The notes under the pieces were generated by a model that was not told the origin of the DNA, did no database searches, and saw only the letters and a program-made list of their open reading frames with translations. Below, piece after piece: positions 1-50,356 of a stretch of DNA of 50,356 bases; positions within the stretch are counted from its first letter, which is position 1; each line of letters opens with the position of its first letter. This stretch comes from Thermomicrobiales bacterium (GTDB lineage Bacteria > Chloroflexota > Chloroflexia > Thermomicrobiales > UBA6265). A program made the translations under genes and the position numbers. Location: contig JAXDKI010000512.1 in the NCBI GenBank assembly GCA_034667245.1, positions 1 through 50,356 on the forward strand, given 5' to 3'.

Positions 1-188
1 GAGGATATTGGATCGCTTGGAGGATGGAGCGGTGGACGGCGACCGAGAGGGGTCGTCCCGTTCGTCGGAACGAGCTGAGGACCCGATGTTGAAGACGCTG
101 GCTCGCCTGGGCTCGCTCATCTCACTCGATTCTACACACGCCGTCACCAATCCGCAACGTGACGAAAGTCCGCCAAACTACCAAATCG

Positions 189-800
189 CTACAGCGCCCT
201 CCGACCGACGAGGGCACGCCCGAGCGTGATCTCGTCGGCATATTCCAGGTCACCACCGACCGGCAAGCCGCTGGCGGGTCGGGTGACGTTGACGCCGAGC
301 GGGACGAGCAGTCGGTGCAGATAGGTCGCCGTGGCCTCGCCGGGAATGTCGAGATTCGTCGCGAGAATAACCTCGTCGGGATTCTCGACGCGGACGCGCT
401 GAATCAACTCCTGGATTTTGAGCTGTTCCGGTCCGACGCCCTCGATCGGCGAGACCGCACCGTGCAGCACGTGATAGCTCCCTTTGAACTGCCCGGTGCG
501 CTCGAGAGCCAAGACGTCGAGCGGTTCCTCGACGACGCAGATGGCGGTGTCCCGCCCCGGATCGGCGCAGATACCGCATGGATCGTTTTCGGTGATGTTG
601 AAGCAACGGGAGCAGAGCCGGATGCGCTCCTTCACCTCGAGGATTGCCTCGGCTAGGGCCGTCGCTTCCTCGCGGGAGCTGCGTAAGAGAAAGAACGCGA
701 GGCGCGAGGCCGTTTTCGGTCCGATGCCCGGCAGCTTGCCGAACTCTTCGATGAGTCGCGCGACCGGTTGAGCCGTCGCCCGTGAAGTCTGTGTTGCCAA
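189..800 (-). CDS. recR: Recombination protein RecR
   Basis: 203-aa ORF with HhH 'LPGIGPKTASRLAFFLL', C4 zinc finger 'CSRCFNITENDPCGIC' and a Toprim-like C-terminal half. The start is TTG at 800 with GGGGA about 8 nt upstream. Confidence 0.9.
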   Translation of the reverse strand: MATQTSRATAQPVARLIEEFGKLPGIGPKTASRLAFFLLRSSREEATALAEAILEVKERIRLCSRCFNITENDPCGICADPGRDTAICVVEEPLDVLALERTGQFKGSYHVLHGAVSPIEGVGPEQLKIQELIQRVRVENPDEVILATNLDIPGEATATYLHRLLVPLGVNVTRPASGLPVGGDLEYADEITLGRALVGRRAL

Positions 801-878
801 CCGCCGTCCCCATTTCCAGATCGCAGTGACTCGGACGTACGTTCTATTTTACCACGGAAGCCGGTAGCTGTGAGCCGT

Positions 879-954
879 GAGCCGCTAGCCGTCAGGAATA
901 CGAGACGACGATAGCCGTCGAAGCAGCTTGCTAGCGGCTAACGGCTAGCGGCTC
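879..954. repeat. Perfect 14-bp inverted repeat (gagccgctagccgt / acggctagcggctc) with about 48 nt between the arms, lying between the ftsK stop and the recR start
   Basis: Arms are at 879..892 and 941..954. The surrounding sequence is rich in 'agccg/cggct' units. It may act as an intercistronic stem or terminator on the minus strand. Confidence 0.5.
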
Positions 955-955
955 G

Positions 956-3163
956 TTAGTAGTCGCCACCGAGGAAGGGGCGGCCTTTGAGGCCGTCGGC
1001 GGGGCCGACGTGGCCCTCGTCCTCCATGCGCTCGATCAGGCGGGCGGCGCGGTTGTAACCGATGCGGAGGCGGCGCTGGAGCATAGAGGCGGAAGCGGTG
1101 CCCTGCTCCCGGACGATCCCCAGTGCCTTCTCCATCATTGGGTCGTCTTCACCCTCTTCGTCGACGGCGTTGCTGCTCGGAAGTTCCATCCACTCCTTGG
1201 CGTACTGCGGGATCGGCGCGACCGCGTGCCAGTGGCCGACGACGTATTGGACATCCTTGTCCTCGATGAAGGCGCCCTGGATACGTTGTGGTTTGGCGGC
1301 GTCGGGCGGCATGAAGAGCATGTCGCCGCGGCCGAGGAGGCGCTCGGCGCCGGGCATGTCGAGGACGACGCGGCTATCGGTGAGCGAGGTGACGGCGAAG
1401 GCGATGCGGGCGGGGACGTTGGCTTTGATCAGACCGGTCAGGACGTCGACCGACGGTCGCTGGGTGGCGATGATCAGGTGGATGCCGGCGGCGCGGCCCA
1501 TCTGGGTCAGGCGACAGAGGAGGGTTTCGACCTCGTCGGGGGAGGTCATCATCAGGTCGGCCAGCTCGTCGAGGATGACGACGAGATAGGGGATGCGTTC
1601 GGCCCCCGGTTCGTCGGTGATCTTCAGGCGGTAGCCGTCGATGTTGCGGACGGCGTTTTTGGCGAAGAGGTCGTAGCGGCGCTGCATCTCCTGAACGACG
1701 AGACGGAGGGCGCCGACGACTTTGTCCATCTCGGTGACGACGGGGCATTGGAGGTGCGGGACGCCGTTGTAACCGACCAACTCGACCATCTTGGGGTCGA
1801 TCATCACCATCTTGAGCTCGTCGGGGCCGCGGGTCAGGAGGAAGGTCGAGATGATGGCGTTGAGACCGACGCTCTTGCCGGCGCCGGTCGCGCCCGCGAT
1901 GAGGAGGTGCGGCATCTTCGTCAGGTCGTGGATGACGTAGCGGCCGTTGACGTCGCGCCCGAGCGGGACCGGCAGCTTCGCCTTGCTGCGGGCGAATTGC
2001 GGCGATTCCAGCGTCTCGCGGAGACCGACCGTGGCCACCTGGGCGTTCGGAATCTCGAGTCCGACGCGGGCCATGCCGGGCACGGGGGCCTCGATCCGGA
2101 TGCTGGGGGCGGCGAGGGCGAGGGCGAGGTCGTTCTGCAGCTCGGTGATGCGACGGACTTTGATGCCGACGCCTGGCTCCAGTGTGTACTGCGTCACGGC
2201 AGGGCCGGGGTTGATCTCGCGGACGCGGGCCTCAACCTTGAAGCTGGCGAGGGTGTGCTCGATCAGCCGGGCCTTCGCTTCAAGGTCGACCGTGTCGAGG
2301 CTGACGGTCTCGTAGTAGGCCAGACGGGCGACGTCCGGGAGGGGCATCGGCTCGCCGGGAGCGACCGGCGCTACTTTTGGCAGCGTGGAGGTCGAGGTCG
2401 CGGGGGCGGGTTTCGGTTCGGCTTTTGGGATGTTGATCACCGGTGCCGCGGGCGGTATCTCAGGCCTTGCCTGCGGCTTGACGGTCTTGGCCGGTAACGC
2501 GACGACGGCGACCGGCTCCTCCTCGAGCTCCTCGAATTCGTCCTCCGATGGTGCAGGCCAGAGGACGCGGAGGTCGCGGTAGAGGGTCAGGACGTCGGTG
2601 TCGGCGAGGAGAAAGACGCCGAAGGCGCCGGCGACGAGGAGGACGAGTCCGGCGCCGACCTGACCGAGGGCACCACGCAGGAGGGTGGCAACCGCGAGCC
2701 CGAGTTGTCCGCCGTCGCTCACTGCTGATTGCTCGGCGGCGAGCTGGAAGAAGCCGACGATGGCGAGCCCGAAGGCGGCACCGCCGAGATAGTGGCGGGG
2801 CAGCAGGATGGGACCTTCCTGGGTGCGAAAGGCGCGGAACGCGATCGCGAGGAGGAGGATGGGGACGAGGAAGGCGCCCTGACCGCAGACGGCGCGAAGG
2901 GTGTTGCCCCACCAGGTGACGAGACTGCCGTCCGCCTCGCGGTTGCCGAGGACCCAGGCACTGAGGAGGGCAACCAGGAAGAGGACGACCGCGGTGATCT
3001 CCCGCCGCAAGCGGTCGGAGACGACGAGATCGGGCATCAAGGAGGAGAACCCGCGGCCGACCGCGCGCAGGCGGGCGGTCAGGGGAAAGGTCTCCTCTAC
3101 CACTTCGAGGCGTTGGGCTTTTCTGGCGGCCGACCCGGCCCGAACCTTGGTCTGCGTCGCCAT
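956..3163 (-). CDS. ftsK: DNA translocase FtsK/SpoIIIE
   Basis: N-terminal TM segments and a Pro/Ala-rich linker, then Walker A 'GATGAGKS', Walker B 'LVVILDELADL' and a gamma wHTH 'MLQRRLRIGYNRAARLIERME'. The ORF is open to 3199, but ATG 3163 has AGGGAGA 8 nt upstream. Confidence 0.9.
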   Translation of the reverse strand: MATQTKVRAGSAARKAQRLEVVEETFPLTARLRAVGRGFSSLMPDLVVSDRLRREITAVVLFLVALLSAWVLGNREADGSLVTWWGNTLRAVCGQGAFLVPILLLAIAFRAFRTQEGPILLPRHYLGGAAFGLAIVGFFQLAAEQSAVSDGGQLGLAVATLLRGALGQVGAGLVLLVAGAFGVFLLADTDVLTLYRDLRVLWPAPSEDEFEELEEEPVAVVALPAKTVKPQARPEIPPAAPVINIPKAEPKPAPATSTSTLPKVAPVAPGEPMPLPDVARLAYYETVSLDTVDLEAKARLIEHTLASFKVEARVREINPGPAVTQYTLEPGVGIKVRRITELQNDLALALAAPSIRIEAPVPGMARVGLEIPNAQVATVGLRETLESPQFARSKAKLPVPLGRDVNGRYVIHDLTKMPHLLIAGATGAGKSVGLNAIISTFLLTRGPDELKMVMIDPKMVELVGYNGVPHLQCPVVTEMDKVVGALRLVVQEMQRRYDLFAKNAVRNIDGYRLKITDEPGAERIPYLVVILDELADLMMTSPDEVETLLCRLTQMGRAAGIHLIIATQRPSVDVLTGLIKANVPARIAFAVTSLTDSRVVLDMPGAERLLGRGDMLFMPPDAAKPQRIQGAFIEDKDVQYVVGHWHAVAPIPQYAKEWMELPSSNAVDEEGEDDPMMEKALGIVREQGTASASMLQRRLRIGYNRAARLIERMEDEGHVGPADGLKGRPFLGGDY

Positions 3164-3419
3164 GCGCGCGATCTCCCTGATTGGGCCGCCGCCCAACACG
3201 GCGTCGGGCGAGGGGGCGGGTCTGCGTCACGGCGGGGAACGCGAACACGCGGGGGCGTACGTTCAGCGTGTACGTTGAGTATACACGAGGAATGACGAGG
3301 TTAGGTGCTTGTTCTGAGCGACGAGTTCGTGGGCCAGACCTGGCTTCGGCGATTGGGCCGGCGGGAGGTTGATTCGGCGGGTGCCGACGGGATCCGTGCG
3401 TGCGGTCCCACCGAGACGA

Positions 3420-3475
3420 CCCTCACCCCCGGCCCCGCTCCGCGGGAGCGGGGAGGGTTGTTCTGGGGGTGGGTG
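3420..3475. repeat. REP/MITE-like hairpin repeat (CCCTCACCCC head plus GC-rich stem-loop), copy 1
   Basis: Head 'ccctcaccccc' is followed by a perfect 9-bp stem, ccccgctcc (3433..3441) / ggagcgggg (3445..3453). An outer partial complement 'gggggtgggtg' follows. Related copies lie at 7358..7403 and 42600..42640. Confidence 0.6.
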
Positions 3476-3657
3476 CCAACTGGCGGCGTCGGGTGGCGGT
3501 GGGGACGAACGGAACAATCCGGGTGGTGGTGGTCGGTGACCAACCGAGGCAGGATAGGCCCTGCCCAGGCCCGCACGCCGTACCTCGTGTGCCACTTGGA
3601 GGTGATATTAGAGTATTATTTCTATGTTGTCAATACGTTGACCGCGATACCCGGCGA

Positions 3658-3686
3658 TTGACTCGCCCGCTGGTCCGGTCTATGAT
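3658..3686 (+). promoter_or_regulatory. Sigma70-like promoter for the carbonic anhydrase gene
   Basis: TTGACT (3658..3663), 17-nt spacer, TATGAT (3681..3686), in an AT-richer stretch about 60 nt upstream of the GTG start. Confidence 0.5.
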
Positions 3687-3745
3687 TGATAACTGGATCA
3701 AGATTTTAGGTATACCCATCGAGGAAGCCTGAGGAGAGGGTCATC

Positions 3746-4240
3746 GTGTCAGTCTTGGACGAGTTCCTGGCCGCGAACGCGCAATACGCCGCCGGTTTCA
3801 CCAAGGGCGATCTGCCGATGCCGCCCGGACGCCGCGCCGCGGTTCTGGTCTGCATGGATGCGCGGATCGACCCGGCGAAGGCGCTCGGGCTCGAAGAGGG
3901 GGATGCGCACGTCATCCGCAACGCCGGTGGGCGGGCCAGCGACGACGCGATCCGCTCCCTCGTCATCTCCTACAAACTCCTCGGCACCCGCGAGTTCGCC
4001 GTCATCCACCATACCGACTGTGGGATGCTGACCTTCACCAACGAGCAGTTGCGCGAGCAACTCAAGCGCGACCTGGGGGCAGATGCCTCGGCGATCGACT
4101 TCTTGCCCTTCAGCGACCTCGACGAGGGCGTCCGCCGTGACGTGGCGACCATCCGCTCCTCGCCCCTGGTCCCGGAGGATATTCCCGTCCGCGGCTTCGT
4201 GTACGACGTGCGGTCCGGACAATTGCGAGAAATCGCCTGA
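3746..4240 (+). CDS. Beta-class carbonic anhydrase
   Basis: 164 aa with zinc-ligand motifs C-x-D-x-R ('VCMDARI') and H-x-x-C ('HHTDCGM'). GTG start with GAGGAGAGGG just upstream. Confidence 0.85.
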
Positions 4241-4435
4241 GCCGCCGTTGGGCGACTCGGCCTTGGGTACGCTGGCAACGATCTGAGTGAGGTTGCCGGC
4301 CGCGCCCTCCAACAAGGATGGTAGGGTTCAGAGCAATCTTCGCCGAACTCGACGATCAAGGAGCGAACCAAGCGGCAGAGCAGGAGAACAGATCCTCGCT
4401 TCAGGATTTCCTCACAGAGATCAGGGTGTGATGCG

Positions 4436-4657
4436 TTAGGCGGCGGTGAGGGCAGCTTGAGCCAGCTGGACCAAGGACGCGCCCTCAGCGACCATGACCA
4501 TTTCACCATCTGGATCGTTTTTCAAGAGCGCCCAGGACGCGACGTAGTCTGGTCCGTGGGCATCCAGCGAGGCCAGCACCAGCGCAAGGGCTTCCTCTTC
4601 GGTGTCCCAGGCGTTGATGATGCTAGCGGCTTCCTGATGCCAGAGTTCGTAGGTCAT
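4436..4657 (-). CDS. Hypothetical small protein (73 aa)
   Basis: Internal ATG of the 4436..4780 ORF is preceded by GAGGGGA. The acidic helical sequence 'MTYELWHQEAASIINAWDTEEEALALV...' matches no family I recognise. Confidence 0.45.
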   Translation of the reverse strand: MTYELWHQEAASIINAWDTEEEALALVLASLDAHGPDYVASWALLKNDPDGEMVMVAEGASLVQLAQAALTAA

Positions 4658-4864
4658 TGCCTGTCCCCTCGGGTCGAAGGAGAGAGCAGAGCAGTTTAAC
4701 GCGTAAATCCGGGACCTGCACCGACGCGAAGTTGGGGGAAGGTACCCGGGAAATTTCGGGTAGAGTGTACCGCGAACCACGACATTGGGTTACCTTTCTG
4801 AGCGAGGTAGAGAGTTAGGGTTTAGAGTCGATTCGGTGTTCTCGAACGAACAAGGAGTGCGGCG

Positions 4865-5227
4865 ATGGCAAAGCCGAATCGCCTGTTCGAGATGAGTTAT
4901 CGCCTGCATTCGCTCGCGCTTGCCGAACCTTTTCCGCAGGGCACCAGAACTGTCGGACCAACGGGTGGACTGGTCGTATGTGACGGGCAGCAGTGGTGTG
5001 GACGAACGATCTGGGTCGAGAAGCGAATGGGACGTGTTGCGACATCGGACCGGGTCATCGCCGAGGTACGAGAGTGGGACATCGATGACACGCCCGTTCT
5101 CGCCGCCGTGTTTCCTCATCTTCGCCCTGGAACGCACGAGGTTTTTGAGAGCGACTTCGGAGAACTCGGACGGAGTGCCGAGGTGATCGTCGATGCCGGC
5201 AAGGTTGTCTGGTTGAACTGGAGCTAG
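4865..5227 (+). CDS. Hypothetical protein (120 aa)
   Basis: ATG is preceded by AAGGAG with a 7-nt spacing. Codon pattern looks coding, but no recognisable motifs. An antisense ORF (4790..5137) was judged less likely. Confidence 0.55.
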   Translation: MAKPNRLFEMSYRLHSLALAEPFPQGTRTVGPTGGLVVCDGQQWCGRTIWVEKRMGRVATSDRVIAEVREWDIDDTPVLAAVFPHLRPGTHEVFESDFGELGRSAEVIVDAGKVVWLNWS

Positions 5228-5334
5228 AGGCGAGCTGCGACACGGTCATGAAACACGCTTGACCCGATCGGTAGTACGCTCCTCCCAACACCCCCACCTC
5301 CCCTGTTTTTCCATAGCTCACCCCCTTGCGTGGA

Positions 5335-5350
5335 TAGAACATTTGTTCTA
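5335..5350 (+). promoter_or_regulatory. LexA (SOS) box of the GAAC-N4-GTTC (Cheo) type, inside a candidate promoter
   Basis: 'TAGAAC-ATTT-GTTCTA' has perfectly palindromic 6-bp arms. It fills the 17-nt spacer between TTGCGT (5326..5331) and TACTCT (5349..5354), about 90 nt upstream of imuB. Confidence 0.65.
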
Positions 5351-5441
5351 CTCTACTGAGCAGGGCGCACGGATGGCGTGTCCGGACGCTTAGCGATGGC
5401 TCTGTGCGGCTTGCCGAGGGGCTGGAAGGGAGGTCGTAGCG

Positions 5442-6629
5442 GTGACCGTTGCCTGCATCTACATCCCGCATTTTGCCTTGCGGATGGCGTTGCTGGAGCG
5501 ACCGGGGCTCGATGGGGTGCCGCTCGTCCTGACCTCGCCGCCGAGTAGCCGGGTCGTGGTCGCGGATTGCACGCAAGAGGCGGTGGACCGGGGGATCAAG
5601 CCGGAGATGCCGTTGCGGGAGGTGACGGCACTCTGCCCGGAGGCGGTCTTTATCCAGCCGAACCCTGCCCGCGATGCGGCCGCGTTTGACCGGATCGTCG
5701 ATGCCCTGGAGAGCTTCAGTCCGTTCGTCGAGCCGGGAGAACCGGGGTGCTGCTACGTCGATCTTCAAGGGCTGGAGCGCCACGACGCGACGGTCGAGGA
5801 TGCGGTCACTCGCTTGCTCGGCCTCGTCCCGCCGGCGTTGCGACCGCGGGCCGGGGTAGCGCCGGGCAAGTTCACGGCCTGGGTGGCGGCGCGCCGGGCG
5901 CCTCCGGGTGGATTCCGGACCGTCGCACCGGCCGAGGTCGTGTCGTTCCTCACTCCGGGCCCGATCGACTGGTTACCGCTGACGGACGAGCTGCGGCAGC
6001 GGCTCGGTCGCCTGGGATTGCGGACGCTCGGTGAGTTCGCGGCGTTGCCGGTGTCGGCGGTTCAGGCGCGGTTCGGACCGGAGGGGCGGCGCGGCTGGGA
6101 GCTGGCGAACGGGCGGGACGAGGCGGTCGTCCGGCCGCGCGAGCGGATCGAGACGGTGGTCGAGAGGCTGACCTTGCCTGCACCGGCGACGAGTCGGGAG
6201 ACGCTGCTGATCGGCTTGAAGCGACTGATCGTCCGTGCCTTCGGGCGACCGGAGCTGCGCTTTCGCACCGTTCGACAGGCGCGGTTGCGGGTCCTGATCG
6301 AGGAGAACCGCTCCTGGGAAAAGGAGATGACGTTCCGTGAGCCGGTTGGGCGGGAGCGGGTGATCGAGGTGCTGGGTCACCGGCTGGCGGCGATCGAGTT
6401 ACCGGGGGCGGCCGAGGCGATGTCGTTGGAGTTGATCGGGCTGACGGCGGAGACGGCTCATCAGGAGTTGCTGCCGGGGCTGCGGTCGCGGCGGATGCGG
6501 CCGCTGGTCGAGGTTGCCCGTCAGTTGAAGCAGCGGTACGGGGAATCACCCCTCTACCGCGTCGTGGAGGTAGAACCATGGTCGCGGATTCCAGAACGTC
6601 GTCACGCGCTGCTGGCCTACGACCCCTGA
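5442..6629 (+). CDS. imuB: ImuB-like catalytically inactive Y-family DNA polymerase
   Basis: 395 aa with Y-family-like N-terminal architecture. The first motif 'ACIYIPHFALRMAL' lacks the catalytic acidic residues. GTG start with GGGAGG 8 nt upstream. It sits directly upstream of dnaE2 and downstream of a LexA box. Confidence 0.8.
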   Translation: MTVACIYIPHFALRMALLERPGLDGVPLVLTSPPSSRVVVADCTQEAVDRGIKPEMPLREVTALCPEAVFIQPNPARDAAAFDRIVDALESFSPFVEPGEPGCCYVDLQGLERHDATVEDAVTRLLGLVPPALRPRAGVAPGKFTAWVAARRAPPGGFRTVAPAEVVSFLTPGPIDWLPLTDELRQRLGRLGLRTLGEFAALPVSAVQARFGPEGRRGWELANGRDEAVVRPRERIETVVERLTLPAPATSRETLLIGLKRLIVRAFGRPELRFRTVRQARLRVLIEENRSWEKEMTFREPVGRERVIEVLGHRLAAIELPGAAEAMSLELIGLTAETAHQELLPGLRSRRMRPLVEVARQLKQRYGESPLYRVVEVEPWSRIPERRHALLAYDP

Positions 6630-6856
6630 ACGCGCCACGGCTGGTGCGGGTGCTGACGGGAGACGGGTTGCCGATCGCGGTCGTGGAGGGGGAACGGCGC
6701 CGGGCGGCGCAGATCGAGGACGTTTGGTACGTGGACGACGAGTGGTGGCGCGAGCCGATCGCCCGGCGCTACTACCGGTTGTTCCTCGACGGTGGCGTGG
6801 TGCGGACGGTCTACCACGATGGAGAACGCGACGAATGGTTCGCGCAGGGGTATTAG
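6578..6856 (+). CDS. Small conserved-looking protein (92 aa) between imuB and dnaE2
   Basis: ATG is preceded by GGAGG with a 7-nt spacing. It overlaps the imuB 3' end by 52 nt in the -1 frame. The Trp/Arg-rich core reads 'EDVWYVDDEWWREPIARRYYRLFLDGGVVRTVYHD'. Confidence 0.55.
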   Translation: MVADSRTSSRAAGLRPLNAPRLVRVLTGDGLPIAVVEGERRRAAQIEDVWYVDDEWWREPIARRYYRLFLDGGVVRTVYHDGERDEWFAQGY

Positions 6857-7037
6857 CCCGAACAAGCAGGCCGACATCGATCGTAGGCGTACGGCTGTGC
6901 TTCATCTGTTCCACCTTCTCCGCGATCACGACGCCTCGTATCTATCCCCGATCTGTCCCCGACGCCGTTACCCCCAGCAGGGCGCACGGCGGTGCGCCCC
7001 TACAGATCCTGGCACGGGATGCCCCAATCGGTAGGCT

Positions 7038-10000
7038 ATGGCCGACAAAGTCGAGTATGTCGAACTTCACCTCCATACCGCCTTTTCCTTTCTCGATGGG
7101 GCGTCGCTGCCCGACGAGTTGGTGGGGCGGGCTGTCGAACTCGGTTATCGCGCACTGGCGGTGACCGACCATGACGGGTTGTATGGGGCGATGGAGTTTG
7201 CGCTGGCGGCGAAGGGTGCCGGGATCGCGCCGATCACTGGTGCGGAGGTGACGCTGACCGACGGCACGCATCTGACGCTGTTGGCGGAGACGCAGCAGGG
7301 GTATGCGAATCTTTGCCGGCTGATCACGGCGGCGCATCATGCGGGGCTTGGTAGCAGCCCTCACCCCCCGGTCCCCTCTCCCGACCACGGGAGAGGAGGG
7401 GACGGCGATCGTTCGAATATCCCTTTTGAACTCCGTGGCATCGGGAAGTCGAAGCCGCTCTACAGGCCGGAGGATCGCACGCCGCGCCTCGATCCCGCGC
7501 TGATTCCGGGCCATGCCGAGGGGTTGATTCTGCTGACCGGGTGCCGGCAGGGGCGTCTCTCTCAGTCCGTCGATGCTGATCAGCGGCAGGAAGCGGAGGC
7601 ACTCCTTAGTGATTACGTCAACTGGTTTGGCAAGGACAATGTGGTCGTCGAGCTTCAGCAGAATCGGGTCTACGGGGATGGGCGGCGGACGCAGGGGTTG
7701 GTTCATCTGGCCGAGCATCTTGGGTTGCCCTATGCCGCGACCGGGAACGTCCATTACCACCGGCAGGAGCGGCACCGGCTTCAGGATGTTCTCGTCGCGA
7801 TCAAACACCGAACGACGCTCGACCATTCGCACCGCGAGCGGCGGCCGAATGCGCAGTTCTATCTCCGCTCTGCGGAGGAGATGGGGAAGCTTTTCGAGCG
7901 CTATCCGGCTGCGCTGACGACAACCGGCCGGATTGCGGAGCGGTGCGCGAAGTTCGATCTGACCCGTGATCTGGACTACGCATTCCCCGACTACCCGACC
8001 GAGAACGGCGAGACCCCGGGCGCGATGCTGGCCCGCGTCTGCCGCAAGGCGTTGGCGGAACGCTATTCCGAGGAGCAACGAGAGGCAGCCGAGCGGCGAT
8101 TGTGCGAAGAGCTGGCGGTGATCGAGCGGCACAAGCTCGGCGGGTTCTTTCTCCTCTATCGCGATCTGCTGCTGCTGGCACGGGAGGTCGCCGACGAGGT
8201 GCGCGGTGTCGACAGTGCGCGAAGTGCGGCCAATCTGCCGCCGGGGCGGGGGCGCGGGTCATCGGTCAGCTCGATCGTCTGCTACTTGATCGGGCTCTCC
8301 CACATCGACCCGGTGAAAAACAATCTCTTCTTCGGCCGCTTCCTCAACGAGGAGATGTACGCCGTCCCGGACATCGACCTCGACTTCCCACGGGAGATCC
8401 GGGAGCGGTTGATCGAGCGGGTCCACGAGAAGTACGCCGACCGCGCCGCGCTCGTCTGCGCCTTCTCGACCTACAAGCTGCGGAGCGCAGTGCGCGACGT
8501 CGGGAAGGCGCTCGGTCTGCCGCAGCCGGACATCGACAAGATCGCCAAGCTCAGCGAGCCGCGCTCCGCCCACGATCTGAGCCGGGAGCTCGACCGCATC
8601 CCCGGGTACGCCGAACGGAAGGACAACCCGCCGTGGTCTCACCTCGTCGAGCTCGCCGATCAGCTGGCGGGATTTCCGCGCCATGTCACCCAACACGTCG
8701 GCGGGATGGTGGTCGCCGCGGGCTCGCTTTGCCAGATCGTGCCGGTGCAACCGGCCGCGATGGAGGGGCGCTTCCTCTGCCAGTGGGACAAGGACTCGTG
8801 CGACGACGCCCGGATGGTCAAGATCGACTTCCTGGCGCTGGGGATGCTCTCGCTGGTCGAGGAGTGCCTGGAGCTGATCGCGGCCTCCACCGGGAAGACG
8901 GTCGATCTCAGCCGGATCAACTTCAATGACCCGGAGGTCTACGAGATGATCTGTAAGGGGGACACGGTCGGCGTCTTCCAGATCGAGAGTCGGGCCCAGA
9001 TCCAGATGCTGCCGCGGACGCGGCCGAAGAGTCTGGACGATTTAGCGGTCCAGGTCGCGATCGTCAGGCCGGGACCGATCATCGGCGGCGCGGTGACGCC
9101 GTACGTCGCGCACCGGCAGCAGGAGCGGACGAGTTTCCTGCCGATCGAGCCGCAGTACGACCACGAGTGTCTCAAGGAGGTGCTGGCAGAGACGCACGGG
9201 GTGGTGCTTTTTCAGGAGCAGGTCCTGCAGGTGGCGATGGCGTATGCCGGGTTCACGCCAGGCGAGGCGGAGGGATTCCGGCGGGCGATGAGTCGCAAGC
9301 GCTCACAGGAGGCGATGGCCGCCCTCAAGGAGAAATTCATCACCGGCGCCGTTGCGAAGCACCAAACGACGAAACACCAAGTGACGCACGCGGAGGCTGA
9401 GAAGGTGTTTACCAAGCTGGCAGGTTTCGCGAGCTACGGGTTTCCTAAAGCCCACGCGACGGCGTTCGCGCTGCTGGCTTACCAGTCGTGCTGGTTGAAG
9501 CACTACTACCCCGCGGAGTTCACCTGCGCCCTGCTCAACAACCAACCGATGGGGTTCTACCCGCCGCACGTGCTGATCAACGACGCCAAGCGGCACAAGC
9601 TGCGCGTCCTGGCGCCCGACGTGAACCTGAGCGGTGTCCGTTGCAATCTCGACGGGGGGAACGGGATCCGGATCGGGTTGGGGTACGTCAAGGAGCTGGG
9701 GGAGGAGCCGGCGCAGCGAATCGTGCTCGAGCGGGAGGCGAACGGGCAGTACCGGTCGCTGGCCGATCTCGTCCGGCGGGTGCCGCTGCCGACCGCGGCG
9801 GTTGAGAACCTGATCGCGGTCGGGGCGTTCGACCGCTTCGGGCTCGGGCGGCGGGAGGCGCTCTGGCAGTTGGGGCTCTTTATCCCCTCGCAACGCTTCG
9901 GGACCAAACAGACGACGGCGAACGGCCGGCAGATCCCGCTGGCGCTGCCGGTTGGGCAAGACGGCGTCGAGTTGCGGCCGATGGGTGCCTGGGACCAGAT

Positions 10001-10478
10001 GGCGGCCGACTACGCGGTGCTCGGTCTCTCGCCGCGTTATCACCCGCTCGGGTTGCTGCGCTGGCGGCTGCCGCAGCACTTCGTCACGGTCGCCGATCTG
10101 GAGCGTCTGCCGCACGGGGCGGAGATCGAGATCGCCGGGTTGACGGTCTGCCGGCAGCGACCGGGGACGGCGAAGGGGATCACGTTCCTCCTGTTGGAGG
10201 ACGAGCACGGGTTGGTGAACGTGATCGTCTACCCGGACCTCTACGAGCGGCAGCGGATGGTGGTCCGCGGCGAGCCGTTCATCGTGGTGACGGGGACGCT
10301 GCAGAAGCAAAACGACACGATCAACGTGATCACCCGCCAAGTCAGGCCACTGGAGAACGCCCGGCAGGAGTTTGCGGCGGCACCTGCCCGCGATCTGGAC
10401 GACGTCACCGCGCCCTTCGAGCCGGAACGAGAACGGGAGCTGGCGACGGTGTCGCCGGAGTCGCATAACTACCGGTGA
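7038..10478 (+). CDS. dnaE2: Error-prone DNA polymerase III alpha-like DnaE2
   Basis: 1146 aa. PHP domain 'VELHLHTAFSFLDGAS...VTDHDGLYG', pol III alpha core ('GRGSSVSSIVCYLIGLSHIDP', 'PDIDLDF', 'GVFQIESR') and a C-terminal OB region. Genetic linkage to imuB. Confidence 0.92.
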   Translation: MADKVEYVELHLHTAFSFLDGASLPDELVGRAVELGYRALAVTDHDGLYGAMEFALAAKGAGIAPITGAEVTLTDGTHLTLLAETQQGYANLCRLITAAHHAGLGSSPHPPVPSPDHGRGGDGDRSNIPFELRGIGKSKPLYRPEDRTPRLDPALIPGHAEGLILLTGCRQGRLSQSVDADQRQEAEALLSDYVNWFGKDNVVVELQQNRVYGDGRRTQGLVHLAEHLGLPYAATGNVHYHRQERHRLQDVLVAIKHRTTLDHSHRERRPNAQFYLRSAEEMGKLFERYPAALTTTGRIAERCAKFDLTRDLDYAFPDYPTENGETPGAMLARVCRKALAERYSEEQREAAERRLCEELAVIERHKLGGFFLLYRDLLLLAREVADEVRGVDSARSAANLPPGRGRGSSVSSIVCYLIGLSHIDPVKNNLFFGRFLNEEMYAVPDIDLDFPREIRERLIERVHEKYADRAALVCAFSTYKLRSAVRDVGKALGLPQPDIDKIAKLSEPRSAHDLSRELDRIPGYAERKDNPPWSHLVELADQLAGFPRHVTQHVGGMVVAAGSLCQIVPVQPAAMEGRFLCQWDKDSCDDARMVKIDFLALGMLSLVEECLELIAASTGKTVDLSRINFNDPEVYEMICKGDTVGVFQIESRAQIQMLPRTRPKSLDDLAVQVAIVRPGPIIGGAVTPYVAHRQQERTSFLPIEPQYDHECLKEVLAETHGVVLFQEQVLQVAMAYAGFTPGEAEGFRRAMSRKRSQEAMAALKEKFITGAVAKHQTTKHQVTHAEAEKVFTKLAGFASYGFPKAHATAFALLAYQSCWLKHYYPAEFTCALLNNQPMGFYPPHVLINDAKRHKLRVLAPDVNLSGVRCNLDGGNGIRIGLGYVKELGEEPAQRIVLEREANGQYRSLADLVRRVPLPTAAVENLIAVGAFDRFGLGRREALWQLGLFIPSQRFGTKQTTANGRQIPLALPVGQDGVELRPMGAWDQMAADYAVLGLSPRYHPLGLLRWRLPQHFVTVADLERLPHGAEIEIAGLTVCRQRPGTAKGITFLLLEDEHGLVNVIVYPDLYERQRMVVRGEPFIVVTGTLQKQNDTINVITRQVRPLENARQEFAAAPARDLDDVTAPFEPERERELATVSPESHNYR
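7358..7403. repeat. REP/MITE-like hairpin repeat, copy 2, in frame inside dnaE2
   Basis: Head 'ccctcacccccc' plus stem cctctccc (7375..7382) / gggagagg (7389..7396). It is translated as 'SSPHPPVPSPDHGRGGDG' in the DnaE2 frame. Confidence 0.6.
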
Positions 10479-11176
10479 GAGGGTGAACCGTTCTCGGGGG
10501 AACGCCGTCGCGCCTCGTACATGGCGCGAATCTTCGCGAAGTACGCGTCCGGTGCGATCTCCATGATCGCGTCGTCAGGATCGGGCAACGGCAATTCGCG
10601 AAGCCATCGCGGATCGACCCAGAAACCGGGTAAGACCAACGAGGGCTGAAGCCCTCTGCTATCCGGGGCAAGCGACTCATACAGACCATCCGCCGACAAG
10701 GAGAAGACCTCGAGGCGCTGCTTTCCCGGACGTGGATCGACCAACCAGTACTCGGGCACACCGGCACGTTGGTACGCGGCAAACTTGTCGCGACGATCGT
10801 AGGCTGCGGCGGAGTCCGACGTCACTTCCATCACGAGGTCGGCGGGACCCTCCAATCGCAGATCCGTCCGACGATCAAAATGCTCCCGGCGAACGAAGAG
10901 GATGTCTGGTTCCCGCGCCGAACCGTCCGCCAATCGCATCTCGAACGGAGCAACGATCACAACACCCAGATCATGCAAGCCGACAAACCGCTCAAGGAGC
11001 GAAGCGAGGAAGAAAATCACTCGCTGGTGCAACTCTCCCGGCGGCATGAAGACGATCACCTCACCGTCGACCCACTCGGCGTGAGTCGTGTCACCCGACC
11101 AGTCGAGGAACTCTTCGTAGCTCATTTTCAGACGCGGTAATTCGGTTGCAACAGTCTCGATTACTTGCCGGCCCAT
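10469..11176 (-). CDS. Uma2-family (DUF820) putative endonuclease
   Basis: 235 aa with family-typical 'YEEFL...AEWVDGEVIVFMPP', 'PDILFV', 'ADLVMEVTSDS' and 'KFAAYQRAGVPEYWLVDP'. ATG has AGGAGA 8 nt upstream. The convergent 3' end overlaps dnaE2 by 10 bp. Confidence 0.85.
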   Translation of the reverse strand: MGRQVIETVATELPRLKMSYEEFLDWSGDTTHAEWVDGEVIVFMPPGELHQRVIFFLASLLERFVGLHDLGVVIVAPFEMRLADGSAREPDILFVRREHFDRRTDLRLEGPADLVMEVTSDSAAAYDRRDKFAAYQRAGVPEYWLVDPRPGKQRLEVFSLSADGLYESLAPDSRGLQPSLVLPGFWVDPRWLRELPLPDPDDAIMEIAPDAYFAKIRAMYEARRRSPENGSPSHR

Positions 11177-11391
11177 CGCAATAGTCTCCTGATTTTCCCC
11201 GGCAACGGCTGAAATCGCGAAGTCGTCACGTCGTCATGGTACAGCATCGCCAGCACGCATGAACCGCATCAGCGTCCACGACAAGACCACCTTCTCAGCT
11301 GCGTGGACCGAAGTTCAATCTCACGGTGCTCGGAGACTGCCCACAAGGATGAACCGGAGAGGCCGTTGGCCGCGGCACCGTCTGCGGCGGG

Positions 11392-13068
11392 TCAGACCTC
11401 CATCACCATGGGGAGGATCATCGGGCGGCGGCGCGTCTCCCGGTAGAGATAGGAGGCGGCGGAATCGCGAAGCTGGCGACTGAGGTACCCCCAGTCGTCG
11501 GTCTGGTGGCCGTTCGTGTACTCGCCGAGAGTTTCGCGGAGGTGCGCTTTGGTCGCCTCGAGCAGGCCGGCCGACTCCTTGGCGTAGACAAAGCCGCGGG
11601 TCAGGATCTCCGGTCCGGCGACGATCTGGCCGGTCTGCCGATCGACGCTGACGACGACCATGAGGATGCCCTCACGAGCGAGGGCGCGGCGGTCGCGGAT
11701 GACGACTTCGCCGACGGCGCCGACGGTGATGCCGTCGACGTAGACGAAGCCGGCGTCGACGCGGCCGGTAACCGCGACCTTGTCGGGGGTGACCTCGATA
11801 ACGTCGCCGACTTCGGCAAAGGTGATGAGATCGGACGGGATGCCGCGTTCCAGCGCGAGGTCGGCGTAGAGGGCCATGTGGCGGTGCTCGCCGTGGAAGG
11901 GGACGACGTGGCGCGGACGGACGAGATCGAGCATGTCGCCGAGCTCGTCGCGGCTGGCGTGGCCGGAGACGTGGACGAGGGCGCGGGCGCCGTAGATCAC
12001 TTCGGCCCCGGCGCGGAAGAGCTGGTTGATGATTCGATAGACGGCGGTCTCGTTGCCGGGGATCGGCGTCGCGGAGACGATGACGGTGTCGCCGGCACCA
12101 ACCTGGACCTCCCGGTGGTCGCCGTTGGCGATGCGGCCGAGGACGGCCATCGGTTCGCCCTGGCTGCCGGTGACGACGTAGACGATGCGGTCATCGGGCA
12201 GCAGCGCGGCTTCGCGGGACTCGACCAGGACGCCTTCGGGGTCGACGAGGTAACCGAGTTGACGGGCGACGCGGACGTTGTTTTCCAGGCTGCGGCCGAG
12301 GGTCGCGACCTTCCGACCGTGAGCGGCGGCGACGTCAATGACCTGCTGGATGCGGGCGATCAACGAGGCGAAGGTGGCGATGATGATCCGCCCTTCCGCC
12401 TCGGCGAAGACCTCGTGGTAGGTCTCGCCGACGACGCGCTCCGAGGGAGTGCGGCCGGCAGATTCGACGTGGACGCAGTCGGAGATGAGCAGCCGCACGC
12501 CGCGATCTCGGAGTTCGGCGATCTTGGCGTAATCGGTGAGGCGCCCATCGATCGGGGTCTCGTCGAGCTTGAAATCGCCGGTGTGGACGATCAGTCCGAC
12601 CGGGGTGGTGATGCCGAAGCCGACGGCGTCGGGGATGCTGTGGCAGACGCGGAAGGGTTCGAAGCGAAAGGGACCGGCCTCCAGGACCGGATGCTGATCC
12701 GGGTCGAACTCGATCAACTCGGAACGGGCCAGCAGACCCGCCTCGTCGAGTTTGGCCGAGATCAGACCGAGGGTGAGTTTGGTCGCGTAGATGGGTGCCG
12801 GGAGGTCGGGGAGGAGGTAGGGCAGGGCGCCGATGTGGTCCTCGTGACCGTGGGTGACGAAGATGGCGCGGACGCGGTCGGCCCGCTCGCGCAGGTAGGC
12901 GATGTCGGGCAGGACGAGGTCGACCCCTGGTTGCTCCTCGTGGGGAAAGCCGACGCCGCAGTCGACGACGACGATGTCGTCCTCGTATTCGAGCAGGAAG
13001 AGGTTGCGACCGACTTCGGCGATGCCGCCGAGGAAGATCAAGCGAACAGGTGAGATGCTCATCAGCAT
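11392..13068 (-). CDS. rnj: Ribonuclease J
   Basis: 558 aa with metallo-beta-lactamase motif 'HGHEDHIG', a beta-CASP region and a C-terminal domain. The start could instead be the ATG 6 nt downstream. Confidence 0.92.
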   Translation of the reverse strand: MLMSISPVRLIFLGGIAEVGRNLFLLEYEDDIVVVDCGVGFPHEEQPGVDLVLPDIAYLRERADRVRAIFVTHGHEDHIGALPYLLPDLPAPIYATKLTLGLISAKLDEAGLLARSELIEFDPDQHPVLEAGPFRFEPFRVCHSIPDAVGFGITTPVGLIVHTGDFKLDETPIDGRLTDYAKIAELRDRGVRLLISDCVHVESAGRTPSERVVGETYHEVFAEAEGRIIIATFASLIARIQQVIDVAAAHGRKVATLGRSLENNVRVARQLGYLVDPEGVLVESREAALLPDDRIVYVVTGSQGEPMAVLGRIANGDHREVQVGAGDTVIVSATPIPGNETAVYRIINQLFRAGAEVIYGARALVHVSGHASRDELGDMLDLVRPRHVVPFHGEHRHMALYADLALERGIPSDLITFAEVGDVIEVTPDKVAVTGRVDAGFVYVDGITVGAVGEVVIRDRRALAREGILMVVVSVDRQTGQIVAGPEILTRGFVYAKESAGLLEATKAHLRETLGEYTNGHQTDDWGYLSRQLRDSAASYLYRETRRRPMILPMVMEV

Positions 13069-13209
13069 GCGACCGGGAGCCGGGAGCCGGGAGCGGGAAG
13101 TAGGGACGGATGCGGAAACGCGAAGATGACCGGCATCATGCCGAGAGCGACCTCCATTAGTGGGACGAGAGCAGGGCCAACTACAGGCAACCGCCTTTCG
13201 GCTAACGAC

Positions 13210-13845
13210 TCAAAAGAGAGTCATCTGGTTCGCCGGCTCCTCCGGCTTGGTCTCTTCCGAGCGCTTGGTGCGCTCGCGCTCGGCCTCGAGGAGGAACTTA
13301 GGCAGCTTGGCGAAGTCTTCTTCGATAGCACCGCGCAACGCCGACTGGTGCAGCGCGGCGGCCGGGTGATACATCGGGACGATCAGGCGACTGTCCACGC
13401 GTTTGGGTTGCCCGTGGATGCGCGAGATGCGCTCGCCGGGAAACCAGCGCGACATCGAGAAACGGCCCAGCGTCACGATGACGTCAGGATTGATGGCGGC
13501 GATTTGCCGGTCAAGGTACGGAGCGCAGGCGGCGATCTCGTCCGGCATTGGATCGCGATTACCGGGCGGGCGGCACTTCACGACGTTGGTGATGAAGACA
13601 TCCTCCCGCTTCAGCCCGGCGATGGCGAGGAGCTCGTTGAGGAATTTGCCCGCGGCGCCGACGAACGGCTTGCCCTGCTGGTCTTCGTGCCAGCCCGGTC
13701 CCTCGCCGACGAACATGATCTGCGCATTCGAGTTTCCGTCGCCCGGCACGGCGTGCGTGCGAGTGCGCGACAGCTCGCACTTCGGGCAGACTTTTACCTC
13801 TGCCGCGATTTCGGCCAGGATTTCTTCCGCTGTTGCTTCCGTCAC
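13210..13845 (-). CDS. Uracil-DNA glycosylase, family 4
   Basis: 211 aa with 'CPKCELS' Fe-S cysteines, 'FVGEGPGWHED' and 'MYHPAAAL'. GTG start. Confidence 0.88.
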   Translation of the reverse strand: MTEATAEEILAEIAAEVKVCPKCELSRTRTHAVPGDGNSNAQIMFVGEGPGWHEDQQGKPFVGAAGKFLNELLAIAGLKREDVFITNVVKCRPPGNRDPMPDEIAACAPYLDRQIAAINPDVIVTLGRFSMSRWFPGERISRIHGQPKRVDSRLIVPMYHPAAALHQSALRGAIEEDFAKLPKFLLEAERERTKRSEETKPEEPANQMTLF

Positions 13846-13952
13846 TCATCACCCCACGCGCCATCAATCGGCATCAAGCTGAACCGGAGTATAGCGGAGT
13901 GGCAAACGGCACCTCAATGCGACGGCACTCACGCGCGTCCGGGGCGACGAGA

Positions 13953-18515
<4,563 letters not shown>

Positions 18516-18569
18516 TTGCTATTGCGGTAGACGAACTATCAGAGCGCTTTAGTCGGGATCGGAGAGAGC

Positions 18570-18641
18570 GCCTTCGCTGGCGCTCAGAATGACCATTTGA
18601 GCGGTGTCCTCCCCCCGGTCATCCTGAGCGGAGCGAAGGAC
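18570..18641. repeat. Inverted pair of 'GTCATYCTGAGCG-AGCGAAGG' repeat units between convergent genes
   Basis: The arm at 18570..18593 is the reverse complement of 'gtcattctgagcgccagcgaaggc'. The arm at 18618..18641 is 'gtcatcctgagcggagcgaaggac'. Together they form a long imperfect hairpin between the orf72 and pyrE 3' ends. Confidence 0.6.
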
Positions 18642-18697
18642 CTCTCATCGTCTGGTCCCTTTATCATGCGATGCCGCGCTGCTTCAACGGATTCGGA

Positions 18698-19282
18698 TCA
18701 TGCGGTCGGTGTCGTACCGGGTTTGATGAGCGGCAGTCCCTTGGCGCAGAGCGGGCATTCGGTCGCGTCCCAGGTCTCCACAACGAGAGTTGAGAGCGCG
18801 AAGAGTGGCACGTTGTCGAAGGTGACGGTGCCGCCGCTCCGATCGACGAGAACGGCGACGGCGACGACTTCGACGGGCTGCGTGGCCAGGGCGGCCAGGG
18901 TTTCGCGGACAGAGCCGCCGGTGGTGAGGATGTCGTCGACAACGAGGACGCGTTGGCCCGGCGTGAATGTGGTGCCGCGGCGAAATTCGCGATCGGTGGT
19001 GTCGTCGGAACGGCGCTCGGCGTAGGCCGATGCAACACCGAGCTGGCGGGCGACTTCGAAGGCGAGGATGATGCCGCCCGTGGTCGGCCCGGCGACGACG
19101 TCGATGCCGGCGTCAGCGAATCGGTCGGAGAAGCCGCGGCAGACGGCTTCCGTCTCGCGGGGCTGGCGGAGGAGGTCAAACTTCTCCACGTAGCGGTCGC
19201 TGTGACGGCCCGAGGAGAGGAGAAAATGGCCTTCCTTCAGGGCACCGACGCGGGTCAGGCGCGAGAGCAGGTCATCCGCCAC
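18698..19282 (-). CDS. pyrE: Orotate phosphoribosyltransferase
   Basis: 194 aa with PRPP-binding 'VLVVDDILTTGGS'. GTG start with GGGAGGA 10 nt upstream. Confidence 0.9.
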   Translation of the reverse strand: MADDLLSRLTRVGALKEGHFLLSSGRHSDRYVEKFDLLRQPRETEAVCRGFSDRFADAGIDVVAGPTTGGIILAFEVARQLGVASAYAERRSDDTTDREFRRGTTFTPGQRVLVVDDILTTGGSVRETLAALATQPVEVVAVAVLVDRSGGTVTFDNVPLFALSTLVVETWDATECPLCAKGLPLIKPGTTPTA

Positions 19283-19311
19283 GTTCGTTCGTTCCTCCCG
19301 ATTGCTTCCCG

Positions 19312-20367
19312 TCAGGGCACGAAATAGAACGCGAGACCGAGGATCGCGTAGAGCGCGATCAATTCGGCCCCTTCCAACCAGTGCGACTCGCCGTCGACCG
19401 AGATCAGGACCGCGATGAAGGTCGCGGCGACGAGGGCGGCGAGCTCGTAACTATTGAAGACGAGTGTCATCGGCTCGTCGAGGAGGATGCCGGCGAAGAC
19501 GAGGGCGGGTGTGACGAACAGGGCGACCTGAAGCCCGGAGCCGATCGCGATGCCAAGGCTGAGGTCCATCTTGTTGGCGACGGCGACTTGAACCGCGACC
19601 AGGTGCTCGGCGACGTTGCCGATCAAGGGGATGAGCATCACGCCAATGAAGAGCTCGGTGAGTCCCCAGTCCTTGGCGGTCGGCTCGACGGCCCCGACGA
19701 GAACTTCGCTCATCACGACGATGGCGACGGTTGCTCCTCCCAGCAGACCGATTGCCTTGGACAGCGGCATCGAGGCGGTGTGTTCCTCTTGCGCTTGCTC
19801 CTGTTCGGCCGGCGAGGTGCCGCGGAGTGAGAAGATCAGGTAAAGGACGTAGGTGACGATCATCACGACGGCGACGCCGTCACTGAGCAGCTCGACATTG
19901 TGCTGACTGATCCGTTTCCCGCCATGGGGGAGGGAAAAGAGAGCCGGGATGATGAGGGCCACCACGGCCAACGACATCACCGTGGCGTTGGCTCCTGCAG
20001 CACGCTGGTCGAAGTATTGGGTGCCATTCTTGAGACCGCCAAGCAAGACGGAGAAGCCGAGCACGACCAGGATGTTGCCGATGATCGAGCCGGCGATGCT
20101 GGCTTTGACGACGGCGACGAGGCCGGCGTTGAGGGCGACGATCGTGATGATCAGCTCCGCCGCGTTGCCGAGCGTCGCGTTCAGAAGCGCCCCGATCTTC
20201 GGTCCGGTGTAGATGGCGACCTCTTCAGTGGCACGACCGAGGATGGCTGCCAAGGGAACCATCGCCGCGGCTGACGTGACGAAGACGGCGGCATGACCGC
20301 CAAGATGGCCGTATTCGAGAGCCAAGGCGACGGGCACGAGGAGGAGCAGGCTGTAGAGGATTTTCAT
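19312..20367 (-). CDS. CaCA-family Ca2+(cation)/H+ antiporter
   Basis: 351 aa from ATG 20367, polytopic, with both alpha-repeat signatures 'GNAAE' and 'GNVAEH'. The ORF-track extension to 20475 is Arg-rich and overlaps pyrD, so it was rejected. Confidence 0.88.
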   Translation of the reverse strand: MKILYSLLLLVPVALALEYGHLGGHAAVFVTSAAAMVPLAAILGRATEEVAIYTGPKIGALLNATLGNAAELIITIVALNAGLVAVVKASIAGSIIGNILVVLGFSVLLGGLKNGTQYFDQRAAGANATVMSLAVVALIIPALFSLPHGGKRISQHNVELLSDGVAVVMIVTYVLYLIFSLRGTSPAEQEQAQEEHTASMPLSKAIGLLGGATVAIVVMSEVLVGAVEPTAKDWGLTELFIGVMLIPLIGNVAEHLVAVQVAVANKMDLSLGIAIGSGLQVALFVTPALVFAGILLDEPMTLVFNSYELAALVAATFIAVLISVDGESHWLEGAELIALYAILGLAFYFVP

Positions 20368-21341
20368 CCGGCCACAACCGCCTGCGTTGTCGCGGCGGAA
20401 TCGCCGCTGAGGTCGGGCGTCACCGCGGCACCGACGATCTCGCCGAGATGGTCGATCCGGTGGGTCGTCATCCACTCCTCGAGTTCGCCGATCAGCCGCG
20501 TCAGGAGCGTCGGCTGGGCAAAGATGGCGGTGCCGATCTGGATCGCGCTTGCGCCGGCCATCAGGAATTCGAGGACGTCGGCGAGGCTTGCGATGCCGCC
20601 AATACCGATCACCGGCACGGACACGGCCGCTGCCACATCGTGCACCATCTGTACCGCGATCGGCTTGATAGCAGGTCCGGAAAGACCGCCGGCTCCGGCG
20701 GCGAGTGTCGGTCGACGCCGCTTGGTGTCGATCACCATGCCGGGGAATGAGTTGATCAACGAGACCGCGTCGGCGCCGGCCTCCTCCGCAGCTAAGGCGA
20801 CGTCGACGATGCCGACCGGTGTCGGACTGAGCTTCGCAATGATCGGCAGGCTGGTCGAGGCGCGAACCGCTTCGGTGACCAGAGCCGTCTGGTCAGGGTC
20901 CCAGCCGAAACACACATGGGGTTGATTGCGGTCCGCGCTGCCGAGATTGAGCTCGATCGCCGCCACGCCCGGCACTTCGTCGAGGGCTTCGGCGACCGCG
21001 GCGTACTCGTCGACCGATTCGCCGGCGACGCTGACGATGGCGGGGACACTCCAGGTGGACCAGATGGGAGGGTATTTACGGGCGAACACCCTGACGCCCG
21101 GGTTCTGCAAACCGACGGCACTCAGGAGTCCGGCCGGAGTTTCGGTGAGACGCGGCATCGGGTTGCCGTGTCGGGGGCGCAGGGTGATGCTGGTGGAAAC
21201 GAACGCCCCGAGTCGCTGGACATCGACGATGCCGGCGTACTCCTGGCCGTAACCGAAGCACCCCGATGCCGCGATGACGGGGTTGGTCAGTCGCAGCTCT
21301 CGTGGGTTGCGAGGCGCCAAATCGACCGCCAGCGAGACCAC
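20364..21341 (-). CDS. pyrD: Dihydroorotate dehydrogenase B, catalytic subunit
   Basis: 325 aa from GTG 21341 (GAAGGAGAGG upstream). Motifs 'NPVIAASGCFGYG', 'IAKLSP', 'GGLSGPAIKPIA', 'VIGIGGI'. The long upstream ORF extension was rejected. Confidence 0.9.
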   Translation of the reverse strand: MVSLAVDLAPRNPRELRLTNPVIAASGCFGYGQEYAGIVDVQRLGAFVSTSITLRPRHGNPMPRLTETPAGLLSAVGLQNPGVRVFARKYPPIWSTWSVPAIVSVAGESVDEYAAVAEALDEVPGVAAIELNLGSADRNQPHVCFGWDPDQTALVTEAVRASTSLPIIAKLSPTPVGIVDVALAAEEAGADAVSLINSFPGMVIDTKRRRPTLAAGAGGLSGPAIKPIAVQMVHDVAAAVSVPVIGIGGIASLADVLEFLMAGASAIQIGTAIFAQPTLLTRLIGELEEWMTTHRIDHLGEIVGAAVTPDLSGDSAATTQAVVAG

Positions 21342-21372
21342 AGGGGATGTCCTCTCCTTCCCCACGCTCCGA

Positions 21373-22161
21373 CTACCAAACAAGATCGTCCAGATCGAAG
21401 ACGGGACCGTGGAGACATGATGCCACGGGACCACGGCGGGTCTCGACGATGCAGCCGAGACAGGCGCCGAAGCCACAGGGCATGGGTCGCCCACTCGAGA
21501 CCTGGACCGTCGGTTTGCCGGCGAGGCGATAGGGTTGCAGCACGCGCTTGAGCGAGTGGTACATCGGCTCCGGTCCGCAGGCGAAGACCTGATCGGCCCA
21601 CTGGCCGAAGGATGGGACCAGGTCGGTGACGAAGCCGTGGTGTCCGCGGCTGCCGTCGTCGGTCGCGACAAGGTACTCGACGCGGCTCGGGAGCGACACC
21701 GGCGGGAGCAAACCCTCCTCGGTCGGCGAGCCCATCAGGAACGTGACGTCGCGGCCGGTCTTGACCGCCTCTTCGGCCAGCAAGACGAGCGGGGCCGCGC
21801 CGACGCCGCCCGCGACCAGGAGGAGGTTCGTCGCCTTGGGCGCAACGGTGAACGCGTTGCCAAGAATGCCGATAAGGTTGACCTCGTCGTCCACCCGGCG
21901 ATCGACGAGCCAGGAACTGGCACGGCCGAATGGTCGAGCGAGAACCGTCAGCGTGTCGTCACTCGTCGATGCGCCGAAGAGCGAGAAAGGGCGCCGGAGA
22001 AGGGGATCGAGCGAGAAGCGGTCGCGGCAAAGGATTTCGACGAAGCGCCCGGCGCGGACAGCGCTCGCCAATCCGGTAGGACAGGTAAACGTGAGGAGGG
22101 TGGCGTCGCCCATGATGGGCTCGGTGGCGACGACTGTACCGACGAACTCGTGCGCCACCAT
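21373..22161 (-). CDS. pyrK: Dihydroorotate dehydrogenase B, electron-transfer (FAD/2Fe-2S) subunit
   Basis: 262 aa with an FAD/NAD-binding fold and a C-terminal cluster 'CGFGACLGC...C'. Confidence 0.88.
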   Translation of the reverse strand: MVAHEFVGTVVATEPIMGDATLLTFTCPTGLASAVRAGRFVEILCRDRFSLDPLLRRPFSLFGASTSDDTLTVLARPFGRASSWLVDRRVDDEVNLIGILGNAFTVAPKATNLLLVAGGVGAAPLVLLAEEAVKTGRDVTFLMGSPTEEGLLPPVSLPSRVEYLVATDDGSRGHHGFVTDLVPSFGQWADQVFACGPEPMYHSLKRVLQPYRLAGKPTVQVSSGRPMPCGFGACLGCIVETRRGPVASCLHGPVFDLDDLVW

Positions 22162-22177
22162 GGTCGATCAGTCCGAA

Positions 22178-25100
22178 TCAGTAGCCGAATCCGACGCTTC
22201 GATAGGCAGGCATCGGTTGGACAGTATAGACGTCGGTCGCCTTGGCCATTGCGTGGACCATCGCCCGGGCGGTGTCGATCGAGGTGATGCAGGGAATGCC
22301 CCGCTCAACCGCCGCGCGCCGGATCTCGAGGCCGTCGAGGATCTCCTTGTCGGCCGGGCCGGGTGTGTTGATGACCCCGTTGACGACACCCTTCAGAATG
22401 ACGTCCAAGACGTCCGGTTTGCCGCGGCCGATGCGCTTGGTCACGAGCTGAACGGGCATGCCGGCACGCTCGATCAGCGCGGCCGTGCCTTCCGTGGCGT
22501 AGAGGCGGAATCCCTGGCTCACCAACTGACCAACCATCTCCAGCGAGTCGTTCTTGTCCTCGTCGGCGAGCGAGATGAGGATCGAGCCGCGCGGTGGCAA
22601 TGAGAGTCCGGCCGAGACCAGCGCCTTGAAGAAGGCGGATTCGAAGGTGCGGTCGATACCCATCACCTCACCCGTCGACTTCATCTCGGGTCCGAGGTTG
22701 ACCTCGACCCCGCGTAACTTCGCCATCGAGAAGACCGGGGCCTTGACGGCGACGAGGGGCTGGCGCGGCCAAAGTCCGCCCTTGTAGCCCTGTTCTTTGA
22801 GCGACTTCCCGAGCATGATGTTCGTCGCGAGCCTGACCATTGGGACGCCGGTGACCTTGCTTAAGAAGGGGACGGTTCGGGAGGAGCGTGGGTTGACTTC
22901 GAGGACATAGATGCGGCCGACGTGGACGACGTACTGGATGTTGATCAGTCCTCGGGCGCCGATCTCGCGGGCGATGCGGGTCGTGTAGTCCACGATCGTC
23001 TCGATCTCGGCGGGGTAGAGATTCAGGCCGGGATAGACCGCGAACGAATCGCCGGAGTGGACGCCGGCCCGCTCGATGTGCTCCATGATGCCGGGGATGA
23101 GAACCGATTCGCCGTCACAGATGGCATCGACCTCGACCTCTTTGCCGAGGAGGTACTTGTCGACGAGAACGGGGTGATCCGGGGTCATCGTCGTCGCGTT
23201 GCGGATATATCTGGCGAGCTGGTCTGGACCGTAGACGACCTCCATCGCGCGTCCGCCGAGGACGTAGGAGGGACGAACGAGGACGGGGTAGCCGATGCGC
23301 TCAGCGACGTCCTGGGCGTCGGCCAGCGAGGTGACGGCGGAGCCATGTGGTTGCGGTATGCCGAGGCGTCGGAGGAACGCCTCGAAGCGTTCACGATCCT
23401 CGGCCAGGTCGATCGACTCGAGCGAGCTGCCCATGATCTGGGCACCGCGCTCGGAAAGTGGTGCCGCGAGGTTGATGGCGGTCTGACCGCCGAACTGGAC
23501 GATCACCGGTGGCATGGAAGGGTCGTCGGCGCGTCGGCCCTCGTGGCGGAGGATCTCGTGGACGCTCTCGGTATCGAGCGGCTCGAAGTAGAGGCGGTCG
23601 GAGGCGTCGAAGTCGGTCGAGACGGTTTCGGGGTTGGAATTGACCATGATCGAGGCGACACCGGCGTCGTGGAGGGCGTGAGCGGCCTGAACCGAGCAGT
23701 AGTCGAACTCGATCCCCTGACCGATCCGGATCGGACCTGAGCCGAGAACCAGGGCACGGGGTCCGTTGATCGGCGTGGCCTCGTCTTCCTCCTCGTAGGT
23801 GGAGTAGAAGTAGGGCGTGGCAGCGGCAAACTCGCCGGCGCAGGTATCGACCATCTTGTAGACCGGCCGCATGCCGAGCTCGTCGCGGCGATCGCGGACG
23901 GCAGTGGAGGTTTGGCCGGAGAGGCGAGCAATCGTCTCATCAGAGAAGCCGGCGCGCTTGGCGGACCAGAGCAACTCGCCGTCGAGCGGGCCGGTTGCCA
24001 GGCAGCTTTCGAGGCGGACGATGCCGGCCATCTTGTCGAGGAACCAGTGGTCGATCCGGCTCCACTCGTGGATGGTGCCGGGCGCGACGCCGCGGCGGAG
24101 GGCAGCCATCACCGCCCAAAGACGGAGATCGTTCGGGCGGCGGATAAGCTCCTCGATGGTGGCGTCGTCCCAGGACGGGTCCTCCCAGTGGAGGTCCTTG
24201 GGACCGGCTTCGAGCGAGCGGACGGCTTTGTTGAGGGCACCTTCGAACGACCGGTCGATCGCCATCACTTCGCCGGTCGCCTTCATCTGCGTATTGATCG
24301 TGCGATCGGCGCGGCCGAACTTGTCGAAGGGCCAGCGCGGGATCTTGGCGACGACGTAGTCGAGGGCCGGTTCGAAGGCGGCTGTCGTCTTTTGGGTGAC
24401 CGCGTTGGTGAGCTCGTCGAGGCGCTTGCCGATAGCGATTTTGGCCGCGATGCGGGCGATCGGGTAGCCGGTCGCCTTCGAGGCGAGGGCGGAGGAGCGG
24501 CTGACGCGCGGGTTGACCTCGATGACGGAGTAGGCATAGGAATGGGGGTCGAGTGCGTACTGGATGTTGCAGCCGCCCTCGATGCGGAGGGCGCGGATGA
24601 TCTTGAGTGCTGAGGAGCGGAGCATCTGGTATTCGCGGTCGGAGAGGGTCTGTGACGGAGCGACGACGATGCTGTCGCCGGTGTGGACCCCCATTGGATC
24701 GAAGTTTTCCATGTTGCAGATGGTGATGCAGGTGTCTGCGCTGTCGCGCATCACCTCGTACTCGATCTCTTTCCAGCCAGTGAGCGAGCGTTCGAGGAGG
24801 ATCTGCCCGATCGGGCTGGCGTTGATGCCGCTGGCGACGATGCGGTCGAGTTCAGCGTCGGTGTGAGCAACGCCGCCGCCGGTCCCGCCGAGGGTGAAGG
24901 CAGGCCGGATCACCAGCGGCAGGGGTACTCGGGTGGCGAACTCGCGCGCCTCTTCAAGCGAGGTGATGATGGCACTCTCGACGGCCGGTTCGCCGATGTC
25001 CTCCAACAGCTGTTTGAAGAGGGCCCGGTCTTCCGCCTGCTTGATCGAGTCGAGCTGGGTGCCGAGCAACCGGACGCCGTAGCGATCGAGGATGCCGAGC

Positions 25101-25408
25101 TCGGCGACCTGGACGGCGAGGTTGAGACCGGTTTGGCCGCCGAGGGTCGGGAGGAGACCATCGGGGCGCTCGCGTTGGATGACGCGGCGGACGACTTCGG
25201 GGGTGAGCGGCTCGATATAGACCGCGTCGGCCACGTCCTCGTCGGTCATGATCGTGGCGGGGTTGGAGTTGATCAGGATCGTCCGGATGCCCTCTTCGCG
25301 AAGGGCGCGACAGGCCTGAGTACCGGCGTAGTCGAATTCGGCGGCCTGACCGATCACGATCGGCCCCGAGCCGAGGACGAGGACGCTTCGAATGGGAGTT
25401 GCTGACAC
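22178..25408 (-). CDS. carB: Carbamoyl-phosphate synthase large subunit
   Basis: 1076 aa with duplicated ATP-grasp halves ('[23 protein letters not shown]' and '[23 protein letters not shown]') and an MGS-like C-terminus. GTG start abuts the carA stop. Confidence 0.95.
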
Positions 25409-26599
25409 TTACTGGGACCCTCGTCTAGCGGCGGTTTGGGACCGGTCGGCGATCATCGTGAGGAATTCATCGAAGAGGTAGCCGTTGTCCCACGGTCCGG
25501 GCGAAGCCTCGGGATGGAACTGAACCGAGATGACGGGACGGGTCCTGTGCGTCAGGCCTTCAACCGATCGATCGTTCAGATTGACCAGGGCGACCCGCCA
25601 GTCGTCGTCGTTGGGCAGAGTGTTCTCAAGGACACGGAAGCCGTGGTTTTGGGAGGTGATCGAGACGTGGCCGCTCCGGAGATCGAGCACCGGGTGGTTG
25701 CCGCCGCGGTGCCCGAATTTCAGCTTTCCAGTATCGGCGCCGATTGCCCTCGCGAGGAGCTGATGGCCCAGACAGATGCCGAAATAGGGTGTGCCGCTGT
25801 GCAGGACATCGCGTACGACGTCCAAACCCTGGTCCAGGTTCGCGGGGTCGCCGGGTCCTGGCGAGACGATCACGCCGTCGGGGTTGAGCGCCGCGATGTC
25901 GGCGTATGGGGTGCCGTAAGGAACGACCGTGACGCGCGCACCGCGTTGCACGAGCGAGCGGAGGATGTTGCGCTTGACGCCGCAATCGACGACGACGACG
26001 TGGGGACCGTCGGGTGGACCGAGCGTCTCGATCTCGTCGGCGGCGACCTCATCGACCACGTCGAGCTCTCCGGGAAGGCGCGCGCGCTGGGCGCGCTCGA
26101 CGAGCTCGGCATCGGTGAGCTCCTGCGCATCGTGAACGAGGACGGCCCGAGTATCGCCGACTGAGCGGATATGTCGTGTCAGTGCCCGCGTATCGACGCC
26201 GGCGATGCCGGCGATGCCGTGCCGTTTCAGATAGGCGTCGAGGGTGCCGATCGAGCGCCAGTTACTCGGGTCGTCGCATTGCTCGCGTACGACCAGGCCG
26301 GCGATCCAAGGACGGCGGGATTCGTCGTCCTCGTCGTTGACGCCATAGTTGCCGATCAGCGGGTAGGTCATGCAGACGATCTGGCGGCGGAAGGAGGGAT
26401 CGGTGCAGACCTCCTGGTAACCGGTCATCGTGGTGGTGAAGACGGCTTCGCCCTCGGCGACGCCCTTGGCACCAAAGGCACGTCCGCGGAAAACCCGGCC
26501 GTCCGCCAACGCAAGCGCGGCGTCGGTGCGGGGGCGAAATGTCAGCACGGGCGAAACGGGGACGACCGTCGCAGTCGTTTCGAGCTGTACTTCAGTCAT
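25409..26599 (-). CDS. carA: Carbamoyl-phosphate synthase small (glutaminase) subunit
   Basis: 396 aa with GATase nucleophile 'FGICLGHQLL' and 'QFHPEA'. The ATG overlaps the pyrC stop (ATGACTGA). Confidence 0.93.
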   Translation of the reverse strand: MTEVQLETTATVVPVSPVLTFRPRTDAALALADGRVFRGRAFGAKGVAEGEAVFTTTMTGYQEVCTDPSFRRQIVCMTYPLIGNYGVNDEDDESRRPWIAGLVVREQCDDPSNWRSIGTLDAYLKRHGIAGIAGVDTRALTRHIRSVGDTRAVLVHDAQELTDAELVERAQRARLPGELDVVDEVAADEIETLGPPDGPHVVVVDCGVKRNILRSLVQRGARVTVVPYGTPYADIAALNPDGVIVSPGPGDPANLDQGLDVVRDVLHSGTPYFGICLGHQLLARAIGADTGKLKFGHRGGNHPVLDLRSGHVSITSQNHGFRVLENTLPNDDDWRVALVNLNDRSVEGLTHRTRPVISVQFHPEASPGPWDNGYLFDEFLTMIADRSQTAARRGSQ

Positions 26600-27923
26600 G
26601 GAACTTCACCTGCCCTCCGACGAGGGTGTAACGGGTTCTTCCGGTCAATGTCATCCCAAGGAGGGGAGTGTTGGCGCTCTTGGTCCTCAGAATTTCGGGG
26701 GTCACGCGCCAGGTCTCGGTCGGATCGAAGACGACGATGTCGGCCGGTGCGCCTGGGGCTAGTGTACCGCCCGGTTTGCCAAGCAGCCGCGCCGGCTCGG
26801 TGCTGAGTCGTCGAATCAGATCGGGGATGGTGAGGTGGCCGGCCCTGACGAGCGCGAGCAGGAGTGGCAGAGCGAACTCAAGACCGTTCATGCCCATGGC
26901 AGCGTGCTCGAAGTCCGTCCCCGTCTTCTCGGGGCTCGCATGGGGGGCGTGGTCCGTGGCAATCACGTCGAAGCTCCCGTCCTTGAGCGCGTCGAGGAGG
27001 CGACGGGTGTCGGCAGCGGTGCGGAGGGGAGGATTCACCTTGGTGTCGGGATGGCCTGGAGTCGCGGGCTCACCGGCGGGCTCGTGGACATTGAGCAACG
27101 TTCGGTCGCCGGCGACCCAGTCGTCGCTCATCGTGAGGTGATGGGGCATGACTTCGGCTGTGACGTGGACGCCATCCGCCTTTGCCTGCCTGATGAGATC
27201 GATGCCCCGGCCGGTGCTGACGTGAAGCACGTGGAGCCAGCCACCGGTCAGGTGAGCGAGCATCAGATCGCGGGCGATGATGATCTCCTCGGCTTCCGGG
27301 GGGATGCCGGAGATGCCGAGCTGTCTGGAGACCAGGCCTTCGTTCATCGCGCCGTCGGCCAGCGCTTTGTCCTCACAGTGGACCATGATCGGGAGATTCA
27401 GGTCGCGACTGGCATCGAGCGCCCGTCGCATGATTGCGCTGTCGCGCGTGGTGTCGCCGTCGTCGGAGAAGCCGATCGCGCCCGCCGCGGCGAGGGCAGC
27501 GAAGTCCACGGCTTGTTCGCCGGCCCGGCCGAGGGTGATGGCGGCGATCGGGTAGACGCGCACCACAGCGTCGCGGGCGATCCGGGCGTTCAGGTCTTCC
27601 AGCGCCTCGACCCGGTCGAGCGCCGGCCGGGTGTTGGGCATGCAGCAGATGGTCGTGAATCCGCCGGCCGCCGCTGCGGCCGTGCCGGTCGCGATCGTCT
27701 CCTTTGCTTCGAACCCGGGTACTCTCAGGTGGACGTGGAGATCGATCAAGCCGGGCGCAACGATGCAGCCGGAGGCATCGAGGGTCTCGACGCCTGAGAG
27801 GTTGCAGTCGTCCCCGACCTGCACGATCACCCCGTCGCGGACGAGGACGTCAGCGGGACGATCGATGCCCTGTGAAGGGTCGACGACATGGCCGCCACGG
27901 ATAAGGCGCGTGCTGTCGCTCAT
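26592..27923 (-). CDS. pyrC: Dihydroorotase
   Basis: 443 aa amidohydrolase with 'DLHVHLR', 'VHCED' and 'ATDHAPH'. ATG has GGACGGAG 6 nt upstream. Confidence 0.9.
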   Translation of the reverse strand: MSDSTRLIRGGHVVDPSQGIDRPADVLVRDGVIVQVGDDCNLSGVETLDASGCIVAPGLIDLHVHLRVPGFEAKETIATGTAAAAAGGFTTICCMPNTRPALDRVEALEDLNARIARDAVVRVYPIAAITLGRAGEQAVDFAALAAAGAIGFSDDGDTTRDSAIMRRALDASRDLNLPIMVHCEDKALADGAMNEGLVSRQLGISGIPPEAEEIIIARDLMLAHLTGGWLHVLHVSTGRGIDLIRQAKADGVHVTAEVMPHHLTMSDDWVAGDRTLLNVHEPAGEPATPGHPDTKVNPPLRTAADTRRLLDALKDGSFDVIATDHAPHASPEKTGTDFEHAAMGMNGLEFALPLLLALVRAGHLTIPDLIRRLSTEPARLLGKPGGTLAPGAPADIVVFDPTETWRVTPEILRTKSANTPLLGMTLTGRTRYTLVGGQVKFHD

Positions 27924-27952
27924 GGGCAGCTCCGTCCCGAGGCGGGCGATTC

Positions 27953-27991
27953 AAAAAAAACGCCCCGAGGTCTGTTGGAGACCTTGAGGCG
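27953..27991 (-). terminator. Intrinsic terminator hairpin plus U8 in the pyrC leader (candidate attenuator)
   Basis: Minus-strand RNA reads CGCCUCAAGGUC-UCCAACA-GACCUCGGGGCG followed by UUUUUUUU. Of 12 stem positions, 10 are Watson-Crick, one is a G-U pair and one is a mismatch. It ends 29 nt before the pyrC ATG. Confidence 0.6.
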
Positions 27992-28058
27992 TCTGTTGAA
28001 GCAGCGTTGTTGTCTCACCGGCACTAGCTACCCTCACCTCTGCGCGAGGCATCGTTGG

Positions 28059-28088
28059 AGTATAGGCGGGTCCGGTTCGAGACGTCAA
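28059..28088 (-). promoter_or_regulatory. Sigma70-like promoter of the pyr operon
   Basis: On the minus strand: TTGACG (28088..28083), 18-nt spacer, TATACT (28064..28059). It lies downstream of the stop of the preceding gene and upstream of the leader terminator. Confidence 0.45.
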
Positions 28089-28120
28089 CCGAGGTTGATG
28101 GCTTGAGTGGGTGCGGGACC

Positions 28121-28708
28121 TCAGCCGCCGGTGTCGATCTTGTCGACCAAGCGGTTCAATTCGGCACGCAGGTTCGTCCAGTTGTCCTCGGGGCCCTCCA
28201 AGGAGAAGGAGTACAGCTCGCCATTCTTGAGCCAGGAGTACTGGCGACCACGGATCACCGTGGGCACGGTGGTGCCACCGACGGCGGTCTGAACGTATGC
28301 GTAATCGGTCATCACGGCCGCGTTGCCGTCGATGGTTGCCGGTTTGCTGCCGAGCTGGGTGTAACCGGGTTCGCCGCGGGCCGGGTTGGCGTTATTGGTG
28401 GACACCGCCTGGAGGAGGTCGATCTGGGGTGTCGTGGCGGTCGAGAGGAAGACGACGGTTTGCGGGTCGTCGTTGGAGACGGCGCGGAAGACCTCGGGTT
28501 CAATGGTCGGGAAGTTGAGCCAACCTCGAGGATAGGAGACCTTGACGGTACCCACCTCGACGGTGCGCACACGGTCGTCGTGCCAATCCTTGATCGCCCA
28601 GCCGGCGAGGAAGGCGACGAGTGCGCCGGCCAGAACGATCAGGTCGCTGGTGGTGAGACGCGGACGCCGCATTCGGATGTCGTAGAGATCACTCGTGGCG
28701 ACGGCCAT
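28121..28708 (-). CDS. Membrane-anchored hypothetical protein (195 aa)
   Basis: A short basic N-terminus, one TM segment 'LIVLAGALVAFLAGWAI' and an extracytoplasmic domain of about 150 aa. The ATG is 1 nt after the stop of the PrsW-like gene (TAATATG). Confidence 0.6.
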   Translation of the reverse strand: MAVATSDLYDIRMRRPRLTTSDLIVLAGALVAFLAGWAIKDWHDDRVRTVEVGTVKVSYPRGWLNFPTIEPEVFRAVSNDDPQTVVFLSTATTPQIDLLQAVSTNNANPARGEPGYTQLGSKPATIDGNAAVMTDYAYVQTAVGGTTVPTVIRGRQYSWLKNGELYSFSLEGPEDNWTNLRAELNRLVDKIDTGG

Positions 28709-28709
28709 A

Positions 28710-29717
28710 TTACCGGTCTCCCGAAGGTGCGGGCGTCGGCCGCCCGGCGAGTGTCAGCGTTTCCTTGACCGCACTTCGAAGCAGGTAGAAGACGACGCCG
28801 AAGACAGCGACCGCAAAGAGTCCGGCGACGAGGACGCCGCGCCAGGCTTCGAAGCCCAGTTCCCGCGCGGTGACCTCGGATTGGAGCCAATCAAAGCAGC
28901 CGTTGAGGAGCGCGGACAGGCCGACGAAGAGCGCGGCGTACCAGGGAGCGTGCTTCTCGAACTTCACCTGGCCGAGGCCGTAGCCGACGATACCGCCGAG
29001 GGCGGCCAGTGCGAGCGCATTGACGATGATTCGGGTCGTGCCGACGTCGAGATTCAGCCCGCGGTGGTCCAGGACGTAGTTGAAATTCAGGAGCGTCGCG
29101 ATGCCAAGGCCGGCGGCGGTCCCGTAGATCACGCCGTCTGCCCGCTCGTCGAACTCCTCGGTTAGATAGACGGTGAACCGAACGACCACGTAGACCGTGA
29201 GCGCCTGGACGACGCCCTGGGTGAGGGTTTGCACGAGGATCGAGTAGAACCAGTTGTCTGGTCGCCAGGTATTGAGGTCGAGCAGGTTGCGCCGGAGCGG
29301 TTCGTCGACGGTTCCGGCGATGAGCGCGCCGAGAACCATCGTACTGAACAGGAACGCGTGGGGCTCGGCTTCGAGGCGATCGAGCTGCCGGAAGACGCCG
29401 AGCCAGAGTACGGCCGGCACGATGGCGAGGATGAGGCCAATCAGTACGATCCAGTCATTACTGACTTCGTCTGAGATGTTGTCCCCGACCGCCAGCATCA
29501 AGATGGCGAGGGCGCCGAGTCCGACGACCATGGCCGCCAGGGCCGGCCAGGTGCCGCGGCTGCCCATGGTCGCGCGCGCGTAGTGTTCATTGCAATAGGT
29601 TCTGCCGCCCAGTGTGTGGATTTTTCCCGTGAGCGGGGAATGGCAAACCACACATTCGAGCTCCTCGTCGGGGTGAGGAACAGCCCTTAGCGATTGCGAT
29701 TGCTCCACTGGTCTCAT
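28710..29717 (-). CDS. PrsW-like intramembrane protease with N-terminal zinc-ribbon
   Basis: N-terminal 'CVVCHSPL...GGRTYCNEHY' is followed by about 8 TM segments. These carry 'EEFDERADGVIYGTAAGLGIA', which resembles the PrsW-family acidic/Gly-rich motif. Start is taken as ATG 29717. The TTG at 29879 falls inside the predicted promoter. Confidence 0.65.
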   Translation of the reverse strand: MRPVEQSQSLRAVPHPDEELECVVCHSPLTGKIHTLGGRTYCNEHYARATMGSRGTWPALAAMVVGLGALAILMLAVGDNISDEVSNDWIVLIGLILAIVPAVLWLGVFRQLDRLEAEPHAFLFSTMVLGALIAGTVDEPLRRNLLDLNTWRPDNWFYSILVQTLTQGVVQALTVYVVVRFTVYLTEEFDERADGVIYGTAAGLGIATLLNFNYVLDHRGLNLDVGTTRIIVNALALAALGGIVGYGLGQVKFEKHAPWYAALFVGLSALLNGCFDWLQSEVTARELGFEAWRGVLVAGLFAVAVFGVVFYLLRSAVKETLTLAGRPTPAPSGDR

Positions 29718-29850
29718 TCTCCCCCGGGTCTCGACGCCCCCGTGTGAGGCACCTGCAACGTCAGTCACCGGACGTCCGACGACGCGCCAAGACGGAGCGG
29801 CGAACGACAGACGTAGGATCGCATAATCTCGTTCGTCGAACCTAAACGCT

Positions 29851-29879
29851 ATCGTACGATCGACGCGAATTCTTGCCAA
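29851..29879 (-). promoter_or_regulatory. Sigma70-like promoter for the PrsW-like gene
   Basis: On the minus strand: TTGGCA (29879..29874), 17-nt spacer, TACGAT (29856..29851). Confidence 0.4.
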
Positions 29880-29909
29880 CCCTGACGATGGGTCCGCTCA
29901 TTCCGGCTC

Positions 29910-29956
29910 GGCGAAACGACCGCCCGACAATGTGGGTGCGACGTGGTCGTTTCGCC
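29910..29956 (-). repeat. Perfect 12-bp inverted repeat starting at the DUF3090 stop codon (possible terminator or processing stem)
   Basis: ggcgaaacgacc (29910..29921) / ggtcgtttcgcc (29945..29956) with a 23-nt loop. No U-tract follows. Confidence 0.4.
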
Positions 29957-30510
29957 TATTCGTCCTCGTCGTCATCGTGGGCCGCGATGCCGAGTTCCCC
30001 GGGTAAGTGTCCGTTTTGCTGCGGGCATGCATGCGGTCCCGGCTCCATCGGCTGGCCGCAGAGCACACAGCGCGGCCGTCCGGCCGCGACGACGGTGGCG
30101 GCATCACCGCTCAACTCGCGGGCCTGGGACCGGGTCAACCGACAGACGAATCCAGGGTCCTCGTCGGTATCCACTTCCATGTCATGGGCAATCACCACGA
30201 GCCGGTCACGTTCCTCGTCGAATCCCAGCTCTATCCGGCCGACGCGAAACTGGCGCCTGGTGGTGAGATCGAACTCGATGGGATCGCTGGCGGGCTGGAG
30301 TTCGGGGGAGCGTTCCGGAAGCTGGTCGAGCACCTGCTCCAGGGCGCGACCAAGGGCATCCAATTGCTGTTTTTCCATCCAGACGATGTAGGTCTCCCCA
30401 TCGACGACGGCCATGAGGCGGAATCGGCGTTGCCCAGGTTCGCCGATGGCCTCCACCCGGGCTCGCTGAACTTCCCCAGACTCCCGATTCCCCGACGGCA
30501 CTTCGGACAT
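29956..30510 (-). CDS. DUF3090-family protein
   Basis: The N-terminal 'IGEPGQRRFRL' block and the C-terminal 'GRPRCVLCGQPMEPGPHACPQQNGH' Cys/His motif are as I recall for DUF3090/TIGR03847. It has an acidic tail. ATG 30510 was chosen; GTG 30540 is an alternative. Confidence 0.7.
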   Translation of the reverse strand: MSEVPSGNRESGEVQRARVEAIGEPGQRRFRLMAVVDGETYIVWMEKQQLDALGRALEQVLDQLPERSPELQPASDPIEFDLTTRRQFRVGRIELGFDEERDRLVVIAHDMEVDTDEDPGFVCRLTRSQARELSGDAATVVAAGRPRCVLCGQPMEPGPHACPQQNGHLPGELGIAAHDDDEDE

Positions 30511-30703
30511 CCCTCTCCGTCCCGGCTCGCTATGGCTCACGACTTCCGATCGATTCCCGATCGTGCGTCGTCTTCAATCTGGACCGTGTGCGACGAGAGC
30601 GCCCGTTGAAGCGGACGCCCTCTGTTCGCGAGCGCGGTCGCTAGACTGCTAAGAGTACGCGATGAGCAGGTACGCGGTCTCCGCTCATGGAACGAAGGTG
30701 GCG

Positions 30704-32245
30704 CTATTCGTCCGCCCGATCCTTGCCGTCCGCGTTGGGAGCCGCCGCAGCCGCGGCCGCAGCGATCTGCGCCTTGCCGTTGACGCCATTCGCGCCGCCG
30801 ACGCCATCGCTGACCCCGCGCATCGGGGGTACTTGCCGCATCATTTCGCCGACGTCGACGCCCGTCAAGGACTCGAAGAGGGCCGGCACTTGAGCGAGCA
30901 TCGTCGTCATGTCCGAGGTGACCCGATTGATGCCGGCACCGTGCCCGTTGCTGTCACCGGTCGAAACGACGGTGATCTTGTCGACCTTTGAGAGCGGCTC
31001 AGCCATGGCGCGGACTACTTCGGGCAGGCCGGTCAGCAGCTTGTCGAGAATCGCGGCCTGGTTGTAGGCCTGGTAGGCGCCGGCCTTGACGGTCATGGAG
31101 TTGGCTTCGGCTTGGCCCTTAGCGAGGATGATCTCCGCCTCGGCAAGACCGCGCACCTTGGTGACTTCGGCCTGGGCCTGGCCTTCTAGGCGGGCGGCTT
31201 CGGCCTGACCGGTTGCCTGAAGCACCTGTCGCTGTCGCTCGGCCTCGGCCAGGGTCTCGATCCGCTTGCGCTCGATCTCCGCTCCGCGCAGGACCGTCGC
31301 GATCAGCTCCTTCTCGCGACGCAGGATCTCGGCCTCCTGGACGGCCACCTCACCCTGCTTCTTGACCTGCTCGATCTTGACCTCTTCCTCGATCACGCGC
31401 TGCTGCTCGATGTTGGTCTGGATCTCGTAGGCCTTGTCGGCCTGGGCCTGCTGGATCTTGACCGTCGACTGATACTCGGCCTTCTTGATCTCGAGGTCCC
31501 GGAACGCCTCCGCCTGCTTCGTCTGACTCGCCGTCTCGGCGATCACCTTTTCCTGATCGGCCTGCGCCTGGGCGATGCGCGAATCGCGGTCCGCTTGGGC
31601 GCGCCGAATCGCGATGTCGCGATCCGCTTCGGCCGAGGCGATCTCGGCTTGACGCTTGATGGCCGCGATGTCCGGCTTACCCATGTTCAGGATGTATTCG
31701 TTGTCGTCGCGGACCTCCTTGATCGTGAAGGAGACGACCTCGAGACCCATCTTGCTCATGTCGTCCGCAACCTGAGAGCGGACCTTCTCGGCAACCATCT
31801 CGGGCTCTTTGACGATTTCCTCGACCCGGAGCTGGCCGATGATGCCGCGTAGGTGTCCCTCGACCACGAGGCGAATCAGTCCTTCCCGCTCCAGCGGCGG
31901 CTTGTTGAGGAACTGCTCGGCCGCCGTCAAGATACTGATTTGGTCCGACTTCACCTTGATCTGTGCGACCGCCTCGACGTTCACCGCGACACCCTGAACG
32001 GAGTAGAAGTCGTTTTGGGGTGTGACGTCGAAGCTCATCAATTCAAGCGAGAGTTCGCGCGCTTGCTGGACCATGGGCCAGATGATGCGGCCGCCGCCGA
32101 CGACCACTTTGGTGCCGCCGAAACCGAAGACGATCAACGCCTGGTTCGGTCCGACTTTGCGGAACATCGAGGCGACCAGCGCCAGGATGAGCATAACGAC
32201 GATGGCCAACCCGACGACGATGACGACAACTCCTGCAGCACTCAT
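30704..32245 (-). CDS. Flotillin-like SPFH/band-7 protein
   Basis: 513 aa with an N-terminal TM hairpin, an SPFH domain, long Glu/Ala/Gln-rich coiled-coil repeats and an Ala9 tract near the C-terminus. Confidence 0.88.
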   Translation of the reverse strand: MSAAGVVVIVVGLAIVVMLILALVASMFRKVGPNQALIVFGFGGTKVVVGGGRIIWPMVQQARELSLELMSFDVTPQNDFYSVQGVAVNVEAVAQIKVKSDQISILTAAEQFLNKPPLEREGLIRLVVEGHLRGIIGQLRVEEIVKEPEMVAEKVRSQVADDMSKMGLEVVSFTIKEVRDDNEYILNMGKPDIAAIKRQAEIASAEADRDIAIRRAQADRDSRIAQAQADQEKVIAETASQTKQAEAFRDLEIKKAEYQSTVKIQQAQADKAYEIQTNIEQQRVIEEEVKIEQVKKQGEVAVQEAEILRREKELIATVLRGAEIERKRIETLAEAERQRQVLQATGQAEAARLEGQAQAEVTKVRGLAEAEIILAKGQAEANSMTVKAGAYQAYNQAAILDKLLTGLPEVVRAMAEPLSKVDKITVVSTGDSNGHGAGINRVTSDMTTMLAQVPALFESLTGVDVGEMMRQVPPMRGVSDGVGGANGVNGKAQIAAAAAAAAPNADGKDRADE

Positions 32246-32335
32246 GGGATTCCTGTTCTCCCCCAGTTGACACGACCATCCAAGGCGAGCCGCGTCGGTA
32301 CGAATGTGACTCCGGCTCTGGCAGTCGTGGCTCGG

Positions 32336-33052
32336 CTACCGTGCGTGAATTGACGACTGCGAAGACAACGCCGGCTCCGATTGCGGCGGCGGCAGTTCCG
32401 TTGCTTCCGACTCGTTATCCGTTCCGAGCTCGTCGAATCCGTCGCCGACGAAGGTTGCCCAGGGCTCGACTTGGGCGATGCCAGATGAGTGACGCAAGAT
32501 GACGACTTGCGTCCCGCGCGGGATGGCTTCCCCGCCCGGCGCCCGGGCCGCGGACACCTGGCGGACGCCTCGCTGCTCGTAGACGATCTCGCCGGTACCG
32601 CCGGCGCGGATCGACGATGTGACGCGGGCGACCGTTCCCGGCATGTAGGCGTCGGACGCCCGCAGCAGGCCGGCCTGCTGCGCGTGCATCTTGCGGAGCA
32701 GCCAGTAGATGACGTACGCGCCCGCCACGCCGGCGATGACGCCGAGGACGAGGCTGACGACCGCATAGACTTCCAAGCCGTTGCGGGCGAGATAGGCGAC
32801 GCCACCGAACCAGGTCAGGAACCCGAGAACCGTTCCGACGCTGATCGGCGAGAGCACATCGTCGGAGCCATGCCCGTGCTGGCCATCGTGCCCGTGATGC
32901 CCGATGTGGCCCATGTGGCCTTGGTGGCCTACGGCGTCATGATCGATCCCGATGTCGGCAATACCGAGAAAAAGCGACAATCCCGAGAAGATCAGACCGA
33001 AGAAGAAGCAGCCGAGAAGAATCGCGTCCAATACGTCGTTGACGACAAACAT
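32336..33052 (-). CDS. NfeD-like membrane protein (flotillin partner)
   Basis: TM segments, a His-rich loop and a C-terminal OB-like 'GTVARVTSSIRAGGTGEIVYEQRGVRQVSAAR...GTQVVI'. ATG 33052 has GGAGG 6 nt upstream. The gene lies immediately upstream of the flotillin gene. Confidence 0.8.
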   Translation of the reverse strand: MFVVNDVLDAILLGCFFFGLIFSGLSLFLGIADIGIDHDAVGHQGHMGHIGHHGHDGQHGHGSDDVLSPISVGTVLGFLTWFGGVAYLARNGLEVYAVVSLVLGVIAGVAGAYVIYWLLRKMHAQQAGLLRASDAYMPGTVARVTSSIRAGGTGEIVYEQRGVRQVSAARAPGGEAIPRGTQVVILRHSSGIAQVEPWATFVGDGFDELGTDNESEATELPPPQSEPALSSQSSIHAR

Positions 33053-33390
33053 CGCCAACCTCCGATCACCCGTGGCGCCTTCGGACGGCCGCAGACTTCC
33101 TGGCCCCGCTGCCGAAGGTCTTCCGCGCGAAGTTCGCCGATGCGACCCTATTTTAGCAGAGACCGATCCTCCTTCCCCGTCGGACAGAGGTCCGGAGTCT
33201 TCCTATCGCATTAGGGTGATTACGTCGTCTCGACACGGCCGGATTCATCGCCAGCGAGCTGCGTGCCGGCGAGACAGGAAGAGATGTGAGCCGCTGAGAA
33301 CGGGCACGCCTTTTGCTGAGGCTGATTGGTCACTGGCTGCCGACGACTTTATACTCGACAGGCGAAACACGGGAAGGATCTTTGGACCGC

Positions 33391-34218
33391 ATGAACACCC
33401 CTGGCGACGAGACCAGCACACAGCTCATTCCCGCCGACGTCAACAACGACGGCGACGCGACGATTCTCGAAGGGCTTGGCAGCGAGCTGCGCCTTGGGCG
33501 GACCGAGGTGGCGCCGGAGACGGCCGCAGCCTCGACGCGAACCGAACCGAGCCTGATGCTCGATGTTGTCCGTGCCGACGCCGAGGTGCAGGCCTATATC
33601 CGCCAGGCGAATAAGAATCTCGGCGTGCTTGGCTTCACCGAGCACGGATTCCGACACGTCGGGTTGGTCGCCAACATCTCGCGCAACGTCTTGCGCCTGC
33701 TCGACTACGACCCACGCCAGCAAGAGCTGGCCGCGATCGCCGGGTACCTGCACGACATCGGGAACGTGATCAGCCGGCACGGCCACGCCTCGACCGGTGC
33801 GCTCCTGGCTTACCCGATTCTCAACCGGCTGGGGATGGCGCCGGAGGACGTGGCGATCGTGTTAGGGGCGATTGGATCGCATGGCGACGACAGCGGTCGC
33901 CTGGGTGAGCCGGTACATCCGGTCTCCGCGGCGTTGATCCTGGCCGACAAATCGGACGTGCATCGCTCGCGCGTGCGCAACACCGACCCGACCACGTTCG
34001 ATCAGCACGACCGGGTGAACTACGCGGCGACATCGTCGTTCTTGCGGGTGGCGCCGGAGGCGAAGACGATCACGCTGGAGCTGACGATCGACACGGAAAT
34101 GGCGCCGGTGATGCAGTACTTCGAGATCTTCATGCCCCGCATGCTGATGAGCCGGCACGCGGCCGAGCTCCTGGGATGCGCCTTCCACATCACGATCAAC
34201 GAGGTGGTCGTTCTTTGA
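33391..34218 (+). CDS. HD-domain phosphohydrolase
   Basis: 275 aa from ATG 33391 (GGAAGGA upstream). Motifs 'HGFRHV...', 'YLHDIGN' (the HD dyad) and 'GSHGDD'. Confidence 0.75.
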   Translation: MNTPGDETSTQLIPADVNNDGDATILEGLGSELRLGRTEVAPETAAASTRTEPSLMLDVVRADAEVQAYIRQANKNLGVLGFTEHGFRHVGLVANISRNVLRLLDYDPRQQELAAIAGYLHDIGNVISRHGHASTGALLAYPILNRLGMAPEDVAIVLGAIGSHGDDSGRLGEPVHPVSAALILADKSDVHRSRVRNTDPTTFDQHDRVNYAATSSFLRVAPEAKTITLELTIDTEMAPVMQYFEIFMPRMLMSRHAAELLGCAFHITINEVVVL

Positions 34219-34339
34219 CTGAGTCGTCAGTTGTCAGAAGTGGATCTCGCCTATTAGTCGTGCTTGGAGCTGATCGCCCGCGCTGCCCAGGAGCAACCGG
34301 GAGGCCAAGACCGGTAACGACCGAGGGTCGGATCGGGTT

Positions 34340-35467
34340 ATGAGTAGTCGCTGGAAGGATTTTGACATGTACCTGCTCCTCACGACGGTGGTCGTGATGG
34401 GGTTCGGTGTCGTCTCGATCTGGAGCGCCCTCGGCGGCGGAACGTTGACACCCGGCAACAAGGCGGTTCAGCAGGCGCTGTACAGTGTCGTCGGTGTCGG
34501 GTTGATGTTTTTCATCGCCGGGATGGACTACCGGTTCTTCTCCTCATTGTCGTGGATCCTCTACTTCGGCGCTCTCGCACTCCTGGTTCTGGTGCTGATT
34601 CCGAGTCCCTTCACGTTGGAAGTGCTCGGAGCGCGGCGTTGGTTTGTGATCGGAGGACTTGAGAACGGGATCACGATCCAGCCTTCCGAATTCGGGAAAC
34701 TGGCGACGATCTTGGCCCTCGCCGGTTTCATCGCCTCGCGCGGCCGGGAAATGCGAGACCTCGGTAATTTCATCGTTTCGATGCTCATCGTGGGCGTGCC
34801 GGCGATCTTGGTGTTTCGGGAGCCGGACCTCGGGTCGGCGCTGGTCTATGGCGTGATCTGGCTGTCGATGATGCTGGTGACGCAGACACGGAAGATCTAC
34901 TTTGGCGCGCTCGCTTTGATGGCGTTGCCGGCATTTCTCTTTGCCTGGGAATTCGTGTTTCACGACTACCAACGAGAGCGATTGCTTATCTCCTACAACC
35001 CCGAACAAGACCCTATGGGCGCCGGCTACAACATCATCCAGGCGCGCCTGAGCATCGGCTCGGGCGGTATTTTTGGGTTTGGCCTGCACGGTGGCACGCA
35101 GAGCCAGCTCGAGCTGCTGAAGGTCCGGGAATCCGATTTCATCTTTGCCCACGCAAGCGGGATGGTCGGTTTTGTTGGCATGATGGCTCTTTTTTCCTGT
35201 TACATGATGGTTATCTGGCGTTGCCTGCGTGTTGCGGAGACCGCTAAGGACAGTTTCGGTCAGTGCGTGGCGATCGGCGTCACCGGCATCATGTTCTTTC
35301 AGGCATTCGTCAATATGGGGATGAATCTCGGCATCATGCCGGTTACCGGCATCACGCTGCCGTTTGTCAGCCAGGGTTCTTCGTCGTTGTGGACCTTCCT
35401 GATGGCCCAGGGGATTCTCCAGAGCATTCTGATGCGCCATCGGAAGTTAGCGTTCCAGCCGACCTGA
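34340..35467 (+). CDS. SEDS-family peptidoglycan polymerase (RodA/FtsW/SpoVE)
   Basis: 375 aa and about 10 TM segments. Family-typical motifs 'QPSEFGK', 'EPDLGSA' and 'TGITLPFVSQGGSS'-like 'TGITLPFVSQGSSS'. RodA and FtsW cannot be told apart from sequence alone. Confidence 0.88.
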   Translation: MSSRWKDFDMYLLLTTVVVMGFGVVSIWSALGGGTLTPGNKAVQQALYSVVGVGLMFFIAGMDYRFFSSLSWILYFGALALLVLVLIPSPFTLEVLGARRWFVIGGLENGITIQPSEFGKLATILALAGFIASRGREMRDLGNFIVSMLIVGVPAILVFREPDLGSALVYGVIWLSMMLVTQTRKIYFGALALMALPAFLFAWEFVFHDYQRERLLISYNPEQDPMGAGYNIIQARLSIGSGGIFGFGLHGGTQSQLELLKVRESDFIFAHASGMVGFVGMMALFSCYMMVIWRCLRVAETAKDSFGQCVAIGVTGIMFFQAFVNMGMNLGIMPVTGITLPFVSQGSSSLWTFLMAQGILQSILMRHRKLAFQPT

Positions 35468-36299
35468 CGTCCACCGGGTCGTGCCGGCCCACCTCTCGCG
35501 CCAATGCATACAATTCCGAGCGTGGCCGGCCGGTAATCGCGGCGGCCTCTCTGGCGGCCTCACTCGGTTTCATCCCCGCGGTCAAGAAGCGGCTGAGCAC
35601 GGCACGAGGATCCTCGGACTGATGGTCCTCGACCGGACCGCTTGCGACGACGATGACGACTTCACCGCGGAGTGAGCCGGCGGCCAACTCGGCGGCAAGC
35701 GATCGCAGTGTCCCGACTCGAATCTCCTCATGCAGCTTGGTCAGCTCGCGCAGGATCGCCGCGGGGCGCTCACCCAGCGCGACGTGCAACTCTGCCAGCG
35801 ACTCGGCGACCCGGCCCGGCGATTCGAAGAGGACGAGGGCAAACCCGGTGGCAGCGGCACGGCTCAGCAATCGGCGGCGCTCAGTCTGCGCGCGGGGGAG
35901 GAACCCGAGGAACGTGACCGGGCCTTCGACCAGTCCGGAGGCGGAGATCGCGGCCGCGAGGGACGACGGCCCAGGGATGGGGGAAACCTCGTAGCCGGCC
36001 GCGATGGCGGCCGAGACGATCGCCTGTCCCGGATCGGAGATACCGGGTGTGCCGGCGTCGCTGACGAGCGCGACGTCGCCGGTGGCGAGCGCTTCCAGGA
36101 GGCGGGCGCGGCGGGCGCGTTCGTTGAAGGCGTGGTAGCTAATGAGCGGTGTGTCTATGCCGAAGTGTGCGAGCAGTCGCCCGGTGTGTCGGGTGTCCTC
36201 CGCCGCGATGAGCGAGACGCTCCGTAGGATCCGTAGCGCGCGGGCAGAGATGTCCTCGAGGTTGCCGATCGGTGTGGCGACGATGTAAAGAGTGCCCAT
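35367..36299 (-). CDS. rsmI: 16S rRNA (cytidine1402-2'-O)-methyltransferase
   Basis: 310 aa with a tetrapyrrole-methylase fold, 'GTLYIVATPIGNLEDIS' and 'IAAEDTRHTGRLL'. The last roughly 33 codons overlap the convergent SEDS gene. Confidence 0.9.
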   Translation of the reverse strand: MGTLYIVATPIGNLEDISARALRILRSVSLIAAEDTRHTGRLLAHFGIDTPLISYHAFNERARRARLLEALATGDVALVSDAGTPGISDPGQAIVSAAIAAGYEVSPIPGPSSLAAAISASGLVEGPVTFLGFLPRAQTERRRLLSRAAATGFALVLFESPGRVAESLAELHVALGERPAAILRELTKLHEEIRVGTLRSLAAELAAGSLRGEVVIVVASGPVEDHQSEDPRAVLSRFLTAGMKPSEAAREAAAITGRPRSELYALAREVGRHDPVDVRSAGTLTSDGASECSGESPGPSGRSTTTKNPG

Positions 36300-36412
36300 G
36301 CGTGAAGCGCGATCCGCGTTGGTGAACAGATGATCGAACGGCTATACTTTAGTGTACGGACAGTTATCGAACCTTTTAGGATTTTTGAACCGGATTCGGA
36401 GGCTCCCCGCGC

Positions 36413-38332
36413 ATGACCATCCCATCGCTCTTTGGTGAGGAGCCTCCAGCTGCCCGATCCGAAGCGTCGTCGGCAAGTCTGCCGACCGGCACCGCAGGCG
36501 CCGCGGGCGGTGCCCAGACTCAATCATTGTATCGGAAGTACCGGCCGCAGACGTTCGATGCGGACGAGTTGGTCGGACAAGAGCACATCGTGCGGACGTT
36601 GCGTAACGCGATCGCGCTCGATCGGGTTGCGCACGCCTACCTCTTCTGCGGACCCCGGGGCACAGGCAAGACGACGACGGCGCGGCTTCTGGCCAAGGCG
36701 GTCAACTGCCTCGATCCAGACCCGGCGCGGCGACCCTGTAATAGTTGCGAAAGTTGTCGCGCGATTGCTTCCGGCGCGGCGACCGATGTGATCGAGATCG
36801 ACGCGGCGAGCAACCGAGGGATCGACGACATCCGGGAGTTGCGAGAGCGCGTGAAGTACGCGCCCACGCAGTTGCGGAGCAAGTTCTACATCATCGACGA
36901 GGCGCATCAGATCACCGGCGCAGCGGCGAACGCCTTCCTCAAGACCCTGGAGGAACCGCCGGGGCACACCAAGTTCGTCCTGGCGACGACCGATCCGGAA
37001 GAGTTGCTGGCGACGATCGTGTCGCGTTGCCAGCGGTTCGACTTTCGCCGGATCGGCGCCGAGGCGATGGTCGGACGGCTACGCTCGGTTGCAGAGGCCG
37101 AAGGACTGACCGTTGACGACGAGGCGTTGCGGGTGGTCGCACGGCATGCGGCCGGTAGTCTGCGGGATGCGCTCGGTCTGCTCGATCAGCTCGCGGTGTA
37201 CGGAGATCGGGCGACCGAGGGGGATTCGATCGACGCGGCCGCGGTGCGCGCCTTGCTGGGCGTCAGCCGGAACGATCGGGTGGAGACACTGGCGACCGCG
37301 TTGGCGGAGCGGGACGTGGCTACGGCGCTCGGCGCAGTCAACGCGGCGGTCGAGGCGGGCGAGGATCCGCGACAATTAAACCGGCAACTCGTTGCCTATC
37401 TACGGATTCTGCTGCACCAGCGCGCAGGCGGATCGCCGGACGCGGACGAGCGAGCGAAGGACCTAGCGACGCGGTTCGAGTTGGCAGAGATCGCGTGGCT
37501 GGCGCGGGTCTTCAGCGAGGTCGACTACAAGATCCGCCATTCGTCCTATGCCCATCTGCCTTTCGAAGTCGCTCTCGTGGAGGGCATTCTGCGACGGTCC
37601 GAGGCGAGCGCGGCACCACGGGTCGAGACGCAGACGTCGAACCTGGCTGGGGTGACGGCCCGGCCGGCCGAGAAGAACGGCCGGGACGATGATCTGCTGA
37701 ACAAACCGCCGACGACGGCGTTGCGGGACCGGGTTCGTGGCGTTCCCACTCGTCCGGCTAATCCAGCGCTGACCGAGGTACCGGCGGCGAGCTCATATGT
37801 CGCTGCTGTCCCGGCACAGCCACCTGCGGAGGAGGCGCCACGGAAGAAAGCTGCGGCACCGGCGACGGGTGGACCATCTGTCGAGCAGCTTATCGATCTT
37901 TGGCCGCGGATTCGACTCGACGTGAAGGCGGTCAACCGCCGGATTGAAGCGCTGCTGAGCTCCATCGATCCGGTGACGGTTCGCGGGGACGAGATCGTCC
38001 TGGCGGCGGCGTACGCCTTTCACCGCGACCGGATGAACTCGGACGAGGTGCGGCAGGTCGTCGACGAGGCCATCTCGCGGCTCTTGAAGCGTCCGGTCAA
38101 AACAACGTGCGTCCTGCGAGGCGAGGAATCGGGGAGCGGCGGTGGATCGACGCTGGCCGCGCCGCAGTCCCGGCGAGAGCCGGCGTCGGAACATCCTTCG
38201 CTGATGGCGATGCCGGTAGAGGAGCCGCCGCCGTCGATTGACGAAGAGGACGGTGTGCACGATCCATCAGTCGACGAGCGGCGAATCAGCGCGGCAAAGA
38301 ACATCTTCGACGCCGAGGAACTCACTTCGTAG
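36413..38332 (+). CDS. dnaX: DNA polymerase III subunit gamma/tau
   Basis: 639 aa with 'YRKYRPQTFDELVGQ'-like 'YRKYRPQTFDADELVGQ', Walker A 'GPRGTGKTT', zinc module 'CNSCESCRAI' and 'IIDEAH'. Confidence 0.92.
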   Translation: MTIPSLFGEEPPAARSEASSASLPTGTAGAAGGAQTQSLYRKYRPQTFDADELVGQEHIVRTLRNAIALDRVAHAYLFCGPRGTGKTTTARLLAKAVNCLDPDPARRPCNSCESCRAIASGAATDVIEIDAASNRGIDDIRELRERVKYAPTQLRSKFYIIDEAHQITGAAANAFLKTLEEPPGHTKFVLATTDPEELLATIVSRCQRFDFRRIGAEAMVGRLRSVAEAEGLTVDDEALRVVARHAAGSLRDALGLLDQLAVYGDRATEGDSIDAAAVRALLGVSRNDRVETLATALAERDVATALGAVNAAVEAGEDPRQLNRQLVAYLRILLHQRAGGSPDADERAKDLATRFELAEIAWLARVFSEVDYKIRHSSYAHLPFEVALVEGILRRSEASAAPRVETQTSNLAGVTARPAEKNGRDDDLLNKPPTTALRDRVRGVPTRPANPALTEVPAASSYVAAVPAQPPAEEAPRKKAAAPATGGPSVEQLIDLWPRIRLDVKAVNRRIEALLSSIDPVTVRGDEIVLAAAYAFHRDRMNSDEVRQVVDEAISRLLKRPVKTTCVLRGEESGSGGGSTLAAPQSRREPASEHPSLMAMPVEEPPPSIDEEDGVHDPSVDERRISAAKNIFDAEELTS

Positions 38333-38354
38333 CCACCCGGGTCCGCCGACCGTT

Positions 38355-39686
38355 TCAGTCCGCGGCCGGGCTTGCGGCGACCGGGGATGCGTCCTGCGAG
38401 GCCTCGGGCGTGGCCGGGGCGGCGGGGCCACGGTAGACGACGCCCGGGGATTCGCCTGCTTTGGCGCGATAGAGGATCAGTTCCGCGTCGCCGTTGCCTG
38501 TGGGGGCAGCGCTCCAGAGTAGGCCGTCGACCGTCCACCAGAGACCGGTGACTCGTTCGCCGGCACCGAGCGGGAGTCGCTCCGTTTCGTTGCTGCCGAT
38601 TGGTTGCAGCCAGAGGCTATCGGTTGGGTTGCCGCTCTCGTCCGGCATGGTGACGACGTAGGCGACGCCCGTGCCGTCGGGCGAGGGTGCGAAGTTCGTG
38701 ATGGCCGAGACTGGGCCGACGCGGGAAGCTCCGGCGACGAGTCTGGGAGTGCCGCCGGCGGCGGATATCCGGAAGAGATCGCCCCCGAAGGTCGGATCCC
38801 CCGCCGTTGAAGCGACGGTGTAGAGGAGGGCCTCGCCGTCCAGGGTCCAGGCGACGCGAGAGACGGTGCGTCGCCTGTCCGCAGCCGGCGGGATGACCGG
38901 AACGGGATCGAGGGGGACGGCGCCGGTTTGGGCAACGTAGAGGCCGCCGGCCGCGGTAGGTACGGCAGGATCGATGTAGGCGATCGCATCGCCACGGGGA
39001 GACCAGGCAACGTCTCCGGGCGCGGCGGCTCGGCTAGGTCCGATCAAGAGCTGCGGATCGCCGGAGCGCGGAATCGTGAGGATCCCCCCGGTGGCGAGGG
39101 AGGCCAGGACCTGAGTGCCGTCAGGTGACCAGGAAAGGCTGGAGGCGCCATCGGGTGCGCGGGAAGTGGCTGCCCCGCCGGTGATGCGTTCAAGGTTCTC
39201 GACGCGTCGCATCTGGGCGCCGTCCGGTGAGATGAGGACCAGATCGATGCGGTCTTCCCCGTCGCCGCCGGCGATCAGGAGCGCGACGGCGTCGCCGGTG
39301 GGCGAAGCGCCGAAGGCGACCAAGCGGTCATTGGAGCCCGACCAGATCGGGCGGGGTTGTGACCAGGGCGGGCTCATGGCGATCAGGTCATCGCCAACCT
39401 GCAGGACGATCTTGGAGACTCCTCCGGGTGTCGCCAGGAGTTGGGCGAGCGGGACGGGTGAGGCGGCGGGGAGGTTCGGCGTCGTCGTTGGCGGAGTTTC
39501 TCGTGGTGTGGTCGCGGTCAAGACAGCGTCCTCGGTTGAAGGCGGTTCGTTGGCGAATCGCGGCCCGGCTCCGTCATCGGCGCAAGCGGCGAGCACGACA
39601 CAGAGAAGCGCCGGCAAGAGCCACCTCGATAAGCGCGCCGGAAGCCTGTTCGATTGTTGTGCAAAACGTTGACGCTGTCTGGGCAC
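38355..39686 (-). CDS. Lipoprotein with TolB-like (PD40) beta-propeller repeats
   Basis: Signal peptide with lipobox 'VLAAC', then repeated 'SPDG..(V/I)A' blades ('WSPDGTQVLASL', 'WSPRGDAIAYI', 'PSPDGTGVAYVV'). GTG start without an obvious SD. Confidence 0.7.
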   Translation of the reverse strand: MPRQRQRFAQQSNRLPARLSRWLLPALLCVVLAACADDGAGPRFANEPPSTEDAVLTATTPRETPPTTTPNLPAASPVPLAQLLATPGGVSKIVLQVGDDLIAMSPPWSQPRPIWSGSNDRLVAFGASPTGDAVALLIAGGDGEDRIDLVLISPDGAQMRRVENLERITGGAATSRAPDGASSLSWSPDGTQVLASLATGGILTIPRSGDPQLLIGPSRAAAPGDVAWSPRGDAIAYIDPAVPTAAGGLYVAQTGAVPLDPVPVIPPAADRRRTVSRVAWTLDGEALLYTVASTAGDPTFGGDLFRISAAGGTPRLVAGASRVGPVSAITNFAPSPDGTGVAYVVTMPDESGNPTDSLWLQPIGSNETERLPLGAGERVTGLWWTVDGLLWSAAPTGNGDAELILYRAKAGESPGVVYRGPAAPATPEASQDASPVAASPAAD

Positions 39687-39697
39687 GGGCCTATAGT
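39669..39697 (+). promoter_or_regulatory. Sigma70-like promoter for the CarH-like regulator gene
   Basis: TTGACG (39669..39674), 17-nt spacer, TATAGT (39692..39697). It overlaps the 5' end of the divergent lipoprotein ORF. Confidence 0.5.
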
Positions 39698-39721
39698 GGG
39701 GGTTAGGGAGGTCAGCTCGCC

Positions 39722-40732
39722 GTGCGGCTGTTCGATCGGTTTCGCTCCGAGCCAGTGTATAACACGAGGGCGGTTGTTCGACGGACGGGAGTGCCAGCGG
39801 ACACGTTTCGGGCGTGGGAGCGGCGCTATGGACTACCTGTTCCGGCCCGAACGGCCGGGAATCAACGACTCTATTCGGAGCGAGACATTGCTGTCATTTG
39901 CTGGCTCCGCGATCAGACGCGGGCGGGAGTAACGATCAGTCAGGCTGTTGCTCTCTTCGGAGTCGAGCACGGGGATACGTCGGGTGACGATGCGGACGGG
40001 TTGTCGACGGCGCATGGCTCCTGGGATGGGAGCGAGCCGGCGACGGAGGCCGACGGACGACTTGGGGAGTTCCGCGACCAGATCATCAAGGCGCTGGTGA
40101 AGTTCGACGCGGCTACCGCGGATCGAGCGGTCGAGGAGGCGCTCGCGCTCGTCGCGGTCGACGATGTCTGCCTGCACGTGCTCGAAGCGGCGTTGGTCGA
40201 GGTTGGCGACCGGTGGCGGCGGGGCGAGGTGGGGACTGGATCGGAGCACTTCGCGAGTTGCTTCGTGATGAGGAAGTTCGCGGCGCTCTTCAATCTCTCG
40301 CAGCCTCAGTATGGGCGGGGACCGATCGTCGCGGCATGTGTGGAGGGGGAGCTGCATGAGATCGGGTTGCTGCTGACGAGTCTGTTTCTCTCGCGTCACG
40401 GATTCCGCGTGGTGTATCTCGGGGCAAATCTGCCGTTGTGCGATCTGCTGACGGTGGTCCGCGAAGTGCGGCCGATGCTGGTGATGCTTTCGGCGGCGAC
40501 TGAGACGGCTGTCGAGAAGTTGAACGTTGCGATCGCGACGCTACGCGGGGCGGTCGTCGAGAGGAAGGGGTTGACGCCAGCGCCGATGATCGGCTTTGGC
40601 GGACGGATCTTCGTGGATCGTCCGGAGTTGAGGGATGAGATCGACGCGCTCTTTCTTGGCGTGAATGCACGCGAGACGATCGAGTGCGTGGAACAGGCGC
40701 TGGCGCGTGATCGTGCAGGTGTCGCCGATTGA
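39722..40732 (+). CDS. MerR-family regulator with B12-binding domain (CarH/LitR-type photoreceptor candidate)
   Basis: N-terminal MerR HTH 'YNTRAVVRRTGVPADTFRAWERRYGLP...RLYSERD'. Four-helix-bundle motif W-x9-E-H ('WRRGEVGTGSEH'). Rossmann B12 motif 'GELHEIG' followed by 'GFGG'. GTG start. Confidence 0.8.
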   Translation: MRLFDRFRSEPVYNTRAVVRRTGVPADTFRAWERRYGLPVPARTAGNQRLYSERDIAVICWLRDQTRAGVTISQAVALFGVEHGDTSGDDADGLSTAHGSWDGSEPATEADGRLGEFRDQIIKALVKFDAATADRAVEEALALVAVDDVCLHVLEAALVEVGDRWRRGEVGTGSEHFASCFVMRKFAALFNLSQPQYGRGPIVAACVEGELHEIGLLLTSLFLSRHGFRVVYLGANLPLCDLLTVVREVRPMLVMLSAATETAVEKLNVAIATLRGAVVERKGLTPAPMIGFGGRIFVDRPELRDEIDALFLGVNARETIECVEQALARDRAGVAD

Positions 40733-40827
40733 TCGTTGGTCGATGGCTCGCGTGCTAGACTCCCTGGCTGATTGAGATGGTTGTCGGGCCGGCAGCGGAG
40801 AGCCTGTCCGGTCGTTGGGGAAACTCC

Positions 40828-41133
40828 ATGCGCTTGACGATAGCGGACGTCGAACATGTGGCGGCGCTGGCCCGATTGGGGCTGACCGAGGCAGAGAAAG
40901 AGCGGATGCGCGACCAGCTCTCCTCGATCCTCGGGCACATCGAAGCGCTGGGGGAGATCGACACCGCGGCGATTCCGCCGACGGCACAAGTGGTGCCGCT
41001 GACGAACGTGATGCGCGAGGACCAGGTGCGACCGTCGTTGCCGGTCGAGCAGGTACTGGCGAACGCGCCGCGGCGGAGTGGGAATTTCTTCGAGGTGCAT
41101 ACACCACTCGGTGGGGATGAGGACGAGTCATGA
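40828..41133 (+). CDS. gatC: Asp/Glu-tRNA amidotransferase subunit C
   Basis: 101 aa from ATG 40828, with '[18 protein letters not shown]....L..IL.H...L'. It overlaps gatA with ATGA. Confidence 0.88.
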
Positions 41134-42587
41134 CGCGGGAGCTTTGGGACCTCACGGCGGCCGAAGCTCGCCGGTTGCTGGACGGGCGAGAGATCTCGGC
41201 GGTCGAGCTGACCGACGCGCATCTGGCGCGGATCGAGCGGTTGGAGCCGCGGTTGTTCTGCCACATCGAGGTGATGTCCGATGTGGCGCGGGCGCAGGCG
41301 ATCGAGGCGGACCGGAGGATCGCGGCCGGCGAGGCGGCGGCACTGACCGGGATTCCCGTGTCGCTGAAGGACGTACTCGTCACTGTCGATGCACCGACGA
41401 CGGCGGCGTCGAAGATCCTGCGGGGGTATAGGTCGCCGTACGATGCGACGGTGGTGCGTCGGTTGCGGGAGCAAGGGGCGGTCTTCGTCGGGAAGTCGAA
41501 CACCGACGAGTTCGCGATGGGCTCTTCGACCGAGAACTCGGCGTACGGGCCGACGCGGAATCCGTGGAAGACAACGGCGGTGCCGGGCGGGAGTTCGGGC
41601 GGACCGGCGGCGGCGGTGGCGGCGGGGGAGGCGATCGTCTCTCTGGGGTCGGATACCGGTGGGTCGATCCGGCAGCCGGCGGGTTTCTGCGGGGTCGTGG
41701 GGCTGAAGCCGACGTACGGGCGGGTGTCGCGGTACGGGTTGATGGCGTTCGCGAGCAGTCTGGATCAGATCGGGCCGTTCACGCGGTCGGTCGAGGACGC
41801 GGCGATTCTGCTGGAGGCGATCGCCGGGCAGGACCCGTTCGACGCAACCTCGGTGCCGGTCGCGGTGCCGAATTACCGAGCGGCGCTGGGGGGCGATCTG
41901 CGGGGGACGCGGATCGGGGTGGCACAGGAGTACAGTGTCTCCGGGATGGAGGCGGGGGTCGAAGCGGCGGTGGCGGCGGCGGTGACCTGCCTCGAAGAAT
42001 TGGGAGCCGAACTGGTGCCGGTCAGCCTGCCGCACACGAAGTACGCGCTGCCGACCTACTACATCACGGCGCCGGCGGAGGCGAGCGCGAATCTGGCCCG
42101 GTACGACGGGGTGAAGTACGGGTTGTCGGTCGAGGCGGGATCACTGCGTGAGATGTACGAGCGAACGCGGGGCGAGGGGTTTGGTCCCGAGGTGAAGCGC
42201 AGGATCATGCTCGGAACGTACGCGCTGAGCAGCGGCTACTATGATGCGTATTATGTGAAGGCGCAGAAGGTCAGGACGCTGTTGAAGCAGGATTTCGATA
42301 AGGCGTTCGAGCAAGTCGATGCGATCGTGGCGCCAACGTCGCCAACGGTGGCGTTCCCGATCGGGGCGCGGACGGAAGATCCGTACCAGATGTACCTGGC
42401 GGACGTCTTCACGATCCCGGCGAACATGGCCGGAATCCCGGGTATCGCGGTGCCGTGTGGGTTCTCGGAGGGGTTGCCGGTGAGTCTGCAGATACTCGGG
42501 AAGGCGTTCGACGAGGAGAAGGTGCTCCGGATCGCGCATGCGTACGAGCAGGCGACTGAATGGTCGCGACGGCGGCCGGAGTTGTAG
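41130..42587 (+). CDS. gatA: Asp/Glu-tRNA amidotransferase subunit A
   Basis: 485 aa with amidase signature '[14 protein letters not shown]...[12 protein letters not shown]'. Confidence 0.95.
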
Positions 42588-42599
42588 GCGCGGTAACGA

Positions 42600-42640
42600 C
42601 CCTCACCCCTGACTCCTCTCCCTCTAAGCGGGAGAGGAGG
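42600..42640. repeat. REP/MITE-like hairpin repeat, copy 3, between the convergent gatA and SelA-like genes
   Basis: Head 'ccctcacccc' plus a perfect 10-bp stem, ctcctctccc (42613..42622) / gggagaggag (42630..42639). Confidence 0.6.
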
Positions 42641-42648
42641 TGTGTCTT

Positions 42649-43758
42649 TCATGCCTTGTCGCTGACGACTCGGAGGATTCCTGACACGACGCGTTGGGCG
42701 TCGCCATCGCTCAGAAAATGCGGATTGAGCGCGACTGCATCTCCTTCGAACGGCAGCACCGCGACGCGAGGGTTCTGATCCCAGAGTCGGGCGATGATCT
42801 CGTCGCGCGTGAGCATAGACTCGGTCTTCGGCCGTAGGATGAGTCGCGGAATCGGCTGGCCGATGTGACTTTCCTCGACGCGCTCAATGGTCATTTCCGG
42901 CAGACCGGCCAGTGCCTGTTGCCACCAACTGACGACGTCGGCGAATCGTTTCGATTCGGCCGCTTCGTCCATCGTTACCGCCGCTTCCACCGCGGCCAGT
43001 AACCCCGCAAGCTCCTCCTTCCCGACCTTCGCCGGTCGTCCTATGCTTTGGTAGGGCCCGCCGTTTGCTCGACACGCCCGGACGAGATCGGCGCGTCCGA
43101 GAACGATGCCGCTGGATTGCGGGCCGCGAAGTCCCTTCCCTCCGCTGAAAATGGCAAGATCGGCGCCCATGTCTCTCGTGAATTTCCAGAGGTTAGCCAC
43201 TGGGGGCACTTGATCCGCCGCATCGACGATCACCGGTACCGAGCGAGCCTTGCCGATACGAATGACCTCATCAAGCGGCAGCGCGTCGTCGGCGAACACA
43301 GTGCCGGCAAACCAGATGATGGCCGCGGTCCGGTCGGTGATCGCCGCGATCAGATCCTCGGCGGTCGGGCCAACTTCGATCAGCGTCGCCCCGGTCTCCC
43401 GGACGGCCGAAAGAAATCCATTCTGCTGGCTCTTCCAGACGACGAACTCGGTGTGCTGAAATCGTTGAAGATCAGGGAGTTCGGTCACGCGATCGATTTG
43501 ATCGCGGACGATACACGCCGCAGCCGAGATCAATAATCCCGCGGCTGCTCCGCAGGAAACGGCAGCTGCTTCGTTATGGGTGAGCTCGGCGATGCGCTCG
43601 CCAACCCGGTCGTGAAACTCGGTCAAATCGATGAACGATCGCGCGGCTTCCTGCATCGCGGCGAGAACCGGTTCCGGCATCAGCGACCCGCCGATGATTG
43701 TCTGCGCCGCCGCGGCGTTAATGACGGACCGCACGCCCAAACGCTGATAAATCCCCAT
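42649..43758 (-). CDS. SelA-like (DgaE-like) PLP-dependent enzyme
   Basis: About 369 aa. The candidate PLP-lysine block 'FSGGKGLRGPQSSGI' resembles the SelA-family 'FSGDKLLGGPQAG'. ATG 43758 was chosen; GTG 43773 is an alternative. Confidence 0.65.
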   Translation of the reverse strand: MGIYQRLGVRSVINAAAAQTIIGGSLMPEPVLAAMQEAARSFIDLTEFHDRVGERIAELTHNEAAAVSCGAAAGLLISAAACIVRDQIDRVTELPDLQRFQHTEFVVWKSQQNGFLSAVRETGATLIEVGPTAEDLIAAITDRTAAIIWFAGTVFADDALPLDEVIRIGKARSVPVIVDAADQVPPVANLWKFTRDMGADLAIFSGGKGLRGPQSSGIVLGRADLVRACRANGGPYQSIGRPAKVGKEELAGLLAAVEAAVTMDEAAESKRFADVVSWWQQALAGLPEMTIERVEESHIGQPIPRLILRPKTESMLTRDEIIARLWDQNPRVAVLPFEGDAVALNPHFLSDGDAQRVVSGILRVVSDKA

Positions 43759-43776
43759 TACCTTGCCTTTCACGCC

Positions 43777-44709
43777 TTACCGGACTGCCCGAGGATCGAG
43801 GGCATCTCGCAGCCCATCGCCGATGAAATTGATCGAAAGCACGGTTACCGCGATCATCAAGCCCGGGGGAAGCCATAGCCAGGTCATCGACCGGAGCACA
43901 GTGACCGACTGAGCGTCGGTCAGCATGTTGCCCCAACTCGGGGTGGGAGGCTGCACACCGAGCCCGAGAAAACTCAACCCCGCTTCGAGAAGAATCGCTT
44001 GCGCCATCCCGAAGCTGGCCGCGACGATCACCGGTGTTAGCGCGTTTGGGACCACGTGCCGAAAGATAATTCGGCGATTTGGCGCGCCGATCGACTGCGC
44101 GGCGATGACGAAGTCTTGCTCTCGCAAGGAGAGAAAGTTGCCCCGCACCAACCGCGCGATCGGCGGCCAGCCCATCGCTCCAATCACGAGCATGACGTTG
44201 TAGATGCTCGGCCCGAGGATGGACACGATCGTGATAATGACGATCAGCGATGGAAACGAGAGCACCATATCGGCGATGCGCATGATGAGCGAATCGACCC
44301 ATCGGCCATAAAACCCCGCCAGACCGCCAAGCACGATGCCGATCGCGGCATAGATGGAGACGGCCACCAGCCCAACCGAGAGCGACACCCGGCCGGCGTA
44401 CAGCAATCGACTCAAAACGTCACGGCCGGAGGAATCGGTGCCAAGGCGGTGCTGCGCGGATGGGCCTTTTCGATACGAACGAAGATCGACGGTATAGGGG
44501 TCATGCCGAGCTATCTGCGGCGCCCCAAGCGAGGCAACGACGAGCAAGAAAAGCAACGAGCTCCCGAGGAGCGCCAGTCGATGGCGACGAAACCGGTGCC
44601 ACACGCCCGATCGCCGCCGATGGGATTCGAGTAGAGGACTCGAAACAGGCGCGCCCGAGGCAGGAATACCTGCGAGTGGAACGTCGGAGTAATCAACAGT
44701 TTCCGTCAC
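43777..44709 (-). CDS. Peptide/nickel ABC transporter permease (DppC/OppC-like)
   Basis: 310 aa and 6 TM segments, with an EAA-like loop '...AAQSIGAPNRRIIFRHVVPN'. GTG start with GGAGG 6 nt upstream. Confidence 0.9.
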   Translation of the reverse strand: MTETVDYSDVPLAGIPASGAPVSSPLLESHRRRSGVWHRFRRHRLALLGSSLLFLLVVASLGAPQIARHDPYTVDLRSYRKGPSAQHRLGTDSSGRDVLSRLLYAGRVSLSVGLVAVSIYAAIGIVLGGLAGFYGRWVDSLIMRIADMVLSFPSLIVIITIVSILGPSIYNVMLVIGAMGWPPIARLVRGNFLSLREQDFVIAAQSIGAPNRRIIFRHVVPNALTPVIVAASFGMAQAILLEAGLSFLGLGVQPPTPSWGNMLTDAQSVTVLRSMTWLWLPPGLMIAVTVLSINFIGDGLRDALDPRAVR

Positions 44710-44727
44710 ATGTCGCCTCCGGCCCGC

Positions 44728-45690
44728 TCATGAGTATTTGATGCGCGGATCCACCACCGCGTAGACCAGATCGGCCAGCAGGTTGCTGGCAACCACGGTC
44801 ACCGCTCCAAGAAGGGTGATCCCCATGATCACGGGGTAATCGCGCCCGAACACCGATGCCACCGCGAGGGTGCCCATCCCGGGCCAGGCAAAAATCTGCT
44901 CGATGATGACCGTGCCGCCAAGAAGCGCCGGCAGATCGAGCGCGATGATCGTGACCAGCGGGTTTAGAACGTTGCGAAGCGCATGGCGAAACATCACCGT
45001 CCGTTCGGAGAGCCCCTTGGCGCGGGCCACCGCGATGTAGTCCTGATGAATGCTCTCGAGCATGCTGGCGCGCGAATAGCGGATGAGCGGAGCGGCCTGA
45101 GCCAACCCGAGAGTTGTTGCCGGGAGAATGATGTGTTCGAGCGAGTCGATAAACGATTTTGATCCGCCGACGGAATTCATCCCCGCCGTGGGCAGCCATC
45201 GAAGCTGGACGGAAAAAATATAGATAAATCCGAGGCCGAGGAAGAACGAGGGAATCGAAACAGCCGCGAACCCCAACAGACTCGCGGCATAGTCGAAAAC
45301 GGAGTACTGCTTGACCGCGGCAAGAAGGCCGAGCGGAATGCCGATCAGATTGGCCATGATCAAGACCGTCGACATCAGCAACAGGGTCGGCCAGATGCGT
45401 TCGGAGATCTTTCGCCAGACCGGCTGGCCATCCTGGTAGGAATACCCCAGGTTGCCGCGCGACAGTTCCTTGAGCCAGATGACGTAGCGCGTTGCCGCAG
45501 GTTTATTCAGTCCAAGCGCTTCCTTGCGTTGCTCAACCCATTCCGGGCCGAGATTCGCCATTTGCTTGGGATCGAGCATCGCCGTCACGGGGTCGCCGGG
45601 GGCGACATTTCCCAGGGCGAACGTGGTGAGGCTGATGCCGAACAGAATCGGGACGGCGATGACCAATCGTCGCAGCAGGTAACGCCCCAT
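44728..45690 (-). CDS. Peptide/nickel ABC transporter permease (DppB/OppB-like)
   Basis: 320 aa with 'MGRYLLRRLV..VP.L.G.S...F' at the N-terminus and EAA loop 'ARAKGLSERTVMFRHALRN'. Confidence 0.9.
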   Translation of the reverse strand: MGRYLLRRLVIAVPILFGISLTTFALGNVAPGDPVTAMLDPKQMANLGPEWVEQRKEALGLNKPAATRYVIWLKELSRGNLGYSYQDGQPVWRKISERIWPTLLLMSTVLIMANLIGIPLGLLAAVKQYSVFDYAASLLGFAAVSIPSFFLGLGFIYIFSVQLRWLPTAGMNSVGGSKSFIDSLEHIILPATTLGLAQAAPLIRYSRASMLESIHQDYIAVARAKGLSERTVMFRHALRNVLNPLVTIIALDLPALLGGTVIIEQIFAWPGMGTLAVASVFGRDYPVIMGITLLGAVTVVASNLLADLVYAVVDPRIKYS

Positions 45691-45742
45691 ACGCGGCTCC
45701 GTGGCGGACTGTCATGACCCGATGGCATGACGAGCATTGGCA

Positions 45743-45778
45743 GAAAACCCGTCCGCAGGAGAATACCCCTGGGACGGG
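45743..45778 (-). terminator. Intercistronic hairpin plus U-run after the substrate-binding-protein gene
   Basis: Minus-strand RNA has CCCGUCC, a 17-nt loop and GGACGGG, followed by UUUUC. This position is typical for partial termination between the SBP and permease genes. Confidence 0.4.
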
Positions 45779-45803
45779 CTCGCGGCTTTCGTATTGGGGG
45801 GCG

Positions 45804-47483
45804 TTATTGGGTGACCCACCACTCCTCTGCGTTCCAAAGGCGGTTGTCGGCGTAACCCGGGCCCTTGAAACCCTGAACGCGATTGTTCACGGCGAACAGG
45901 GAATTCGGCGACCACTGGTACAGGTTCGGAACGTCTTCGTTGAGGATCTTTGCGGCTTCGGTGTAGATGCGCTTTCGCTCCGCCAGGTCGGTCGTCCCAC
46001 GGCCCTGAACGTAGAGATCGTCGAGCGTCGGGTTCGAGTATCGGGAGAAGTTGGTGCCGGCGGGGGCAAGATTGGCGGTCGAGTAAAAGAGCGAGGAGAT
46101 GTTTGGGTCGGCGCGGTACGTGTCACCGCCGTTGAAGAACATCTCGAACTCGACCTCTTCTGAGCTGATGCGCCGGATCAACTCGGTGATCTCGACTTGG
46201 AGCAGTTCGAGATTGATGCCGGCATCCTTGAACTGGTTCTGGATGATCGGCGGAATCGGATCCTGGTCGAGATTCACGACCAGCGCGACCACTTTCTGGT
46301 TGGGGTCCCACCCAGCCTCGCTGAGCAGTTGCTTCGCTTTGTCGACGTCATACTCGTAGGGATTGAGCCCCTCGGGAACCCCCATCCAGGCCGGGCCAAA
46401 GATCGGGGAATTGGTGATCTCGCCTTCTCCCCCCAGGATGGCGTCGATCATCGCCTGTCGATCCATGGCGTGCATCATCGCCTGCCGCACGCGCTTGTCC
46501 TGAAGATGCGGCACTTGGTTGTGGATCACGATGTGCGTCATGCTCGGACTCTGCACGCTGATCACGGAGACATTCGCAAACGACCGCGCCCCTTCGGCCT
46601 CGTCGAGCGGCAGCGGCATGATGTCGAGTTCGCCCCGCTCGATCTCGGCGAGTGCGACGTCTGGCGTGCGAATCGAAAGGAGGATGCGATCGAGGTAGGG
46701 AGCAGGGCCGCCGTACGTTTCGTTGCGCTGCAGCTCGATGTATTGATCCACCTCGTATTTGACGAAGTTGTAGGCGCCGGCACCGACCGAAGGCTCCATA
46801 AAGAGGATGTTCGCCCATGCCTCGGGAGCGACGTCCTTGTGAATATGCTCGGGGAGAATGGCGAACCCGGAGTAGTCGCACAGGGTGATCAGGAACGACG
46901 CATCGGGAGCATCGAGTGTAATCGCGATGGTTCGCTCATCGGGCGTCGCGATCCCGCTGATCGTTTCTGCTTTCTGATCGCCAAACGCTTCGGCGCCGGT
47001 AATGGCGAGGAACCGACCACGCCAGAGGCTACCCGTTCGTTTATCAACTGCCGTTTCGATTGAGAACGCGACGTCTCGCGAGGTCAGCGGCGTTCCGTCG
47101 TTGAAGACCAGTCCCTCTCGCAGAGTGAACGTGTAGGTTTTGGCATCTGGAGTGGCTTCGACCTTTTCCGCTAGATCCAGGACCGGCTCAAGCTTGTCGT
47201 TCATTTTGACAAGCGCGCCGAAGATGAGTCGTTCGATCTGCTGCTCGTTTCCGGAGGTCGAGAAGTTCGGGTTCAGCGTGACCGGCTTGCGAATCAGCAT
47301 GTTGACTTCTCCGCCCCGTTGCGGAGTAGGAGTGGAATCTTGGGCCATCGAACGGCCCGCAACGAGCGGCCCCATGGCCGCAGCCACAACGCCTGCCGTC
47401 GCCCCCTGCAACAACCGGCGACGACTGACTCCGCGAGCTTTCACTGATCCAGGATCGTTGTTCTGACCCAATGGCCCAAGCAT
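45804..47483 (-). CDS. ABC transporter substrate-binding protein, family 5 (peptide/nickel), Tat signal
   Basis: 559 aa with twin-arginine leader 'SRRRLLQGATAGVVAAAMG' and SBP_bac_5-like length and composition. ATG has AGAGGAG upstream. Confidence 0.9.
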   Translation of the reverse strand: MLGPLGQNNDPGSVKARGVSRRRLLQGATAGVVAAAMGPLVAGRSMAQDSTPTPQRGGEVNMLIRKPVTLNPNFSTSGNEQQIERLIFGALVKMNDKLEPVLDLAEKVEATPDAKTYTFTLREGLVFNDGTPLTSRDVAFSIETAVDKRTGSLWRGRFLAITGAEAFGDQKAETISGIATPDERTIAITLDAPDASFLITLCDYSGFAILPEHIHKDVAPEAWANILFMEPSVGAGAYNFVKYEVDQYIELQRNETYGGPAPYLDRILLSIRTPDVALAEIERGELDIMPLPLDEAEGARSFANVSVISVQSPSMTHIVIHNQVPHLQDKRVRQAMMHAMDRQAMIDAILGGEGEITNSPIFGPAWMGVPEGLNPYEYDVDKAKQLLSEAGWDPNQKVVALVVNLDQDPIPPIIQNQFKDAGINLELLQVEITELIRRISSEEVEFEMFFNGGDTYRADPNISSLFYSTANLAPAGTNFSRYSNPTLDDLYVQGRGTTDLAERKRIYTEAAKILNEDVPNLYQWSPNSLFAVNNRVQGFKGPGYADNRLWNAEEWWVTQ

Positions 47484-48276
47484 CGCCGACTCCTCTGGCA
47501 GATGAGGTTTCGATTTGTTCAGTTGACCTGAAGACTACGCTAGCAGGTCTGAAAATGGCAGTCAAGTCCTGGTAATTTTGTAGATGTCCTCCGGGTCAAG
47601 ACGCCTCAGTCGGCGGCGTGGGCGAGCGAGGCGGCCCGCTCGGCGAACTCTTGATAGGAGAGCCCTGCCTCCAGCCGGTGCTTCCGTATGACTCGACCAC
47701 CTTCCCGTGAGAGTCTGTGCACGGGCATGATGTTGAGCCGCCTACCGAGATCGGTCTACACATAAACGGCATCTTGCATTCAATACGGTTCAGTGTGGAA
47801 CTGGCAGGCAAAAGGTCAGGGGGTCGGAAACCATGAGAGCTTCTCGCGTTGTCCCATTCGTATTGCTGGGCTTGCTGCTTGCAGACTGTGGGGATCCTCC
47901 GGAGCATCGCTCAAGTAAGCAACTCCTGTTCCCTACCGAGGACTGCGGCTTCACCAACCGCTCGGGCCTGCCCGGCCGTCATGCCATCGCCAACGCCGGA
48001 CAAGTCGGTGGTGGCGGTCACTACCAAGTACGGCGCAACGGCACATCTTGAGCCGTCCAACAGCTCACGCTCCGACTGCGGCAACTAATCGGTGCGAGAG
48101 CGGCTCCGCTTGCTCGGCCCTCCGGTCGTCAACAGCGAAGGCACCTGGTATCCGGCTTACTGTACCGTTGGCATCTTCGAGGGTGGGCAGCATGCCTACT
48201 TCAATGCTCTGGAAGTTGACCTCGTCTAGGAGGAGCCGACGCCTCCTGGTACGGTGACGTTCGAAGGCAACGGCTA

Positions 48277-48285
48277 TTAGTCTTG
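48277..48285. repeat. Target-site duplication, left copy (TTAGTCTTG)
   Basis: An identical 9-mer abuts the other IS end at 49923..49931. Confidence 0.8.
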
Positions 48286-49922
48286 GGGTGCGCGTCAGAG
48301 TTTTCGGAGGGCGGGCGGCGTGACCTCGGGTGGGCGGCCGGCCAGGAGCCGACGCTTCCAGGGGTGGTCGGCGGTCGGCCGGCCGTCGACGACGCGCTTG
48401 GGCGGCGCCGGCACGGTGACAGGGGCAGGTGGCGGCGGCTCCGGCCCCGGCTCCGGGGGCGGCAGCGCGGGTGGCGGGGTCGTCCGGGCCAGGCGGGCGG
48501 CCCGCCGCGTGGCACCGGCCAGCCGCGCTTGTGCCCGCAACTGGGTGGCGATCCGCGGCCAGGCCTCCTCCCACCGCCCGCCGCAGAGCACGGTCCGTAG
48601 TCCCAGCATCGGGTCGACGTGCTCCGGCGCCCAGCGCATCCCCGCCCCGCACAGCCGCGCCTGGACCACGGTTTTGGCGCCGCTTTCGGCGCAGCCGCTG
48701 CCGAGCGGGTAGCCGGCGGCGGCGAACGCGGCGTAGCGGATCTGGTCCCGCCGCGCGCCCAGGTAGCGCACCGCCTCGTCGCGTGCTTCCCCGGCGGGCA
48801 GCGCGGCGAGCGCGGTCAGCACCCGGTCCGGATCGCCGTGCCGCAGTTCGTGCGCCCAGGTCGCCAGCCACTCGCTGGTGGCCGCCGTCCCCGCCCCCGT
48901 CGCCTCCTGGGCCGCGCCGGCCAGGTACCCCACGGCGTGGGCGAAGTCGAGCACCCGGACCGCGTCCGGCCGGTGCAGGTCGACGACCCCCTGGATCCAC
49001 GCCGCCCCGTCCGCCACCGCCACCACGGTCGGGGCATCGAGCGTGCCGCGGCGGTGCAGTTCCCCCAACGCCTGCCGGCCGAAGGCCTCGTGGTCGGCCA
49101 TCCGGGCAAAATAGGAGAGGTCGGTCGTGTGGACGTGCTCTCCCGCCTCGCCCTCGATCTCCCCGATCGTCACCAGCTTCACCTCGCGCCACTCCCCGCC
49201 CACGATCGGGGCAAAGACCCCGTCGACGCTGAGCTGCTGGATGTCGCCGCCGGACGGGGAGGCCGCCCCCGCCCCGCCGGGGTCCGCTTCCAGGCGGGCG
49301 GTCGCGGCCAACTCCAGTTGCACCCAAGCCGCCCCCGCCGCCTCGGTCAGCCGCCGCGCTGTCGCCTCGGCCACGCGGGTCCCGGTGAAGTGGGCCAGCA
49401 GCCGGCACGCCGCTCCGAACGGCTCGGTCGTGCCTAAGCGCGCCAGCCCGTCGGCCAGCCAGGGCGTCAGGCCCCCCGGCACCAACGCCAGTTGCTCATC
49501 CAGGGGGGAAAAGCCCGGTGCCGCAGGCCGAGCACCGGGTGTAGGCCCGCCGCAGGACGACCTCCTGCTCGTGCGTCGTCCGCAACCGCCGCGTCCGCTC
49601 CCCCTCTACCACCATCGCCGCCCCGCAGGCCGGGCAGACCGGCGGCGCGGCCCCGCGGGCCGGATCGCCGTCGGGACCGGCCACGGCCGTCGCCTCCAGC
49701 AGCTTGGCCCGCGCCGTCGCCAGCCGCGCGTCGACCTCCCGCTCGATCTCGGCAAGCGTCGCCCGCGGATGGGCACCCCGCCAGTCGCCCATCTCGGTGA
49801 GCACCCGAGCGGTCAGCCGTGTCCACTCCCCTTCAGTCTCCGGCGTCCACATGGCGGGGCTCCTTTCACGCTCACCGACAAGGTGTCCCCCATCCTACCG
49901 CCGAAAACTCTGACGCGCACCC
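48286..49922 (-). mobile_element. ISKra4-like insertion sequence (1637 bp)
   Basis: Perfect 22-bp terminal inverted repeats: GGGTGCGCGTCAGAGTTTTCGG at 48286..48307 and its reverse complement at 49901..49922. Flanked by a 9-bp direct repeat. A single transposase gene fills the element. G+C is much higher than in the flanks. Confidence 0.88.
48295..49852 (-). pseudogene. ISKra4-like DDE transposase, split by a frameshift in a C6 run
   Basis: The N-terminal ORF (49496..49852) has AAGGAG 7 nt upstream and a zinc ribbon 'CPACG...CSACG'. It ends 'GLFPPG*'. Removing one C from the run at 49503..49508 would read 'GLFPLDEQLALVPGGLTPW...' straight into ORF 48295..49485. Confidence 0.8.
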
Positions 49923-49931
49923 TTAGTCTTG
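49923..49931. repeat. Target-site duplication, right copy (TTAGTCTTG)
   Basis: Identical to 48277..48285 and directly abutting the right IR. Confidence 0.8.
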
Positions 49932-49938
49932 TCCCGCC

Positions 49939-49967
49939 TAGCCAACCCCGAGCCCCTTTGGTATACT
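49939..49967 (+). promoter_or_regulatory. Candidate promoter of tRNA-Lys
   Basis: TAGCCA (49939..49944), 17-nt spacer, TATACT (49962..49967), about 80 nt upstream of the tRNA 5' end. Confidence 0.4.
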
Positions 49968-50046
49968 CTCCGGAGTGACAGCTGCTCAGAGGAAATCGAG
50001 ACAGCTGCTCCAGGTTTCGAGCGGGTCGAAGACCCCGCGTGTGTAC

Positions 50047-50119
<73 letters not shown>

Positions 50120-50155
50120 CCCGAAGAAACGACCCGAAGTGCGGGCAAAATGAAG

Positions 50156-50182
50156 CCCGGTTGGTTAGCTCCAACCGGGTTT
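50156..50182 (+). terminator. Intrinsic terminator after tRNA-Lys
   Basis: Perfect 9-bp stem cccggttgg / ccaaccggg with loop ttagct, followed by TTT. Confidence 0.6.
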
Positions 50183-50244
50183 CGTCGTAGTTTGAAGGCA
50201 ACATTGACGGCAACCGAGTCCTAGACTGGATTTGGAACGACAAA

Positions 50245-50356
50245 ATGCGATCTTTCGATAAGCTGGTCTACATCTCTGAGATTGAGCGGCAGGCAAGCCT
50301 TGCTCTATCGGTATATCCGCGAATCTGGGATGAAGCAAAGGTCGCTCAGATGATGA
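50245..50356 (+). CDS. Possible 5' end of a hypothetical gene running off the window
   Basis: ATG at 50245 is open to the window end ('MRSFDKLVYISEIERQASLALSVYPRIWDEAKVAQMM'). The region is visibly lower in G+C. No clear SD. Confidence 0.2.
   Translation, partial: MRSFDKLVYISEIERQASLALSVYPRIWDEAKVAQMM

Follow-up and report, generated by a model that had tools for sequence, protein, structure and literature searches.

An imuA-free gene order of a Y-family gene, imuB-C (the ImuB C-terminal domain) and dnaE2 has been described repeatedly, and both this architecture and the identity of its small protein are already known from publications of 2009, 2013, 2019 and 2026. Aravind et al. (2013) reported solo ImuB-C accompanied by DnaE2 and an inactive DinB (PMC3765255), and Timinskas and Venclovas (2019) described iPolY-ImuB-C-DnaE2 (PMC6511836, Fig. 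8 and Table S4). Table S4 includes Sphaerobacter thermophilus, which the taxonomy of that paper assigns to Chloroflexi, as it does Thermomicrobium; the C-terminal motifs given for it are essentially those reported below. Timinskas et al. (2026) described a "DnaE2X-iPolY-ImuBC-RecA" group (PMC12926913). [quoted passage not shown] An earlier note on the DNA analyzed here had regarded its cassette as an undescribed architectural variant with a 92-aa ORF (orf92) in an unusual position. Neither view stands against these publications, in which a standalone ImuB-C between the Y-family gene and dnaE2 is the published order.

The window (the whole stretch of DNA analyzed, 50,356 nucleotides) very probably carries a LexA-repressed imuY(iPolY)-imuB-C-dnaE2 mutagenesis cassette. 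Three genes, all on the + strand, lie behind a LexA box where the earlier note had placed them: imuY/iPolY (5442-6629), imuB-C (6578-6856) and dnaE2 (7038-10478). The proposal of an SOS-boxed, imuA-less Y-family/DnaE2 cassette was borne out, with the LexA box, the gene identities and an ImuA-free window all found. The identities of the three genes, the loss of the Y-family catalytic residues, an intact DnaE2 active site, homology of orf92 to ImuB-C, and retention of the gene order and LexA box in relatives were shown here. The order Y-family, ImuB-C, DnaE2 was kept across 80 related loci, which belonged to Chloroflexota and Gemmatimonadota, apart from one MAG (L033) that carries the label Miltoncostaeaceae and is taken as Actinomycetota. 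The earlier note had made its reading depend on conservation of orf92 beside imuB in relatives, and orf92 was kept there in 80/80 loci. The flanks of these loci (up to 8 kb on each side, often shortened by contig ends) contained no fourth conserved neighbor and no ImuA/RecA-like match.

The LexA box is of the Cheo type (Gram-positive/Chloroflexi type), a site with palindromic arms, TAGAACATTTGTTCTA, at 5335-5350 on the + strand, and LexA binding to it is predicted. Its 12-mer core (GAACATTTGTTC, 5337-5348) is 105 nt upstream of the Y-family start and is the sole GAAC-N4-GTTC site in the window, but the bare 12-mer is not significant alone (1 match in the window vs 0.89 expected by chance). The evidence is carried by its conserved position. 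Of 74 testable related loci, 44 had a GAAC-N4-GTTC box, usually TAGAACATATGTTCTA, in the 300 nt preceding the orthologous gene, and these upstream boxes made up 44 of all 62 boxes found in 1.06 Mb. In at least 3 loci with a displaced dnaE2 (L012, L048 and L080), a second box preceded the estimated start of dnaE2 by approximately 20-30 nt. These data suggest SOS (LexA/RecA) control of the cassette. The earlier note had set the box inside a -35/-10 pair; the box was confirmed but the pair was not. A promoter scan of 5150-7100 returned no sigma-70-like site and no convincing sigma-70 promoter, and TTGCGT-17-TACTCT, chosen by eye, has only 3/6 and 3/6 consensus matches, which makes the pair the weak point of that claim.

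The first gene encodes a 395-aa inactive Y-family polymerase homolog, an "ImuB" without the C-terminal domain, that matched Pfam IMS with an E value of 2.2e-18; in an NCBIfam search, it matched DinB models far below their cutoffs. When aligned to E. coli DinB, the protein had G and C in place of D103 and E104, and extension of the same alignment register placed I6 and I8 at the positions of D8 and D10. Because of these replacements the protein is catalytically dead, which agrees with the earlier description of a 395-aa Y-family-like protein without the catalytic acidic residues. Homologs of this length are the norm in Thermomicrobiales. The AF2 model (pLDDT 83.8) had a confident palm, fingers, thumb and little-finger core over residues 1-335.

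Beyond this core, QELLPGL (aa 341-347; 6462-6482, + strand) occupies the beta-clamp-binding motif position in a disordered linker, with pLDDT below 50 over residues 339-353. Q341 is invariant in the aligned relatives, which have QESLF, QEQLFG, QGNLWG or LQLFA at this position. The window's own variant has no aromatic residue and departs from the QxxLF consensus, so that its binding to the beta clamp is putative. It precedes a RecA-N-terminus-like (RecA-NT) motif, RSRRMRPLVEVARQLKQRYGESPLYRVV (aa 348-375; 6483-6566, + strand), of which 19/28 residues, counted by eye, are identical to RPRRARQLIEAIRQLKQRYGTSPIYRVV of S. thermophilus ACZ39475 as given in Table S4 of PMC6511836. In the AF2 model, a helix (355-366) is followed by a strand (372-374), as in the RecA N-terminus. 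The C-terminal extension has a RecA-NT-like motif, for which RecA binding is predicted. The protein ends in a conserved tail, EVEPWSRIPERRHALLAYDP (aa 376-395; 6567-6626, + strand), in which E376, E378, P379, W380, S381, R382, P384, E385, R386 and R387 are invariant in the aligned relatives. Table S4 also gives this tail for Sphaerobacter and Dehalogenimonas, and the combination of RecA-NT-like motif and EVEPWSRIPERR tail is near-identical to that tabulated for S. thermophilus.

The second gene, orf92 (92 aa, + strand), encodes the ImuB-C domain (Pfam DUF6504) as a protein of its own; together, the Y-family gene and orf92 are a split ImuB, with the C-terminal domain detached as orf92. That orf92 is a real gene is shown by its GC3 of 0.82, 19 close homologs and 1547 representative homologs, mostly of about 95 aa, and the earlier view of it as a genuine extra component was correct. 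Orf92 itself stayed below every Pfam threshold, and the domain was recognized only through its relatives and the family profile. Four of the 19 family members matched DUF6504 below E 1, and one further relative (P0140) passed its gathering score, while a canonical ImuB matched DUF6504 over 401-474 just under that score (23.3 vs 24.2 bits). An hhalign comparison of a 93-sequence orf92-family profile with residues 386-474 of R. etli (Rhizobium) ImuB covered the whole domain with 89.8% probability and E 1.8e-6. Two Rosetta-stone fusions were also found, one joining a Y-family C-terminus to ImuB-C (P0274) and the other joining ImuB-C to the PHP domain of DnaE2 (P0250). The AF2 model of orf92 had disordered residues 1-16 and an all-beta domain of six strands over 21-90, and a structure search with it returned no PDB fold neighbor; ImuB-C is likewise reported as all-beta and without a PDB neighbor in PMC12926913. 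The automatic gene call was a shorter, 70-aa form (P0006). Its start falls downstream of the conserved LRPLNxPRP motif, and the 92-aa form is therefore the real one.

A 181-nt spacer (6857-7037, + strand) separates imuB-C from dnaE2. It contains no LexA box and no terminator-like site, and dnaE2 is therefore probably co-transcribed with the upstream genes. The 1146-aa product, which the earlier note had called DnaE2, scored 1018.7 bits against NCBIfam NF004225 "error-prone DNA polymerase" (cutoff 939), and contains PHP, pol3_alpha, finger, HHH and OB domains. In an alignment with Taq Pol III alpha, its PDIDLDF and KIDFLAL fall on the catalytic Asp motifs, and all three catalytic Asp are present, so the active site of this C-family polymerase is judged intact. 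Its associated partners alone would place it in the DnaE2X clade.

A canonical ImuA-ImuB-DnaE2 cassette has an ImuB with fused ImuB-C and a RecA-fold ImuA/ImuA' gene. Here, the Y-family ORF stops at 6629 with ImuB-C in the -1 frame, and the cassette contains no gene of the latter kind. Queries with Rhizobium ImuA and the RecA-like ImuA of Thermomicrobium had no tblastn match in the 50-kb window, and Pfam scans of 35 window ORFs (5 at the cassette and 30 elsewhere) detected no RecA, ImuA or LexA, as the earlier note had stated for RecA-fold ImuA-like ORFs. The upstream ORF at 4865-5227, which it had called an unrelated orphan, had no Pfam or NCBIfam match and no homolog in any related locus. 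The absence of imuA holds for 50 kb of this genome. It is unlikely that a canonical imuA/imuA' is located elsewhere, in the split mycobacterial arrangement, with its product rather than RecA as the third partner. Only 50 kb of the genome is visible, and Thermomicrobium roseum, of the same order, has a RecA-like ImuA beside ImuB1 and DnaE2, a cassette of canonical type, on a megaplasmid; imuA therefore exists in the clade. However, ImuA of T. roseum is paired with a fused ImuB1 of its own as a separate system, and the flanks of the 80 related loci (up to 8 kb on each side) argue against such a partner. So do three publications, in which no imuA was found in operons or whole genomes with iPolY-ImuB-C-DnaE2 (Timinskas and Venclovas 2019, PMC6511836), DnaE2X systems were placed in genomes without imuA and imuB (2026 survey, PMC12926913), and D. 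deserti had no imuA (PMC8072749).

The imuB-C ORF, in the -1 frame, shares 52 nt with the end of the Y-family gene, and its Shine-Dalgarno sequence GGAGG (6566-6570) and ATG (6578-6580) are embedded in the conserved codons of the Y-family tail. The identical out-of-frame overlap was found at 53 of 80 junctions (52 independent assemblies and this window), with ATG (48) or GTG (5) as the imuB-C start and GGAGG conserved 7 nt upstream. At the remaining 27 loci, mostly Gemmatimonadota, imuB-C is non-overlapping and lies behind the stop in any of the three frames. The overlap with its internal Shine-Dalgarno sequence most likely serves the translational coupling of ImuB-C to the Y-family protein. 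The excerpts of the literature on these cassettes that were consulted contain no description of a 52-nt overlap with an embedded start codon and Shine-Dalgarno sequence, and no mention of the two following options.

That the conserved junction does more than couple translation is quite improbable. Either a low-frequency -1 slip at C_CCC_UGA would yield some fused ImuB, and thus two scaffold isoforms in the cell, or the N-terminal arm of ImuB-C would act as a tether. In the latter option, the disordered arm (MVADS...LRPLNxPRP), partly encoded in the overlap, may insert into the Y-family protein as the UmuD' arm does into UmuC. In a rival reading, tRNA-Pro would undergo a programmed -1 slip on C_CCC_UGA (6621-6629) into the orf92 frame, joining the two ORFs during translation and giving an ImuB of canonical size (~470 aa) in addition to the separate products or in their place. 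Orf92 is in the required frame, at the GAC CCC TGA end of the Y-family gene a shift of one base backward leaves CCC perfectly paired, with CTG as the following codon and LNAPR... as the continuation, a CCCC run precedes the stop in 36 of the 53 overlapping loci, and the P0274 fusion exists in nature. However, the other 17 overlapping loci have no slip-compatible run (e.g. GAT CCC, GAG CCC, GAC CTC or GAT GCC), the 27 loci without overlap have imuB-C behind a stop in any frame, the conserved ATG/GTG and GGAGG are as expected for independent initiation, and neither a slippery heptamer nor a stimulatory element was identified, which together make such a slip highly improbable. The chance that the split is an artefact, whether a sequencing or assembly indel in a fused imuB or a chance ORF of the kind that high-GC DNA yields in numbers (the automatic call being only 70 aa), is negligible, and the comparative data refute it through the recurrent 52-nt overlap, the 395-aa homologs as the rule, and the orf92 family with its size, GC3 and confident beta-domain model.

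A mechanism for the cassette can be drawn from the literature on this system. DNA damage would trigger RecA-stimulated LexA cleavage and derepress the operon. The dead Y-family protein would be a scaffold that binds the beta clamp via the Qxx(L/F) motif of the disordered linker and binds RecA, replacing ImuA, via the RecA-NT-like helix-strand motif. [quoted passage not shown] For this window, LexA binding, induction and all protein contacts are inferences. The ImuB-C role and the substitution of RecA for ImuA are proposals. The cassette matters little as a discovery, with a Sphaerobacter thermophilus entry of near-identical motifs already tabulated; it is a useful example, as DnaE2 mutasomes without ImuA are widespread among uncultured members of Chloroflexota and Gemmatimonadota, and the compact, strongly conserved Thermomicrobiales operon could suit biochemical reconstitution.

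Compared with known systems, the cassette resembles the E. coli Pol V mutasome (UmuD'2C-RecA-ATP) in its SOS regulation and in a small beta-rich accessory subunit encoded adjacently. Both have a Y-family subunit with a conserved C-terminal tail and a RecA-NT-like motif, through which the subunit binds RecA in Pol V and is predicted to do so here. In contrast, the Y-family subunit of Pol V is an active polymerase, there is no DnaE2, and the SH3-like core of UmuD' is unrelated to the ImuB-C barrel (PMC12926913). The canonical ImuA-ImuB-DnaE2 mutasome shares a dead Y-family scaffold with clamp motif (putative in the window), RecA-NT motif and ImuB-C module, a catalytic DnaE2 and LexA control, whereas the window has no ImuA/ImuA' gene and RecA is proposed for that role. 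The Deinococcus cassette, the only version with genetic evidence, has the same order of inactive Y-family homolog, standalone ImuB-C (~80-92 aa) and DnaE2, no imuA, and SOS control; unlike the present one, it belongs to another phylum and has lexA in the operon, whereas only a LexA box and no lexA is present in the window. The iPolY-ImuB-C-DnaE2 systems of PMC6511836 (Kyrpidia tusciae type; Table S4 includes S. thermophilus ACZ39475/ACZ39476 and Dehalogenimonas), which received the name DnaE2X-iPolY-ImuBC-RecA group in 2026, have the same architecture, and RecA is likewise predicted to take the place of ImuA. In S. thermophilus, dnaE2 is elsewhere in the genome ("iPolY->ImuB-C + DnaE2"), whereas the three genes are contiguous here. 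The RecA-NT-like motif and tail of the window match the S. thermophilus entry almost residue for residue.

An earlier note made from the sequence had listed a LexA box and three plus-strand ORFs for 5326-10478, and all of these were present. The Cheo-type box TAGAACATTTGTTCTA (core GAAC-N4-GTTC) was read at 5335-5350 (+), and it was the single occurrence of GAAC-N4-GTTC across the 50-kb window. It is followed by the Y-family gene, imuY (5442-6629, +; 395 aa), by orf92, or imuB-C (6578-6856, +; 92 aa), which lies in the -1 frame relative to the Y-family ORF and overlaps it by 52 nt, and by dnaE2 (7038-10478, +; 1146 aa). Neither a second LexA box nor a terminator was found in the 181-nt spacer between imuB-C and dnaE2, which argues for a single transcript. 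The -35/-10 pair described around the box was the weakest item of that observation; a promoter scan gave no sigma-70-like site, and the hexamers, compared by eye, matched at 3/6 positions each.

The Y-family ORF matched Pfam IMS (E 2.2e-18), and DinB models matched it only far below their cutoffs. Its active site is dead: the catalytic D103/E104 of E. coli DinB aligned with G/C, and D8/D10, when the register was extended from that alignment, corresponded to I6/I8. On sequence grounds, the protein is predicted to be one that cannot have polymerase activity. The predicted structure consisted of a confident polymerase-like core (residues 1-335), a disordered linker (339-353), a helix (355-366), a short strand (372-374) and a low-confidence tail. 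The linker contains QELLPGL (341-347), which has no aromatic residue, where relatives have the clamp-binding-like QESLF, QEQLFG or QGNLWG. Residues 348-375 are RSRRMRPLVEVARQLKQRYGESPLYRVV, followed by the tail EVEPWSRIPERRHALLAYDP.

No direct match to orf92 itself was found in Pfam or NCBIfam. It had 19 close homologs of ~92 aa each, a profile search recovered 1547 representative relatives, the majority standalone and ~95 aa long, and orf92 is clearly a genuine gene. Pfam DUF6504 was matched by 4 of the 19 family members at E < 1, and a further relative (P0140) exceeded the gathering score of that model, 24.2 bits. Annotated Rhizobium etli ImuB, from a canonical imuA-imuB-dnaE2 cassette, matched DUF6504 over its C-terminal residues 401-474 at 23.3 bits, slightly below the gathering score. 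When a profile of 93 orf92-family sequences was compared with R. etli ImuB by hhalign, residues 386-474 aligned end to end (89.8% probability, E 1.8e-6); the C-terminus of Thermomicrobium roseum ImuB1 gave a weak match to the orf92 profile (4.7% probability). Two fusion proteins, each a single representative from a contig end that might be a read-through gene call, hint as Rosetta-stone clues at both contacts of ImuB-C: in P0274 an orf92-like domain follows immediately on a Y-family C-terminus (...VEPWSRIPERRHSLMPYEP), and in P0250 such a domain is fused to a DnaE2 at its N-terminal PHP domain. In the AlphaFold model of orf92, residues 1-16 were disordered and residues 21-90 formed six strands. 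Sequence and Foldseek searches for a solved ImuB-C structure gave nothing meaningful, and PDB searches returned no structure of ImuB or DnaE2; the model had no significant PDB neighbour, which agrees with the description of ImuB-C in PMC12926913 as a beta-barrel whose fold appears to be new. The DUF6504 matches, the hhalign result, the fusions and the model together identify orf92 as a standalone ImuB-C, and the Y-family gene and orf92 together are a split ImuB.

The dnaE2 product scored 1018.7 bits against the NCBIfam "error-prone DNA polymerase" model (cutoff 939). Its active site is live, with the catalytic aspartates kept in PDIDLDF and KIDFLAL when aligned to Taq Pol III alpha. We also observed an apparent Pro/Gly/Arg-rich insertion of ~35-50 aa (HHAGLGSSPHPPVPSPDHGRGGDGDRS...) in the PHP domain (~7335-7510, aa ~100-158); the alignment of E. 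coli Pol III alpha and several NCBIfam models to DnaE2 picks up again only at ~147-160. A convergent gene for a Uma2-family putative restriction endonuclease (10469-11176, -) overlaps the last 10 nt of dnaE2.

Scanning species-representative genomes with the orf92 profile yielded 80 loci, from Chloroflexota (mainly Thermomicrobiales, also Dehalococcoidia and Anaerolineae), from Gemmatimonadota (Palauibacter) and from one MAG (L033) labelled Miltoncostaeaceae, which we take to belong to Actinomycetota. The names of close homologs placed the organism of the window in Thermomicrobiales, Chloroflexota. Both gene order and the LexA box are conserved. The order Y-family, ImuB-C, DnaE2 was nearly universal among the 80 loci where the contig extends far enough, and, of the 74 loci with sufficient upstream sequence, 44 had a Cheo-type box at most 300 nt ahead of the Y-family gene; these 44 boxes are among a total of 62 in 1.06 Mb. 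The 30 box-less loci were chiefly Gemmatimonadota, plus a few Chloroflexota. At least three loci, all with dnaE2 split from imuB-C by inserted DNA, had a second GAAC-N4-GTTC ~20-30 nt ahead of where dnaE2 is estimated to begin (L012, ~9259; L048, ~8360; L080, ~12137), which suggests that independent SOS control may have been re-established at the displaced gene.

The earlier note had seen no imuA, and this holds for the window and for the flanks of its relatives. Rhizobium ImuA and the Thermomicrobium RecA-like ImuA, used as queries, had no match in any locus or in the window, and 30 further ORFs of the window were ordinary chromosomal genes by Pfam, none of them RecA, ImuA or LexA. A second mutagenesis system may be present elsewhere in this genome. 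T. roseum, of the same order, carries on its megaplasmid (NC_011961.1, locus L001, 3205-8670) a canonical-type recA-like/imuB/dnaE2 cassette, encoding a 357-aa RecA-domain protein (ImuA-like), a 416-aa ImuB1 with its C-terminal domain fused, and DnaE2, unlike the split cassette of the window; Thermomicrobiales thus contain both types of cassette.

A minor point concerns the junction of imuY and imuB-C (6566-6629), where the imuB-C start and a GGAGG lie within the ...VEVEPW... codons, as at the same junction among loci L003-L082. Among 80 junctions analysed, 53 had an overlap of exactly 52 nt, namely those of the window and of 52 related loci, with ATG (48) or GTG (5) as the imuB-C start. This start codon is formed by base 3 of the Pro codon and bases 1-2 of the Trp codon in ...EPW..., and GGAGG stands 7 nt upstream, inside the Val-Glu-Val codons. 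Nucleotide conservation was higher in the overlap (0.85) than in the flanks (~0.70), as expected from dual coding. A frameshift artefact or a programmed -1 frameshift joining both ORFs was rejected as the main explanation, since 17 of the 53 overlapping loci lack a CCCC run that would allow the slip, the two genes are non-overlapping, in any frame, in 27 loci (most Gemmatimonadota loci among them), and the start codon and Shine-Dalgarno sequence are conserved. The CCCC gaps and the non-overlapping loci likewise count against a -1 slip at C_CCC_UGA restoring full-length ImuB. Separate translation of the Y-family protein and ImuB-C is the best reading of these sequences, and translation of the two ORFs is probably coupled. 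We found no description of the 52-nt overlap in the consulted parts of publications on this cassette type. A 70-aa gene call for orf92 (GTG at 6644) was ruled out, since a protein starting there would lack the conserved LRPLNxPRP motif.

Clustering of neighbours across the 80 loci for a fourth conserved gene replacing ImuA gave lineage-specific synteny only, with recR, ftsK, UDG and DnaQ-GIY-YIG in Thermomicrobiales and DoxX, FGE-sulfatase and others in Gemmatimonadota. The order recR, ftsK, cassette, UDG, DnaQ-GIY-YIG was syntenic in about 15-21 Thermomicrobiales loci. In the window, the DnaQ-GIY-YIG gene (13953-16094, -) encodes a 713-aa protein with a DnaQ-like RNase_T exonuclease, a GIY-YIG nuclease and a UVR motif, and adjoins genes for a UDG-family glycosylase (13210-13845) and an NAD-dependent ligase (16084-18300). 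The sole Rfam match in the window was a tRNA (50047-50119, +). The upstream "orphan" (4865-5227, +) was rejected as a cassette member; none of the 80 loci, including the closest relative, L003, contained a homolog, and Pfam and NCBIfam gave no match. Its GC3 was 0.64, compared with at least 0.8 in neighbouring genes, and the ORF is possibly not a true gene.

According to the cited work, LexA cleavage would derepress one transcript, and the Y-family protein would serve as scaffold for a complex on the clamp and RecA. [quoted passage not shown] Candidate contacts are the conserved EVEPWSRIPERR tail of the Y-family protein and the N-terminal LRPLNxPRP segment of ImuB-C.

The cassette belongs to a known type, of which it is one more example. 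The earlier interpretation was right in seeing an imuA-less cassette with the small protein as a real component; its suggestion of an undescribed variant is not supported, because the architecture has been published (PMC3765255, PMC6511836, PMC12926913, PMC8072749). The list of described cassettes that it gave was incomplete, and the position of orf92 between the Y-family gene and dnaE2, considered unusual, is standard for the type. ImuB-C was defined by Aravind et al. (PMC3765255), and iPolY-ImuB-C-DnaE2 systems lack imuA in operon and genome, with RecA proposed to replace ImuA via a RecA-NT-like motif (PMC6511836). A 2026 survey names the type DnaE2X-iPolY-ImuBC-RecA and interprets it as a split ImuB from which the canonical mutasome may have evolved (PMC12926913). 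Sphaerobacter thermophilus ACZ39475, tabulated under iPolY-ImuB-C-DnaE2 in PMC6511836, has a RecA-NT-like motif (RPRRARQLIEAIRQLKQRYGTSPIYRVV) and tail (EVEPWSRIPERRRALISFDP) nearly identical to those of the window's Y-family protein. The cassette of Deinococcus deserti and D. ficus, lexA-imuY-imuB-C-dnaE2, is of the same type, with lexA as first gene; as reported in PMC8072749, it is radiation-induced in a RecA-dependent manner, and UV mutagenesis in D. deserti, whose genome is without imuA, requires ImuY, DnaE2 and RecA.

Follow-up and report, generated by a model that had tools for sequence, protein, structure and literature searches.

A small gene overlapping imuY in a Thermomicrobiales bacterium encodes the detached C-terminal domain of ImuB

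In a stretch of 50,356 nucleotides from a Thermomicrobiales bacterium (contig JAXDKI010000512.1, the whole of which is called the window below), the 3' end of a gene for a Y-family polymerase homologue is overlapped by a small open reading frame, orf92, in another frame. What does this small frame encode, and how is it translated? The first-pass annotation, which called the longer gene imuB, offered three readings of orf92, namely an independent small protein made from its own Shine-Dalgarno (SD) sequence, a C-terminal module of ImuB split off by a real or artefactual indel, and the distal part of a long ImuB isoform made by -1 frameshifting. It also remarked that 395 plus 92 residues approach the length of canonical ImuB. 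The remark was a good lead, as the two products are collinear with canonical ImuB, and the first two readings turn out to be both right and to describe the same thing: the independently translated protein is the C-terminal module of ImuB. The genes are called imuY (product also known as iPolY) and imuB-C in the following.

All features lie on the forward strand, and the gene order in the window is imuY, orf92, dnaE2. The imuY gene (5442-6629) starts with GTG and encodes a catalytically inactive Y-family polymerase homologue of 395 aa. It is followed by imuB-C (6578-6856), a gene of the DUF6504 family with a predicted ATG start and a product of 92 aa, and by dnaE2 (7038-10478), which encodes an error-prone C-family DNA polymerase of 1146 aa. 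The geometry of the junction was largely described correctly at the outset. GGAGG is found at 6566-6570, 7 nt from the A of the ATG at 6578, and the overlap is 52 nt (6578-6629), with orf92 codons beginning at imuY codon position 3 and thus in the -1 frame. The orf92 frame, reported as open from 6530, is actually open from 6341, after a TGA at 6338-6340, and has no ATG, GTG, TTG or CTG between 6341 and 6578.

Since the GC content of the window is 65%, long spurious ORFs are common. However, orf92 is more than a chance ORF, because it is conserved among homologues. There are 19 close homologues of 70-94 aa, and 1547 cluster representatives reached E<=1e-3 in an exhaustive search with the profile, the 150 best-scoring of them being nearly all 70-130 aa long. 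In addition, 294 genomic matches were confirmed.

The gene encodes the detached C-terminal beta-domain of ImuB (ImuB-C, DUF6504). As orf92 alone matches no Pfam family at E<=1 and no NCBIfam model either, its identity was reached via family profiles. A profile of the orf92 family, over its positions 14-90, matched three canonical ImuB proteins from Alphaproteobacteria at their C-termini (E = 2.4e-7, 2.7e-7 and 7.8e-6), one of which is located in an annotated imuA-imuB-dnaE2 cassette, the records of the other two being unannotated there. The protein from the annotated cassette, Komagataeibacter ImuB, in turn matches the Pfam model PF20114 (DUF6504) at residues 382-460, with 31.6 bits against a cutoff of 24.2, and the same model is matched by 14 of 56 distant orf92-family members. 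PF20114 is the family of about 90 aa that the first-pass annotation had mentioned as a neighbour of imuB-like genes. The model covers the ImuB-C region of a canonical ImuB and shares with orf92 the motif W-x-[IV]-x-[DE]-EWW ... R-x-Y, but orf92 and its close relatives fall below its detection, and the Chloroflexota/Gemmatimonadota branch appears to be poorly detected by the current model. The missing Pfam match is a sensitivity failure of a single sequence against PF20114, and profile-level and transitive evidence points to membership of orf92 in DUF6504. A full-text search of the literature for 'DUF6504' gave no match.

The collinearity with canonical ImuB extends over both proteins. The tail of ImuY and residues 17-92 of orf92 together present, in the canonical order, the RecA-NT region, S.(I/V)PER, a linker, RLL.P.. 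and EWW..R.Y. The AlphaFold2 model of orf92 is confident (pLDDT 87.9) and all-beta; its six strands span residues 21-90, while the N-terminus is modelled with low confidence. A Foldseek search with this model against the PDB gave no match at E<=0.001, the best TM-scores being 0.2-0.4, and no SH3 or other fold was assigned. A search of PDB sequences with the family profile (hmmsearch) returned only chance matches to L13, at E about 0.3. Both results agree with the statement that ImuB-C appears to be a new beta-barrel fold (PMC12926913).

The overlap encodes the ImuY tail (P)WSRIPERRHALLAYDP, followed by the stop codon, in frame 0, and the ImuB-C leader MVADSRTSSRAAGLRPL in frame -1. Among 79 related loci that hold both genes, 59 have imuB-C in the -1 frame, and 53 of these have an ATG or GTG at exactly -52, with the same overlap length and frame. 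The proline codon of ImuY that supplies the A of the start codon is CCA in 48 of 55 loci, while CCA makes up 9.6% of the other proline codons of the same genes (p = 1e-41 in a naive binomial test, which treats related loci as independent and ignores shared ancestry). The two third-codon positions of ImuY inside the SD sequence are G in 90% and 96% of 48 aligned junctions; other nearby third positions are 40-58% conserved. In these junctions, the variable sites of the overlap as far as about +38 are third positions of ImuY codons. From +39 on, every position of the overlap is conserved, where one frame reads YDP and stop and the other LRPLN. The retention of the CCA codon and the -52 start at synonymous sites argues for independent initiation, and conservation points to ATG 6578 as the probable start codon. 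The small protein would then be translated on its own from this ATG and the GGAGG at 6566-6570, both embedded in the conserved ImuY codons V-E-V-E-P-W. Its first 13 residues or so would be an unconstrained and probably disordered leader, with a sequence dictated by the ImuY reading frame, and the functional domain would begin at LRPLN.P, exactly at the imuY stop. A conserved hairpin that masks the SD sequence or the AUG was considered and rejected: the local hairpin of the window is not conserved, and among 48 loci, pairing involves the SD in 30 and the AUG in 27. The RNAalifold consensus over the 48 junctions is essentially empty, and the overlap region of the window folds no better than shuffled sequences (MFE z = +0.71).

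Other explanations of the junction have to be weighed against independent translation. The two products would be collinear with a fused ImuB also if a recent or artefactual indel had disrupted a once-fused imuB, leaving orf92 as a pseudogene remnant or the result of a sequencing error. Such errors do occur in this type of data, since one long-read MAG relative has an apparent frame break inside imuB-C. Yet each of the 79 loci that hold both genes has them as two separate ORFs, even where ImuY identity is as low as about 32%, with ImuY homologues ending like the frame-0 tail and orf92-like genes standing apart, the arrangement that the first-pass annotation had anticipated for a separate partner gene. 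Moreover, the overlap length is identical in the 53 loci mentioned above, and the third-position variation pattern and the conserved domain columns indicate purifying selection on both proteins. As to the suspected indels across the overlap, there are none in the contigs of four independent soil metagenome runs, which cover 6498-6987 without inserted or deleted letters (the run search listed DNA-type soil and rhizosphere metagenome contigs only). On comparative sequence data, the indel reading is already refuted, and its probability is close to nil. The split of ImuB is old, natural and widespread. In Gemmatimonadota relatives, imuY and imuB-C are adjacent in frame +1 or 0 without overlap, in one Chloroflexi locus about 880 nt are inserted between them, and naturally fused ImuY-ImuB-C proteins are found in two Thermomicrobiales MAG fragments. 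Of the second reading, the identity of the module stands, backed by the profile and PF20114 matches, but the origin from a recent or artefactual indel does not. It is also very improbable that the -52 ATG is unused and that translation of imuB-C begins only beyond the imuY stop, for example at GTG 6644 with a product of 70 aa. An automatic gene caller did record the 70-aa product for this very sequence (P0006), and residues 1-13 are poorly conserved among distant relatives and of low confidence in the model. However, LRPLN.P (residues 14-20) lies upstream of GTG 6644, is nearly invariant also in lineages without overlap, and aligns to RLL.P of canonical ImuB. No SD-like sequence precedes 6644, and the -52 ATG and its SD are the elements maintained at synonymous sites.

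The remaining reading, a programmed -1 frameshift near the end of imuY, would yield a fusion of about 471 aa (ImuY plus ImuB-C residues 17-92), alongside or instead of the 92-aa protein. The shift would most likely occur by slippage in the P site on C_CCC_UGA (6622-6629). The imuY stop is most often found in the context GAC CCC TGA, CCCC permits tRNA-Pro to re-pair in the -1 frame with the stop codon in the A site, and slippage at this point would restore collinearity with ImuB, because the conserved part of ImuB-C begins exactly at the imuY stop. The -1 relationship with overlap is itself conserved in 59 of 79 loci, and the fused proteins of the two MAG fragments indicate that a fused product can be functional. 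Nevertheless, a scan of the imuY frame between 6341 and 6629 found no X_XXY_YYZ heptamer, in line with the earlier impression for 6530-6629, and the sole run of identical bases in the overlap is the CCCC at 6623, before the imuY stop. Proline codons in the two frames fully account for this run, and several loci have lost it (CCTCTGA, GCCTGA, CCGTAG) while retaining the overlap. The RNA downstream is neither conserved in structure nor unusually stable. Fusion by frameshifting is impossible in the many relatives where ImuB-C is encoded in frame +1 or 0 or at a distance of about 880 nt, and in several relatives a stop codon in the orf92 frame is located 6 nt upstream of the ATG. Finally, selection on the SD and ATG at synonymous sites makes sense only for independent initiation. 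As neither a slippery heptamer nor a conserved stimulatory RNA structure was found, and relatives use other frames, the proposed long ImuB isoform is unsupported, and we regard such a frameshift as very improbable. There is likewise only a very slight chance that the overlap serves as a recoding switch, with some ribosomes slipping -1 at C_CCC_UGA to make full-length ImuB beside the separate subunits. If this were true, translation would determine how much of the mutasome scaffold is fused and how much is split. For independent translation, in contrast, the retained SD and ATG speak directly, and the first of the three readings was in this respect right.

Taken with its surroundings, orf92 is very probably imuB-C, the independently initiated middle gene of an imuY-imuB-C-dnaE2 operon that is preceded by an SOS box. 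ImuY matches the Pfam IMS family (E = 2e-18) and has sub-threshold DinB-family matches in NCBIfam, but it lacks the catalytic Asp/Asp/Glu residues. In an alignment with E. coli DinB, VDMD is replaced by IYIPHF, so that D8 and D10 are absent, and D103/E104 align to C-C. By alignment with three canonical ImuB proteins, the C-terminus of ImuY carries a RecA-NT-like motif, RPLVEVARQLKQRYGESPLYRVV (residues 353-375, positions 6498-6566), with the common pattern L..L..R.G...LYR..PV. Directly 5' of it, QELLPGL (residues 341-347, positions 6462-6482) is, by position and resemblance, a candidate beta-clamp-binding motif. Related proteins have QELLEGF or QETLDGF at this site, and M. smegmatis ImuB has 352-QLPLW-356 immediately before its RecA-NT motif (PMC11791113). 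The order of clamp motif, RecA-NT, linker and ImuB-C in mycobacterial ImuB is the same as here (PMC11791113).

DnaE2 matches the NCBIfam model NF004225 'error-prone DNA polymerase' with 1018.7 bits (cutoff 939) and contains PHP, DNA_pol3_alpha, finger and HHH_6 domains. The flank is long enough in 70 related loci, and in 60 of these a dnaE2 homologue directly follows imuB-C. About 90 nt 5' of the imuY start, at 5335-5350, there is a LexA-type box, TAGAACATTTGTTCTA, with a GAAC-N4-GTTC palindrome. Of 74 related loci, 44 have the same box (consensus TAGAACATATGTTCTA) 40-230 nt 5' of the Y-family gene. LexA may thus bind at 5335-5350 and place the operon under putative SOS control. The operon is surrounded by two small ORFs without Pfam match, a carbonic anhydrase gene and a gene for a Uma2 protein, and no RecA/ImuA-like gene is found among its immediate neighbours. 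The idea that orf92 could itself be an ImuA substitute was rejected, as nothing in the protein resembles RecA and its homology is to ImuB-C.

Going by published AlphaFold models and by experiments in mycobacteria, ImuB-C would dock on the PHP domain of DnaE2. The RecA-NT motif of ImuY may recruit RecA in place of the missing ImuA, and ImuY may tether the complex to the beta clamp for damage-induced error-prone synthesis. The protein-protein contacts in this scheme are taken from published models of related systems. The synthesis of the two halves is probably coupled, because ribosomes that finish imuY pass over the imuB-C start, and the overlap may in this way help to keep the halves of the split ImuB in step.

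The finding mostly closes the question raised by this locus, since the short 'imuB' and orf92 together make up a split ImuB that belongs to a mutagenesis cassette with DnaE2. Cassettes of this kind have been described computationally since 2013-2019, and their action has been shown in Deinococcus. The only unusual feature of orf92, and a minor point, is the position of its start codon, which many bacteria have retained 52 bases within the preceding gene. As a natural case of dual coding, the overlap is a clean one, with a start codon and SD sequence long held by synonymous-site selection inside a conserved protein motif. It also matters for annotation: gene callers shorten imuB-C to avoid the overlap, so that the recorded 70-aa call loses the conserved LRPLN.P, and the Pfam DUF6504 model fails on this branch. 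Related bacteria have ImuB-C either as a separate protein or fused to ImuY or to DnaE2, which supports published proposals that ImuB originated in a fusion event and that its C-domain makes contact with the PHP domain of DnaE2.

The locus is a typical representative of the known imuY(iPolY)-imuB-C-dnaE2 'split ImuB' cassettes. Stand-alone ImuB-C together with iPolY and DnaE2 has been reported for the Kyrpidia tusciae type (DnaE2-iPolY-ImuBC-RecA; Timinskas & Venclovas 2019, PMC6511836) and in a 2026 NAR survey (PMC12926913). Deinococcus deserti and D. ficus have the arrangement lexA-imuY-imuB-C-dnaE2, and there is experimental evidence for damage induction and induced mutagenesis for Deinococcus imuY and dnaE2 (PMC8072749). 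The locus described here shares with these cassettes the order of inactive Y-family polymerase, small ImuB-C (about 80-90 aa) and DnaE2, the RecA-NT-like motif at the Y-family C-terminus, the lack of an imuA gene adjoining the operon, and SOS-type control, presumed here from a LexA-type box and with a lexA gene in the operon in Deinococcus. In contrast to the Deinococcus cassette, the operon here does not include lexA, and only the presumed operator is present. Other differences are the host, a soil Thermomicrobiales-like Chloroflexota bacterium, and the conserved dual-coding overlap, in which imuB-C starts 52 nt before the end of imuY and which is not mentioned in the published accounts PMC6511836, PMC12926913, PMC8072749 and PMC11791113.

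The canonical ImuA(ImuA')-ImuB-DnaE2 mutasome of Mycobacterium, Caulobacter, Pseudomonas and Myxococcus contains the same elements in the same N-to-C order, namely a dead Y-family core, clamp motif, RecA-NT, linker and ImuB-C. It also has DnaE2 as the partner polymerase and is damage-inducible, as predicted here from the LexA-type box. It differs in that ImuB is a single polypeptide, whereas here it is two, split within the linker, and only 25-28% identical to canonical ImuB. It also differs in having ImuA, for which there is no gene next to the operon here; RecA has been proposed in the literature as the ImuA substitute in split-ImuB systems. More distantly, E. coli Pol V (UmuD'2C-RecA) and B. 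subtilis YqjW-YqjX likewise combine a Y-family subunit, a small beta-rich accessory subunit and a RecA contact via a RecA-NT motif for SOS-controlled mutagenic bypass. Unlike in those systems, the Y-family subunit of the split-ImuB cassette is catalytically dead, and synthesis would fall to DnaE2.

In the window, imuY (5442..6629, + strand) and orf92 (6578..6856, + strand), listed as ORFs of 395 aa and, from an ATG, 92 aa, overlap by 52 nt, with orf92 in the -1 frame relative to imuY and a GGAGG Shine-Dalgarno (SD) sequence (6566-6570, +) 7 nt ahead of its ATG. These features of the first-pass annotation are borne out by the ORFs and sequence of the window, but the orf92 frame, described there as open from 6530, actually follows a TGA at 6338-6340 and opens at 6341. 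Between 6341 and 6578 it contains no ATG, GTG, TTG or CTG, so that no start codon is available before 6578. At 6338, three of the four metagenome runs have C for T, which changes the bounding TGA to CGA and leaves the first available start codon unaffected. The only run of identical bases within the overlap is CCCC at 6623, directly ahead of the imuY stop. An indel at the junction had been raised earlier as one possibility; contigs from four independent soil-metagenome runs have no inserted or deleted letters there, which rules out misassembly as the source of the frame offset.

Searched by itself, orf92 has no Pfam or NCBIfam match. Its 19 close homologues are 70-94 aa long, and an exhaustive profile search of the family, with a cutoff of E<=1e-3, returned 1547 cluster representatives; among the best 150 listed, nearly all are 70-130 aa. 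DUF6504, which is the domain family of about 90 aa mentioned in the first-pass annotation, is matched by 14 of 56 distant members. It also scores above threshold at C-terminal residues 382-460 of a canonical ImuB whose gene lies in an annotated imuA-imuB-dnaE2 cassette on a Komagataeibacter plasmid. Over positions 14-90, the orf92-family profile hits three canonical ImuB proteins in their C-terminal domains (E = 2e-7 to 8e-6), and canonical ImuB is collinear with the ImuY tail plus residues 17-92 of orf92. The AlphaFold2 model, built on the family alignment, is confident (pLDDT 87.9) except at the N-terminus, where confidence is low, and has six beta strands between residues 21 and 90; neither a fold relative of the model nor a sequence relative of the profile was found in the PDB. 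Taken together, profiles, DUF6504, collinearity and model match the ImuB-C of the literature. An independent small protein and a split-off ImuB C-terminal module, proposed earlier as separate readings, are both right and the same thing. In the distant relatives P0077 and P0084, long low-complexity insertions, e.g. repeated GDTGDGGQGDAE(T/K)RRR, separate the N-terminal LRPLN.P motif from the beta-domain, which suggests that motif and barrel are distinct functional elements on a tolerant linker.

The arrangement is conserved. Of 294 confirmed genomic matches to the family, 80 were kept, labelled mostly as Thermomicrobiales and other Chloroflexota, and Gemmatimonadota. Wherever both genes were present, in 79 related loci, imuY and imuB-C are separate ORFs, over a range of ImuY identity to the window protein from 87% down to about 32%. 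The -1 relation is found in 59 loci, and in 53 of these the position of an imuB-C start codon (ATG in 48, GTG in 5) gives an overlap with imuY, stop codon included, of exactly 52 nt. In Palauibacter and other Gemmatimonadota the genes are adjacent in frame +1 or 0 without the 52-nt overlap, and in a Chloroflexi MAG (CFX8; L075, 5117-6000) about 880 nt separate them. ImuB-C must then be its own polypeptide where frameshift fusion is impossible, and a (K/A)LRPLN.PRP motif shortly after its start is conserved in these lineages also. On this comparative evidence the genes are split, not broken. In a long-read MAG relative (L062, 6001-6283), imuB-C passes from the -1 frame to frame 0 after its first ~30 codons, probably because of a 1-nt indel error or because the gene is a pseudogene.

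The junction also bears on how ImuB-C is translated. In the ImuY frame, the alignment reads GTG GAG GTn GAr CCA TGG TCn CGn ATn CCn GAr CGn CGn ... TAC GAC CCC TGA. Variation is concentrated on ImuY third positions (40-56% conserved), so that the first ~13 ImuB-C residues are a passenger of the ImuY frame. The exceptions are the A of the orf92 ATG (88%, the remainder mostly G, giving GTG) and two third-position G's within GGAGG (90% and 96%). At the ImuY proline codon, 48 of 55 loci have CCA, against a share of only 9.6% among the other proline codons of the same genes; the naive binomial p of 1e-41 is inflated by shared ancestry, but the signal is still clear. From +39 all positions are conserved, with constrained residues in both frames (Y-D-P-stop and L-R-P-L-N). 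Selection for an internal initiation site would be expected to leave such a pattern. Being encoded within the conserved ImuY motif V-E-V-E-P-W, the start is probably locked, and it is reasonable to suppose that ribosomes reading through it would couple the synthesis of ImuY and ImuB-C. No hairpin masking the SD or AUG is conserved across the junctions. The public collection's sole version of the window ImuB-C (P0006, 70 aa, 6644-6856) starts at GTG 6644, avoiding the overlap and losing the conserved LRPLN.P motif; such calls are probably a systematic start-site mis-annotation in the family.

Alternatively, a -1 ribosomal frameshift at the end of imuY could join ImuY to ImuB-C, a reading raised earlier and supported solely by the geometry of the overlap. 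There is one candidate site, a P-site slip on C_CCC_UGA, but the proline codons of both frames account for its CCCC, which is missing from several loci that retain the overlap. As already noted in the first-pass annotation, there is no X_XXY_YYZ heptamer in the imuY frame near the overlap, nor is any RNA structure conserved at the junction. Several relatives have a TGA in the orf92 frame 6 nt ahead of the ATG, which would confine any shift to the 52 nt. We consider the frameshift very improbable, and favour separate translation of the two proteins.

Fused forms occur in other MAGs. In L085 1-1038 (P0170) and in P0154, two fragments with 61% mutual identity from different Thermomicrobiales MAGs, ImuY and ImuB-C share one frame (...VEPWSRLPERRYSMMPYEP-MPADEPKSINMPKSIDIE...EEWW...), joined just past ...PYEP; L085 retains CCATGG, and the -1 frame from there closes after 20 codons. 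In L086 (463-2032, P0130), ImuB-C continues in frame, after a linker of about 25 aa, into the PHP domain at the DnaE2 N-terminus, and the fused gene begins 52 nt within the upstream imuY (1-514), the usual overlap. The latter hints, as a Rosetta-stone pointer, at an ImuB-C/PHP contact. The fusions come from single short contigs (L086 is one of 2 kb) and are to be confirmed.

The upstream protein carries a Y-family IMS domain. In an alignment with E. coli DinB, its N-terminal Asp pair is missing and Cys-Cys stands opposite D103/E104; the protein is a dead polymerase of the ImuB/ImuY type. At its C-terminal end, ...QELLPGL-RSRRM-RPLVEVARQLKQRYGESPLYRVVEVEPWSRIPERRHALLAYDP aligns with the RecA-NT region, and the S.(I/V)PER...ALAP stretch after it, of the three canonical ImuB. 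Downstream, dnaE2 (7038..10478) passes the NCBI cutoff for 'error-prone DNA polymerase'. About 90 nt before imuY, TAGAACATTTGTTCTA (5335-5350) is a near-perfect 16-bp GAAC-N4-GTTC palindrome of the LexA/Cheo-box type; among the related loci scanned, such a box (consensus TAGAACATATGTTCTA) lies 40-230 nt 5' of imuY in 44 of 74, and is absent from Gemmatimonadota. No imuA-like gene flanks the operon in the window. The neighbours are FtsK/SpoIIIE (956-3199, -), a beta-class carbonic anhydrase (3746-4240, +), two small ORFs between the latter and imuY without Pfam match (4436-4780, -; 4865-5227, +) and, directly downstream of dnaE2 on the opposite strand, a Uma2-family putative endonuclease (10469-11176, -). 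Long antisense or off-frame ORFs, e.g. one of 396 aa antisense to dnaE2 (6942-8132, -) and one of 387 aa (9303-10466, -), are numerous in 3000-12000; they look typical of 65% GC DNA and are probably not genes.

ImuB-C has been described as the beta-rich C-terminal domain of ImuB, also stand-alone in SOS contexts (Aravind et al. 2013, as cited in PMC6511836), and is present in iPolY-ImuB-C-DnaE2 operons without imuA (PMC6511836). None of PMC6511836, PMC12926913, PMC8072749 and PMC11791113 describes the dual-coding start with its conserved 52-nt overlap, the term 'overlap' having been checked in PMC6511836 and PMC8072749 only; it is a modest point, relevant mainly to annotation. The fusions agree with two published proposals, an origin of ImuB by the joining of a Y-family protein to ImuB-C and a contact between ImuB-C and the DnaE2 PHP domain (PMC6511836, PMC12926913). 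Deinococcus has lexA-imuY-imuB-C-dnaE2 cassettes, in which UV mutagenesis requires imuY and dnaE2 (PMC8072749), and a 'DnaE2-iPolY-ImuBC-RecA' system has been presented with ImuB-C as part of a split ImuB (PMC12926913). The locus is a metagenomic example of an already known system.
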